Under the pieces are notes generated by a model. That model saw only the letters and a list, made by a program, of their open reading frames with translations, made no database searches and was not told the DNA's origin. A stretch of DNA of 64,000 bases. Origin: Styela clava (Eukaryota). Positions 1 to 64,000 of this stretch are shown here, one piece after another; the stretch's first letter is position 1, and each line of letters begins with the position of its first letter. Position numbers and translations under genes: made by a program. The DNA is taken from assembly GCF_964204865.1 (NCBI RefSeq), contig NC_135252.1:15314001-15378000 (forward strand), in the 5' to 3' direction.

Positions 1-2622
1 TCCTAATTCCAATGTAACTGGAGTAAGATGTTTTGCAGCTGCTTGCATCACAATTTTTCCTACCTAGAACATTGATAATAAATAAAGGTGATAATACCTT
101 CATACAATTAATAGTTGGGATACTATTTCAACAAAACTGGTATGAGATGAGCTCCAAGGCACATACCTTCAACCGAAATAGACAACAGGCTTAAATTAGA
201 ACTACACCACAGACAATATCCCCAATAATGACATACAACCTGTTTAAACTTTTTTATCAAAAAAAAAAAAAAAGATTAGGCTATTTACCATAGGATTGCC
301 AGTGAAAAATATGTAGTCAAACTTCTGCTTCAACAGTTCAGTTGTTTCAGGAACTGCACCATTGTACACAGGAAAGCATTCCTGAAAAATTATGAATAAT
401 ATCATGAATTAGAGCATGTGCTTGTTAGTGTTGCTACAGCATTGATGATATCTTTACCACTGACAAATGACAATGATTATTTTATTTAAGTTCATACCAG
501 ATTAAAGCAGTATTCTCGAAATCAGCCTTGCGATAAAAATTTCGATTTTGAATAATCTAAATGGACTTATTTTGCAAAAAAACATGATGCACGACAAAAA
601 TGATCAAATTTCACCCTAATCAAGATTTCAATGCATATTTAATAAATATGCTATACAAAAGCTGTAGGACCGCTAATCTGAATACTAAGAAATATCCCAA
701 ATCACCCGTTAGGCAGTGTTGGTTACAGATATTAGTGCAATAAATATTTCGCAAGCTTTGATTGCAGAACCACAAGTCATAGAAAATTTTAAAAGCAAGT
801 CCAAGAAATGCAAGATCATTTTTTGATATACCGGTACCACAAAAGGCATTCTAAACACCCGATAACAAAAAAACAACCAATATCTAAGAGCACTTGGCTG
901 AAATTGATACAAATATAAATTCTTAATGCAAAACTTACCTTATCCAAATATTTTGGAATCAGTTCTGTCATAACTTTAGCAGTATGTTCTGCCACCTCCG
1001 ACGTCTTTAAAACAGCACAATTGCCTGCAATTAGAATAGTTTATGAACTTGGATAATGTAATATACTGTTTCACTCTGTAATAAAATCATGGTACACAGG
1101 TTGCCACAAAGGTTAGATTAACCATTAAAAAAAACGTCCTTCTTTAAATTAGGCAATTACCTTTAAATTTGAAAAAAAAAATCTTGAAATGGGCACTTTG
1201 CAGGTAGACACGAAATATAGAAAGCGAAGAATACAAATGCATTCAGTTCTATATATGTATGTTAAAAATTATAGAGAATAAATATCAAAGCAATAAAAAA
1301 TGGCAAAAATATATTAGACACATAATACTAGGGTGACAGGATGAACCACATGAAAAATTTCGTCCAGATCTGACCAGCTGTTTGGACGCTACAGCTGAAC
1401 AGACATACAAATCGACTGAGGATAAGGGTCTCCTGGATCTAATACATCTCATCCATTTTTATCTGAACTATTTAAAAAACACACTTGTGCTTCATTCATC
1501 ATGCAAATAGTCTTATCTAAATACCTGCTGCAATTGCTCCAACTAATGGTGCAACCAGAAGTAATGTAGGATAATTCCAAGCTCCTATAATAAGAACGAC
1601 GCCATAAGGTTCAGGCTTGACATAAATACCATCCATAGTTTGTACCAATGTTTTTGATGGCTGTAATGTAAGCAATCTTATTATACCAATTAGAAAATAC
1701 AGTTAAATATATATGGATCAAAGTCTAGCCATGACCTGTATATCACATTATATGACGAAAACTAAATTGAGAACTATTATAATTTATAACAATTGACTTA
1801 CGTAAGTTGGCTTCACCCAATTTTTCAAATGGTTGATTGCGTGTGCCGTTTCACATCGTGCTATACTGATTTCAGTAATAACAGTTTCAAATGCTGTCTG
1901 TGAAAAGATAAATCACACGATATTAGATAGAAAGCGTTTGTGATTAACGGATACAGAAATACATTTTCGTTAGTGTTGCATGAAGACTCATAAATCAAAT
2001 ATAAAATCATCTTTATTCTTGCTGAAGCATCCTCGCATTATGCACATACAGATCCCACGGTACAAATGCAATTAGGAAGGATAGGTAATTTGTCTCACAT
2101 AACACAACAGATAGTTATAAAAAAAGCATTCGATTTTTCACAACTGCGGAAGGAAACGTGGGTGGAATGCTGCTGAATTAAGAAAATAAAATCCTAACAA
2201 GAGAAAGGGACCTTTCGGAGATCTTTTTCTTCAGCTTCAATTATAGCAGGTTCATTCTCAGTAAGCATCTTATGAAGTTGTTTTAATTGATTCAGTCTCC
2301 ATGATACATCTTTAGTCTTTCCAGTTTGAAAAGCATCTCTACAAAATCACATAACAACAGTATGTATTAAAAACACAAAATACATACCACAAACTTGATC
2401 GTAAAAAATGATATCAAATATAAGAGTGATTACCGTATGTGTTATGCTGTTTAACCAGGAAAGTTTATTTATATTTCAACTCAAAATCAAAATAAATTAG
2501 AGAATGCCAATTAATACTTCAGTTCATTATTATAAATGTAAGAGATGCCAATGTGGTCAGCAAAAACATATGGTTGGCCTCAATTACCTTGTACGAGCGA
2601 CTAGTTGTTCTGCTTCACTCAT
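1..2622 (-). CDS. ALDH3: Aldehyde dehydrogenase family 3 (ALDH3A/3B-like), 5' part; continues beyond the left edge
   Basis: Phase-consistent exons 2622-2588, 2338-2212, 1897-1802, 1660-1525, 1024-939, 381-289, 63-1. Translation: [30 protein letters not shown]...[16 protein letters not shown]...[15 protein letters not shown]...[32 protein letters not shown]. These are class-3 ALDH motifs, including the catalytic LELG. Confidence 0.95.
1152..1328 (+). repeat. Dispersed repeat, diverged copy of 4013-4190
   Basis: Shares colinear blocks ggcaatt, gaaat(g/a)ggcactttgca, cacgaaatata, agttctat and gcaaaa(a)tatatt with 4013-4190. Confidence 0.6.
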
Positions 2623-3599
2623 TTTTTTCAGACAGATCTGTATTATACTGTAATACTAAAAATACAGTCTATAGCACTGAATAAATATAAATCAAATCAC
2701 AGTAAACAATAAGTACAAAAAATATATGGGTATATTGCATTAGTAAATTAGACAGTTTTTTAAATATTCATAAAACGATACTTACTACAGAAAGCCATTG
2801 CATTGGGTTTTAATTTTAAGATATTCAAACATTTTCAGTTTCATCCAATACAGTTAAAAATGGCTGCATAAAAATTCTAGGCATCATATTTATAAAAAAG
2901 GATAAAAAATAAAGTTTTCCAGTGTACAGTACTAAAAATGAGTTATTATTCATTGTCTCAATATCTAAATTCTTAATAATACAGTACTAAAATATTAGGC
3001 CTAATAAGCTAAAGAAGATAACACGTCTCTCCATCCAACACCTATCACAACACTGGCTACATCCCGAGTGTTAACCTATAATATACCGTTAACAATAGTT
3101 ACGTAGATTCCATTAGTCAAATAAATCATAGACATTCAAATTTGCTTTATCAAACACTTTGTCATGAAGCACAATGAAAAGTTGTGCAATTTTACAATAA
3201 AGTATAAAACCTAAAATTTGATAAATCACATTCTTGAAATCTATCCGTATTCTATTGAAAACGCACAATGCCATTACCCACTTATTGCTGCAACCTTATT
3301 ACAGCCTTTATGCTTAATAACGACAACACCTTGTGACAACATACATATTATGCACATAGATAAGTACTAAGTACACAAAACTGTCATTGAAGAGAACGAG
3401 AAATAAGCTATCCAAAATTGTCAATTATTACCAAACATAGTTTATACCATTGCTTTATCTTGTGAAGAAGATATAACACTCAACAAAAATTTTTGATATT
3501 TTGTTCATTAGTTACTGTACGCATTACAGGAATGCAACATAATCATTATACAGAGAAGTATTTTACCCACTAACATGCTTCGAATATTAAGTCAATAGG

Positions 3600-3885
3600 T
3601 AAAACTATACTATATAATAAGCCAACGGTGAAAGGCCCAATGTATTTAAACCTTATAACCATGATTCCATTTATTCTGGAATACTTGTGTCATCCTGACT
3701 CAGCATCTTTAGGAAAGTTGCTTACCTTTGACGAATGAACTTCAATGGGGGAAGCTATACCATATAATAAGCCATTGCTGAAAGGTCAAATGTACTTACT
3801 CCCAATATCCAATTGCTTCATTTATTCCCAGAATACTTATGTCAGCATGACTCAGCATATTTCAGGAAATTTGCTTACCTTTATT
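3600..3885 (-). promoter_or_regulatory. Tandem ~150-bp duplication; each unit carries an ARE/MARE (TGACTCAGCA), a TATA-like motif and a minus-strand AG|GTAAG donor; putative ALDH3 promoter/first exons
   Basis: TGACTCAGCA at 3696-3705 and ATGACTCAGCA at 3847-3857. cttacct (AGGTAAG on minus) at ~3721 and ~3874. tatataataa and catataataa at ~3611 and ~3761. Confidence 0.5.
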
Positions 3886-4012
3886 AATAGAAGAATTGCT
3901 ACCACTAGTATCTCTTCATGTAACTTTCCATTTGGTACAGATGACAGGACAGCAGCATTCCTTCTTACTAATTTTTTTTCTAAGGAGAAAAAGCACCACA
4001 TTCTTTGAGTTT

Positions 4013-4190
4013 GGCAATTTTCCTTGAATTTTGACAATATTTTCTGAAATAGGCACTTTGCAAAAACGCACGAAATATAAAATTTGAAACATATTAATTC
4101 ATGAAGTTCTATCTATGCATATAAAAAATAACAAAAATTGCATATTGAAGAAATAAAATAATAGCAAAATATATTGAATGCAATATCACA
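4013..4190 (+). repeat. Dispersed repeat, diverged copy of 1152-1328
   Basis: Direct sequence similarity to the ALDH3 intron segment 1152-1328. Confidence 0.6.
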
Positions 4191-5431
4191 TAAAAAGAAA
4201 TTTTATTATTGATAGCAGCAGAACCATGATTTCTCTTTAATGGTTGAAGACTTTAAAATTCTTCTTCTTCACTTCATTACGGCATCCTCAGTCTAGGAGT
4301 TGATTAACTTCAAATGTTAGTGTCCATAATTTACTCATCTTCATACAAGCTTCTTAGGGCAAACATCTTTATACCTGTGGTAGTGTTTGCTTATGAATAG
4401 CAATTTACAAATTGCTCAATAGTTTGTGTGTGTTTTCATATGTCATGCAACAATATCTGTATCAATCATAGCAAATAAGCCGTGGACTTGCATTCCATAA
4501 ATTACCACCACAGGTATTTGAAGCAAGATATTCAGAGCCCAAAGAATGATTGCAAGTCACAAAATTCCGCATCCAATCTTCTCCTGAAATATGTTCAAGA
4601 TTACTTCGTCATTATTTCAGATGTCGATAGATTCGATTCCACCTCAAAGAACTAGGTATTCTCAATGATACAATATTCTAAATACAACTCTAAAAATGAA
4701 TTGCGAATGCATTACAATTGTCCATTCATTTATCACAAGCAATAATATACCACCACCAATCACCTCTATAAACATGTTATCAAAAATAATTGTAAATGCA
4801 TTTCAACAAATGAAGCACAATAAATTTTGAAAACCAGAAATAAGATCGGTCTAAATCTTGAAATGGAATAACATAAATGTAGTATAAAATATGTGTCAAA
4901 CTAATTCATCATCAAATTTTTGGAAACAAGAATTTTGTACAATTTCTCCATTTAAAGACAACTAGACATTGGCCCAAAACTTAATTCAAATTCAGAAAAG
5001 TTTTCAAAACAGTTCCTAAAATCTGTCATTTATGTGGTGAAAAATTCCATAATTTAGCAAAAAAAAATAGGAATGCGACAGTTTTGCTGTTTACAAAATC
5101 AATTTAGAATACGGACAGCAGAGAAATACAAAAAAAACCATACACAAATGTCTACACATTGCCTATATACCAAGTAATCAAGATTGTAGATAGCCAGATG
5201 AGAAAAAATGATTATTATTGCTTTTCTAATTTAAAAGACAAGACTATTGACAGCCATCTTTTTGTAATGGATTATTTGGTATAACCCACCTTGAATCGAT
5301 ATAAAATTCTGAAACTCACACACGCACAGCAGTGGTTAGACCAACTCGAATAACAAATGTTACAAAAAGGATGGCGCATAGATGCCTCCCTCGAATGAAG
5401 AAACCATAGTATCACATGATTGTTCTTGGAT

Positions 5432-6049
5432 TCAATTGTTTATTTCGGCCATGTAGCTGTCCAACTCAGCATTCATTGCACCTTTTGTTTTAGTCATATA
5501 ACTGTCAAGTTGTTCATCAAGTTTGTCTTTGTCTGCAGGTTCTCGTCGATTAGCTCCACCTCTTCCTTGACGACCTCCCCGACCTCTGCCACGACTTATG
5601 CCACGCCCTCTACCTCTCATACCCGTTCCACGCCCTCTACCAGTTCTCGTAGGACGAATAAATCCACGTCTTCCTGGATTGCGGCCTCTATTTAACGAAT
5701 TGCCGCGAGGACTGGGAAACCCTCCACGACCACGACCACCTCGAACGAACTGTCCACGGCTTTGAAACCTTCCGCCTCTTATTCCCCGTCTTCCTCGTGC
5801 TGGAGGACTTCCTAATCTGTCACGAATCGACACCGGCTTATTATCAAGCGCAGCAGCAACTGCTGGCCGTCTTTCCATTTGTTGTGCGAGTCGACGATTC
5901 TTTTCACTTGCCATTCTCTCATTGGACATTTGAGCTCGCACAGTTTGGGAAGTTGTTCGTTGTGTTTTCATGATCGTAGAAAAACGGTCATTAAGACTGA
6001 CCTTGGTTGAGCTTTTGAGAACGATTTTGGCAGGTGGGTTGGACGCCAT
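5432..6049 (-). CDS. CHTOP: Chromatin target of PRMT1 (CHTOP/FOP), single coding exon
   Basis: N-terminus KIVLKSSTKVSLNDRF, central RGG-rich region, and C-terminal duplicated LDEQLDSYM...NAELDSYM (FoP duplication) motifs. Confidence 0.95.
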   Translation of the reverse strand: MASNPPAKIVLKSSTKVSLNDRFSTIMKTQRTTSQTVRAQMSNERMASEKNRRLAQQMERRPAVAAALDNKPVSIRDRLGSPPARGRRGIRGGRFQSRGQFVRGGRGRGGFPSPRGNSLNRGRNPGRRGFIRPTRTGRGRGTGMRGRGRGISRGRGRGGRQGRGGANRREPADKDKLDEQLDSYMTKTKGAMNAELDSYMAEINN

Positions 6050-6804
6050 TCTACTTCTGGAGTATACGCCAAAAATAACTGGATAATAAGTAACAAAACT
6101 CTAATCGTCACTAAACTATCTCATTCCAAGCGGGTCAATAATTCAACTTTAAATCTTACAGTACACACAATTCTGCAAAATATTGAGAAAATAAATCTTG
6201 TCCAAGTAAATACACAATAATATCTGGCAATGAATAAAATTAGTATAATAATTAGGCTATATATATATATAAACAAATCTTCTGCAAAAAATAGAGCGAA
6301 ATTTTTTCATTTTTTGCCGCTATTCTAAGCAAGGCTCCATTTTTTCGATTATTTTGATTAGGCCAGATTCGTTTCCCAGAACAATTTTGCAATATTGGTA
6401 TCAGTAATTATAAGTCCGTAAGTGGCTGAAATTATTTGAGATTTAATGAGATTCCCAATGATTCCATGATTATAATGCAAACTTAGCAAAGAAAACAATG
6501 TGGTAATTTTATGAATAAATCAATGACATCTGCAAACATGATGTCATCACTGCTGACTTTTCTAATTCATTAATCAATGTATGCCAAAATCACTCTCATT
6601 TGATTATACTTGCACTTGCTCTCGGAGAGCCCGTAAAAGTGACAGACATCAAACATGGTAATCTCAGCCGACATATTCAGAATAAGTAGACGATGAAACC
6701 TCACAACGAAATCTCATTAATGCACAATTTTCGCGTTTTTCATCTCTACTATAAAAGTAACATCTGAACATATAATAATCATTGGTGCCAACTTACTGGC
6801 AATA

Positions 6805-7617
6805 GGGTGGCGTAGCCAGTCTGCGGTCGATTTCATTCAAACCGCTATGAAACAAAAACCAATATTTCTAACCTGGTAATTTTTTCACAGTAGGTGCATG
6901 GGCATTTCTTCTACACGCTAAACCTCGAATTAACTTTCTACGACCAAAGTACGACACTCTGAAGACCTATTTGCGACCGAACGACCAGTTTGCGACCACA
7001 AATTTCAAGCCTTGAACATCATTTCTGCTGCGTCGAGACTAGGGCATACGCAGCCATGCGTGAAAAAAATTAGCTTCTAATTGCATTTCTGACCGTCATA
7101 TATTTTAAGAACAAGGTTATTTCGAACAAAACTCGTCAAATTATAAATAAAGCACCGCATTACAGCAATCAAACAAACAAAAACACGGTGGTCGCGAATT
7201 GGTCGACAATGCTATTATCGACGTATTGGAAATGCGCACCCTCCTATTCCCCCTCCTTTGAATGTGGAAACGTAAAACTTTAAAGATGGTTGAAAGAAAC
7301 AGAACTCTACCCACCTGCCAAGTTTCATCTTTTTATCTCTTATATTTGTATGGATTTTCAAGCTTTTTCAAAGGGACAATGGGTAGTTGGCGACATGGAA
7401 AAAGGGTCCGTTTTTTTTCCTCGGTCGGGTTTTCGGTAGTAACTTTTTTGTTTGTGGCCGCATTTTAGTGTAATTTCGCAGAGCTACGAGGGATACGGTA
7501 AGTGGACGATAACGCGTGAGAAATATCGTCTCGGTTCGTTAATTTTTTCGACATTAATTTAATCGATGAAGTTGATGGTCGCAAATAGGTCTTGGCCGCA
7601 AAGTGGGTAAGCCACCC
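6805..7617. mobile_element. Degenerate TIR element (MITE-like)
   Basis: Left GGGTGGCGTAGCCAGTCTGCGGTC vs reverse complement of right end GGGTGGCTTACCCACTTTGCGGCC. Internal perfect 17-bp inverted pair AAGACCTATTTGCGACC (~6962) / GGTCGCAAATAGGTCTT (~7577). No clear TSD. Confidence 0.5.
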
Positions 7618-7980
7618 TCTATTCCAATTACCATACTCCATTTTACATAGACAATTTTTAGCGGCCTACGATTTCTCTCGAAAAAATGATGTGAACCAAA
7701 AGCAAGGCATTAAATGTTATAACATTATTTGTGATAAATTTCGATCAAATATTATTAGTTTACTATTAAAATGTATAATGCGAGTCCTAATTTAGCATAT
7801 CAGTATCTCTCTATCTAGGGATCACATGAATTTCGAACAATTCTAGAATTTTATTGTCCTGCTGTCCTGAGGAATGCCTGTTAGGTATCAAATAAAAACC
7901 AATGCTCAGGTAATTTCCAATAAATACCAAGACAGTAATATGTTTGAAATTTTGCTTAAATTTCAATCCAGCAATGTCTG

Positions 7981-9476
7981 GGGTCTAGTATAGTTTGGTA
8001 CCACAAGTACTTCCAGTGGGCGTAGCATAACGAATTTTGCATATGTTATTCCTAACCCCCACCTGACTATGCCATCCAAAAATTACGTCACCACGACCCA
8101 GACTGGATTCCATGGCAGGTGCACGCCCGAGGGCGCTAGCGCTCCGCAAAAATGCACGCGAGCGAAAACAATTTTGCACGCCGAAAATTTGCAATTGCTC
8201 ACCAATGTAAATCGGTTTAAATGGTTTTAAAGTCAATAATCCAGTAATATAAAGATGCCAAAATATTATAACTCCACAATTGTCGACAAATACCAGCTTG
8301 CAAGATTTGGTCTGATCGAAATATTGCGAAGCAAAAAGACCATGGACCTTTCCCCAACCTTTGAACCGCGAAAAATTCCTCTCACGTCCTTTTTTGCATC
8401 TTGCTGATTGGCCAATGTCACGAAGTAAACAAGGAAGTCGATGCTCGGGGAAAGGTCCATATCGTGTTGAATGATAGGAAATATGAATCCCGTGAGAATA
8501 GTTATGGACGAAAAGATCGCCTCCGCACCAATGGCCAAGTACGGCTCTGATTCAGCGTATTTTTCATACAATAATTTTACACGAATGTACTGAACAGTAC
8601 CGGTATTTAAAGTTGCTCAAACACTCCCAAAATTAGTGACAAAGTATGAAAATAATGTTTGGGGTCAAAGGTCAAACGTCCATTTTGCTCTAATTTGACG
8701 TATTTTTTATCCATTAATTCTACGTAAATACACTACCAAAATTAATGACAAAGTATGTCCATTTTGCTCTGGTTCAACGTATTTTTTATCCAATAATTTT
8801 ACACGGATGTACTGAACAGTACCGGTATCCAAAGTCGCACAAACACTCTCAAAATTAGCGACAAACTGTAGAAATAATGTTTGGGGTCAAAGGTCAAACG
8901 TCCATTTTTTCTGTGATTCAACGTATTTTTTATCCGATACCGGTAATTTTACGCGGATGTATTGAGAGGTATCTGATGTCAAAGTCAGTTGCACGCGAGT
9001 GCAGTTGTTTTGCACGTCGTGAGCTATAATTGCACGCCAGGAATTCTTATTTGCACGCGGGAATTTCTGATTGCACGCCCGATTTCTCGTTCAAAAAGGC
9101 CATGAAATCCAGACTGGACCACGACGTCATCATCACGTCATACTCATAGGGCTTGTCAAAGTATAATTACGATCGCCCAAAATGGCATCTGCGCCGCTGA
9201 TAACGAACTCGCTAACGCCGGCGATCTCTCTGGTATCGGGATCGTTGTGACGAAAAAACGAGAGAAATAGCTTGCTCGATTTCGGATGATCGTCTGCGCG
9301 TTTTGGACTACCTTCCGCATACTTTGGTGGGCCTTATTACGCCACTGTGACGTCGAAATGACGTAATTTTTCGGTGACGTAGCCAGGTAGGGGTTACTGG
9401 GTTAGGATTGACATATGCAAAAATAGTTGAGCCAGGCCAACTAGAAGTGCATGTGGTACTAAACTATACCAGACCC
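7981..9476. mobile_element. Non-autonomous DNA transposon with ~110-bp TIRs and 8-bp TSD (GG termini, Merlin-like), host of a nested insertion
   Basis: Starts GGGTCTAGTATAGTTTGGTACCAC and ends GTGGTACTAAACTATACCAGACCC. TSD AATGTCTG at 7973-7980 and 9477-9484. Confidence 0.85.
8098..9117. mobile_element. Nested non-autonomous DNA transposon (hAT-like, 8-bp TSD)
   Basis: TIR CCAGACTGGATTCCATGGC / GCCATGAAATCCAGACTGG. TSD ACCACGAC at 8090-8097 and 9118-9125. Subterminal TGCACGC repeats; internal direct repeats at ~8575-8960. Confidence 0.8.
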
Positions 9477-10389
9477 AATGTCTGAATGTGGTGGCACGAT
9501 CTTCACATTTGAATAACAATAAAAACAGAAAAATAGAACTGTAGAATGGGATTCAGCATTCTCAATTCAAGTATTCTAGAATAGAAAATTATTCTACATC
9601 CCTACACTCACTCAATCCAACACTTGCCACCTACCTATCCATGTAATCTCAACAAAATTTCCTTCAAATGGCTCCAGGCTGGTCCACCCGTCTGAGATTG
9701 AACCATAGACAGATAGAAGTAGACTATTTAAATTTTATATTTGCCAATGGCCGAATACTACCGGTACTGTACTAGGTGTGGTATAATAAAAAATTATCTT
9801 AGTTTACTCATATCTTCACATTTCATATTTTTGTTTTAACTATACTGGCATCGCCCCCGAGGTAAATAATCCTAAAAATGGTGTGAGTACTGTTGAACAT
9901 TTTAAGCATCAGAGCTTTCGAATTTCAAAGTGACTACGGTACCGGTATTTGTCGAATTTGCAGCACGAGCGCTAGCATTGCGGATATCCCCAACCCTTGA
10001 CCCTATAATATTTTCCAATATTGAAATATTTAGAGAGAGATTTTTTTTTCCGACCAAAACCAAAATAGAATAGCAGTCATCTTATAATAAAAATAATAAC
10101 AAGTGATAAATTAGTTTGGTATAGACAGGAGGGAGTGATACGACCAAAAGGCCATCAAAGTCAACCCCCCCCCCCTCCAAGTCAAGCTATTGTTTAAGGT
10201 TTACAATTTCAGATGACTAAATATTAAGGTAGAACATTCTATAGTTTAAATTATATTCACAAAATGGAAGAATAAAATAGGTGAGGAGTATGCTAGAGCG
10301 AATCATTCATATTTGTGTTTGTGGAGAGGGGTTTCAAAATTTAAGACATTCCAAAGGGTCTCCACATTCAAACAGGGATTTCACAGATA

Positions 10390-11099
10390 CCATGTTTCAC
10401 CAAAAATAAGACCTAGCGCGAATTTTGAAGATGATTTTAGTACAAGCCATCCCTATAAAATAAGACCTAGTCAACAACGTAAATTTTTTTTTGACATTGT
10501 CGATAGCTAGCAAGAAATCTCTCCTACACGTTTTAATTGATAATCTATGTTTTGCAGTTATTTTGAACAAAAACGTGTTATTGGACACGTTTAGTGGCCA
10601 TAACGATCGTTTCAAAATTTTGTTGTCATTGTTATTTTCTTTCGTCATTATCATTAAAAATCGCTTTTCTCTTCTCCTAGTCAACAACGTGAATTTTTTT
10701 TGACATTGTCGATAGCTAGCAAGAAATCTCTCCTACAAGTTTTAATTGATAATCTATGTTTTGCAGTTATTTTGAACAAAAACGTGTTATTGCACACGTT
10801 TAGTGGCCATAACGATCGTTTCAAAATTTTGTTGTTTTTGTTATTTTCTTTCGTCATTATCATTAAAAAAGCGCTTTTCTCTTCGAATACTGGGCCAATT
10901 GCTTAGAAATTTTCAGTGGTTAAAGATAAAATTTCTCTCCAGAAGGCTATTACTTTTTTTTCGCTATGACGTCATCAAAATTATTGCCATTGGGTGGCGT
11001 GTCCATATATTTGAGCATAGCCCTCTTGTTTATAAGTAAATAGATAGCCTGTGAGTTTTCATATTTTAAAATCTCAGTCTTATTTTTGGGGAAACATGG
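10390..11099. mobile_element. Tc1/mariner-superfamily (Tc2/pogo-like) MITE with an internal 210-bp tandem duplication
   Basis: TA|CCATGTTTCACCAAAAATAAGAC ... GTCTTATTTTTGGGGAAACATGG|TA. Near-identical units start at 10471 and 10681. Confidence 0.85.
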
Positions 11100-11661
11100 T
11101 AGTTACACTTAACGAATTCAAATAATTTATACCGCATATGTGATTACTTAAAATATACGGATGCCATCTATCGGATGTTTCCCCGAGCATCGTTTTCCTA
11201 GTTTATTTCCATAATAATGACCAATCAGCAATAAGTCAAGCATCGCTGTGAACATTATTTCGTTTTTGCGATTTTTCTCGTTACTTTTCATTTTTCAGTC
11301 GTTTTTTCACAAATTAGTTATACATCAAATAATTTAATTGTCATTATGTCTTCCGAGGAGCTTTAGTTTAGTTGCAATGATCGAAAAGTAGTCCCAAAAA
11401 CGCTAAGATGGACTAGGCTAAAATTAGCTATCAATACCTGTAAGCGGCACGTGGTTGAATATTTTTAATAAATATGGAGATTTCAAACACTTAAATCAGT
11501 TTGTAAGTGCCAATTCAACACTCACAAAAAACGCTCTCAAAATAAGCATAAAAGGGTCGGGACTCGGGGTGGTTCAAATCATGGCACGCGAGCCAAAATT
11601 TAAATCTTTTCCTAATCCCGGTGTCGGGAATGATATTTGGTAAAATAACGGAAGGTTGTAT

Positions 11662-13280
11662 CCAGGGGCGGAGCCAGGATTTTCAAAAGGAGAGGGGGGG
11701 TCAAAATCGGAAATTTCCAGTGCCGTCTGTAACAGTCATCACGATCACGCGCTCGTTAATAGAGCCGCCTTTTCAGCGTATAATGAATTTTCTGTTGCGT
11801 AAAAGATTCAATTCATGACCACTACGAGATTCTATATATATATATATTAATTTAAATGTGTCCAACGTAAGTAACGGTTGCGACTTCTTCCGTCAAAAAA
11901 AAAACATCACTATTATATATTAATTTAATTGTGTTCAACGTAACTCGCGGTTGCGACTTCTAACGTCAAAATAAAAACATTTCTGCAGTTAAATACCACG
12001 GCGATAAGCTGCCTGGTGTATTTAATTTTGATACGTATTTTTGCAATCTTGCGAACCCGTTATCGTCGCTAGTAAAATCTCGATATCTAATATAAAATCC
12101 CGTTTAGTACAATTTTACTTCATACAATGAAAATATATATAAAGTATACCAGTAAATCAAAACTACAAATTCACCACCGCGAAATCCACGCCGAACAGTC
12201 GCCGCGATTCCGCCACTTGTTAAAAGAGCCGACTTTTCCAACAAAAATGATTTTTCTCGGTGCAAAGTAATCAATCCATGCTACCGATACGATAATATTT
12301 AAAACGTTCTGCTTTATTAATTTAATTGTTTCCAATTTAACTTGCGGTTGCGTCGACATAACAACTCTAAAACACCACGGCAATCCGCGGAAACAAAAAT
12401 GTGTGGTAAGCTGCCCGATTGATTATTGTTTTGATACGTATTTTTTCTATTTTGCGAATTCGACAAATTTGAGATGTACTGACTCCGTCAAATTGCAATG
12501 CTGCCACTCCGATTATTTTTAAAAATAAAATCTTTCGAAAATCCGTAAATTTGATGTAAAATTTCACGGAGTGAAATGTATTTCAGTAAAATAAAAATTG
12601 ATCGATATGTTTTAGATTGATTATATTATACATCATCACAAACCGGGAAAAATCGTGTTTCCAACCTTGTTCAATGATAAAACGAAAATTTTCTACGAGA
12701 ATGTTAAATTAATGGATAAAAAGGCAAATTCCTCCCACAATTAACCGTGTTTCTATTTTAGTAGCGGCATGTTTCTAAACGGCGACCAAACATAATGTGT
12801 GACTACGGCACACGAAATTTTGCGATTTTCAATGCCTAGAAAAGCGTTTTTAGACTGTCGCGGAACTTAACAAAACTTATATTGTTCAATTGTTTACGGT
12901 TTTATTTTCAGTATTTTATATTGCCGCTTTTCAATCAAAAAATTTAGATCGTGGATTTACTCCTTCATTTGTCTTTAGAACCTCGCCGCCGATAAACGTC
13001 TAAAAACTCTCACCGAATTCACCATTTTGTGCGAGTACAAAAATAAAATAAGTTATCATGTTTATCGTGACACAAATTTGTGATTTAGAAAGAATAAACA
13101 CCAATGTAGAGACGATTACGGCCTAAATAACACGCTGATGAAAACAATCGGCGTTCTTAGCAGAAGACAATTGCACGCGTTATTGCCGGCTTTTTCAGTT
13201 TTCACAATTCCGTGCGAGTACAAAAATAAAACAACTGTCATTGTTACCGTGGCACAAATTTTGGGAAATTTGTGATTCCA
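11662..13280. repeat. Complex repeat/non-autonomous element with internal sub-repeats
   Basis: Begins with the transposon-like terminus CAGGGGCGGAGCCAGGATTTT. Recurrent units ttaatttaa..gt..caac..cggttgcg at ~11845, ~11920 and ~12315, and gtgcgagtacaaaaataaaa at ~13029 and ~13212. No matching right TIR found. Confidence 0.45.
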
Positions 13281-16175
13281 TGTCGGGTATGAAATTAGTT
13301 AGCCAGTTTTTTGCTTCAGATGCATGAACTTGACAAAAACAAAATTTAAACTGCTCTATCATCTAATTCTAATGAATGGAGATCTAATGATAGTCGAAAG
13401 GTTACCGACTTCTCCGATAGCTATTAAAATTTGTACCCTTTAGATGGGCTAGTGAGTGAGATCTACGCCTATAAGATGATGGGTGGATATTTATCATCAA
13501 ATTGTGATTCCAACACGACTTTTGGATAGGATGTACGCGCAAACTGATGCTTTTTCGGCCTACGTTTAGTAATGCAAACAATTGAGTGCGGCGAACGATT
13601 AGCGTCGTTTGTTTTCCAGGAAATTTTTGGCATGGGAAACTAGAATCATTGCCACATTCAAGAGTTATCATTAATGATCTTCGCAATCTTCTAGTAACTA
13701 GTTGATTGTCAACTGCGTACCCTATGTGAAAACCCGAAAACTTAACTAATATTGGGGTGCGCCAATTCAGCGATTCGATATTTGTTCTTAACGTGTCGAC
13801 GAATATGCGAAAATTTTTTGTTTTTAATTGACTTGACCACATAGTAGAAATATTATTTTTTTAAATTGCTGAAAGGAATAACGGGTGGATGTCCTAAGTA
13901 CGTATTACCATGGCAAGTCGCGCAATACCCCAGTTTATTAAAAGATGACGTTCAGAATTGATGAAATGCCAGGGAAATTCGAAATTCAGGCTGGCCCTAT
14001 TATATCTCTACGTAAACAAAAAACTTCATGTTCTCGATGCAAATTAGATCATCGCCCGCTGGTACATCGCTCTGAGTGACTTTGTACCGCCGATGATGTT
14101 TACGAAACAGTCGGGTAATTTCGTTTTCTTCTTGCATATTGTTTTTGGGTCCCAGTTAGGAACGAAATAGTCCATGTCGAGGTGAGTTACAGTGTCGATT
14201 CTACGTAGTTTAATACCTAATTATTTTGAGATTGTCACACACTATCGAAATGAATTGATTTCCTGGTAATTTATTTTTCTTATTTTGCAAATAATCATTT
14301 TTCGTATAAACACAACTGTTTTGATAGATTGTTTATTTTCATTTTTAAGTATTGTTTGATCAAAATATATTGGTAGACTAGAATTCATTTGCACGTCAAT
14401 TGTTGTGAATGATATCGACGACGATTGGCAGATGAACATCGTTTACGAATTGTAATGTTTATTAATCAAATGACTGTTTTAATTGCCGCTCCCCATATAC
14501 TTTATCGTTGAACGTTTTATATTTGTATTTTCGTTGTGCGCAAAATAGAGTCAACAACAGAATTTTATATTTCCCGCCAATCTATGTAATATAGAGAAGT
14601 TGAAATTCGCACACAACCAACAAACATCGGCGTCCGCTTAGTTGTAGCTCGGATTTCCGTTCGTTGCCAAATCACGCTGGCGCGAATACCCGCCAATAAT
14701 TACATTCGATGTGGGCCCTACGGGCCGATATTTACTTGAATATTTTGACTAGGAATTAACTGTATTAATGAGCTCTTGTTCCCTTTTGAAATGGTTTTCG
14801 AATTTATCATATTATTTCCACATGCATTGCATCGTGGCCTGGACGATTGACTTGCGCACGGTTAATAACACGGCAGTGCGTTTCCTATTGGATTTCCGGT
14901 AATTACGGCGCACAGTGTTGAATGACGTAAGAGCGTAAAATTCAAAGATCTTGGACTTGAGGGAATTTGGCACGCGGCGTTATAAAGCCACGCCTAAATG
15001 TGTTGCAGATATTGAATGTTTTTATTCCGAATTCGAAGACGTCGTGATCTCGACAGACGCTTATAAGGGAAATCATAGTTGGCGTCCGTACTCGGGGACA
15101 GGATGCATGAGCCATCAATTTCAGGGGTGGCTTATTTTTTCATATCATGACGTGCATGTAGGGCACTTATCTCTTCAATAAATATCATGCAACAATCAAA
15201 CATTTCACATTATTCAATTTGCAACAGCTCATTGCAGAATGCAACACGAAAGAAGTCAGATAGCGCTTATCGTCTATGATTTTATACAGTGTTAAATTAT
15301 GTCAATTACCATAGCATACAAGAAGCTGTATAATTTGAGTTATACTGCAAGTAAAAATAATAAAAACAAAATATGTGCGGCAGTAAGGGAAGCACCGTTC
15401 AACAATTCCAAACTTTTATGAAATTACAAGTTAGTCTGGCTCGCAATGAGGATGGTCTATAAATTGAACATATTTATTTATGTATCTCCAAAACGTAATA
15501 AAAGTGTTTTTTTATTTATTTTATATCAAAAATTCATTTTTCAAAAGTCAAAAATTTAAATCATTTTCACGATCAAAATGGGCTACTATTGTCTATTCGC
15601 AATTATTGAGTGAGATTCATAATAATATTTTTTCAATGGCTTCAACGTAAAACAAATACAGAAGACTGTTATTTTGATAAGTGCGCCGGCACAAAACAAC
15701 TATCGTCGCGCGCTACTGTTGAGCGGCAACCATTTGCACTGACGAGGAACTGTCGTTGTTTACCGCCACACTAACAGAAGACCTTTCGCTTATAAATTAA
15801 AAACATCTCAATATGCCAATTCACATGTTGCTGCTTAGCTGTGGTAATGGTATAATAAACATATCTTTTAAGATATCTACCGCAGAGTTGAGCTTTGCCA
15901 TAAACGTATTAGGAATTGAATTAGTACTGTAACCGTACGGTAGTAGTTGTAGAACTAAAGTTCAGACAGAAAGCAAATGTGGAGGAATAAAAGTAGATTA
16001 CCAAAATTAGACGGTTCAAATTAGTGATGACGTTCGTTAACGGTACAAGACGCATTTCGACTCGAAAAAATCAGACGGTAAGATTTTTACTAACGTTTTT
16101 CTCACATTGTCATCAACAATTCTTTTGAAATTCGACAACACTTTTAAAGCCATCGCATTAAAAAATACACTAGAT

Positions 16176-16402
16176 TAGGGTGACCATATTTGAAAAAGCA
16201 AAATTCCGGACAGTGCATGACCGCGTAGTGAAAAATATGCGCATGGTACGAAATAACAATGTTCCGTATCAGCAGTGTGCACAGTACGATTGCATTTGCA
16301 GTAAAATTCCGGATTCCGGACATTTGAGCATTTTTTAAACTCCTCCCGGACGCAAAATTTAACCCTAAATTCCGGACATGTCCGGACGGTATGGCAACCC
16401 TA
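16176..16402. mobile_element. hAT (Blackjack-like) MITE
   Basis: TIR TAGGGTGACCATA / TATGGCAACCCTA, perfect 8-bp TSD CACTAGAT, internal TCCGGAC repeats. Confidence 0.9.
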
Positions 16403-16777
16403 CACTAGATTATATTTTCGTTATGTTCGTTTTTCATTACGAAGTACACCCTGGTTTCTCCAACTCCGCGTTAATAGGAATATAACGGCTTTAATTTTAT
16501 GCAAACGTGAAAACTGGGAAAATTACAGTGTTTGTCTTTTCTATTTAGTTTTATGTAAGTTAACCAAATCAAACTTTAATATGTTTTAAATAAATTCGCA
16601 ATTCAGTTTCAAAATAGGCATGAAAATGAATCGATGGGGCAGGCTGGCTAAGTTTATTCGTGTAATAATAATATCCTTGTTATGAAGCCTGTATATCGCA
16701 TACTGAATTTACCATTTGTCGATTAGGAGTCTCTAATAAACTAAATCAGAAGTTGACGAAGAGTGCGGAACTGAATC

Positions 16778-16881
16778 GTCGTCAAGAAATTAGTAACTGA
16801 ACATCCATACTATGCGAGTTATAAATGTTGTCGTCAAGAAATTAGTAACTGAACATCCATACTATGCGAGTTATAAATGTT
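16778..16881. repeat. Perfect 52-bp tandem duplication
   Basis: gtcgtcaagaaattagtaactgaacatccatactatgcgagttataaatgtt occurs twice. Confidence 0.9.
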
Positions 16882-18054
16882 CTATCCGCCAGATCAAAAT
16901 CCTGGGACAGTCGATGATCACTTCTACAGATAAGCAAAATGATATAAAGTGGACGCGCAAATGACCTCTCCGATATATAACGGACCTACGCTGGCCATAA
17001 ATATTAATTCGTTTATTCAGAAAGTACGGGTGTCAGACACCTAAGTGTTATGCCGACTGATTCATGTAACACCTACCCAGTGCGCGCTTTTCTTTCTAAC
17101 AGCATTCATTCTAAATAATCGGATGATTTGTAAAATGAAATCTGCCCCTCAGAAGTTTACTAGTGAGTAACGGGTTAACCATACCACCCGACCTTTCTAC
17201 GCGTTTGTAATCATTGCTGGCCAGGACTTCGCGGAGTATTCTGGTAACATCATGAAACTGCCGTACATGTGCCGGCGAAAGTGTATTGAAACTACGCACC
17301 TACACATGAACTGCGGTTCCAATCTTATTGTGGCCAACCGACACTATACAAAGAGTTGAATATTTTTAAAAACTGCGTTGTGAGGACTACATACTATCAA
17401 AATATACCGAACTATAAAGCTATTGATTAGTGAATAACTTGCGAAATGCTGAGGGCATGTGTCCGTTCATATGATCACCTATGAGCTGTTCAGATAATAA
17501 AATATTTCCTCCAATAATAATTGAAACTTCATTTTGTTTCGAGAAATCTTTAATTATAGATTCTTTAGGCTGCAAAATTCCAAATACCTGGGCAAAAGTA
17601 GTTAAATAGGAAAAGACAAATAACTCCAGAAACAATAGAAAATTAAAACAAAAGATTTTTCAAGTTATTGTTCTTAATTCTATTGTAGAAAGAACAATTG
17701 TAGTAAAAATTGACACGGTGGCCTTTTGATTACCAGATGAACAGTACCAGACAGGAATCTGAGTACAATAGTACGATCGTCCCACCTTGGTAAAGTATAA
17801 AGAAAATACAATCCACAGTACATAGCAAGGCTATTGTGCGTGCAAATCAACTTTTCCGAATTGGTGAAATTGAGACTAGGGTGTTAGGTCAAACAAAGAC
17901 CGAAAATATTTTAACATCCGATTCATTAAAAATCAAAAGAATCCACAAGTCGTTAGTAGTCCTTCATTTCAGTCAATAAGAGTTAAATGTTGAACCTAGT
18001 TACTTGCAGTGCAGGTAGAAGAAAGTATTGCAGCCTGATGGAAATGGAACAAGC

Positions 18055-19397
18055 TTAAAGTCCAAGCTTTGTTCTCCTCCAGTGACGCCTTTTAGCATTG
18101 TATCTGAAATTCATAAATATGCGTGTTAAAGTTAAATTGTAAGAGATATAAGTGAGTCCGGGAGAATCATGTTATGAAATGGAATGAAAATATTAATTGG
18201 AAGTTTGGTGTACACATGTACGATAAAAGCTTCAAAATCAGATACGCTGTCAGCAAACTATATTGGAGATCATTCAACTGATGATGATGAATCATATTCG
18301 AACTATGCAAATTCACAATATAAAACAATTTTTTTCAGTTACCATGTTATAGTGAATTTAGGTCATGTTCCTCTATTAATCTGGCCTGCAGCATTATTAA
18401 AACCATACAGTTTTTACTCATAAATCAGTAAATAGGTATGCAATAATTTCTATAAGGGTCCATATTTTTCCCTGTTACTTGGGAAGAGTATAGAGTTAAT
18501 TTGAGTATTTGAGTGTAGCCAACAATGATTAAACTTTGTTATGAATGACCAAGCATGGAAAATATCCTGCTATAATCGAGCAATGAAGCTAAGACAAAAA
18601 GCTTTCTCCGTCTAGCAAAACTCGTGTTGTAGGTGAGCCTAGTGTCAGAGTGTAAAATATGCGGTACTGTAACTACATGTCACCCATTTTTATATGATAG
18701 ATGAAAGGCTGGTTGGCATAATATTCTCGAATAAAAAATCTAGCCTACAGAATACGAGAATGTGATAAGACATAATTTGTTCAGAAATGAATAAGATTTC
18801 ACTAATTGCAGGGTTTGGGGGGCGAAGAGTCACCTTGCAATGAAAGAACAAAAGTTCAATTTGGATTTACGATATGACTTTATGAGTGACAGAGCGATGG
18901 TATCGCAGATCAGTAAACTAGCTTCTACTTTTTAGTACGATACAAGTTATTTCCACCCCTAGTATTACATTTGTATACACAAATATAGATGGAACAATGT
19001 CAGAAGGTACAGGGACCGTAAAACAGTAAGTTCTGAAATTTATTCCAGTATTGATTGTGTCCAGTGTCCTCACCTTATTTTGTTGCCAGTCTTCATCCTC
19101 ACCCATTGCGGGATTGGTCTGTTCTGGTTTTGCTTCTTAGCCAAATGTTTCTTGATCTTGAACGATTTGTTCGCCGACTGTAATCAGAGAAACATTCTTA
19201 GCAAATTGAAGCTGCCTGGGAAAATTCTATCATATCCACTTTAATCGAGCGTAATGACATTTCTCGTAATCTAATGTTAGTTTTAAAGCAACTACTAGTT
19301 TATATACTATTTTCACAAATATTCTTTTCATCTTCTAACGAAGTAAAATCGGCGAGAATTAAAATAAAATAAGCCAGGGCATAGCTGCACTAACCAT
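18055..19397 (-). CDS. RPL39: 60S ribosomal protein L39
   Basis: Exons 19397-19395 (ATG only), 19177-19074 and 18103-18055 give [51 protein letters not shown] (51 aa). All splice sites are GT-AG. Confidence 0.97.
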
Positions 19398-19413
19398 TTT
19401 GCCGTCCTGGTGT

Positions 19414-19421
19414 AAAGAGAG
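19414..19421 (-). promoter_or_regulatory. TCT/5'TOP initiator of RPL39
   Basis: CTCTCTTT on the minus strand ~20 nt upstream of the RPL39 ATG, typical of ribosomal protein promoters. Confidence 0.75.
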
Positions 19422-20959
19422 CGTCGCTGAAGCGCGTCCTGTCTTCGGCAGATATATTTTGCAACAGCGCAAGCACGCGGCCGATGTTATGTGTTTGCAT
19501 CATCCGGTGGGTATCGCTAGAGATACTTCAAAAAAATCCGTTGTAATTTAACTTTTTTTGACGTCCCACATATTCAAAAATTGAAACAAAATCATCAACT
19601 CTCAAGTACGATTGTATTTTTTGCATTTAAGTTTAAAGCAGATCTCCAACTTTGTTTCGAGTCCAAAATAAATACGAAACTCTTTTCTAAATTTTGTCGA
19701 GTCTTCTGCAATTTGCGACTTGATCTCAATCAATTTCAAGTTACAAGTAAGATAGTTATGTAATAGAATTCTCTAGATAAAACCAAACTAAACAATGTAT
19801 TGATTTGTCCCAGCACCGCGCCGGGAGCTACTGCCTATTCAGACGATGTCGGCGGAGTTGCAATTTTGGTCTGTAAATTACTGCGAATCAAAAAGCAGAA
19901 AATTTCCATTGCAACAAAACATCTATAAATTGTTAGCTCGCGGGGTTTAAGCAATCGCTGATGTCTCATCAGTCACTATTATATATAGTTCCTGGATCTA
20001 GATTCTTGTGTTTGCTATAAATAATACTCAAGGGTTATTTTAAATCAGCGAAATTAGTGCCAATTTCTTTCGATAGACTCACTTCAGGGTGGATGAATGT
20101 TAGGTTAGTTCAATAATGAATAAAAAAAATATATTTACCAGATTCATATTTTTATTGTGAGTACTTTCCGACAACATAGTCGAGCGACGTACCAACCGTC
20201 AATAAGTGCTTATACAACGTAATCATTAATTCAAACAGTCATAGATTTGATGAATCACCGCGATTGTGATGAAAATATTTCAATACTTTTCTAAAGTGCG
20301 TTATTTGGAATGTATTTGGTTTGGAATATTCTATCGTATTTGCGAATTTTTATTGTTTTATACTTCTAAATGTAGCAAATTACCATAGCAAAAATAAGTT
20401 TCGTAATTTTTTGCATAGCGAGATGTCAAAAATGAAAAACTAATATGAGTGTTAGGACACTGCTTTTTGAAATTAGGCCTATATCCTTCAGTCAATGCGC
20501 GCAGGATTAGTTCATGTTCTTAATATACACTCCAGTTTCTTTCTAATCGTTACTATGCTCGTTATTATATGTTTTTGCCGATAAGTATAATACATTCTTT
20601 TCGTTGTGATATATATTTGAGCTACAATATCGAAAGTTATGTGGAATAAAATTATTCTGTTGTTATTAAAAAATGTAAATTCAGATTATTAGATTTGACT
20701 CATTGTGAGTACTCAATGCATTGCATATATAATGCGATACATTATTGTGAGTGACAAAAATCCATTTTTAGTAATATGGCCGAGTATGCAACAAACATGG
20801 TATGGTATCAATACTACGGCTTCATGGCAAAGGTCTTCGCTAATTCGGTAGACAGGATAGTTACGGTCGAATTCATTTCTCTCTAACTCGGTTCGAGAGA
20901 GGTCCTTGTGCCTCAAGTTCCCATTGAAATGCGATAACACCTGCCGACAAAAACAATAC

Positions 20960-21060
20960 CGTCAACCAATGGCGTTGAAGAACGGGTGTCACGTGGTGGT
21001 TGCCCGGAAATTTTAAAATGCGCTATTCGAATTTAAATGCCCTATCTGTGTTTACTTTTT
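20960..21060 (+). promoter_or_regulatory. Candidate FoxN1/4 proximal promoter (CCAAT, E-box, RFX X-box-like)
   Basis: CCAAT ~20966, CACGTG ~20990 and GTTGCCCGGAAAT 20999-21011. A splice acceptor precedes the ATG exon at ~22452. Confidence 0.3.
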
Positions 21061-21543
21061 ATACGTTCTCTGCACATGTTGAGTCTTGTCTGAGAGCGAT
21101 TAAAAGTAACGAACAAGATGAATATGTAACGAGAAACCGATTTCATAAAAAAAGAAAAAGTCCCTCACACAAATACTCACAGTTACTATTTCAAAAACAT
21201 CCTGGTTCTAAAGCCTGTACTAATTGTGTTCAGTGTACTATTGGCATGAAGTCAGCATTGGTTTATCTGCCAGGTGTTCGTTTTTGAACAATTGATTATT
21301 TTGGTTGAAAATATAATATGTAGAAAACAAATTATGGCCAAATTTAAACTGGACCTATAAATCTAAAATGTACATGACACTATGAAAGAATATTAAAAAC
21401 TTATACCAGTTCAGGGCAGTGGAATATATTAGATTACTGAAAGAACTTTTTGAGTCATTGACAAAAGCTTATTAGCAAAATATATTTAATAAGTTTTGGT
21501 AAAGATTAGGCAAATACTGTTTTTAAAAGCTGTGATAGAAATC

Positions 21544-21660
21544 GGCACGATGGCCAGGTGGTTAAAGCATTAGGGGATGGACTTATCTATGTTAAATATG
21601 ACAAATACAAGTTAAAAATCTAAATTCAAATCCCACGTCCAAGACCTCACCTGGGGTTCA
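21544..21660 (+). repeat. Degenerate tRNA-derived (SINE-like) head
   Basis: A-box-like GGCACGATGGCCAGGTGGTTAAAGCA and B-box-like TTCAAATCCC, with no intact cloverleaf. Confidence 0.4.
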
Positions 21661-22013
21661 ATAACTTGATTATGCAATGCCAAAAGATTACACTTTTGTC
21701 TAACTATAGTTGATCTTTGCCGAGTAGTAGCTGCTTGTATAGAGCCTTGTTCAGAGTGGAAGATTTATTAATATGTCTCATATAAAAAGGGTATAAAAAT
21801 CAGAACAAGATGCATAAATATGAAAAAATTCCCTCCTCTATCCTGTAGTAATATGCCAAGATTTAACTTGACAATGTAATGTGGACTAAACCTCTGATAT
21901 GAGGTAACTAATGAGATATGAGATATCTATAACATCTAGCATATTCAGAACGTAAATGAGGAAGGAATTTTCAAAAACGTGATATCATATAAAAGAAAGC
22001 CTAATGTCATAAT

Positions 22014-22199
22014 CAGTGTTCTAAACCACAAGTCATGAGTTAAGCCACAGGCCATCCGAGTCTTGTGTCAAGTCTCGAAGTTAAGTCAGTCACTCAATTA
22101 AGTCTCACTGAGGGTAGTTGAGTACGATTCGGAGTCACTTTGAGTCTTTGATAAATTGTGATTCAAGGCGAGTCATTGAACTGAGCCTTCCCAACACTG
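22014..22199. mobile_element. hAT-like MITE
   Basis: CAGTGTT...AACACTG termini, TSD GTCATAAT/GTCATATT (7 of 8 match), internal GAGTC/AAGTC repeats. Confidence 0.7.
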
Positions 22200-22482
22200 G
22201 TCATATTATATAAAATTAACATCACAATTCTCTTTGATGAGAGGCAGGCGGCATTGGCAAATTTTCTTGAAGATACACCTGTGTAAATATTCAATCTCAT
22301 TAAGCACAAATTGAATTCATTAACATTATATTTACTTATTTCATAGCTATATTAGGTTTAAATTTGAGTCCCGATAAATTTATCTCATCATTGAGTAATA
22401 GTGTATCTATGGCCAAAACAAACTTGCTGAAAATTCGTTTTTTTGCAACTAGTTGAAAACTGATCTCAAATAAAGTTGAGAT

Positions 22483-25400
22483 ATGGATTTTGATGAGCCA
22501 GACTTAGAAGAACTTATTCAAAATGACCTCAGAAGCGAAATGAACAAAATTTTAAGCCAATCAGAAGTTGATGAAATAGAAGCTGCTGCTTCACATGGAG
22601 TTGTTGATCATGATGCAAGACATTCACCTCATGAGATTTTTCCATCTTCAAGGTTAGAGAACTAAGTGTTGTATGCACTTCAGAAATTTCGATCTGTGAC
22701 ATCGCTTGTTTGAAACGGGGTCCAAATTTAAACTGCTTATAATATATGCTTGATCGGGCTTTAGAATATTGCCAACCGTAATCTTTCCATTAGCTCATTG
22801 AGTGAATAACATCTCTAGCTGATAGAGAAGAATTTTGATGACGTTCAATTTTAAATATTATTTTTCTGATCTATTTTAACTTTAAATAATTGAAAATTAT
22901 CAAATATTTGCAGAATTATGCATCATGGTTATCGGAGGGATTTTCCAATCAAAGCTGAACCATGTGAAAGAAATTTAGAAGAGGTAATCAATAGTTCTCA
23001 GCAAAAGTTCTCACCAAAGATATAAATATACTTGATTATCATTAATCGTAAGCATAATAGGCTATATAACGACATATCCGTCTAAGATAAAATATTTATA
23101 AAATGTTATTTTGACTATCTAGTAATATTTTATTCCTGTTTCTAGTCTCAAGCTGTTCATGGAGAGTTTGATGTTATGGAATCTTCATTACTTCAAGAGC
23201 TCCAAAGTCAACACAGCCCGTTGCCTCGAGGCCATCACGAAATCAGGTCAGTAAGGAATATCTCTATCTTTGAATACTTAATTTAAAATTATAAATTGGT
23301 ACTTTATACTTTATTACCAGTCTTCAAGAATCCAAATTTATGGAGAAATCCACACATTAAATTACTATTGAGAGTGTTTAACTTGAAGAAGAAAAAAAAA
23401 TTTTTCAGCTCGAAATCATTGAATTTTGTAAAAAAATGTTGCATCTAATATGGAATTGATTATATTAACTTACCCATAAACCTTTACTGAAAAGAAATAC
23501 AGTACTTTTTACCAAAATATCTTTTCATTCTAGTGGCCATTTCTCTGTGGGAAGCTATGCAGATTTCACTGGAGAATTAGGACATTATCCCGCTGAGGTG
23601 ACAGAACACAGTGATTTATCTAGTCTCACTTGGTTAACAACTGTAGATGTACAGGTTTGTTTTCGACTAATGTGGTCAATTCATCTGAACATCAATCATT
23701 TTAATCTTTTTCATGGGATAGTATATTTCAAATAGTAACAACTACCTAAATTTGTCATCCCACTTCCATTAGTATTTTATTATAACTTAACATTAACTTC
23801 ATTGCTTTTGATGATCCTAAATATGTTTACTATCCATGCTTTATTATACAGGCTCTTCAGAAACTCACAGAGCAAGGAAGGGTGATCGCATCATCTTCTA
23901 TGCCTGGTATTCAACAACATTCTTCAGTTCAACAAGGTTTTTCTCAAGCACAAGGTATGTTTCCTGTATTTTGGGCCTTGCGATCCTGAGGAATTGAAAC
24001 TTATGAAAATACTGAAATTTATTTCCAGGTATTCCAGAGCACAGATCGGTTATACAGATGGTGCCCGCAGCTTCGAATATTCGAATGCCTACAGAAACCT
24101 CTAACATTCAACATCAAATACCTCAAACAACAATAACATCAGCACCAATTCCAAGTCCAGAAGCCGCAGCACAGATGCCAGAAACGTCGTCATCAAGATA
24201 TGCAGCAATACAACCACATATCAGCCAAGAAGGAAGAAGATTTTGTAAGTTCATTATAATACAACATAAGTATACACCATGTAGCACGATGTATGAGACT
24301 AAATATCTTAAGATATACATTTTAAATGTATGTGATTGACTTTTATACTATAGTGCAATCTCACGATAGATTTTGACATTGATAAACATCCTCTTATTTT
24401 ACAGTGGCTCAACAAAGATATCATCTCAATGCTCATCCTTCAGGTGGTCCAATTGGAAGACATTCTTTTGAAAGTGGTCATATAGGACCTAGGAGATATG
24501 TACCAGGAGCGGTGGTGGGGCATCACCCATATCCCCCTCCTCCTTATGCCAATGGTACACCGAGGCCTGGTTTTCTTCACAGTGGTCTGATGCATTCTCG
24601 ATTTCATCCACACCATGGGCAACCACAAAAAGTTTACCCGAAGCCAGTATATTCATATAGGTGAGTGAGGTTCTCAAAACAATGCTTATTAAAAATCTAA
24701 GTACTACAACTCCCAACGTTTTAAATCATGATCAAGTGCAAAATGGAAAAGTTTGATCTATTATTAATATTACTTGAAGTGGTACTCAACTAAGTTATAT
24801 TAATAAATTCAAAACAAAAATTACCGTAGTCAATAAAAACGTATCCATAAAATTAATAATTAAAAAAATATTAATTAAAAATTAAAATAATAATACCATA
24901 TGAAAATCTGAACTAAATTACTTATTGAAAGCAACAAATAAGATAGACATCCAATCAATGGTTGGAATATGATCCAAAATTAAAATTTGAAACAAATGAA
25001 TGTTACACAATGCTGTTGGATGAATGTTACACAATTTTGATATTTTGTCCACCTGGTTATTTTACCAACTAAATTATTTCTACACGACTCTGAAACCAAT
25101 CCCCATCTGTCTCTAACATACTCTATTTCATCTGGTATTGTTAAACTCCAGGGTTCAATTTTCAGACCTTCATTTTTCATCAATACCAATCCTGCCAATC
25201 TTGTATGTAATTTGATGATATTTACGCTGACGAAACAACTTCGAATTTGCTAAACCTCTGAAAATAGACTCTTCCATTAAAAAGTACTAAATAGTGTTTA
25301 ATTATTCTTTTTGACGACTGAATAATTTACTTTTCAGTTGCCTAATAGCCATGGCTCTGTACAACAGTAAAACTGGCTGTTTACCTGTTTCTGATATCTA

Positions 25401-27989
25401 TAATTTCATGATGGAGAATTACCCGTATTTCAAGACAGCACCAGATGGTTGGAAAAACTCTGTTCGGCACAATCTGTCATTGAATAAATGTTTTGAAAAG
25501 GTAAATAAGGTAAATATTTTACAAAATTTTTTATTTGATGAGTATTTGAGCAAAAATCTTCAGGCTTGGTTTATTCTAAAAGTACCTAGAATAATGCCAC
25601 CTTATACCTCCAATAAAACAAAAAACTGTAAATATATGTATTTATCTTGTGTATTTGCATCAGGTTGAAAAACCAAACGGGACCCAGAGAAAAGGTTGTC
25701 TGTGGGCATTGAATCCTGCCAAGGTAGCTAAGATGAAAGAAGAAGTTCAAAAATGGAAAAGGAAAGATCCTGATTCCATTAGAAGGAGCATGTCTAATCC
25801 AGGTCAGGAAAAAAATTATCGGTATCTCATATTTTACGAAAGATACAATACGATTCATTCTTATCTGATTTCAAATGATTATTTGTTTTTGAACAGCCAG
25901 TATGGGTGGGTAATTTCTGACTCACTAAGCAAATATTTTGATAAAATTTATTTGAACACCATATCATAGTAAGCAAATACAACAAATCCTGCATATGCAT
26001 TCTGTATAATATCTAGAAAACATGGCTAGAATATTTATACTTTATTCAAGTGGTGCCCAACCCTTTTTTGGTTTAGTGCTTTTACAATCATTTCACATAT
26101 ATAATACATTGTGGCCATAAATGGTATTTAGGTTTAATTATTGAATATTTTGCTGAACCCTTGATTATAATAAAAATGATATGAACTTCTTAATAATTGA
26201 GAATTATATCGATACTCATACTATCAAACATAATCATAGCATGAAGTATTATTCTAACATTTAAATATTAAGTAATCCAATTCCCATTATCTTTTGGTAT
26301 CAAGTGAACATATTTTTTGTATACCAATATTTTACCAATATTTAACATTCCCTTTTTCTACTACAGAGGAACTCGATCGTGAGCTTGAAGAAATGAGAAG
26401 AGTGGATGAAGAACAAGCGAGAAGAAGAATGCTGAGTTTAACATCTCATGGCCTTACTACATCATCAATGCACAACATGCATCATCTTCCTCCTCACCAT
26501 CCCCATCATCCGCAAAATATTTTGCACATGCATCATCATCCGAGTGTTCCATCACACATAAATTCATCTGCGGCAGGACCTTCATCTGTTCCAACGACAT
26601 CACAAAGACATCCAGGGTAAGTGTGTTTACTTAGTAGTATCTTGCTGCAATATACATACTGTAGTACCATAATTCCATTTTTATTTTTTTTAAACAGTCA
26701 ACATTTTTCAACTGAGTTGGCTCAAGAAAACTTTGCGAGAACTCTAGCAAGATCAGCTTCTCAACCTTCACCAGCAATGCGTAATCCATTTGATCTTTCA
26801 CCTCTGGGTCACTCGTCCCAACATGGTAAGTGCACACACAGCTTGCTTGAAGTATGATACAAATCAAAAAACAAATAAGTAAGCAAATAGGTTTTCTGAA
26901 AGAAGTTGCCAAGAAATTTAATTTTAACTTGGAAAAAAAATGTCATAGGACATCATGCAATCTTCCAATGTTCAAAATTAAACTAAGTGGTGTTTTATAT
27001 TTCCACTGAGAATAAAAAGGAAATTTTTAATTTGATTATTTTGTGGTATTTTGTGGAAGAATTCTTCATCATTCATACTTTTAGATGAATAAAATATATT
27101 TGTTAGCATAGAAAATATTTTATTTCCATCTAGCTTCCGGTGCTGCTCCTGTTTCTATAAATCTTGGTTCGAACAATAACAACAATTCTTTTTCTGGAAA
27201 TTCTGCTATGTCTCCCGAAATGATCATACTCACTTCGAGTGGTGGAAGATCAACTCTTTTCACCTCTCCTCAATCTTCCTCTTCTTCAACTACCTCCAGT
27301 AATACAAGTTTGCTGGGAACATTTACTGAAGTTTCTGCTGTTCTAGGTGTAGATGATTTTGATGCAAGTTTGGCAGATCTGGCTGGTTTACATGTAAGTT
27401 TTTCTTATACTACTGTATCTGTTTTTGATGTTCTTGATTTTGTTTGATTCTGACACACAATGGTCGAACTTGAAATGTTTGTGCCATACTATACTTGTTT
27501 ATGTAATCTCTTCACTTAGAATAAGAAAGCACATCATTTAAGTCATAAGCATTATATCAACTTAAACAATATAGTCTTTTTGCCTTTGATAAGTGATAAA
27601 AGAAATTGGATATATAAATAATACATCTCTTTGAATCTTAAATATTTTATCTGTCCTTAACAATGTTTTGATTTAATTTTCAGGACTCTTTTTGGGATGG
27701 TACTCTGAATCCCCAAACAACAGTTGCAAGCGATGTTAGTGAAGCATTTTCTGAAAGTGACTCCAAGGTGGCATTACCTATAGAAAGAAATGAAGAGTCA
27801 TCACCCATGACATCAGAAGGTTGTGTTCCTTTGCCCCCTGTCATCAGGGTTTTATCTTCTCATTCAAGAGAACAAGCCTCGCCTGATACTCCAGACTTTA
27901 AGTCAAGCACAAGCCAAAGAGTAGATAATTTTGGAAGAGACTTGACTTGTTATGCAAGCAACAATATTAAGCCAGTGGTGCTGCTATAA
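22483..27989 (+). CDS. FOXN1/4: Forkhead box N1/4 transcription factor
   Basis: Phase-consistent exons 22483-22652, 22914-22983, 23146-23246, 23534-23654, 23852-23954, 24029-24244, 24405-24660, 25338-25500, 25664-25802, 26367-26616, 26698-26825, 27134-27393, 27684-27989. Forkhead: [99 protein letters not shown]. Also DLSSLTWL motif and C-terminal KPVVLL as in FOXN1/4. Confidence 0.96.
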
Positions 27990-30851
27990 TCAATTGGCTG
28001 CTCATGATGATAATTGAAAAAAGAATGAACTGCTCACACAAATTTCTGTCAACTTACGGTATAAATAGATTTCTTTGTTTGGAAATGTTGCTATTGCTGC
28101 CTTCTCATGTAAAAAAGTTGTTATGCTAGGCTAAAAAGGATCGTTAATTGTGCATGCTGTTGAAAAAGAATGAATCTGAGGCAAGTTTATTTTAAGCGAC
28201 CATATCTGACATACCGATATGTTTAACTTAGTTAAAAAATACATTTTTTTAATTGATTATAAATGCATTCATACAACCACCCAATTCATGCATCTGAAAC
28301 ATTTCGCAGGACAAGAGCCTGTGATTCTTCGCACAATAAAGCTGTCCTATTGACATTATCCTATTGTATACAAAAAGAGTTTTTTATATCAATTTCTGCT
28401 ACCAAATTGAATCGAATCCTCAAATTTTATTCTACACATATGCACAACATGTACAAATACTAGTACTGAGCACATATACCTACTGTGTAGAATGTGCACT
28501 GTGAGATAAATCAACCTATAATACACACTGTGGAGGATCAAACCATATTCGAAGCTAGGTATTATTATCAATATAATTTTTTCGAATCTTCAATTACCTA
28601 GAACATACTTATAGATAATATACTCAATATGGTACTGCTAATTTCCTCAAAATTACCTGCTTTTTAATCGTCTCAAATTCCAAATTTCGATTAACACCCA
28701 AAAAATGTTAATTAAGAAAAAACATTTATGAAGAATAACGTCTATTTTCTGCAAATTGGATATTCACAGGTTTATGTGTGTAAAAACCAAAAGTACTTGC
28801 ATCTTAGTTTTATAATTTAGGACAGCTTAGTTTTTTATAATTTTTAAGCCTTTTAATAATAAGGTGCTTTCAATCAAATTGATTTCAAATGAATCAAACA
28901 TTTTATCTTCAAAAACAAGGGAACACTGTGTTTGTTAGCTTCCTACGCTATATATTATGCTAGCTACCTAGTTAAAAAAAATTGGGATGAATATATTTGT
29001 TTATATATGAGTTGTATCTAAGAAAACATGAATTGTAGAAATTCATTCTGCTTCACATATCTGCTGCTTTTGGCTGATTATAAATGTATATGTGTGATAA
29101 TCTATATATAAAATATGTAACTAATCTGTATTTATTGCTGCATATTTGTGACTTTTTATTGAATTGTACTAGCATTATGCTACTTGCCACTTTGATTTTA
29201 TAGCAACCAAAGGCCATTTTAATGACATTCACATTTTGTATGTATTGTATATAAAATGCTAATTCTATTTAACTCTGGTCAGGGAACATTCTTGAAAGTT
29301 ATAAATTACTATTTTCTAAATTTGAAATATTTCAAATATTTTTGTTTCTTAGTTATTTTCTATCAAAATATCCCCAGATTAAGAAATAATTTCAGAACAA
29401 ATTGTATAAAATAACAAAAAAAATATATCAATAATGTTATTTAAATTTTTCTAAACTAAATGTCATGTATATAACATTTTAATTTTTTTTTTTACATTGT
29501 TAAAAAGGTTTCATAAATCTTATATACAGAAATAAGAGTTTTATTTTTTGTTTTTCCTTTTTTTATATGTTGGCACATTTCTTCAAAATTTTCAAAAGTA
29601 TATAACAAAAAGTATTGGTTTGAAATTTAGTGTTTGCCAAACCTCAGTGAAAACTGAATTCATTGGAGAATACTTTAAATTTCTGGCCGAATAAATATAG
29701 AGCCATATTACCCAATTGCACCAATCTTTTACCACCATTCCTATTGCGAAATACAATTCAATTTTTCTTAAATATATAGATATTATATAAGTTAACTATA
29801 GCTCACTTTTAATTTACTCATAATTTCGCATGTTTTTCCAATTTATGATGATACACAATGTAATTGACTCCTTTTAAACACATTGATGTTTCAGGATTTT
29901 CCACAAAAAGTATAAATTTACCTGTTACCAACCTATATGATATTTTTTTACAGATAAATCAAATTATGAATAATAAGTTTTGGATCCAGAGTATTCAGGT
30001 GTACAGTATACAAACACGTATTCGCTTTTAAAATTTAAGGTGTTTGAATATTTGTTTATAAATCATGTGTTAAAATGCTGTTAATCAACATATCTCCTTA
30101 AGATTATTACCAGCATGCTCATTGTGATGATTTGTCATAGAAGTATTTTTATTATTGTTTCGTTAATTTTTGCACCGAATCACTACCAAACCAATGATTG
30201 ATTTTATACTATATATAGAAACATTATTTATCTCAATCTTTCAGTCAAATGCTTATTTTAACTGTATTTAAAGTCTGGCACTTCAGAAGATTGTAAATAA
30301 TGCTTCCTTCAAGATCTTCATTTAATTAGATGGTATCAAAAGCAAAAGTCAATTTTTTTCTCATTTTGATGAATCAAGTTGCTTCTAAATCTACATGTAA
30401 ACTGAAACTTATTGAAAAGGGGGAGATACATCTACTTGTGAGGGCTAATATGTTATGTTCGTTGCAATATTTTACTGTTAGAGTCAGCATATGTGCAAAA
30501 ATTTGCACTGATGTTGTTGTCGTGTTATCAGTTGCTGCTGTTGTTTACAAGGTTGTTAAAAATTATAACCAATGACTATGGTAGCACATTTTGTGGGTCA
30601 CTTTGTTTCATTTCCCATCTTGGCTATCATAATAACTCTCTCTGTGAACAAAATTAATGACAAGAAGCATATCAAAATTTTGTTGCAGACTTCCATGTCA
30701 GAATATAGAAATATGTTCCATTTATATTCAAATGCATTTTACGCTGCTTAGTGCTGCTGAATTTCATTATGTAGAATGATGTCATCCAATATTAATTTTA
30801 GAATAACAATTAATTTCAAACGGTTGTGCCGAAACAAGACTTCTAGTCAAT

Positions 30852-30990
30852 GCATCTGGAACAAATAACTGGCTAACCAATCCCATACCCGAAATGGACC
30901 GGTAATCGGACGACAAACCGTGGTTTGACATATGATTTAGTCATCTTATCTCTTTCCTCTCCTCTGAGATAAATATGTAAGTCCTATCTT
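30852..30990 (+). mobile_element. 5'-truncated SINE copy (family of 34991-35375)
   Basis: gcatctggaacaaataactggctaac...cccataccc...gataaatatgtaagtcctat matches the 3' half of the SINE. Confidence 0.7.
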
Positions 30991-32864
30991 ATGGTGCTAA
31001 GGTCTATGATATGCTTAATGTCCAATCCTAACATATATATAAATGAAACTTATATTAATATTTATATGTTTTTTCTTACTGTAATATGTATAATTTATTG
31101 CTATTGTTGATTATGTTCAATTAATTATTTTTTTGTTAGATGCAGAATAGTCTTAGTTGCACTGCCTATTACTAGGCAAAAATATGTTTGTCGTCTGTTC
31201 GTAGTTGCAATTTTTGAACATTGTTTGGTTACTTTTCATTTTTATTAAGTCGTTTGTTCCAACCTGTGGAGTGTTTGAGCTCCGACCTTCATTGGTCGTT
31301 GTAATCCCCGATGATTTTTCAATACACGTACTATCTATCTATCTATCACTCATACTCGATGGACATATATATCGACTGGTTCACTGTTACACTGATTTTC
31401 ACAGGTTTTTTATTAAACAATGTATGATAATTATGATTTATATATAGATATATGTAAATATGACCTACACGTTCACCTTTTTGCCTTTCTTAAAGTTCTG
31501 CAATCCGTTGTGCCTATGTCATTTTATATTCAATGTTATTTTTTGTCAATTTACCTTTAGTTTATAAGCATGTCAGTTGTTTACACTTGGTATCGTCTCT
31601 AGAAAATTTATTACAATATGAAATAAATTTTTAACAAATTTTTATGAATTTGGAATTAACGTTTCATTCTTGTTTTCTAATCAGACGAACATATCTAGTA
31701 GGTAATTGTGCGCGGGAGATGAGATTGTAAAACAGGGAGCCAATACATTACGAGTAAACAACACAATTTGTCACTTTTTTGTGTCCCGATGTGTATGTGA
31801 TGGAAATTACCTTAATGATACTTTCTCTCGATGTTTAGATTATAGACTCCCAAATCTATGCATTATATGGGATTGCAAAATTCAAAATTTATCTTAAAGG
31901 TAATGAGAGTTTCCACTACGTTAAACGGATGTACAAAACACATTTCGATGAGTGACCTATCTGATCACGCACGGATAAATAATTCCCGCAATATGATTCT
32001 GCAAATGTCCATGTTTGCAAAGGTTCGTGGGCGCAAAATGTCCGGGATGTAAACGTCTGCCGGTGCGAATGTTTGTGGGTGCCAATGCTCGAGAATGCGT
32101 ATCACGCATGTACCACGGTGTAAATAATCGTGGATGGAAATGTCTGTTGACGTTCATGAATGCAAAGAGGTCGCGACGACATGAATGCAAATATACTGAG
32201 TTCAAATAATGAGTATAAACAAACGGGTGCGAATATACTGGGTGCAACGGTGCTGTAATTCGATCACCGAAAAAGCGCCGTGTGCAAATATGCATGCAAA
32301 AATGTCAATTGTCAGAGCGAAAAATGCTCTTTAATCTCGAAACACGTCCTGGAAACCTATTTTGAAAACAAAAGTTTATTTGATTAAATAAATTTAGTGA
32401 TGCATCTTTTTCAATTGAAAATAATATTTACCAAGGCAAAAATTGTATGATGAGTGTCAAATTTAGGAAAATTAACTTATGCAGGAAGGCATGAACCAGA
32501 GCAACGCTGATAAGAACGAGAACTTGTCGACAAATTGATTGTTGCCTTGCAGTTAAGCTTTGGAATAATAGGAACCGTTCTAACCATACATTCTCAACAT
32601 CATGATGAACACTGCATGTGAGTAAATTGCGACCGCTCGCCGATGTGTCTTGTGAACCATCACAACAAACGATTTCATGATTAGATTTCGATAATCAACA
32701 CTCCTTATTTTCTTCCGAGCAATCAGAGACTGGTTGAACACCATGTCATACGTCTTGCTTCTGTTCCAGCGGTAGGGTGCCGTATTTTCGTTCCCCGGTC
32801 GGCTATTTTGTTCCAGGCATTTCCTATACACACCAGGCCAAAAGGTTAGCTAATTAACAACAAA

Positions 32865-35800
32865 ATGCAATTAACAATACGCCGATCGATTTTGTTATTT
32901 TTTTCTGGAGTATATGCCTGCTCAATTTTTCCGTTTGCTGAAGGTAAGATTATTATATTTCTTATTGACTACTTACTTAGTTTCTCACTCCAAATAATGA
33001 CAAGATTTCAATATGAAATTACCAACAACAGGAGAGTAAGCTGGTTTGATAAATTTTGTTGGGTTAAACGTAAAATTTTCCTTCGTATCATTTTGGACAA
33101 ATCCGCAATCAGGTCACGTTCCTTGTGTAAATGAGTAAATATTAGATTGACAACGGCAACTAAGAAGGCTACTCAAATTGCTCAGAAGGTTGCTGTGTCT
33201 TAATCTTCAGTGCATAAATAGCTGCTTGACTATAAACACTAAGCTGCTTGGATACGAGAAATTAATTCTACAATAAAAACTCGATTGTAATAAACTACTT
33301 GTACTTCTGATCTTTCATTCAAATTGCAATTATGGCTGAAATAATATATAGCTTTATTATACCTTGAAGGCTATCAATGCAAAGAAGGAGGCATTATAGA
33401 CGATGAGTGGAAATGTGATTACATGGTAGATTGCCCCGACGGATCGGACGAATTTCCTGAAACATGTGGTGAGTGAAATGTGGAGTTGCAATATGTACTA
33501 AATACTACGGTGATTCCAGCATTTGGGATTACCTCCAACAATCGGCGAAGGTTTTCTTTAAGTGTAGCGTGGGAGTTATAAATCTTACAGAACATCAGAA
33601 CGTGACCAACTATCGTTAACAACAATGTCGACGCCACTCCAACCAACGCGGCCGCAGTTAGGGTTTTGTTTTTATCAATTCTAAAAAAAGCATCGTGTTT
33701 TAAAACAAGGGCTTGTTTTAATTATAATTTCAAAAATGTAAGTAAAAATTCCTTTTTTGACTCTTACTTCTATTGCGTACATTTATCGCCACGCCACGTT
33801 TGTATCTCCACCAAAATCATAAGATTTTAACCGAAATGTTTATCCGAGATATCAGAGAGACGTTTTGAGTAAGAAAAATCCTGAAACTTAGCTCACGAGC
33901 CTACCCCTAAAGCAATTAGATCAAGGGCAGCCTTCGGCAAAACGAGTGGGCTGCGATAATGAAGAGTATTATGCTTACATCGGCGACAATCTACTGATAT
34001 AAACGATGAAACACCCTAGCGGCCTAGCCTATACTAATTGTAAGAGTGCTCTGATGCAACGACGCCACAACTAATCGGTTGCCGTACATTTGAACCCACG
34101 ATAATTGCACCTGCATATTATGCTATTGCACCTATGGATTTTTTTGTTTTTGTTTTGCGGATATTCGAACCCATACTAACCCTTACCCACGGATTTTGGC
34201 ACCCGCATATAGATTGAACCCGCAGATATACACATGGGTTCAAATGTACGTGGGTTCAAATGTACAGTCACCCAATTAATCTGTTATGACGCATAATATG
34301 GATTTCGAGGCACAAAAATTTCTCATAAAATGAAGGCATTATTAAGGTTAATACTGTTCGGTTAATTTATGCCTAGCATACTTAGTTTTTAAGGTTGAAG
34401 TGATAAGAGTTTTTCAAGGTTATACAAACTCCTTTATTCGATCGCATTTCAATTTTCGTAAAAAGGTTTCGTCGTAGCAGGGTCTTTAACGTAATTGCTT
34501 ATCGTTTGCGTCTTACCTAGCAAACCACTGAACTACAGCTTGAGAAGGTGTGTATGAGCCTCTATCAATATTTGTGGCGTTTTGAAGGATTTATTGCAAA
34601 TAAGAAGCGCTTGGCAAGCTTTTACATCCATTTTTCTTTAACTTATTTTAGACAAAAAAAATCATAGTATAGCCATTTTGAACAAAACAGGCAAAAAAAA
34701 AAAATTTTTAAAACAATTCTTTTTGAACAAATCCCAAGCCGAAGTGGGCCCCGCGCTTGGGAACATAATTTAGTGGTAAAGTTACTGTACCTCAATTGTG
34801 ATTTAGTACTCGGTTAAAAGATAATGAAATATAAAAGAGAATTAATTTTATATAAAAATCTTCAAATTATCTTCTCATTCTCAGCTCTTGGCAGACTAGG
34901 CCCTAGGCACCCCGTTTCGCATAGAGCCCCGCAATAGTTGCGGACCTACCTGGTTAACAAATATAAATTCAATATGTGTATGCTACTCTTGGCGCGGCGG
35001 TGTGACTCATCGTGCTAAGTCGTGTTAGGAATACGCTTGCCACCGCACCTCTGATTACTCTGCGTTGGTTCGCATGTTCGAATCCCATACGGGGATGGTT
35101 TTGTGCGAGAGGATTGGTGGACTCCTCGCCGCCGTAGGGTGGTTCACGTGACCGCTGGTCGGTTACGGCTTCCTTGATCATCAAGTCCATGCTTCCGAAA
35201 ACAAATAACGTACTAATCCCATACCCGACATGGAATGGTAAGCGGACGAGAGACGGTGGTGCGCTATATGGTTAAACCGGCTTTCCTTTCCCCGGGATAA
35301 ATATGTAAATGCTATATGCTTAAACCGTCTTATCGGTTTTCCTTTCCCCGGGATAAATATGTAAATCCTATTCTACTGTACATATCAGTCTTCAGAAGCA
35401 TATATTTTGGACGCTGTGAAATAATGGCTTCAATTTATCTGCAATAGCTGACAGGTCTTGTTCTGATGATCAATTTCGCTGTAACAATACTCGATGCATC
35501 GATAAAAGTTATGCCTGTGATGGAGAACCAGACTGCCAAGACGGTGATAGCTCGGATGAAGAAGGCTGTGACGTAAGTGTTGTGTTTAAACTTTACAACA
35601 ATGGCTCAAAATATAATCTACTGGCGCCTCGGCGTTGTCTGGCTACTTGGTACGTTTCCAGGCGTCTAATGGACCATCGGTTTCAAATTATCGGTATAAT
35701 TTATCAAAAAACTCACTAGGTTCAAGTGCCCTCGGAATCCCATTAAGTTCAGAAGTTCACCCAAACATATGCTGCTTTTAATTCATGGGAAATTTTTTAT

Positions 35801-38800
35801 GACATAAGGGAACACTTTTATAGGACGTTTGGTTTTGGTTTTTGGTGTCCATTTATTTGAGAATGCATTTTGTTGCTATCCAATCACGTATTAGGCGAAT
35901 TAATATTATGTCAATTCGTGTCCATATCAGATCATTTGTAAGCATTCTAACGTTTTTCAATATGTATATGCACGTACATATAGTTTAAATGGGGACTACA
36001 TTAGCGCTGTTAAATCTTTCAAGCTCCTAAACATAAGTTTCGTAGTGATATTTTGCTATTGATCCAACGCGATGACGTAATTGTACCTTCAAGTTCAACC
36101 TTTTTACAAATGTTTTTATATTTTATCAGAAACCCATGTCGCCTGATGGTGATTCATGCAAACAGTTCAAATGCTCTACAACCGAAGATTGTTTTCCTTT
36201 TGTGTGGGTTTGTGATGGTGAACGAGACTGTTCCGACGGATCTGATGAAGCTAATTGTGTTTGTATTCCTGGAGATTACGGGTAAAATGCCAATAGTTTT
36301 GTTTAGTATTATTCCCTGAGAATCGGATGCGGTCAGGGCCTGCCTGGTTTACAATTAGGCATCAAGCCTTAGGGGCCTTGACGTTAAATTTTGAACTGCT
36401 CTTCATTTTTAGGTCGTTATTAAACAAACAAAAAAATCTTCGGAATGTAGCCTGCTTAAAATTTCATAAGTGATATTTGTTTACTTTTAATTGAGTAAAT
36501 AAATCTTGTCCCAAATATCTACTGCTTTGAGGGTTAAAAAAAATGATAACAGTGGAATAAATGATTTTGTTTTAATTTGAAAAACTGTATTCCGGTGCCA
36601 TGACGTTTTATTATAGCGACGAGTTTCTCATCTACTATCCAATCTACTTGGGTGATTACTGATTAGTGTACGTATTTCGTTTGTAACTAAAATTTCGAAT
36701 TTCACGCAATTCAAAATGTTGTTCATGGTGTAATAATACATTTCACCTATACGTTCAAGGCTTATTATGACATTAATACATTTTCAATGGCGCTATTGTT
36801 TTCGAGGGGGCTCACGAATGTACTAGGCTACTTATCTTCTAAATCAGGCCCTGGATGCGGTTGGCCCCTACTTTTATCGTATCCTATTTTCGTAAAAGTA
36901 GTTTCTGACGTCTTGCGTGGGCGTGTTTTGTATCGCTGTCGCAGAGTTTGTACAGTCCATGCATTTGGAACATTGGCTGGCCTATCCTTTGCCGTATAAT
37001 ACCTTATAAACTTGACAAAATGGTGTGGTTGGCCATAAGATGAAACCGTTTTATCGGCTTTCCTCCCTCGGGTAAATGTGAAATTTCTTCTCTACCCAGG
37101 GGGAGAATGAAAGTAACGCTTGAAAGTATTTATATTTTCTTCCGTTGAACAGGTGCTACTCCAGAGGCGTTTCTTTGTGCTTTCAAAATTCAACTAAATG
37201 CGATGGCGTTGAGCATTGTGACGACGGGTCAGATGAGCAGGATTGTAGCGGTATAGAATATACTGGCGACGATAGTTGTAAGTTATATTGATTGGATATT
37301 CTACTAAGCTTCATCAATTCGTTAGTGCGCTGTAGGCTACAATCTCTTGTCATTTTACAGTTTCATGCCCTTCGACGAAATACAAATGCCGTACAAAGAA
37401 TCAATGCGTTTTGTGGAAGTTGGTTTGTGATGGGATACCAGACTGCTCCGATGAATCAGACGAGGGTGGTTTGTGTCATGCAAATGACTGTGGGAACCGA
37501 AAAACTACTGGGATAAACAAGCCTTCCAAACCTAAAGTTGTATGCGAGCAATATTGCCGCGAAACTCCGGACGGAGCAAAGTGTACATGTGATGCTGGTT
37601 TCAGGTGCAGGATTAAGGAGACTATATATTGTGCATAAAAATCGTCAGTTTTTCTACATTTTTATTGAGTGAAGTATAAACGACTGAAATTTTCAGGTTG
37701 GCAGACGATGGCACGCATTGTCTAGATGTGAACGAATGCAAAGAAATGTCATCAAAACAAATTCACAACGCTGAAAAACTATCCAAGCTGTACAAATATG
37801 GTTTGCGGTCGGTGTGCAGTCAAAAATGCGTCAATCTTGTGGGTGGCTTTCATTGCGCCTGCGCGGATGGATACGAGTTGGACGCAGATGGCTATACATG
37901 TAAAGCAATGGGTGAGTCCTGTTGGTTTTGTAGAAAATATATAGTGTTTGGTGTGGCGCATCTGGGTAAGCGTTAGTAATACGCTTGCCACCGCACCTTT
38001 TATTACCCTGCAGGTTCGAATCTAGCAGCGGATAGTTATATGCGAGAGAATTTCCGGACTCCTCGCCGCTAGAGGGTGGTTCACATAACCGCTGGCCGGT
38101 TACAGCATTCTGCATCATCAAGTCCATGCATCTGAAACAAATAACTGGCTAACTAATCCCGTACTCGACATAGACTGGTGAGACCGTGGTTCGCTATATG
38201 GTTAAGCAGTCTTATAGGCTTCCTCCTCACCCGTGATGTAAATCCAATCCTATTCGGACGAAGTTGAGTTGCACTTTTTATGTATAACAGTCCCAAAACA
38301 CTTGCTTCATCTATAGCTTCCAATATATTATGTTTGATTAGGAACCTTCAGTCCCGAGTTGTATATTGGCGTGAACAATGAAATAAGGATATTTTCGTTG
38401 CGGGGACCAGGAGACAGCACCTTCCAATATAGCACAATGTATAAAAGTACAGATTCCGATGAAACGTGAGTTCTTTGTCATTCTTTTTAAGATGATTACT
38501 TGTGTTGTTACTGATTAATTAGACAAATTTTCATCATCTATTTACAACTTGAACTTGTGGCGTTCTTAATACGACGCAATATTTTTCTGAAAATAAAAAT
38601 TATTATATATATGAAAGTTCATAAAAATAGCAGCCTGCTAATTTTAACAGAATACTTGGTATTGACGTATTTGTTACAACTTTATCTGTTGTATGGATTG
38701 AGAAGAAATCAGCTCGGTTGATGATGATGAGCGGCCCCGTCGTTGGTCAGATAAACGTTGGTAAGTTTTTAGTTATGACTTCAAACTAGCTTTGAATTGC

Positions 38801-41800
38801 CACTAACGAGAGGACGACTCGATAACCCATTTTACAATGCGCATGTAATTAAATATAACTTTACCGCCATATATGAAATTAGAACAATTTGTCCACTGTT
38901 GCGTTTTTCCCATTTTTCTGTGTGTTCCTTGTTTTGGTTATGTGTTTACGGGAGAGTCAAAATAAACTTACTAACTTTAAATTAATATTGTGTTAACGAT
39001 AGTACTTGCGAAAATTGTTGGTCATTTTTTCAGATTTGCACAATTTACTATGTCGATTACACCCAATACCAATTGAATTTTTTGTATACCAGAAGGTCTA
39101 TGAATGGATGAATAACATTTCTCTCTTTAACTATTACTAAATTTCCAGTTGTTTTTAATGGAAGTGTCTCATACATGGCTACTAAGTTATTTATTATCTA
39201 TCTATGCAGACTTCCGACCTGTTGCTGTCTCTGTAGACTGGGTGAATTTCAACATTTTTGTGACAAGTTCGTCCTCTGGTAATCACGCGTGGAAATCTCC
39301 TGCTGTAAATCTCATAGCACTCACTAATGAAATGTTTGTAAAAGCAAAAAATAATATCGTTGATCCAGACTTCAAGCGACTAATCACGGACGGCCTAAAA
39401 GAACCTGTTGCGATCGCCCTATGTCCATCGAAAGGGTAAGTTTTAGACACGGATTGCGATAATCTATAAAGTAAAGGGCCTGTGACGGATATTTCATCTG
39501 TAAATTGAGAATGATGGTATTTATGTTATATACTAGAATCCAATTCGATTTTTCTGAATTAATCTACCTTGTCCTCAAACTTCGATGAACCTAACATTTT
39601 AGTCACCCTTACATAAATTGGCATTTATTATTTCATGATCACATTCAGATCATGGTCGTCTGAAGACCCATAAGTACAACATTGCTATAGCTTATAAGTT
39701 TTACTAATTACACTACCACCTTTTTTAGAATCATGGTGGTTGCCGATGCGGGCGACGCGAATGGTAATGGTCGTCGAATATTCCTTGCTAACATGGATGG
39801 AAGCAATATAAGGAATATTGTAACAAATAATCTACTTCCACCTACCGACGTCATAATTGACGATGTTCAGAATGCCGTCATTTGGTCAAGTTACAATAAA
39901 GAAATTTCAGAGGCTAAAATTGAGACAATAACTTTAGACGGGACACAGCGCGGTGTATGCTTTTTTCTTAAAAATAAGTATCCTGTATTGCTGTATGGAA
40001 GCTCATTTCATGTTTTTGAATTTCATGTAGCTGATTTAGAGTTATCTAGTAATCCATTTAAATGTACCGAGTCACTGGTTTTAAAATTGACCTAAGTCAA
40101 CCCTACAATAATTGATTTAAAATGTTTTAACAACTACATATTCTTGTTAGGCGTATCAACAATTGATAAATGAAATCGATGTCACCAATTTAGATACTTT
40201 TTCAGGTTTTAGCTTGGGTCGAAAAACCTAGATTGAAAAGCAATGTACGCGTATTGGAAATATGAAATATATATATAATATGCTAATGAGACTATTCTTT
40301 TTCAGACTATATTGTCCCGTAAGTTGAATCGTTTTCCCTTGGAACCTGTTTCAATCGACTTTTTCGAGGGAAGATTGTACATTTCTGACAAACAGTCAAA
40401 AGAAGTGAGATCTTGGAACGTCGGTGAAATTTCATTGTATGGGAGGGAAAACACAATGTACGATAGCAAAGGTGTAGTTAAGCTCGAACATAAAATGAGA
40501 TTGGGAGCCATAAAAATAGCACATCCTGTTCTGCAGAGACCAACTACTGGTATGTATGTTACTTTCATTCTGTAACACACAAAATGTTGATGTACTTTTC
40601 TTGTCTTTTAATTCATGTTTGATATTAGGAAAGTCTTTTTACAGGCGGAAGTTTGTGCATGTCAGCTGGGTGCAGCCAATTGTGTGTTGTTACCTTTATC
40701 GAAACGAACAAACTCATTGATGATGAAAATTTAAAAGCAAAATGTTTCTGCTCAGAGGGTTACCAGCTCTCGAAGAATTTCAAAAATTGCTCTCGGGGTA
40801 CGTAATTATTTATTTCTGCTATGAAGCATCTGACAAAAATCCACGAATAATTTATTTCTTATGCTATATTTTTTTAATCCGATTGGACGATATTTTTTTA
40901 TTCTGATTGGACGTAACCAGAAATGAATATTTAAATGCAAACGTGACTATCCAGTTACAATCTGTTAGTAGTTATTTTATTTATTTTTATACCCATTTTT
41001 TATGATAAATATCGCCACAACCTACCGAGTTGAATAAAATAACATGAATCTCATCACATATTGCTAGGGACTCGCAGGCCCACGTGTGCGCGGCATTTCG
41101 AAGTCTCGAAATATCTTTTTTATTCATTACAGGGCAAGCGGATAGTTCAAGGTCTCCACTTTCATCGACGGTGTTGAAAAGCGTTACCCCTCCTACGATG
41201 GGTGTATTCATTCCTAAATCGAACACCGAGATTTCAATAATAAAGACGCCGTCAGAAACAAAAGTTACATGTAGAAGCCCCGGGCCGTTTTACAACGCTA
41301 TTTCAGTCCCGGAAGAATTGCCATCGCATCGGAAGCTTCCTGTTGGAACTCTGGTTCGGATTTCATGCTTAGCTGGATATTTCATGCAAAATGGTGAGAT
41401 GCCCTTTGTTTGCTTGTTTTGGTGGGGATGGGTCCTGGCACGGCGACGTTGTTTTTCTAAATATTCAAATGTCAATGAATTATTTTAGACTATGGAGTAT
41501 CGCGGAAAACGAAAGATCACATTGAATGCTTGGGTACAGGGAAATGGAGTGCTCCACCACCCAAATGCGTTGTAATGACTGAACTGCCAGTTCACCGAGA
41601 AAGCATGATGAAAACACCACACATATCAACCGTCTTGGACAGGTTGACCAGCGGAATGAAGTCGATGATAAATTCAGCTAAGAAATCCGGAACATCAAAA
41701 ACGACACTTTGTATATCTTTGAATTGTGGACCTTGGGGAAAATGCGTTCTGAACGATAACGAAGGTAATGGATATACTGACATTTTTATGTGTCCCGCGC

Positions 41801-43119
41801 ACGTGTAACGGCGCTCCAGAAGTATGTGTATCAATATTGCGGTAACTAATTTTGTTCGCCTGTTTTACATCAATTTTGTAAAGGGACTGAAACATATGGA
41901 CAAGGGGATATTTACTTGGCTAACACAGGCAGTCCCCAAACTCGTAATAGAACTAAAACACATAAAATTGTAATAAAATTATGGCCTAACTCTAAACCTG
42001 GTACTCATACTTTGGGTACGTCTATTCTAAATTTTAAATCGTGTTGATCTGTTGCAAATTGATACAGGAAAACATTTTATTTTCGGGTTTCAGAATACGA
42101 GTGTCGGTGTAAATATGGTGAGTCGTCGTCTAATATAGCAAGATGTCTTCCTCCAAAAAATTATGTGATTGCAAAAAATACTACAGTCTTGCAAAACAAC
42201 ACTAACCCAGCTTCGTCCTCCACTTCAAATTCAAAGCTGATGATTGCCTTGATAATCGTTGCTGTCATCCTATTTTTTGTTTTAGTTTTTCTCTCTTGGA
42301 GATGCTTACGGTACGTATAGTAGAATAATGTACTGCTTGATTCTACTGAATTCAAACGACTATATTGTTAATAAATAAAAATATAAGATAAAATATATCT
42401 ACGGTGAGAAACATAACCACGTTAGCTACCAGCTTTCTTTTCCATTCAAATGCATAATCAGGCTTCCTTAGAGACGTGTTGTAGAGACTAAATGTTTTTT
42501 TTTCTTTTTAACCCGTGTAGTAAGAAGAGATACAGCGTAGATCTCCGATACTTTCGTGGAGGAACTCCGCAGCGTTCCCCGATCAGTACAAAAGATGATG
42601 TCGTGGTCGAGGTGTCAGTGGACGGTAGTTTGTTTACGTTTGATTTAAGTTGCATGGTTTTGGTAGTAATAAATTGGAGTCTACGATTTACTAATAAATA
42701 GTATTTTTTTTGTTTTCGACGCAGGGAAGCCGACTTCTATCACAAATCCCAACTATAGTTCACCAAGTCAGCGGAAGAAACTTCCAAAACCTGTCTACTA
42801 CGATGATGGAAGCGTAAGTATATATTTTATCTTTTCATTAAACTTTCATCGCGCCTGGACAACAAACGATTTTTACGTGTCGCCTGAATTTTCACAGGAC
42901 AGTGGCATTCAGCAGTCGCTTGCCGGTTCGGAATCCGTATCCTCAACAACCAGTGAAAACTCAGCATGTGAAGGAAGTTCAAAATCATGCAAAGAAGAAA
43001 CGCATAATCCTACCAATATCTCACCATTGTTGGACGATGAAATATACGAAGATGAGGTTGCAATGGGGGATGTGAGCATTGGAAGTAGGTGCCTTTTTAT
43101 GTCAAAACTTAAACTGTAA
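32865..43119 (+). CDS. LDL-receptor-family type I membrane protein: signal peptide, 5 LDLa, EGF-EGF(Ca), YWTD propeller, EGF, S/T linker, CCP/Sushi, EGF, TM, NPxY tail
   Basis: Phase-consistent exons 32865-32943, 33370-33468, 35448-35572, 36130-36281, 37153-37277, 37361-37604, 37697-37911, 38342-38465, 38651-38760, 39210-39435, 39729-39954, 40306-40549, 40645-40797, 41133-41393, 41489-41764, 42094-42310, 42521-42624, 42725-42813, 42898-43119. Motifs: CDG..DC.DGSDE repeats, [42 protein letters not shown]. Confidence 0.9.
34077..34273. mobile_element. MITE (GG termini, ~8-bp TSD)
   Basis: TIR GGTTGCCGTACATTTGAACCCACG / CGTGGGTTCAAATGTACAGTCACC, flanked by AACTAATC/AATTAATC. A related degenerate copy lies at ~32000-32290. 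Confidence 0.7.
34991..35375 (+). mobile_element. tRNA-derived SINE, full length, with duplicated 3' tail
   Basis: Pol III A-box-like head and B-box GTTCGAATCCC. Body is colinear with 37949-38254. Tail gataaatatgtaaat occurs twice; further fragments at 30852, 36955 and 53385. Confidence 0.85.
36955..37085 (+). mobile_element. SINE 3' fragment
   Basis: agtccatgcat...tggctggcctatcc...ttatcggctttcct matches the SINE 3' region. Confidence 0.55.
37949..38254 (+). mobile_element. tRNA-derived SINE copy
   Basis: aatacgcttgccaccgcacct, gttcgaatc, ggactcctcgccg and catcaagtccatgc shared with 34991-35375. Confidence 0.85.
41810..42019 (-). mobile_element. MITE, inverted relative of 50491-50690 and 59095-59329
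   Basis: GGCGCTCCAGAAGT...aattatggcctaactctaaacctggtac is the reverse complement of the 50491-50690 copy. Confidence 0.7.
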
Positions 43120-43171
43120 TAAATCAAAGAAGTAGGTGCCTTTTTATGTCAAAACTTAAACTGTAATAAAT
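43082..43171 (+). repeat. 47-bp tandem duplication spanning the LDLR-like stop codon
   Basis: gaagtaggtgcctttttatgtcaaaacttaaactgtaataaat at 43082 and 43129. Confidence 0.9.
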
Positions 43172-44763
43172 AAAATTGTAAAATTCTAATATACTCTCCT
43201 ATACTCTGTATTGAGGAAAGCCAAGCAAACAGTCGGTTGCTATTGGTGATGGGGTAATTGTGAAAATATGCATTTAGAATGCGAGTTTAAATTTGAATTG
43301 CTTTCACCATTCAGGTTTGTCAAGATCTGGAAAAGTTGGCCTCGGGGGAAGACTCGGACGTTTATTTAAAATGAGAAAAACTGAGAGCAGAGAGTGCATG
43401 TTGCCCAAAAGAAATCACTGTTCAAGAATACGGTTCACTTCCGATAGCAATGCACCGTAGTTATGGTTACCAGTTTTCAATCTGCCTTCGTCCAATGTGC
43501 GGGGCAAGAAAACTCGTCAAATTGTCTTATTGCTAAAAAATAAGGAGACAAGACTTTCTTCTCGTTTAACTTCTCCTGTCACATTTTCCCCGTCAGTCAC
43601 CTACACAGTGATTGCTCGAAATAAGTTCTCCTGTAATTTAAGAATCATTATCCGAACTAAAATTGCATGTTATTTGTTTTTTCTGGGTAAATACATAATA
43701 TCAACGGGAATTAAATAGTTTATTTGTTACGAAACCGGTAAAACGCCGGCATCAGTGGTATTACTCGTACGCATGTAGGCTATTGCTAACTAAATATACC
43801 GTGGCAGATAATGTGGATTTCTATCGATATATCGGAATGCGATCTGCTACATCGAAAGATGCGCGGTTAACGCACTATGGAAGATGTGCTCTGTAATCAG
43901 CATCGCTGGTGCAATGACTAGAATGATACGGTGGAATGTACGTGCACACCTGCTTCGAAATGTAGAGAAAGGTATACGGTTTCTTCAACTAACCGATTGT
44001 TTAAAAGTGAGGCATCTCACATCGCGGTGAACCTGAGAGTGCACTGTATGCTGAGCAGTGAGCAGTAAGCATAATTTTCGAAAATTTCATGTCTAGCAAA
44101 ATAGGAAATTCGACAGAACACTATCGGTACTTCACGCACCTTTCATATAAAACAGCCCCGAGTCCAAGCGCTGGGTAGGCTGTGTATTTACTAGAATTCA
44201 ATTGCAATATATTTGTTGTGTAGCGTACCGACAGTCTATGAAATAATTATCCAAGTTCAGAATATCTTCCAATATGATCTGACTTCAAATTTCCCCCCAA
44301 TATTCACTTCAAGTTATGCTATTTCATTAATTAACAATCTCAACACAACCGAATACTCCAAACAAAACGACAAGCATACAATAAAGCGACAAGTACCAGG
44401 CAGCGCAATGCAAGAAAACAGAATATACAAAATAAAAACACTTTGAACAATACTGATGATAGCTAATTCCATGACAAAACTGAAAATACAACACTAAATG
44501 AACTGCAATGGCACTGCCCGCAAACAGCAACAGAGTCCCAACATTAGCTCACTGTCCAGTACAAAAACATCCAACAATCACAATCCAACAGTCACAAAAC
44601 CACAAATAAACATCCCCGATAGCCCATCGGAGACCAGAGGCACTTCCTCGGACACTCAAAACCAAACATCCAACCGAAAAACAACCCCACTCGGACAACT
44701 GCACCCTGCTAACCACGACACACGCTAATGGAAATTCATCCTATACCTTTCTAAAAATAACAT

Positions 44764-45113
44764 TTAGTACGGAAATGTGATCTGGATACACATATGCGTA
44801 AACATACCGGTGAACAAAACCGTTCAGTTGCAAAATTTGTGGAAAGAGTTTCAAGGAAAGTTGTACCCTAGGAAGACACTTAAAAACAGTTCATTTCAAT
44901 GTAAAGTCTCACGAATGCAAGATATATGGAAATTCCTTCAAACAACAAAGATATCTAAAGACACATTTAGAAGCAGTTCATGCAAATGACAAGCGCCATG
45001 AATGTGAGATATGTGGAAAAAAGTTTACCTTACGAGGATATGTGAATAACCACATTATGAGAAAGCATTTGAAATGTAACGAGACTCTGGATTCAGGAAA
45101 AGATTTAGCGTAA
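44764..45113 (+). pseudogene. C2H2 zinc-finger gene 3' fragment, frameshifted
   Basis: LVRKCDLDTHMRKHTGE/(2-nt shift)/KPFSCKICGKSFKESCTLGRHLKTVH...HECKIYGNSF...HECEICGKKFTLRGYVNNHIMRKH...*. The TGEKP linker is broken, one zinc-binding Cys is Tyr, and no 5' part is present. Confidence 0.8.
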
Positions 45114-47189
45114 GCAGATAATTGAATCGAACTCCCTGCGAAGAAGAAATGTTTTCAACACCAGATTACGAAAAAATTTCAAAATGAATTTTTGCAATAA
45201 ACGAGTTTTTGCGAATAGAATTACTTTTTTAAATTCAACTTCTGGCGAATTTGCTAATCTTAATCAAGCGAAAGCTAATCCAAAATTATTCGGCCAATTA
45301 AATATTATACAATTTGCCAATTGTATAATATGTAAACTAACAGCTAAAGATTTACCAGACATATTTTTAGGTAAACACGTGCACAACTGGTAAGAAGTTT
45401 TAGTTTTTCTTTTGGTTTTACTCGTATTTGAATGATGTCATTCGTTCAATACAGCTGTGTTTTCTCCAGTGTTTTTTGAGATTGTTTGTTTTGTGCTTTA
45501 ATTGTGATAACTTTTAGTACCTCATGTCAACTTGTGGCTCCTCAAAATTTATTCTGAAATTGTCCCGTGAATTTTATGTAAATAAAGTTTAATAAATGTT
45601 AATTGAAAAATATGATAACACGTAAATAACAGCGAGCGTTTATCAGGCCAATTCTAAGCAAGTTCACACACACACGACTGCTGATAAGATAAACATTTTA
45701 AACATCCATCCAGATGTTATTTGCTTTTGACCAATTGTGAGTAGTAAAGTAGTTTTCGATTTGTTCAAGTTCACTATTGAGGTGCGAATCGCCTGACCTA
45801 CTCAAATTACTTTGCTATCTAAAAACACTGAGACATCATCGAAAATTCGACTACAAAAATTTCTCGCAGTCGCAAAAAGTCGATCTGCAGGAAAAAAATG
45901 ATAGGTGGGGATATAAGCAGTGGTGAGCTGTAGTCGGAACGCACCGGAACGGCGTTCCGGTTGTTGGACATTTTATTGCATTTGCGTTCCTGTTGTTAAA
46001 ATAAAATTATGGTAAAAAAGTCAAGTTTCTTTGGTTAAACTAGTTATTAATTTATGTTTTGTTACATTATATTTTGTTATTCTTTTTACATCACATCACG
46101 CAAAGACTTAGTACAGAAGTAACGTGTAAACTGTAATAGATATTTCCCCGATCTTTGATCCCATGGAAATTCATCCTATACCTTTCTAAAATAACATTTG
46201 TATTGAATTGCTATAAATATTTCTCGTGATTCTACACAGACATATCTCAGATAATTTCTCCATATTTCATTGCAGTTCTTCGACTCTATTTTAGGACAGT
46301 CAAAACATTCTGTCAGCGTCGTGTTACATATATTACATTTTTGCGAATTAGGTGCGTTTCGGTTGTTACGATTTTTCCAGCTCATCACTGCCTAATCTCT
46401 GCACCGCTGTGTACCGTTATTCAGCTATTCGGCTGGCTCTGAAACCGTTTATGACATAACAATGCAATTGATGTTCATTTTCGTAACGTCTTTTCTCTTT
46501 CGGAAGTGCGTCTGCAGACTGAAAGTTCTTTGCATTTTATTAGTTCTCGCCTACAATGCGTTGGGAAAACAAAATCTTTCAGACTTGAAATAAAAATCTA
46601 TAAATCTGAAGTAACAATGGGCAGTGTAAAAGTGCCCTTATGTGTTTTAAAGCTGATCAAAAAATATACCACTTCAGAGTGGAATTCCCTTCAAACTCTT
46701 CGGAACCGTAAAATAATTTACCACGTCATACTTAAACGTAATTGGTGTGAGTGTTTTCGTACTCATTTCATAAAATCGAGTGTCATAAAAAGTCCCTGAT
46801 AGAAGCGTAAATATATACTACTACATAGAAATGCTGCATAAGTAAAGGCCAAAACTACACCAACACCAACCGAAGCTTATGAGATTTGTTTCAGGAGTTT
46901 TTTTCAGATACGAACATTGATAAAATATTTGTGACCCTCTCCCTTTCTGTTCCGCGATAAAAATATAATTTTTGACCCATTCATTGAAAAAGGTTCGCCA
47001 TCCCTGTACTAGGCTATAATTCTCCATCGGTAGGTATTTTTAAACCGCGTGTGTCATGGATATTTTGAATAATAAAAATGACGGTTTAAAACTTGTAATC
47101 CATGTTGTAAGCGCCAACTCACAAAATAAGCATTGGAAATTTTGCAATGGTAAATTTTCCCGAGGTCAAAGGTCGGAAAAACATTCATA

Positions 47190-47265
47190 TGATACATGTG
47201 TAGTGCAAAGCCCATATACACCCGTTCATATCGATACATGTGTAGTGCAAAGCCCATATACACCA
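47190..47265. repeat. 42-bp-period tandem repeat
   Basis: gatacatgtgtagtgcaaagcccatatacacc occurs twice, plus a partial third unit. Confidence 0.85.
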
Positions 47266-47534
47266 ATGTGTAGTGCATTGGGCTATGTTTACTTATAAGG
47301 TACCGTATCTGTATATTCCCTTCTAATCATTTGAGTGAATGAAGACACCCGACACCGATAGTTCTTAAAATAGCAAGCGTCATAAAAATGGTCCCCTGTC
47401 TGCCTGTATTCAGGTATTGCGAAATGATGGGAGTAGTCTACCGGTACCGGTATTAGGTTGTATTAATCTTAAGATAGGATCCTTCATTTCACTCCTAATT
47501 TGCTTTGAGAGCAGAGGTCCCGGTAGGCTAAAAC

Positions 47535-48297
47535 ATGAAAAGAAATATTGAAGAAAATATTCATACAAGAACGAGCATAGATAAACAATTTCAAAAAAAT
47601 AGGGGAGTCAACAGAAGAGAAAGAGAAGGATTTGCATTGGCGTAAGGTGGTTTCAGAAAATCTTAACTGCATCATGACTGTTCTTTATTCCAAAAATGAG
47701 GCAGACGCTATTTTCAGAGAAATTGAAGACACAGTTGAGTACAACACCGGAAAACTGGCTAAAGTACAGATGTATGGAAAGTGGATAAACATTCCGAGGA
47801 AACAAACGGCATTTGGGGATGAAGGGCTCACCTACACATTTTCTGGCAACACAATTCCAGCCAAACCATGGCCACCTTATTTGTTGAAAGTTAAAAACAG
47901 AGTCGAGCATGCTCTATCTGACAAATGGATATTTAATTTTGTCTTAATCAATTACTATAAAGATGGAAACGATCATATTGGTGAGCATAGAGATAATGAA
48001 AAAGACTTGGACAGAATGGCACCGATTGCATCACTTTCTCTAGGCCAGACAAGAGATTTTGTATTTCGCCACAAAGATGCTAGAGGTGGACAAAAACGTC
48101 GAAAAGACCTTAAATCAGTCACAGTTCCATTGACAAATGGATGCTTATTTGTTATGAATCCTCCAACAAATGACTTTTGGTATCACTCCTTGCCAGTGAG
48201 AAAGAGAGCATCTTTTCCTCGTATTAACCTGACATTTAGAGTTATGAAACAGAAAACTGAACAAAAAATCCCCAAGCACACATTGTCTTTTTCTTAA
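47535..48297 (+). CDS. ALKBH2: DNA oxidative demethylase ALKBH2 (start uncertain; apparent +1 frameshift in the A7 run at 47593-47599)
   Basis: WRKVVSENLNCIMTVLYSKNEADAIF...PRKQTAFGDEGLTYTFSG...NFVLINYYKDGNDHIGEHRDNE (HxD)...WYHSLPVR...RINLTFR. The homologous frame is open from 47581. The only upstream ATG (47535) is in another frame. Confidence 0.92.
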
Positions 48298-49108
48298 GCA
48301 CGAATTGACAAAACTAATGGCCAAAAACTGTTTAATTATCCTTGATTGTTTCTTATTTCTATAGATTTCACTCCCTCATGGCTGTTTTCCTGATCGAATC
48401 GACATGAACTACTTTTACTTTTAGTCTTGTGTCAATTGGTATTCATTAACACACAATTCTCCTATATGATTCTTCATACTTGCTCTTCTTAAGTGGTCAG
48501 CTGTAACATCGCATAGATCAGTCTCCTCGGTGTCTGAGGTAGTGAGCGTTACCTTGTTTTGATCAAGTGATTACCGTAACAAGGCACTATTCCCCAACAC
48601 CTTCAGTCCAAAACACACTGACGGAGCACTTGAGTTTATTGTATTCTGCATCAAATTGGCTATGTTGCTCACATCAATATAAGTAGTATAAATGTTTTTT
48701 TTTAGAAAGGATGAAGTCTCATAAATACTATATGTCATATTATACAAGCTCGGCATTACTGCAGATTATAAAAACTCAAGTTAATTAACACTTTATTAAT
48801 AGGCATGGAAATGTAGAAATGGTGATCTCTTTTTTGTTTCAAAGCCCTCAAGCTATCTGTTATATTCTATTCATGTAATATTAAGTTTCATATTCACTAT
48901 TAAAATCTTCAAGTCTCTTTCAAACTTTAATTAAGCTACAAAGATTTCTTAGAACCCAATACTTTCCAGCTCCAGTGGTCCAGGTAATATACAGAATGTT
49001 CTGGTATTAATGATTTTCTTATTACTCTATTACTTTTGTTTTTTATTCTTCCATTGACAAATTATCAACAACTATTAAACTATTCCTCTTCCATGTTGTT
49101 ACAGTATT

Positions 49109-49954
49109 ATGGATATTCCACCAAGTTTTTGTTGCATCAGGATAAAATTTGATGATACTACTACCTGTGTGCATGATCTATTGTATAAAGAAAACAAGAC
49201 TCGGACAGAGGATATAAACAAACCTAAGAATCGTACATTGTTGGTAACAAATGTGCCGCCATATTGTACTGAAGGAAATTTACGAAGATATTTTTCTAAA
49301 TTTGGGGAAGTTGAAAATGTAACATTAGAAAGAAAACTTGGTAACGACGTGTCCGGATTAGTTTCAAAGACAATATTGGACAAGCCAACAATAGATGATT
49401 TAAAATTTTTCCAATCATGTGACGCTACACATGGATTCTGCTATGCATTTGTTGTTTTCAAAGATACAGAATCATTGACTAATTCTTTACGAGGTGCTGG
49501 CAAGCCTGTTAACAAACAAACTGTTTTTGTTTTGTCCAACAAGGAAAAACCTGTAGCAGTTGGTATGAAAAAGTGGGTTAGGCAATATATCAAACAATTT
49601 CCGAACAAAAGTTTGCTTCAGAATAACATTGATAAGTACATGGAAAATTATGATAGGGCTTTGCAGAAAGCTACAGAAAAGGAAGAAAATGCTGCGGAGG
49701 AAGCTGATGAAGATGGTTGGGTGAAAGTGACAAGAAAAGGTAAAAATCCGGTCATCGCGAGAACGGAAGCGAATCAACTTAAAGCGAAAGCCAAAGAAAA
49801 GATGAGAAGAAAAAGAAAGGACTTGCTGAATTCATACTCCTATCAAATTAGAGAATCAAAACGTGAAAAAATAGCTGAACTGCGGAAAAAATTTGAGGAA
49901 GATAAAGAGCGTGTTCAGCAAATGAGAGATTCAAGAAGATTTAGACCATTTTAA
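49109..49954 (+). CDS. RRP7A: Ribosomal RNA-processing protein 7 homolog A, single coding exon
   Basis: RRM start RTLLVTNVPPYCTE, DEDGWVKVTRKG, and C-terminal RRP7 domain YSYQIRESKREKIAELRKKFEEDKERVQQMRDSRRFRPF. Confidence 0.96.
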   Translation: MDIPPSFCCIRIKFDDTTTCVHDLLYKENKTRTEDINKPKNRTLLVTNVPPYCTEGNLRRYFSKFGEVENVTLERKLGNDVSGLVSKTILDKPTIDDLKFFQSCDATHGFCYAFVVFKDTESLTNSLRGAGKPVNKQTVFVLSNKEKPVAVGMKKWVRQYIKQFPNKSLLQNNIDKYMENYDRALQKATEKEENAAEEADEDGWVKVTRKGKNPVIARTEANQLKAKAKEKMRRKRKDLLNSYSYQIRESKREKIAELRKKFEEDKERVQQMRDSRRFRPF

Positions 49955-50490
49955 CAACTTGTGGAAGAATGCTTGGCGAGGATGAAAGATCCTCAGCTAA
50001 AGTGGAGTGAGATTCTCAGCTCAACAGTCGGAAACCTGTATATGCAAGAGCTTACGAGTTGTTATCTCAGTAGTGAATTTGGTCACGGTACAGTTTAGCT
50101 TACTTACCGATATGACCAAAAGAACTCTTATTGATTGTTATCCAATATTTCTCATTGCTGATAAATTTAATCTTTAATACAAAAAATTGCGATATTATTT
50201 GAAGTTTTGATTTTTCCGTTATACTGGATTATTTTTCACAATTACGGTAGATGCTAGTATCGTGTCTTCACAGAGAACAAGGTTCTATACAAGCGCGCAA
50301 CAATTGTGTTAAGAACTAAATTGAACCAGGGATCTTTGCGCGTTAAACTCTGCTGACTAGTCACAGTGGTGTGAATCAACAAGTCAACACTGGAGTGGTA
50401 CTAGATCAGAGATGGCGAACCATTGACTCATGGGTCACCACCATGTTTCGTTGACCCACTAAGTCATGATAATGAGCGTACAAATATTTT

Positions 50491-50690
50491 AGTACTCCCA
50501 TAGTGTGTGTACCAGGTTAAGGCCATAATTTCATTTGGATTTTAGTTCTATTACAAGTTCGGTAATTGTCTGTGTTAACCGAGTGAATATACCCCCTGCC
50601 CACAGGCTTCAGTCTCTTTACACAACTTGATGTCAAGTAGGCAAAACAAAATTAGTTACCTCAAAATTGGCACACACACTTCTGGAGCGC
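50491..50690 (+). mobile_element. MITE of the 59095-59329 family
   Basis: gtactccc..agtgtgtgtaccaggttaaggccataattt...cacacttctggagcgcc. Confidence 0.7.
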
Positions 50691-50999
50691 CAGCATTTCA
50701 GTGATGAAAATTGATAACGAACCGGGTTTTATTCTAATATGAGAACTATCATCATATATGCCGATCCCTGTGACATTGCTGTTGCAACATTTAACTATAC
50801 ACTTGGTTAGCTGATTTTCTTTCACAGGTGCATAAACAGAAATGGGTCTCAGCGTTTTATCTACACAGGCGAGAAATGGATGCTACTTTGTGCCGTTTGG
50901 AAAACACAAACTACTACACAATACTAACCAAGGAAATAAGACTTGGAAAGATGGAACTGCACGTTTCTCATTGATGCAAACTGACTAACTACCTATGAC

Positions 51000-51381
51000 T
51001 AGGGCTGGGCATTTTTGAATACCTGATGATTTCAGAATGGAATCGAATATTTTTTTCGAATCGAATCTCGAATACTTGGGGAGATATATAATTGTGTGCG
51101 ACTTTTTTATTGTAATTGGTCCTGTCAACAAATAAATTACTGAAAACATGGAATACACCACTCAGACAGATTGCGGAGCGTTCTCACGTAATAAGAAACA
51201 CGTTCTATCAATAACTCGCAACAGAAAATAGCTACCGTATATGTCTGAATTGCGTTGAAAAAATATGGCTTCAATAAAAAAAATTGATGAATTCACCTCG
51301 ACCAGTGGTAGAAATGAAAAAACAAGATGGCGGCGATTCGAAATTTTGCTCAACCAATTCGAATCGAAATGCCCAGCCCTA
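51000..51381. mobile_element. hAT MITE
   Basis: TIR TAGGGCTGGGCATTT / AAATGCCCAGCCCTA, perfect 8-bp TSD CCTATGAC, internal CGAAT repeats. Confidence 0.92.
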
Positions 51382-52303
51382 CCTATGACCCATGGTCTTC
51401 ATTTCTTCAATAAAAATATAATTTTTGACCCATTCCTTAAAAAACGTTTGTCCTGTACCAGCTGAGCCGTTTAATATCAAGGTACATACAATGTAAAATC
51501 AGCTAAATTAAGGATCGAATCATTTTTAAGCAGTATTATTTTATTATTAAAGATATAAGAAAAAATGGGAGATAAAAATGCAACCAACATTGTAATAATA
51601 TAAAAAGAACATAAAAAAATAACCTGAAATATATAAACTTTTCTTCCCGTAATCAAAACTTATCCATTTTCACACGATACAAATGATAGAATTTTGTTTT
51701 ACAAAATTACCCTGATCCAACAAAAGAAATTTACAAAACCTCCCTCAACCAACAAATCCCTGTAGTTCAGTGTTGAAAATTTTCAGGATTCCCATTCTCA
51801 ATTTTCCCCTGAACCACTACCAAACCCCATTCACTTAGCAACCATGAAGGAGGTGTAAATAAATTCTACGTACTTGATATTGGTCGAAGTCGTTCGGGAA
51901 TATTGTGCTCTTGTCATTAATTTTGTCAGGATTATGTGGTTTTAAAAACTTAATCTGACCATTTTTACCAAGCTTTGTCAAGATTCAACTCGGAACATAA
52001 CATGCAATTAAATTCACCTACAAGCAATTTTCTTTGCATAAAAGTAATCCCATTTAATGTCGGCCAAAAAAACTCAACGTTCCAAATGTTTAGCAAAGAA
52101 TTAAAACTGTCAATAAATTAATTAGTTCAAGCATAAACAGTGGATTATAGCCAAATGCTTGAATTATTGACAAAATTTTGGGAATTGGAAGCATGACAGT
52201 GGCTTTCGATATTTCTATTTTCACGCCACAAATAGAATGATTGGCAATGTAAGGCGTCTGCAATCACATTTTTATTATATATTTGCATATAAATGTGCTT
52301 AAA

Positions 52304-55300
52304 CTACTCTTTTGCTGCTTTTTTAGCATTCCATAATAAAACTAAATGTTCCGGTATAGTATTATTTTTCATCATTGTACGAAACTTGTCTTTCAGCATG
52401 ACTGAAGTTCTGCTATTAAAGACCTCGTATCCGTCATCTAGTATTGTCGACCAATTTCCTGGTCCATGTTTCTCAAGTCCCGAAAGAAATTCTTTGACTT
52501 CAGCATCTGTCCACAGGTTTCTCCTTGAAGTAGCTGACTGTCGTTGCATCCTTGATATTTCACGTTGTCGTTTTTCTCTGATTTCTTTTGTGTAAGAATC
52601 TCGGCGATGACTCTTCCTTATCCTTTTTCTTGGAGATTCGTCAAATTTTTTAAAGGGCTGCTTGAAATTATTTAGGACGCTTGGACGAATAGGAGATCCC
52701 ACTGGAATTGAAACATATAAGAAGAATAGAAGAAGCAAAATAAGTAGTTCTACATTCAAATGAAATGGACTCGTAACTTCAGACAAACATTTTAAGCCAT
52801 CTCTATATTTTAACCCAGATCTAGGAGCTGATTCTAAATCACAATTTCTCCATACCCACAGATTCATAATTCACCTTATAAGATAGGCTCAAGCAATTGT
52901 TGTTTTTTAGTATGAACAACTACCATGAAACTCCAGCCCAAAGGTAGTTTCGTGGCAGTGATACACAAATAAGGGTTTCAGATTAAACTGGTGACACTAA
53001 TATTTTAAAAACTACAATTATAAATGCTGTTAAGTTCTTTTTTAACTTTGGAAATAAATTTCCAACTTTTCGAATGCAGAAAAATTTAAAAAAATTGCTT
53101 GCATTACATTGTTTCACATGTCTTCTTCTTTCAAGTTGAGGTGATGGTGAACGTGACGTTGAATTACTGCTACTACTTGCTTCCAGCAAACTTGGGGACT
53201 GCTTCCGCAAAATGAATTTTGGTCGCCTCTATCAGAAAAGAAACAAAGAGAATAAAATGCTGATTGGTCTAAAACTCCAGCACGTGAGAAAAATGTCAAA
53301 TTTTATGCAATATGCTTAAAACATGGTTAAATGTTTACTACTGCCTACTGTCGCAGACGATCTCATATATACGATTCAAACTTCTGAAAACTGATAACAG
53401 GCTATCTGACCCCATACCCAATATGAATTAGTAACCAGACGAGAGGCCGGGATTTACCATATGATTAAGGCGTCTGATCGGCTCCTGGGATAAATATGTA
53501 AATCATGTTCTATATATCTTTACATCAGGGTTATCAGTAGATAACAGTTCTTCAGCAGAGATGTGACAGTAATATTGCACTCAAGGGCATATCATTGATC
53601 TGTACCAGGTGTAGCATGAAATTTGTGTCTGAGGGCAATTTCCTGCCCTATCAAAACAAGATAACAAATGTACCGTTTGAGTTCCTGCATCAATAGATTT
53701 ATTCAATTTTGCATTAGATTTTTTTGATTTCGATTTTCTCTTGATAGGAGCTGAAATACAAGCACCGGATTAATTGAATGATTTTCACAAGATGAAATCA
53801 TGTACATCTCATCTTAATCATTAAATGTGATAGGTTTCAAACTTTGAATTATCTGAATTGAACCAAAAGCTAGGAATAACGATGGATATATGGACCCAAT
53901 TATGATTTGAGTGGCCCTCTCCAGAGACAAAGGGTTTGATTTGTAGTGTATTTTGTGAAGACTTTTTTTAAAAAAAACTAAAAAATTCGTACTTGATTGT
54001 TCCAGCAGCAATTCCTCTTGAAATTCTTTCTCTGATGCAATTTCTTCAATACTTGAATGACTCGATTCAATTTGTCGTCTTTGAAATACTGATGGTTTGT
54101 TTGGAACAGTCACTGAGCTTATATCACTCTATTATAATGAAAAGGGCAGCATAAATAACATTTTTTACATCATCTCGATAGGAAAAAGGGTCGACATGAT
54201 TGAATAATTTGCAGTCTGGTTACAAAGTCAAGTAGAACAACTAGATCAGGCAATCATTTCAGATATACAGATCTGATGCCATCACACAAACTTGACAATT
54301 TTATTAACAACAGTTTCCATTTTAAATGAATACTTTACTCATATTTTTATGAACTTTTGCAACTCTAATAGACACAACTAACAATTTTATTATATACCTC
54401 TGGACTGTCAACACTCTCTCTGCCAGAATCTCTGAAAAAAAAAAATATTCTTGATTATCAAACCCAAAAAAGCACAAAATCCAGTCGAAGACTGTTAAAC
54501 GCAGGAAATTAGGAATTTAATGAAAATTCAGGATAGTGATAAGAAGCAATTATGGATTCGGATCACCATTAACGTCAACCTGAAGTATAAATAAAAAAAA
54601 ATAATCCTTAATTACTATAATCACAGTAATATCTCGGTAGTCAAACAACTCGATACTCGAAAAATTCGGTAGTCGACCAAAGTATACCAAAGTCAAAATT
54701 CTGTGATACTCTTAACGAAAATTCGGAGCTCGAACACTCGAGCCAAGTGCGGCCTAGTAAGATGACTCCACCCGAATCGCGCATCTCGACTGCCTCTCGT
54801 CTATTCAACAAGCATCAGTTCAAGTCAGAACGTTAGCGGGATAACAAAAATTTTGTGATTTAGTGCTTTTTTGCCGTTGATCAAAGCTCCAAAAGAGTGA
54901 GTGTAAAAGTAAGTGATAAAAAGGAAAACAGTGAAAAAAACTAGTTGAAAAAAGGTAGGTGTTCGAATGTGTGACCTCGTCTTACAGCATGGTGTATGTT
55001 TTATTTATGAGCTTTAGGCACGATTAAACAATTTTATTAAAATAATGACCATTGTTCAAGACAAAAAAAGATTTGGTACTGGAACAAATCATTAGTCGAA
55101 CACCAATTCTGAACGAATTATGTTCGACTACCTACGTTTAACTGTAATTTTATCCAACTATTGTAAAATATATTCATTTTATATTCATTCAATAATGCCT
55201 CACTTTTTGCTTTGACTCTGAATTCTGTTCTGAAGTTCATCAGTAACAGCTTCACATCTTCGTTGCAAATTTTCATCACGACAAAAAATTTCACGATCAT

Positions 55301-58300
55301 CTTCATTCACATAAATTTGACCGTTTTCTATCATTTCATCCCACCTAAAGAGTTTGGGTTAACCCCAAAAGAGGAAAGATGATAAGGCCATCTTTACGGC
55401 AAACCCTGGCTAACAAGCTCAAGTTGGTTATTAAAATGACAGTGTCGGGTTGAGGTCACTGAATGGTAATCAGTTGAGTCGCCAAGTAATGTTACTCAAA
55501 TGACTCAAAGAAAATTTTGGGACCTCCTGAAGTATGCGCGCCAAGATGGCGCACAACCTGAACCCACGTTGTGTACCAGGTTGGGGTTCAGGTTATGCGA
55601 CATCTTGGTGCGCATACTTCAGGAGCACCAAATTTTGAATAGTCGCCATTTTTTTCTTTGCCAAAGATCAAATGCAAATTGACATGTGAATTCTTTTCTT
55701 TAGAGTGATTTAATGATGAAACATGTTTGTTATCGTGTGTGGACACTCAGCCAACTGTATGAGTGATGAATTCTATGCTTTCAGTAATTTTAGTAGTTTG
55801 GAGGACTCATTACAATAAGTATTCAGGATTCAAAAAAATAATCAATTCGTTTCTGAAAGCACCAGTTATTCGGAAATGCCCAGCCCTGATTACTTCTTCA
55901 CAAGTAACTTTTAACCTGTTCTGCATATCAGTTGTAGTAATATTTGAATTGAAATTGAAATATCCCTTTAACATTTCCCATCTCATGCCTAGATGTCTCG
56001 CACCACATAACAGATAAGCATCTTGTTTAGGTGTGAATGCAACAACTTTTGACTGTCTTGAAAATCTTGAACCAGACGATTTCTCGACATGATTTCTCTC
56101 CGATGAATTTATTGACATCATGTCAAACCTAGAGAAATGACATGAATGATAAGAGTGACAATTTTTTATTTAAAAAAAAACACATTTGTAGAATTGGTAA
56201 ATTGAATAACATACTTTATTTGACTGATTCAAAGTGAACTGACTCATACTAAGTTCACTGATATATCAGGTGAATAAGGGATGGGCGTACAAGTAAGTGT
56301 GGTCAGAACCTTCCCCCCTTTTTGATATGTAAAAAAGGCATTTTCCTGTATCATACTTGAAGCGCTTCTTAGACCCTCAAGAAAAAACCCAAGTTTTCCA
56401 GCCTCATGCCAGACCCGCTAGTCGTTACGGTCTTACTTGACAATTCGAATTTTCAGACCCCCTTCGAAAATTCTTGGGTGTACCCCTAAATTAAGGTTGC
56501 CTACCTTTAATTAAATCTAGCCTGTGTTTTTATCAGTGTTTGAATCCTAGTGCCTTAGTGGCAATAAAATTATTTATTTTGTTGTTTTCAATAATTATAT
56601 CTTGATATCTAATTACTTATACATATTGATATCTAATGAGTTCGGATGATTTGAATTTTGGAAGTCTTATACTGTATAGCGAAATTTGAAACTGATAATA
56701 GTGCAAAGATAATGAAATTCATTAGAAAACGGTTAAGCATGATACACTATCTTCATAATTCTGCTCAAATTAGGTTTTTGTGACTTGAGGGAAGCAGTAC
56801 TGCATTATACAATTCTGCTTTGCAATTACCACTGAATTCTCTGAAGCTATGTATTACATCGCTGAATTTTGATCTCCTTGCACTCATATTTTACAGAAAA
56901 AGATAGGATTTTTGTTGGGGGCATACTAAATCTACATTAGATATGATATAATCACATAAAATGGTAACAACAACGAGCAATCCGCATTATAATAATACTA
57001 AGGCATAAAAAATTGAACTTATAACTATCTCTCACTCTTGTTGTCGAGATGATGACTTCTTTGTATTATCATCACTGTCTTCATCGATTTCATTGTGTGG
57101 CAATAATTTTCTTTTTATCACAGGTTTCACTTGTTTCTTGACAGGTTCACTTCTCCTTGAAGCTGGGGAACCTCTGGTAGATGAACCTGTATATAAACAA
57201 TAGTAAAAGTAGTACCAAGGCTATGTATATCGAACTGCAGGTCTTTTCACATTGACATCTTACTTCGGATCCGTACCTGGTCGTTGCCTCAAGGATGCTT
57301 AACGAGATGAAAAATAGGAATAAAATAATCTCTTTTCATGAAATAGTAAGTATAATTGTAAGCTTCCATTGGGTCATTGTCCGACTTTTTATAATTAGAA
57401 ACCTATTTGTAATAATCTTGATAGAAAGCAGTTAGGCATAAATAGTCAACCAGACATTCCAAGCATAAAGAATGTTTTTTGCGTCCTTTCGCATCCACAA
57501 AAAGTCTAACACCATGAATGACAAAAAGAAATTACATTTTTCCCAAAGAATATTTGCACATGTTTGAGGTAGCATTGGCTTAATCATATCCGAGAACATT
57601 GTTTGGTTTCTCGCAGTTAGAAATGACAGTGCATGAAAATAAGTGAAAGTACTGTGGTAAGGTGTTTTGGTGCTTGGAACACCATGTGTAGAAGACAGTA
57701 AAGATGAAAAAATTATTCTAATCTGATAAAAACAAAGTCATGCAACGAAGTAAATTTTATTTTCTGCCCTGATTGAGATATTGCCCCACAACTAATGAAT
57801 ACCCAAATGTGCGTAACCTTGCACGTTTCATTGGGAGCAATGATAGGCAATTGCTTAACATCAAGAACAAATAGTTGATTTATATTATAGGAACACAGAC
57901 CATAATTCCAACTTTATTCTTGACTCAACTCATTCAGCTATAGTATCACCAGTCTGTGTTAGGAAAAAAGTGTACATACCTCTGTCATAGTTATTATATC
58001 TTTTGTTAGCAGCATTTTCATTCTTATCCTTATTCATTTTAGCTTCAGCTGCCGCTAGCTTTGATTTTAAAACTAGATTCAGCACATTGAAATCACCATC
58101 ATCCAATATTGCAATGTGTTTTAGTTTGATCAAGTTCCGAAACCTGAGAATAAAATTTTCTTTTTGGAATTGACTAATTTATTTGTTTTAAGGAAAAGCA
58201 AACTAAATGTTATATCAAACTGTAGTGACGCAACGAATAAAAATGAAACATTTTATATAAATTTCAATGCTAGATCCCAATGTGGGCTTGATAGCATAGT

Positions 58301-61300
58301 GGTTTGAGAAATGGACCCAACTTTCAGCTGCCTATCTCACCTATCCTTGATCTTAACATTTGTGCAGCCTTGTGGAAATGGAAAAGCATTTAATGTTTTT
58401 GTCCATTGTCCAATCCCAAAATGCCGGCATCCAACGACAATATAGGAATCCAGGTCGCATGTGAAAGGTATTCGTCTTCTGCTACTGTATGTTCGACTAC
58501 TAACTGATGAGTGAAATGTTGAATTCAAATCTTCAAATCTAAATATGGAAACAGCAAATAAGTTGCTTTTAAAATTGGGAAATTTCATTGTTTTGCCTTG
58601 AAATGACCAGGCTTTAGTCTACAGCCTCTACACCAAATTTGAAATTCAAAGTGATGAATAAATGCGTTTATATAATAATTCACAATTGGGAATCTTGCGA
58701 TCTCATTCATTCAATGTGGATATATCAGCTGGGTAATGCACTTCAATATTTCAAAAATTTTAATTTTGTTTGCTTGATAATACGAGCTTGAAAATGTCGT
58801 TCAATTCCTTGCATCAAACATTTGTTAGTATCGATATCACAACTATTAATTCATTCAAAAGCGTCAGTAACTGTTCCTCATTAGTGTTTCGATTCTTAGG
58901 TGAGGTTACTTATTCCGTTTGAGCTATGCCTGTCAATAATCAATCATAAGTTCCTGATGGATCCTAGTTGATGTGACATGGATGGACAGTTAAACGGAGT
59001 AAATAATCAAACCCTCAATCAAGTTAAAAAAAGTGAACATCAAATTTTAACGCTGTAAATGGAACCAGCTTGAAATTCAGATTCAAAAAAATACGGTACT
59101 CCCGAAGTATGTGAACCAAGATGGTGGTCACCGAAACGTAATATGTGTAGCAGGTTAGGGTTAGGCCATAATTTTATTCCAATTTTCCTTATTTTAGTTC
59201 TATCAGGAGTTCGGGGACTATCCAAGTGACTCCCGAAGCATTTGCACCTGGAATTTTGTCTAACTCTAACCTGGTACACACACTACGTTCTGGTGTCCGC
59301 CATCTTGGGTCACATACTTCAGGAGAACCAAAAAATTCAAGGAACAACTATATTGGAAATATCCTAACATTCAAATTGGCGTAGTATTTTTCTTTGTAAA
59401 TTTTTTTATTTTTTTTTTGCGCCATGACTTTTGTTCAAAATAAAAGATATTGTATTTTATCATCTTCTTACCTTTCTCCTAATAAGAGATTTCGTGGAGA
59501 AATATCTGGCTTGTAAGGAGCCTTTGACAAAGCCTCTGAAATAAAAAAACAAAGTAATGATTCCAAGACATTTGAAACATCAAAGACTGACATCAATATT
59601 TTAAAATATATTGTGAAATAAAGACTAATCGATAAGTGACTCACTTGCTCAAAAAATACATATCAACCAAAAAATACATATCAGTTAAAATGATATGGTA
59701 CTCAGGTGTGCTCAAACATCCGAGTGCGTCGTCCAGACAGATGAAGCCATCCCGAGTCGCACATCTCGGTTGCCTCGAGATCACTCAACAAGTAAGCGAT
59801 GCTCAAATATATCATTCGAACAAATTGATAGTCGAACACCAATACTGAACAAATTAAGTTCGACTACCGATGTATCACTATATTTAATATTTCAAAATTA
59901 ATGAATGCAATCAATAATCAAAATAATGTATGACATGAAATTCTGTAGTTAGACTATTGTATACTCTTCAAGTTAGGTCTTGTGCCATAATACCATTTAT
60001 GTGTTATATCCCCATTGTTTTCAACTTTCAAAACATTTTTTTTTTCAAGTTTTGTTTGATTTTCTTAAATTTCTGTTGAAATATAGTTTTTATCAAAGCA
60101 TATACACAAACTAATTGTGCAGGTCACAGAACTGGCAATTTAGTTAAATATGTAAGAGGATGTAGTAATTATCTTGAACGGAATTGATTTCTGATATTAC
60201 TAAAAACTTTTCTCCATCGATATTAAAAAGATTCATAATAATGCTTACCTGCTGTTAAAGGTGCATATGCTTTCTTTTTACTTTTTACATATGGTTGCTT
60301 TGAACTTCCAGTCTCAATTTCTTCAATTTCATTATGAATTTCTCGGCAGTGTTTCACGATATGTTTGCAAGGAATTATTATACCTGAGAAGTCGGATTTA
60401 ATATTAGTAAATGTTTTAGTTATAAATGCAAAGTTCACTCTCACTTCATAATCAGCAAAATCATCAATCAAGTAATAAATGCAAGCTAAACAGACAACTG
60501 TTTTCACTTTGATATATATTCTTACAGAATTAACAATCAATTACGATGTCCTTTAAAATCTGTTCATAGAACAGACTAGAGTGAGATATTGGTAAATTTA
60601 AACCACACAAGCTGAAGATTAGAATCCACTAACGTTTTCGCTGTCCTGTTTAACAATAGCGGAATTCCAAGACACTGGCAATCATATCAGATATACCGGC
60701 ACCAAAACAAACTTTTCCATAATGAAATAATACCTGAATTATGAATTTGCTTCTTTAGTCTGTATGTGAGACCTATTTTTGGATCTAATTTTTCCATACT
60801 ATTGTTATCATTGGTTGTGTCTTCATCACTTTCCTGATCTTCTTCACTGTCTGGAATTTCAATCAATGGTTTTGTTTTTGCAATTTTCTCTTGTACATTT
60901 CCTGAATCTGATGACGAAACTAGAAAAAAGAAACAATGACTTTGTATTGACAATAAATACATGATGGAAGGTTGTCCTTATTGAATAGCTTACTAGCCTA
61001 AAATTTTTTTCCAAAACTTCAACTCAGCTTCAACAAAATGAATGAGAGTTTGATAAACTAAAAATTCACAAGAAATACACACTTTCGATCACCAGAATGC
61101 ATTAAAAAACGTCATTAATTTTGCTTATACTATGTTGTTAAGAATACTCATTATGGTACTATCAGATGACAATATAGCTCCAAGTTTCTATCTACAATTT
61201 GACAACTAGATTTATTGGAGTATTCCATTTCCACAACCTAATTCTAAAATATTTCAAAACAAAGAAAAATATTTTGATTTTGTATATTCTGAACCATCCT

Positions 61301-64000
61301 CAAAAATGCGTTAACACATTATAGATGGTCTTAAAAAATCACAGATATTATCTAATGTTGTAGGTAACCCAGAGCAGAGGGGAAAAGCCAATTGTATTGG
61401 TATACAATATACATCATTATCTAGTTTGAATGAATGTAAATTACCATCAATAAGTGTGTCATCTTCTTCAGCCTCCATAGTTGTATCAACTTCATTATTC
61501 TCTTCCATTTCTTCTGGAGGTTCATCCATGTTTATTCCATCTATATAAAAAACAAATTTAGATCGGTGGTTTCCATATCGCACAGCATTAAAGCCGAATA
61601 ACCATAACGCTAGCAAAGCGTTGCATGAATAAATAGCTAATCAACCCTGTCACTGGAGCTGAGCTTACCACATTAGATAGAGCCAAGGGCTACCAGGAAT
61701 TTTCTTAGCTCTTAACCATCCATTATTTTTTAAGGTCAAAACTTAAAAGTATAAAATAGTAAAATTTATTCTTTTTAGCGTATATTTTTTTTATAAATTC
61801 CAAGTTCTAATATTAATATTTTTATTTAAAAGTCAAGTGTTTAATTTCAAAGTTTGAAATCAATATAATTATCACAGTTTTGAGTCTCCAGCCCTGAACA
61901 TAACAAATTCCAATAATAATACTACCAATAAAAATATGAGGAAAAAATTGCGACCTATCTGCGAGTATGTACGGGAATTATCACAGTTTCTGAGTCCCCA
62001 GCCCTGGACATAACAAATTCCAATAATAATACTACCATGGTCCATGTCACTTCCTGAATCTACCACGTCTTCATATTGATCCTCCTCATCATTTTGTTCT
62101 TTCACTGAAGTACTGATTTTCGCAGCAAATCTGTGTAATGTTGTCTTAGGTAATTGATTGTTCAAACCTAAAATTTAAGTAAATTTTTGCAAAAACAGAA
62201 ACTTTTATTAAACACACATTTATTTAAATATACAATTCAAAAAGGAAGTTATTTCTAGAAGCCACATCCAAACTTCCATGCCATTATTCCTTAGTATATA
62301 ATCAACATACCTTTTATAAAAGTCGCCATTACAAAATAATATGAAGTATAATCATGTCCATCAGTCCTAGCCAGCTTTTCGATATCAAGCTTCTTATTCA
62401 AAGTCCTTTCGATTAGTTTTTCCAACATCTTTTTTTGTTCCTGAAAGAAGATGTCACGGATATTAATGATTTGCAACTAATTTCGGTTGGAAATCCATAA
62501 ATGGATTTACTTTGAATAAAAAAAAGTAAAATTTGGCATTTTTCGTGATTTCAAGCATATGCAGTTAATAAGAGGAGCATATTTACAAGTATTGGTCCTT
62601 TTTCTCTGCCTATATGTAGGCTACATTTATTTCAAATAGCATTACTTTAGAAATGCATTTAAATTGGGTAAATTCTCTAAAAGGTACATTTCCGCTTTAC
62701 CTCATTAATCCGATCTCGATAAAGAACTAGGATTTTTGATGCTTCAACTGATTGTTTCTTCCTTAAAAATGCAATAACTGCCTGCTTTACAGTATGATGC
62801 CAAATGTCACAGAAATTCTGCAAAAAATAATAAAACTCATTCTCACGTTATAAACATTGAAGAATTTGAAAACCTAAGAAATGAATGGCACAGTTACCGG
62901 TACCTCTAAATCGATGCCTATTGATTTTCTAAAGATTCCTAAAGGCTTTTGATCTAAACTAAACACAAGATTGTAAATAGATCTATCTCTTGACTCAAAA
63001 TCTTTTTTTAAATATAGCATCAGTGTCAAAAGTAGATTGTCATGCAGCATAAGCAATACAGTGTCTATCCATATGGCGGGAATATACACTAACATTAACA
63101 TTATCAGTTTTATATTATCAAAATAATTTTGAAAACATAGTCATTACATCTCCATAGCATGAAAGTACAATAATGTCCAAATAATTTTGTCTTCTATAAT
63201 TCAATTAGAGGTGATAAAGTTTAGAAAAAAACACCAATTTGGATTGTGTGAATTATAACAGAACATGGTAATAAATATCAACAGTCAAAATTTATTTGTA
63301 CTAAATTCTTGGCACTTTAATGACTTACCGGATGTTTGATTACATTTTGAAATGCCAGTGCAATATCACTCAAGCGAATGAGAGCAGTTTCTAATGGAGC
63401 CAAATTCTCAGAAGTAAACCTCTGGTCAATATGTTCACCTAACATCAAGCTGGAATTATATAAAACAATACAAGATTAAAAATATTTAACTTGATATTAA
63501 TTGGACGGATTTGGTAGATGACAAGCTGTATTGTTGGCTCAGTGTTTCTCAACTGGAGGAATTTTGTTAGGAGTGAGAGTTGAGCATAATACTAGTTAAG
63601 CATTTATTAACTACTGAACAAAGAACAGAGTTTTACGCACAGTGGGGGAGGAAAAAGAGATCTTAAATCAGCATAAAATGGAATGTATCGAAAAAAATTA
63701 GAAACAATTACTTTAGCTAATTGTTATGCACTAAATCAAAATTTTGTTTTTTAATTAATAAGTATTAGAAAAATAACAATTGAGGGACAGCAGCATTGTA
63801 TCACGGTAAATGAAAAATATCACAATGTAGAGACAATGCAATCAAGCCCCTGTTGGTCAAGGATGGGATCTTCTTAATCCTAATAACTAGCATTATTATT
63901 AAGGATTTCGTTATTTCCAAATTTAAATACAAGCTCTGAGTCTTTTATCAGTGCCTAAGAATCGAATTGATATTTATCAAATTAGTAAATGTACTTACCA
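52304..64000 (-). CDS. TERF: Telomeric repeat-binding factor (TRF1/TRF2 family) with TRFH domain and three Myb/telobox domains; 5' end lies beyond the right edge
   Basis: Phase-consistent exons >64000-63999, 63449-63329, 62817-62701, 62440-62311, 62167-62036, 61540-61445, 60919-60734, 60383-60249, 59535-59472, 58538-58341, 58143-57980, 57186-57036, 56128-55916, 55344-55204, 54431-54398, 54128-53993, 53750-53674, 53228-53108, 52701-52304 (872 codons in window including stop). TRFH-like LGEHIDQRFTSENLAPLETAL...VKQAVIAFLRKKQSVEASKIL...LHRFAAK. C-terminal telobox WTDAEVKEFLSGLEKHGPGNWSTIL...RTSVMLKDKFRTM. Confidence 0.88.
53385..53505 (+). mobile_element. SINE 3' fragment
   Basis: cccataccc...gacgagagg...gggataaatatgtaaatc matches the SINE tail. 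Confidence 0.6.
54624..55144. mobile_element. Tc1/mariner (pogo/Tigger-like) MITE, degenerate
   Basis: CAGTAATATCTCGGTAGTCAAAC vs right end GTTCGACTACCTACGTTTAACTG|TA. A related fragment lies at ~59700-59880. Confidence 0.55.
55520..55629. mobile_element. Short MITE (GG termini, 8-bp TSD)
   Basis: GGACCTCCTGAAGTATGCGCGCCAAGATG / CATCTTGGTGCGCATACTTCAGGAGCACC, TSD AAATTTTG. Confidence 0.85.
55815..55888 (-). mobile_element. Fragment of the 51000-51381 hAT MITE in a TERF intron
   Basis: Minus-strand CAGGGCTGGGCATTTCCGAATAACTGGTGCTTTCAGAA aligns with TAGGGCTGGGCATTTTTGAATACCTGATGATTTCAGAA. Confidence 0.75.
59095..59329. mobile_element. MITE with long TIRs containing TTAGGG-like repeats
   Basis: GGTACTCCCGAAGTATGTGAACCAAGATGG / CCATCTTGGGTCACATACTTCAGGAGAACC. 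TSD AAAAAATAC/AAAAAATTC. GGTTAGGGTTAGG at 59153-59165. Confidence 0.85.
61868..62037. repeat. ~60-bp direct duplication that includes a TERF splice donor
   Basis: tatcacagttt(c)tgagtc..cagccctg(a/g)acataacaaattccaataataatactacca at ~61870 and ~61979. Confidence 0.85.

Follow-up and report, generated by a model that had tools for sequence, protein, structure and literature searches.

A transcribed gene encoding three Myb-like modules

The stretch of DNA analysed here, the window, comprises 64,000 nucleotides of the ascidian Styela clava (contig NC_135252.1, positions 15,314,001 to 15,378,000), and its minus strand carries a transcribed protein gene whose single spliced mRNA encodes two internal modules, Myb-A and Myb-B, and a C-terminal telobox, Myb-C. 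The RNA evidence consists of Logan contigs from four runs of three studies, aligned to positions 52640-58630; the runs were typed as RNA by guess, and the cDNA origin of the contigs is shown by their splicing. Nine canonical joints (CT..AC on the plus strand, that is, GT..AG on the minus strand) recur with exon-exact borders in runs from all three studies and join ten exons, from 58538 to 52304, into a single open frame that, by exon-by-exon phase arithmetic, is closed by the stop codon at 52306-52304. Record 10 of run X5 (2538 nt) and record 13 of run X7 (2456 nt) each extend from upstream of Myb-A to the last exon and, since 2538 = 1273 + 1235 + 30, there is no additional exon between Myb-A and the last exon. 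A check for skipping of the Myb-A or Myb-B exons, suggested in the preliminary description of this locus, found none among the joints listed for the four runs of the three studies; the sole extra joint listed, 53800 to 54120 in run X2, is low-depth and non-canonical.

Read along the minus strand, the Myb-A exon (58538-58341) contains a Myb core (58480-58341) made up of the basic arm, the first two helices and the beginning of the third as far as KIKD. The remainder of helix 3 (FRNL...) follows in phase, across a split Arg codon, in exon 58143-57980, together with a post-Myb extension that can be aligned to relatives. A basic and acidic linker exon, defined by RNA joints and frame (57186-57036), precedes the Myb-B exon (56128-55916), whose core (56049-55916) ends in DMQN and is recognized both by a telobox HMM and by tblastn, and then exon 55344-55204, which supplies the rest of helix 3 (WDEM...) and a second extension, as indicated by the RNA joints, by alignment and by an intron position and phase like those of Myb-A. 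Four Ser/Lys-rich hinge exons with basic patches, spanning 54431-53108 (54431-54398, 54128-53993, 53750-53674 and 53228-53108), lead to the last exon (52701-52304), which encodes a basic stretch, the canonical telobox of Myb-C (Pfam match at 52522-52373) and the stop codon. The positions 58538, 57980, 56128, 55204 and 52304, which the preliminary description had given, are all exact exon boundaries in the RNA joints.

Upstream of Myb-A, an in-silico GT..AG chain predicts nine further exons on the minus strand (63449-59472), which would encode a helical N-terminal region, the TRFH candidate, and an acidic linker. In the best in-phase chain these are 63449-63329, 63005-62904 (or -62898), 62817-62701, 62440-62311, 62167-62036, 61540-61445, 60919-60800 (or -60713), 60383-60249 and 59535-59472. 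Only the donor at 59472, where the upstream neighbour of the Myb-A exon ends, is confirmed by RNA, a loose end of an RNA contig matching 59474-59503. The predicted chain measures 1235-1328 nt, as compared with the 1273 nt (X5) and 1313 nt (X7) that the RNA contigs extend upstream of Myb-A, both minimum lengths for the mRNA. Exon 1, predicted from its open reading frame and a GTAAGT donor at 63998-63993, would occupy 64216-63999 in extended coordinates (minus strand), with its last 2 nt (64000-63999) in the window and its ATG about 216 nt past the window end. The gene thus has 19 exons in the window, nine of them predicted and ten joined by RNA, and a predicted protein of about 955-990 residues; a single transcript of consistent phase, as claimed beforehand, is supported by RNA for the ten exons from 58538 to 52304 and in silico for the nine upstream. 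Polymorphisms in the RNA contigs are synonymous in 15 cases and nonsynonymous in nine; the four listed in the Myb-A exon are all synonymous, and the two listed in the Myb-B exon, both located upstream of the Myb core, are nonsynonymous.

The C-terminal telobox

Myb-C scores 32.8 bits on PF00249 (cut-off 24.4), its best match in the PDB is human TRF1 (E 4e-11), with TRF2 next, and the 18 PDB matches with E <= 0.001 all belong to telomeric Mybs, from TRF1, TRF2 and Terfa to plant telomere-binding proteins, which bears out the canonical C-terminal telobox of the preliminary description. The domain ends 21 residues ahead of the stop codon, and its helix 3, identical to that of TRF1 through RTSVMLKD, keeps V, K, D and R. 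A metazoan TRF of the TRF1/2 type is defined by a TRFH domain together with a C-terminal TRF-like Myb, and a helix-3 motif, K-D-R/K-W/Y-R, has been ascribed to all TRFs (Myler et al., 2021; PMC8653790). With K-D-K-F-R, Myb-C fits this motif at four of the five positions and differs from TRF1 and TRF2 in having Phe in place of Trp/Tyr, in a 2-residue insertion in the helix 2-3 region, and in the segment immediately upstream of the domain, which is strongly basic rather than acidic. TRF2-type proteins have an acidic, iDDR-like region before the Myb. Searched against representative proteins, the last exon matched only the fragments P0002, P0003 and P0005, orthologous by phmmer and tblastn (43-59% identity; 59-63% over the Myb core), and three or more other organisms have a conserved terminal exon of the same type.

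Two internal Mybs of a common subtype

As single exons, which are without the second half of helix 3, the Myb-A and Myb-B exons gave no Pfam match at E <= 1. On a telobox HMM for which 266 domains were used and which was run on 2404 six-frame ORFs, however, they ranked second (Myb-A, 22.4 bits, E 1.1e-5) and third (Myb-B, 17.2 bits, E 4.5e-4), the next ORF being at E 0.41. By phmmer against the PDB, the 14 matches to Myb-A are all telomeric Mybs and the best match to Myb-B is MYB21 (E 0.078); tblastn gave dozens of Myb-domain matches to the two modules in the correct register. Read across the exon junctions, the core aromatics are F...W...F in Myb-A and F...W...W in Myb-B, and both modules align to 16 reference Mybs without a register shift and with the helix-turn-helix spacing kept; with this spacing of aromatics and helices, both are predicted to be three-helix domains of the Myb/SANT type. 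The RNA joints place these Myb-like modules and Myb-C in one transcript, so that the three Mybs proposed earlier stand.

The two internal modules differ in helix 3, which reads K-D-R-F-R in Myb-A and Q-N-R-W-D in Myb-B. Myb-A retains the basic arm (RRR) and the helix-3 residues V..KD..R, whereas in Myb-B T..QN..D replaces the base-contact residues, all of which are lost, while the three core aromatic positions are still kept; in both respects the first reading of the sequence was right. An intron splits Myb-A and Myb-B at the same codon and in the same phase, within an Arg codon that follows KD in one and QN in the other, and because of this identity a tandem duplication of the exon pair is the most likely origin of Myb-B. 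Both modules also carry a signature in which the first of the aromatic positions is Phe, the loop between helices 2 and 3 is longer by one residue and a conserved extension follows the Myb. This signature is common to the internal Mybs of the proteins P0019, P0132 and P0119 and of a paralog on contig C18 of the same genome, whose internal Myb is 41-46% identical to Myb-A. Judged by sequence, then, Myb-A and Myb-B are copies of an ascidian module, an internal Myb plus extension, and what is special to the window gene is only Myb-B, which makes the array triple.

The N-terminal region

The preliminary description had also assigned a TRFH domain to the protein and, while its Myb-A, Myb-B and telobox peptides are present, the TRFH came up blank in all exon-level tests. 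A Pfam hmmscan of 20 exon ORFs matched Myb-C only, a six-frame search of the genome with PF08558 returned two spurious matches, both elsewhere, and the TRFH-candidate exons gave nothing relevant by phmmer against the PDB. With an HMM built from three fish TRFH sequences, the exons of the window ranked 43rd or lower among 1777 domain hits. Comparison by phmmer and tblastn of the window with the N-termini of P0019, P0132, P0049, P0042 and the C18 paralog produced noise, the N-terminal exons failing to match even P0019 or the C18 paralog, and an Atlas search with exon 1 was blank. Three collinear TRFH-like motifs, PLETAL, KQAVIAF...EASKIL and LPKTTLHRFAAKI, were spotted by eye; PLETAL, in predicted exon 2, was present a single time in the 90,531 residues of the six frames. 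For the Phallusia relative, residues 2-186 of the Atlas model match the TRF1 cluster with a TM of 0.67. AlphaFold2 models of the N-terminal domain of the C18 protein reached a pLDDT of 38.6 from the sequence alone and 47.1 with a 7-row alignment, and Foldseek on the latter found no meaningful match. The helical N-terminal region may nevertheless represent a very diverged dimerization domain of the TRFH type.

A second telobox gene and the ascidian family

The paralog on contig C18 encodes a helical N-terminus, one internal Myb and a terminal telobox that scores 45 bits on Pfam and has KDRYR in helix 3. It is a single exon of 861 codons, from which the internal-module intron of the window gene is absent. 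In tblastn searches with P0019, P0132 and P0119, the C18 gene is found at E 1e-10 to 1e-14 and the internal Myb of the window gene at 1e-4 to 1e-5. By these scores the Phallusia protein has its closer ortholog in the more canonical C18 gene, and a one-to-one orthology of the window gene with the Phallusia/Ciona gene is not borne out; the window gene is accordingly a paralog and not necessarily the single core of shelterin. Of the multivalent shelterin core proposed at the outset, the triple-Myb array is supported, but a role as the sole core is not to be taken for granted, given a second and more canonical gene.

The C18 protein belongs with ascidian LOC100177249-like proteins (Phallusia mammillata CAB3261678.1, which is P0019, and P0132 and P0119), which are uncharacterized and share a helical N-terminus, the internal Myb subtype and a C-terminal telobox; each has one internal Myb, whereas the window gene has two. 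An internal Myb, taken in the preliminary description as part of a new architecture, is thus not unique to the window gene, being found also in CAB3261678.1 and in the C18 gene. Only a single telobox was noted in the Ciona genomes by Poulet et al. (2012; PMC3315331).

Discussion

We consider it probable that the window gene encodes a telomere-repeat-binding factor of the TRF/telobox kind and that its triple Myb is a new variant, with a telomeric function and a multivalency that we infer. The likeness to vertebrate TRF1 and TRF2 lies in the C-terminal telobox, the long hinge, the all-helical N-terminal region and a host with TTAGGG telomeres, the S. clava genome having 10,101 matches to the hexamer array, the first at the end of contig C1, and the control none. 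The vertebrate proteins, however, have one Myb, as against the three Myb-like modules of the window gene, and a TRFH domain that by sequence goes undetected here. The blank TRFH tests, the exon-level scores of Myb-A and Myb-B below the Pfam threshold, the Phe of helix 3 and the basic stretch before Myb-C are points against assignment to the TRFs.

In a mechanism of this kind, the C-terminal telobox would, like those of TRF1 and TRF2, recognize duplex TTAGGG, and Myb-A, having kept the arm and the V, K, D and R of helix 3, may supply a second DNA contact. Devoid of base-contact residues, Myb-B would serve as a structural or protein-binding Myb, by analogy with TEBP-1 and TEBP-2 of Caenorhabditis elegans. 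The latter (DTN-1/2) bind telomeric double-stranded DNA and have three Myb-containing domains; DNA is bound by the last one alone, and the remaining two have been repurposed for dimerization (PMC11032478). We propose dimerization for Myb-B as an analogy only; the nematode proteins bind another telomere repeat and have no obvious separate dimerization domain, and Myb-A, unlike their repurposed Mybs, still appears capable of binding DNA. For the window gene, DNA binding and multivalency are putative, as is a part played by Myb-B in protein interactions. More than one Myb per polypeptide is also found in fungal Tay1, Teb1 of Schizosaccharomyces pombe and Rap1 of budding yeast, in which DNA binding is multivalent and dimerization not strictly needed. 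In these proteins, however, the Mybs are adjacent and there is no TRFH, whereas in the window gene long linkers separate the Mybs and the last telobox is of the metazoan type.

A lesser possibility, though one to be taken seriously, is that after duplication the window gene, a telobox paralog, departed from telomere capping, the shelterin role of a TRF being kept by the C18 gene, and is now a sequence-specific multi-Myb chromatin or transcription factor acting at interstitial TTAGGG-like or other sites, in a manner comparable to yeast Tbf1 or the plant TRB/TRFL proteins. The more canonical C18 paralog (45 bits, KDRYR) could indeed be the main telomere binder and the window gene have another role, and the unrecognizable N-terminal region, the 2-residue insertion and helix-3 Phe of Myb-C and the basic region before it are in line with such a departure. 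Nevertheless, Myb-C is closest to human TRF1 among solved structures, with V, K, D and R retained, no fewer than three other organisms have conserved its type of terminal exon, and there is no pointer to another target sequence.

Within the preferred reading, that of a TRF-kind telomere binder, a more specific scenario can be drawn only tentatively, and we regard it as doubtful: a duplication of the ascidian TRF independent of the vertebrate TRF1/TRF2 split, the copy in the window being a triple-Myb telomere binder in which TRFH dimerization is supplemented or replaced by two internal Mybs, one competent to bind DNA and the other degenerate and partner-binding. If true, chordates would have a counterpart to the TEBP solution of nematodes, and the double-strand binder of shelterin a design unseen in vertebrates.

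It seems improbable that the protein is functionally a single-Myb TRF in which an internal duplication has left Myb-A and Myb-B as decaying relics, present only as hinge sequence. Their scores under the Pfam thresholds, the loss of every base-contact residue from Myb-B and the two nonsynonymous polymorphisms in its exon, albeit upstream of the core, would fit such decay, but both modules keep three core aromatics and the helix spacing, the polymorphisms listed in the Myb-A exon are all synonymous, no exon-skipping transcript was seen, and an internal Myb is kept in Phallusia, in P0132, in P0119 and in the C18 gene. Hardly credible is an artefact in which chimeric de Bruijn contigs fuse two genes, one for an N-terminal helical protein and one for a Myb protein: the evidence does come from Logan contigs instead of raw reads, with RNA status guessed, and the upstream exons are an in-silico chain, but the nine joints are the same in three studies, with exact GT..AG borders and an unbroken frame, the contigs run 1273 and 1313 nt upstream of Myb-A, matching the predicted 5' exons, and a loose end maps to the predicted exon ending at 59472. 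A chimeric contig was rejected on the identity of these joints, and a multi-Myb protein of the TERB1, SNAPC4, DMTF1 or TTF1 type was also rejected, Myb-C and Myb-A matching telomeric Mybs specifically.

TRF proteins of telomeres have been reported as not found in the animal group of S. clava; the gap described by Myler et al. (PMC8653790) left it open when TRF1 and TRF2 were duplicated. Here, a single ascidian genome contains two telobox genes, expressed or intact, whose N-terminal helical domains have diverged greatly. One of the two genes has three Mybs, and it is because of the divergence of the N-terminal domains that BLAST-based searches for TRFH failed. Which of the two genes caps ascidian telomeres, whether they are co-orthologs of TRF1/TRF2 or come from a separate duplication, and how extra Mybs affect the engagement of TTAGGG arrays by a TRF can now be addressed. 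Two Mybs, although never three, are found in P0049, an ENA gene model, and in P0042 (Albula goreensis KAI1889072.1; TRF and two Mybs by Pfam), both with a TRFH or TRFH-like N-terminus. In each, the telobox Mybs are near-copies of one another, neither of them belonging to the internal subtype of ascidians; recent duplication or an artefact of the models may account for them, and proteins of this kind suggest that extra Mybs arose more than once.

The window gene is apparently unannotated. Public collections of about 15 billion proteins yielded no full-length protein for it; P0019 as a query matched only itself, a profile of P0019 with nine exon rows matched no Styela protein, and Rfam gave no match in 52000-64000. 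A PFDN6 ORF of this genome is 100% identical to a Styela clava protein at NCBI. A neighbour gene on the same contig is present in the NCBI annotated protein set.

The transcript of the telobox gene

Our analysis partly supports the view that the minus-strand gene running from 52304 past the window end encodes a telobox protein of the TRF kind whose layout is unusual in having three Mybs, two internal modules (Myb-A and Myb-B) preceding the C-terminal telobox (Myb-C). The region is AT-rich (~33% GC) and devoid of long ORFs, in line with a minus-strand animal gene rich in introns. RNA support came from four runs, drawn from three studies, whose Logan contigs (run type recorded only as a guess, "RNA?") were aligned to window 52640-58630. 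Nine exon-exact joints in them, all nine CT..AC on the plus strand and hence GT..AG in the minus-strand sense, show that the contigs come from spliced RNA. These joints delimit ten minus-strand exons, at 58538-58341 (the Myb-A exon), 58143-57980, 57186-57036, 56128-55916 (the Myb-B exon), 55344-55204, 54431-54398, 54128-53993, 53750-53674, 53228-53108 and 52701-52304 (the last exon), which form a single unbroken frame to a stop codon at 52306-52304, the phase having been carried exon by exon. The length of a 2538-nt contig of run X5 is the sum of 1273 nt upstream of Myb-A, 1235 nt made up of nine exons (58538 to 53108) and 30 nt of the last exon; hence a single assembled transcript runs from Myb-A through Myb-B into the beginning of the telobox exon, and no additional sequence intervenes. 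The single transcript proposed in the preliminary description is thus borne out by the nine joints, the open frame and the X5 contig, and the boundaries assigned there coincide exactly with the RNA-defined exon borders. Exon skipping was looked for in the contigs of the four runs, and none of the joints listed bypasses the Myb-A or the Myb-B exon. One odd joint, from 53800 to 54120, occurs in a single X2 contig at a depth of 5, with 20 nt on its shorter side and non-canonical ends (TG..CT), and is probably an assembly artefact or noise, not an isoform.

Nineteen exons had been counted within the window; the ten 3' exons are those supported by RNA joints, whereas the nine upstream exons are predicted, the read alignment having covered the 3' half. 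The count is nevertheless plausible, because the in-phase upstream chain (ten exons with GT..AG borders and consistent phase, established in silico and by manual phase arithmetic) totals 1235-1328 nt and the contigs carry 1273 nt (X5) and 1313 nt (X7) upstream of Myb-A, lengths that are a minimum for the mRNA. Upstream of the Myb-A exon, a loose contig end matches 59474-59503, and the exon before Myb-A ends at 59472 with a GTAAGA donor, once a 2-nt AG ambiguity is allowed for. The gene starts beyond the window, at an ATG at extended coordinate 64216 (window numbering continued into L003, the adjacent 8 kb), with a perfect GTAAGT donor after 63999. This partly predicted chain would correspond to a protein of some 955-990 residues. 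The TRF-like ATG is preceded, at a distance of 6 nt, by a strong acceptor, TTTTCCTTTCAG. In addition, the predicted donor of upstream exon 6, at 62036, is copied in a 50-nt tandem-like duplication (61878-61927 and 61988-62037, 94% identical, 110 nt apart), and the copy could provide an alternative donor.

Three Myb modules

At the exon level, Pfam matched the last module alone (PF00249, 32.8 bits against a cut-off of 24.4); its closest PDB sequence is human TRF1 (E 4e-11), followed by TRF2, and the C-terminal telobox is thus canonical, as first described. The Pfam check confirmed Myb-C but not the other two: the Myb-A and Myb-B exons, each of which breaks off in the middle of helix 3, gave no match at E <= 1. 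A telobox HMM was built from 266 domains in the 150 best matches of a search over 1.84 billion representative proteins, and was run unfiltered on all 2404 six-frame ORFs of at least 20 residues in 72 kb. It ranked Myb-C first (82 bits, E 2.4e-24), then the exons of Myb-A (22.4 bits, E 1.1e-5) and Myb-B (17.2 bits, E 4.5e-4), the next best ORF reaching E 0.41. Tblastn of 150 proteins placed dozens of matches on the Myb-A exon and several on the Myb-B exon, always in the same register. Against PDB sequences, all 14 matches of the Myb-A exon were telomeric Mybs (zebrafish Terfa, TRF1, TRF2 and plant TBP1; best E 0.028), and the top match of the Myb-B exon was a generic Myb, MYB21 (E 0.078).

Read across the exon junctions, helix 3 is V-K-I-K-D-R-F-R in Myb-A (core aromatics F, W, F) and T-D-M-Q-N-R-W-D in Myb-B (F, W, W); the last exon gives V-M-L-K-D-K-F-R for Myb-C. 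The aromatic positions that define the fold are kept in both internal modules, and the proposal that Myb-A retains the base-contact residues and Myb-B has lost them holds at the level of sequence. On this residue conservation, it is reasonable to suppose that Myb-C binds TTAGGG, as perhaps does Myb-A, and that Myb-B would have a role other than DNA binding; the mechanism of a triple-Myb protein is conjecture. TTAGGG arrays are found at S. clava contig ends, one of them at the very start of C1 (G000:C1:37-996, minus strand), and a six-unit TTAGGG pattern has 10,101 matches in the genome versus 0 for the control.

Myb-A, Myb-B and the internal Myb of ascidian relatives have in common a Phe in place of the first Trp and one extra residue in the helix 2-3 loop, features that are absent from C-terminal teloboxes. 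A similar extension follows both Myb-A and Myb-B, and an intron interrupts both at the same place and phase, splitting an Arg codon directly after KD (Myb-A) or QN (Myb-B). These common features are most simply read as the outcome of a two-exon internal Myb unit having duplicated in tandem within the gene. Polymorphisms in the RNA contigs (15 synonymous and 9 nonsynonymous) include four in the Myb-A exon, all synonymous, and two in the Myb-B exon, both upstream of the Myb core, a pattern that, in this small sample, fits purifying selection.

A second telobox gene and the ascidian family

With Myb-C as query, a second telobox was found in the genome of this stolidobranch ascidian, on contig C18 (G000:C18:17895974-17900860, plus strand), in a gene of two predicted exons (L007:974-3556 and L007:4982-5860). 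The first has 861 open codons, with a helical TRFH-like N-terminal region and an internal Myb; the exon predicted to join it ends in a very canonical telobox (helix 3 KDRYR, 45 bits with Pfam). The C18 gene matches Phallusia mammillata CAB3261678.1 (named "LOC100177249"-like) and two unnamed proteins, P0132 and P0119, at tblastn E values of 1e-10 to 1e-14, and the window gene matches all three much less well. All three have an internal Myb and a C-terminal telobox; the helical N-terminal region is present in the Phallusia protein and P0132 and absent from P0119 (304 residues). The internal Myb of the C18 gene is 41-46% identical to Myb-A, with the FPFP motif in common. By these similarities the C18 gene is the better ortholog of the Phallusia protein. 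The window gene's terminal exon is marked by a distinctive signature, HGPGNW with a two-residue DDG[YW] insertion, which recurs in three Logan fragments (P0002, P0003 and P0005); the searches of public proteins found no full-length one for the gene. S. clava thus has two TRF-like paralogs, the extra internal Myb being a trait of the ascidian family and the window gene the copy in which this module appears doubled. The original interpretation is partly supported: the window gene encodes a TRF-kind protein with three Mybs, but it is one of two paralogs, of which the other looks closer to the ancestral ascidian TRF.

Metazoan TRFs are defined by a TRFH and a C-terminal Myb, with no mention of multi-Myb TRFs (Myler et al. 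2021, PMC8653790), and a single telobox was noted in the Ciona genomes (Poulet et al. 2012, PMC3315331). The triple-Myb gene fills a gap acknowledged in work on shelterin evolution, and opens it to experiment. The nearest functional precedent for a three-Myb telomere binder is C. elegans TEBP-1/2, in which DNA binding falls to the third module alone, the first two together making up a dimerisation unit (PMC11032478). Two animal TRF-type gene models, P0049 (ENA) and Albula goreensis KAI1889072.1 (the latter with the Pfam TRF domain), have two near-identical telobox Mybs each, either recurrent duplications or annotation artefacts; unless artefactual, they imply that extra Mybs arose repeatedly. 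Several Mybs also occur in fungal Tay1, Teb1 and Rap1.

The N-terminal region

Of the preliminary description, the transcript and its three Myb modules were recovered but the TRFH was not, all tests having been made exon by exon. Pfam gave no match to TRFH in the exon ORFs, and a six-frame run of PF08558 over the whole genome found none at this gene; phmmer of the TRFH-candidate exons against PDB, phmmer with a bona fide fish TRFH at exon level and a protein-language-model Atlas query with exon 1 were all blank, and a three-sequence TRFH HMM ranked the window exons 43rd and lower. The predicted exons do contain a collinear series of motifs resembling TRFH landmarks, PLETAL (exon 2), KQAVIAF...EASKIL (exon 4), DYTSYYF (exon 5) and LPKTTLHRFAAKI (exon 6). 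PLETAL is the one occurrence of PL.[ST]AL in 90,531 six-frame residues, and its fish TRF counterpart is PLMSAL at residues 104-107. Indirect support for a TRFH comes from the relatives: in the ESM Atlas model of the Phallusia protein, residues 2-186 match the TRF1 cluster (TM 0.67), and hhalign locally aligns the N-terminus of the C18 paralog, at the same offset, with the C-terminal helices of the fish TRFH (E 0.018). AlphaFold2 gave low-confidence models of the C18 N-terminus (pLDDT 38.6 and 47.1), and Foldseek with such a low-pLDDT model found nothing.

Repeats and neighbouring genes

A palindromic MITE-like element (49-nt inverted arms, 88% complementary, 18-nt spacer) occupies two introns, at 55512-55632 and, as a related copy, at about 59040-59340. 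The summed RNA-contig depth over it is about 20,000, against 10-90 on exons, which marks it as a transcribed dispersed repeat of very high abundance. A 68-nt direct repeat (82% identical) in two different introns, at 55082-55149 and 59818-59885, is probably another dispersed element. About 750 nt upstream of the gene, on the same strand, is a single-exon ORF of 280 codons (L003:965-1804, extended 64965-65804, minus strand) which, judged by eye, looks like an alpha/beta hydrolase. Further upstream, again on the same strand, lie another ORF and a prefoldin-6 ORF (L003:5969-6349, minus strand) that is 100% identical to Styela clava NCBI LOC144421013, and this same-strand row of genes would be compatible with a possible trans-spliced operon.
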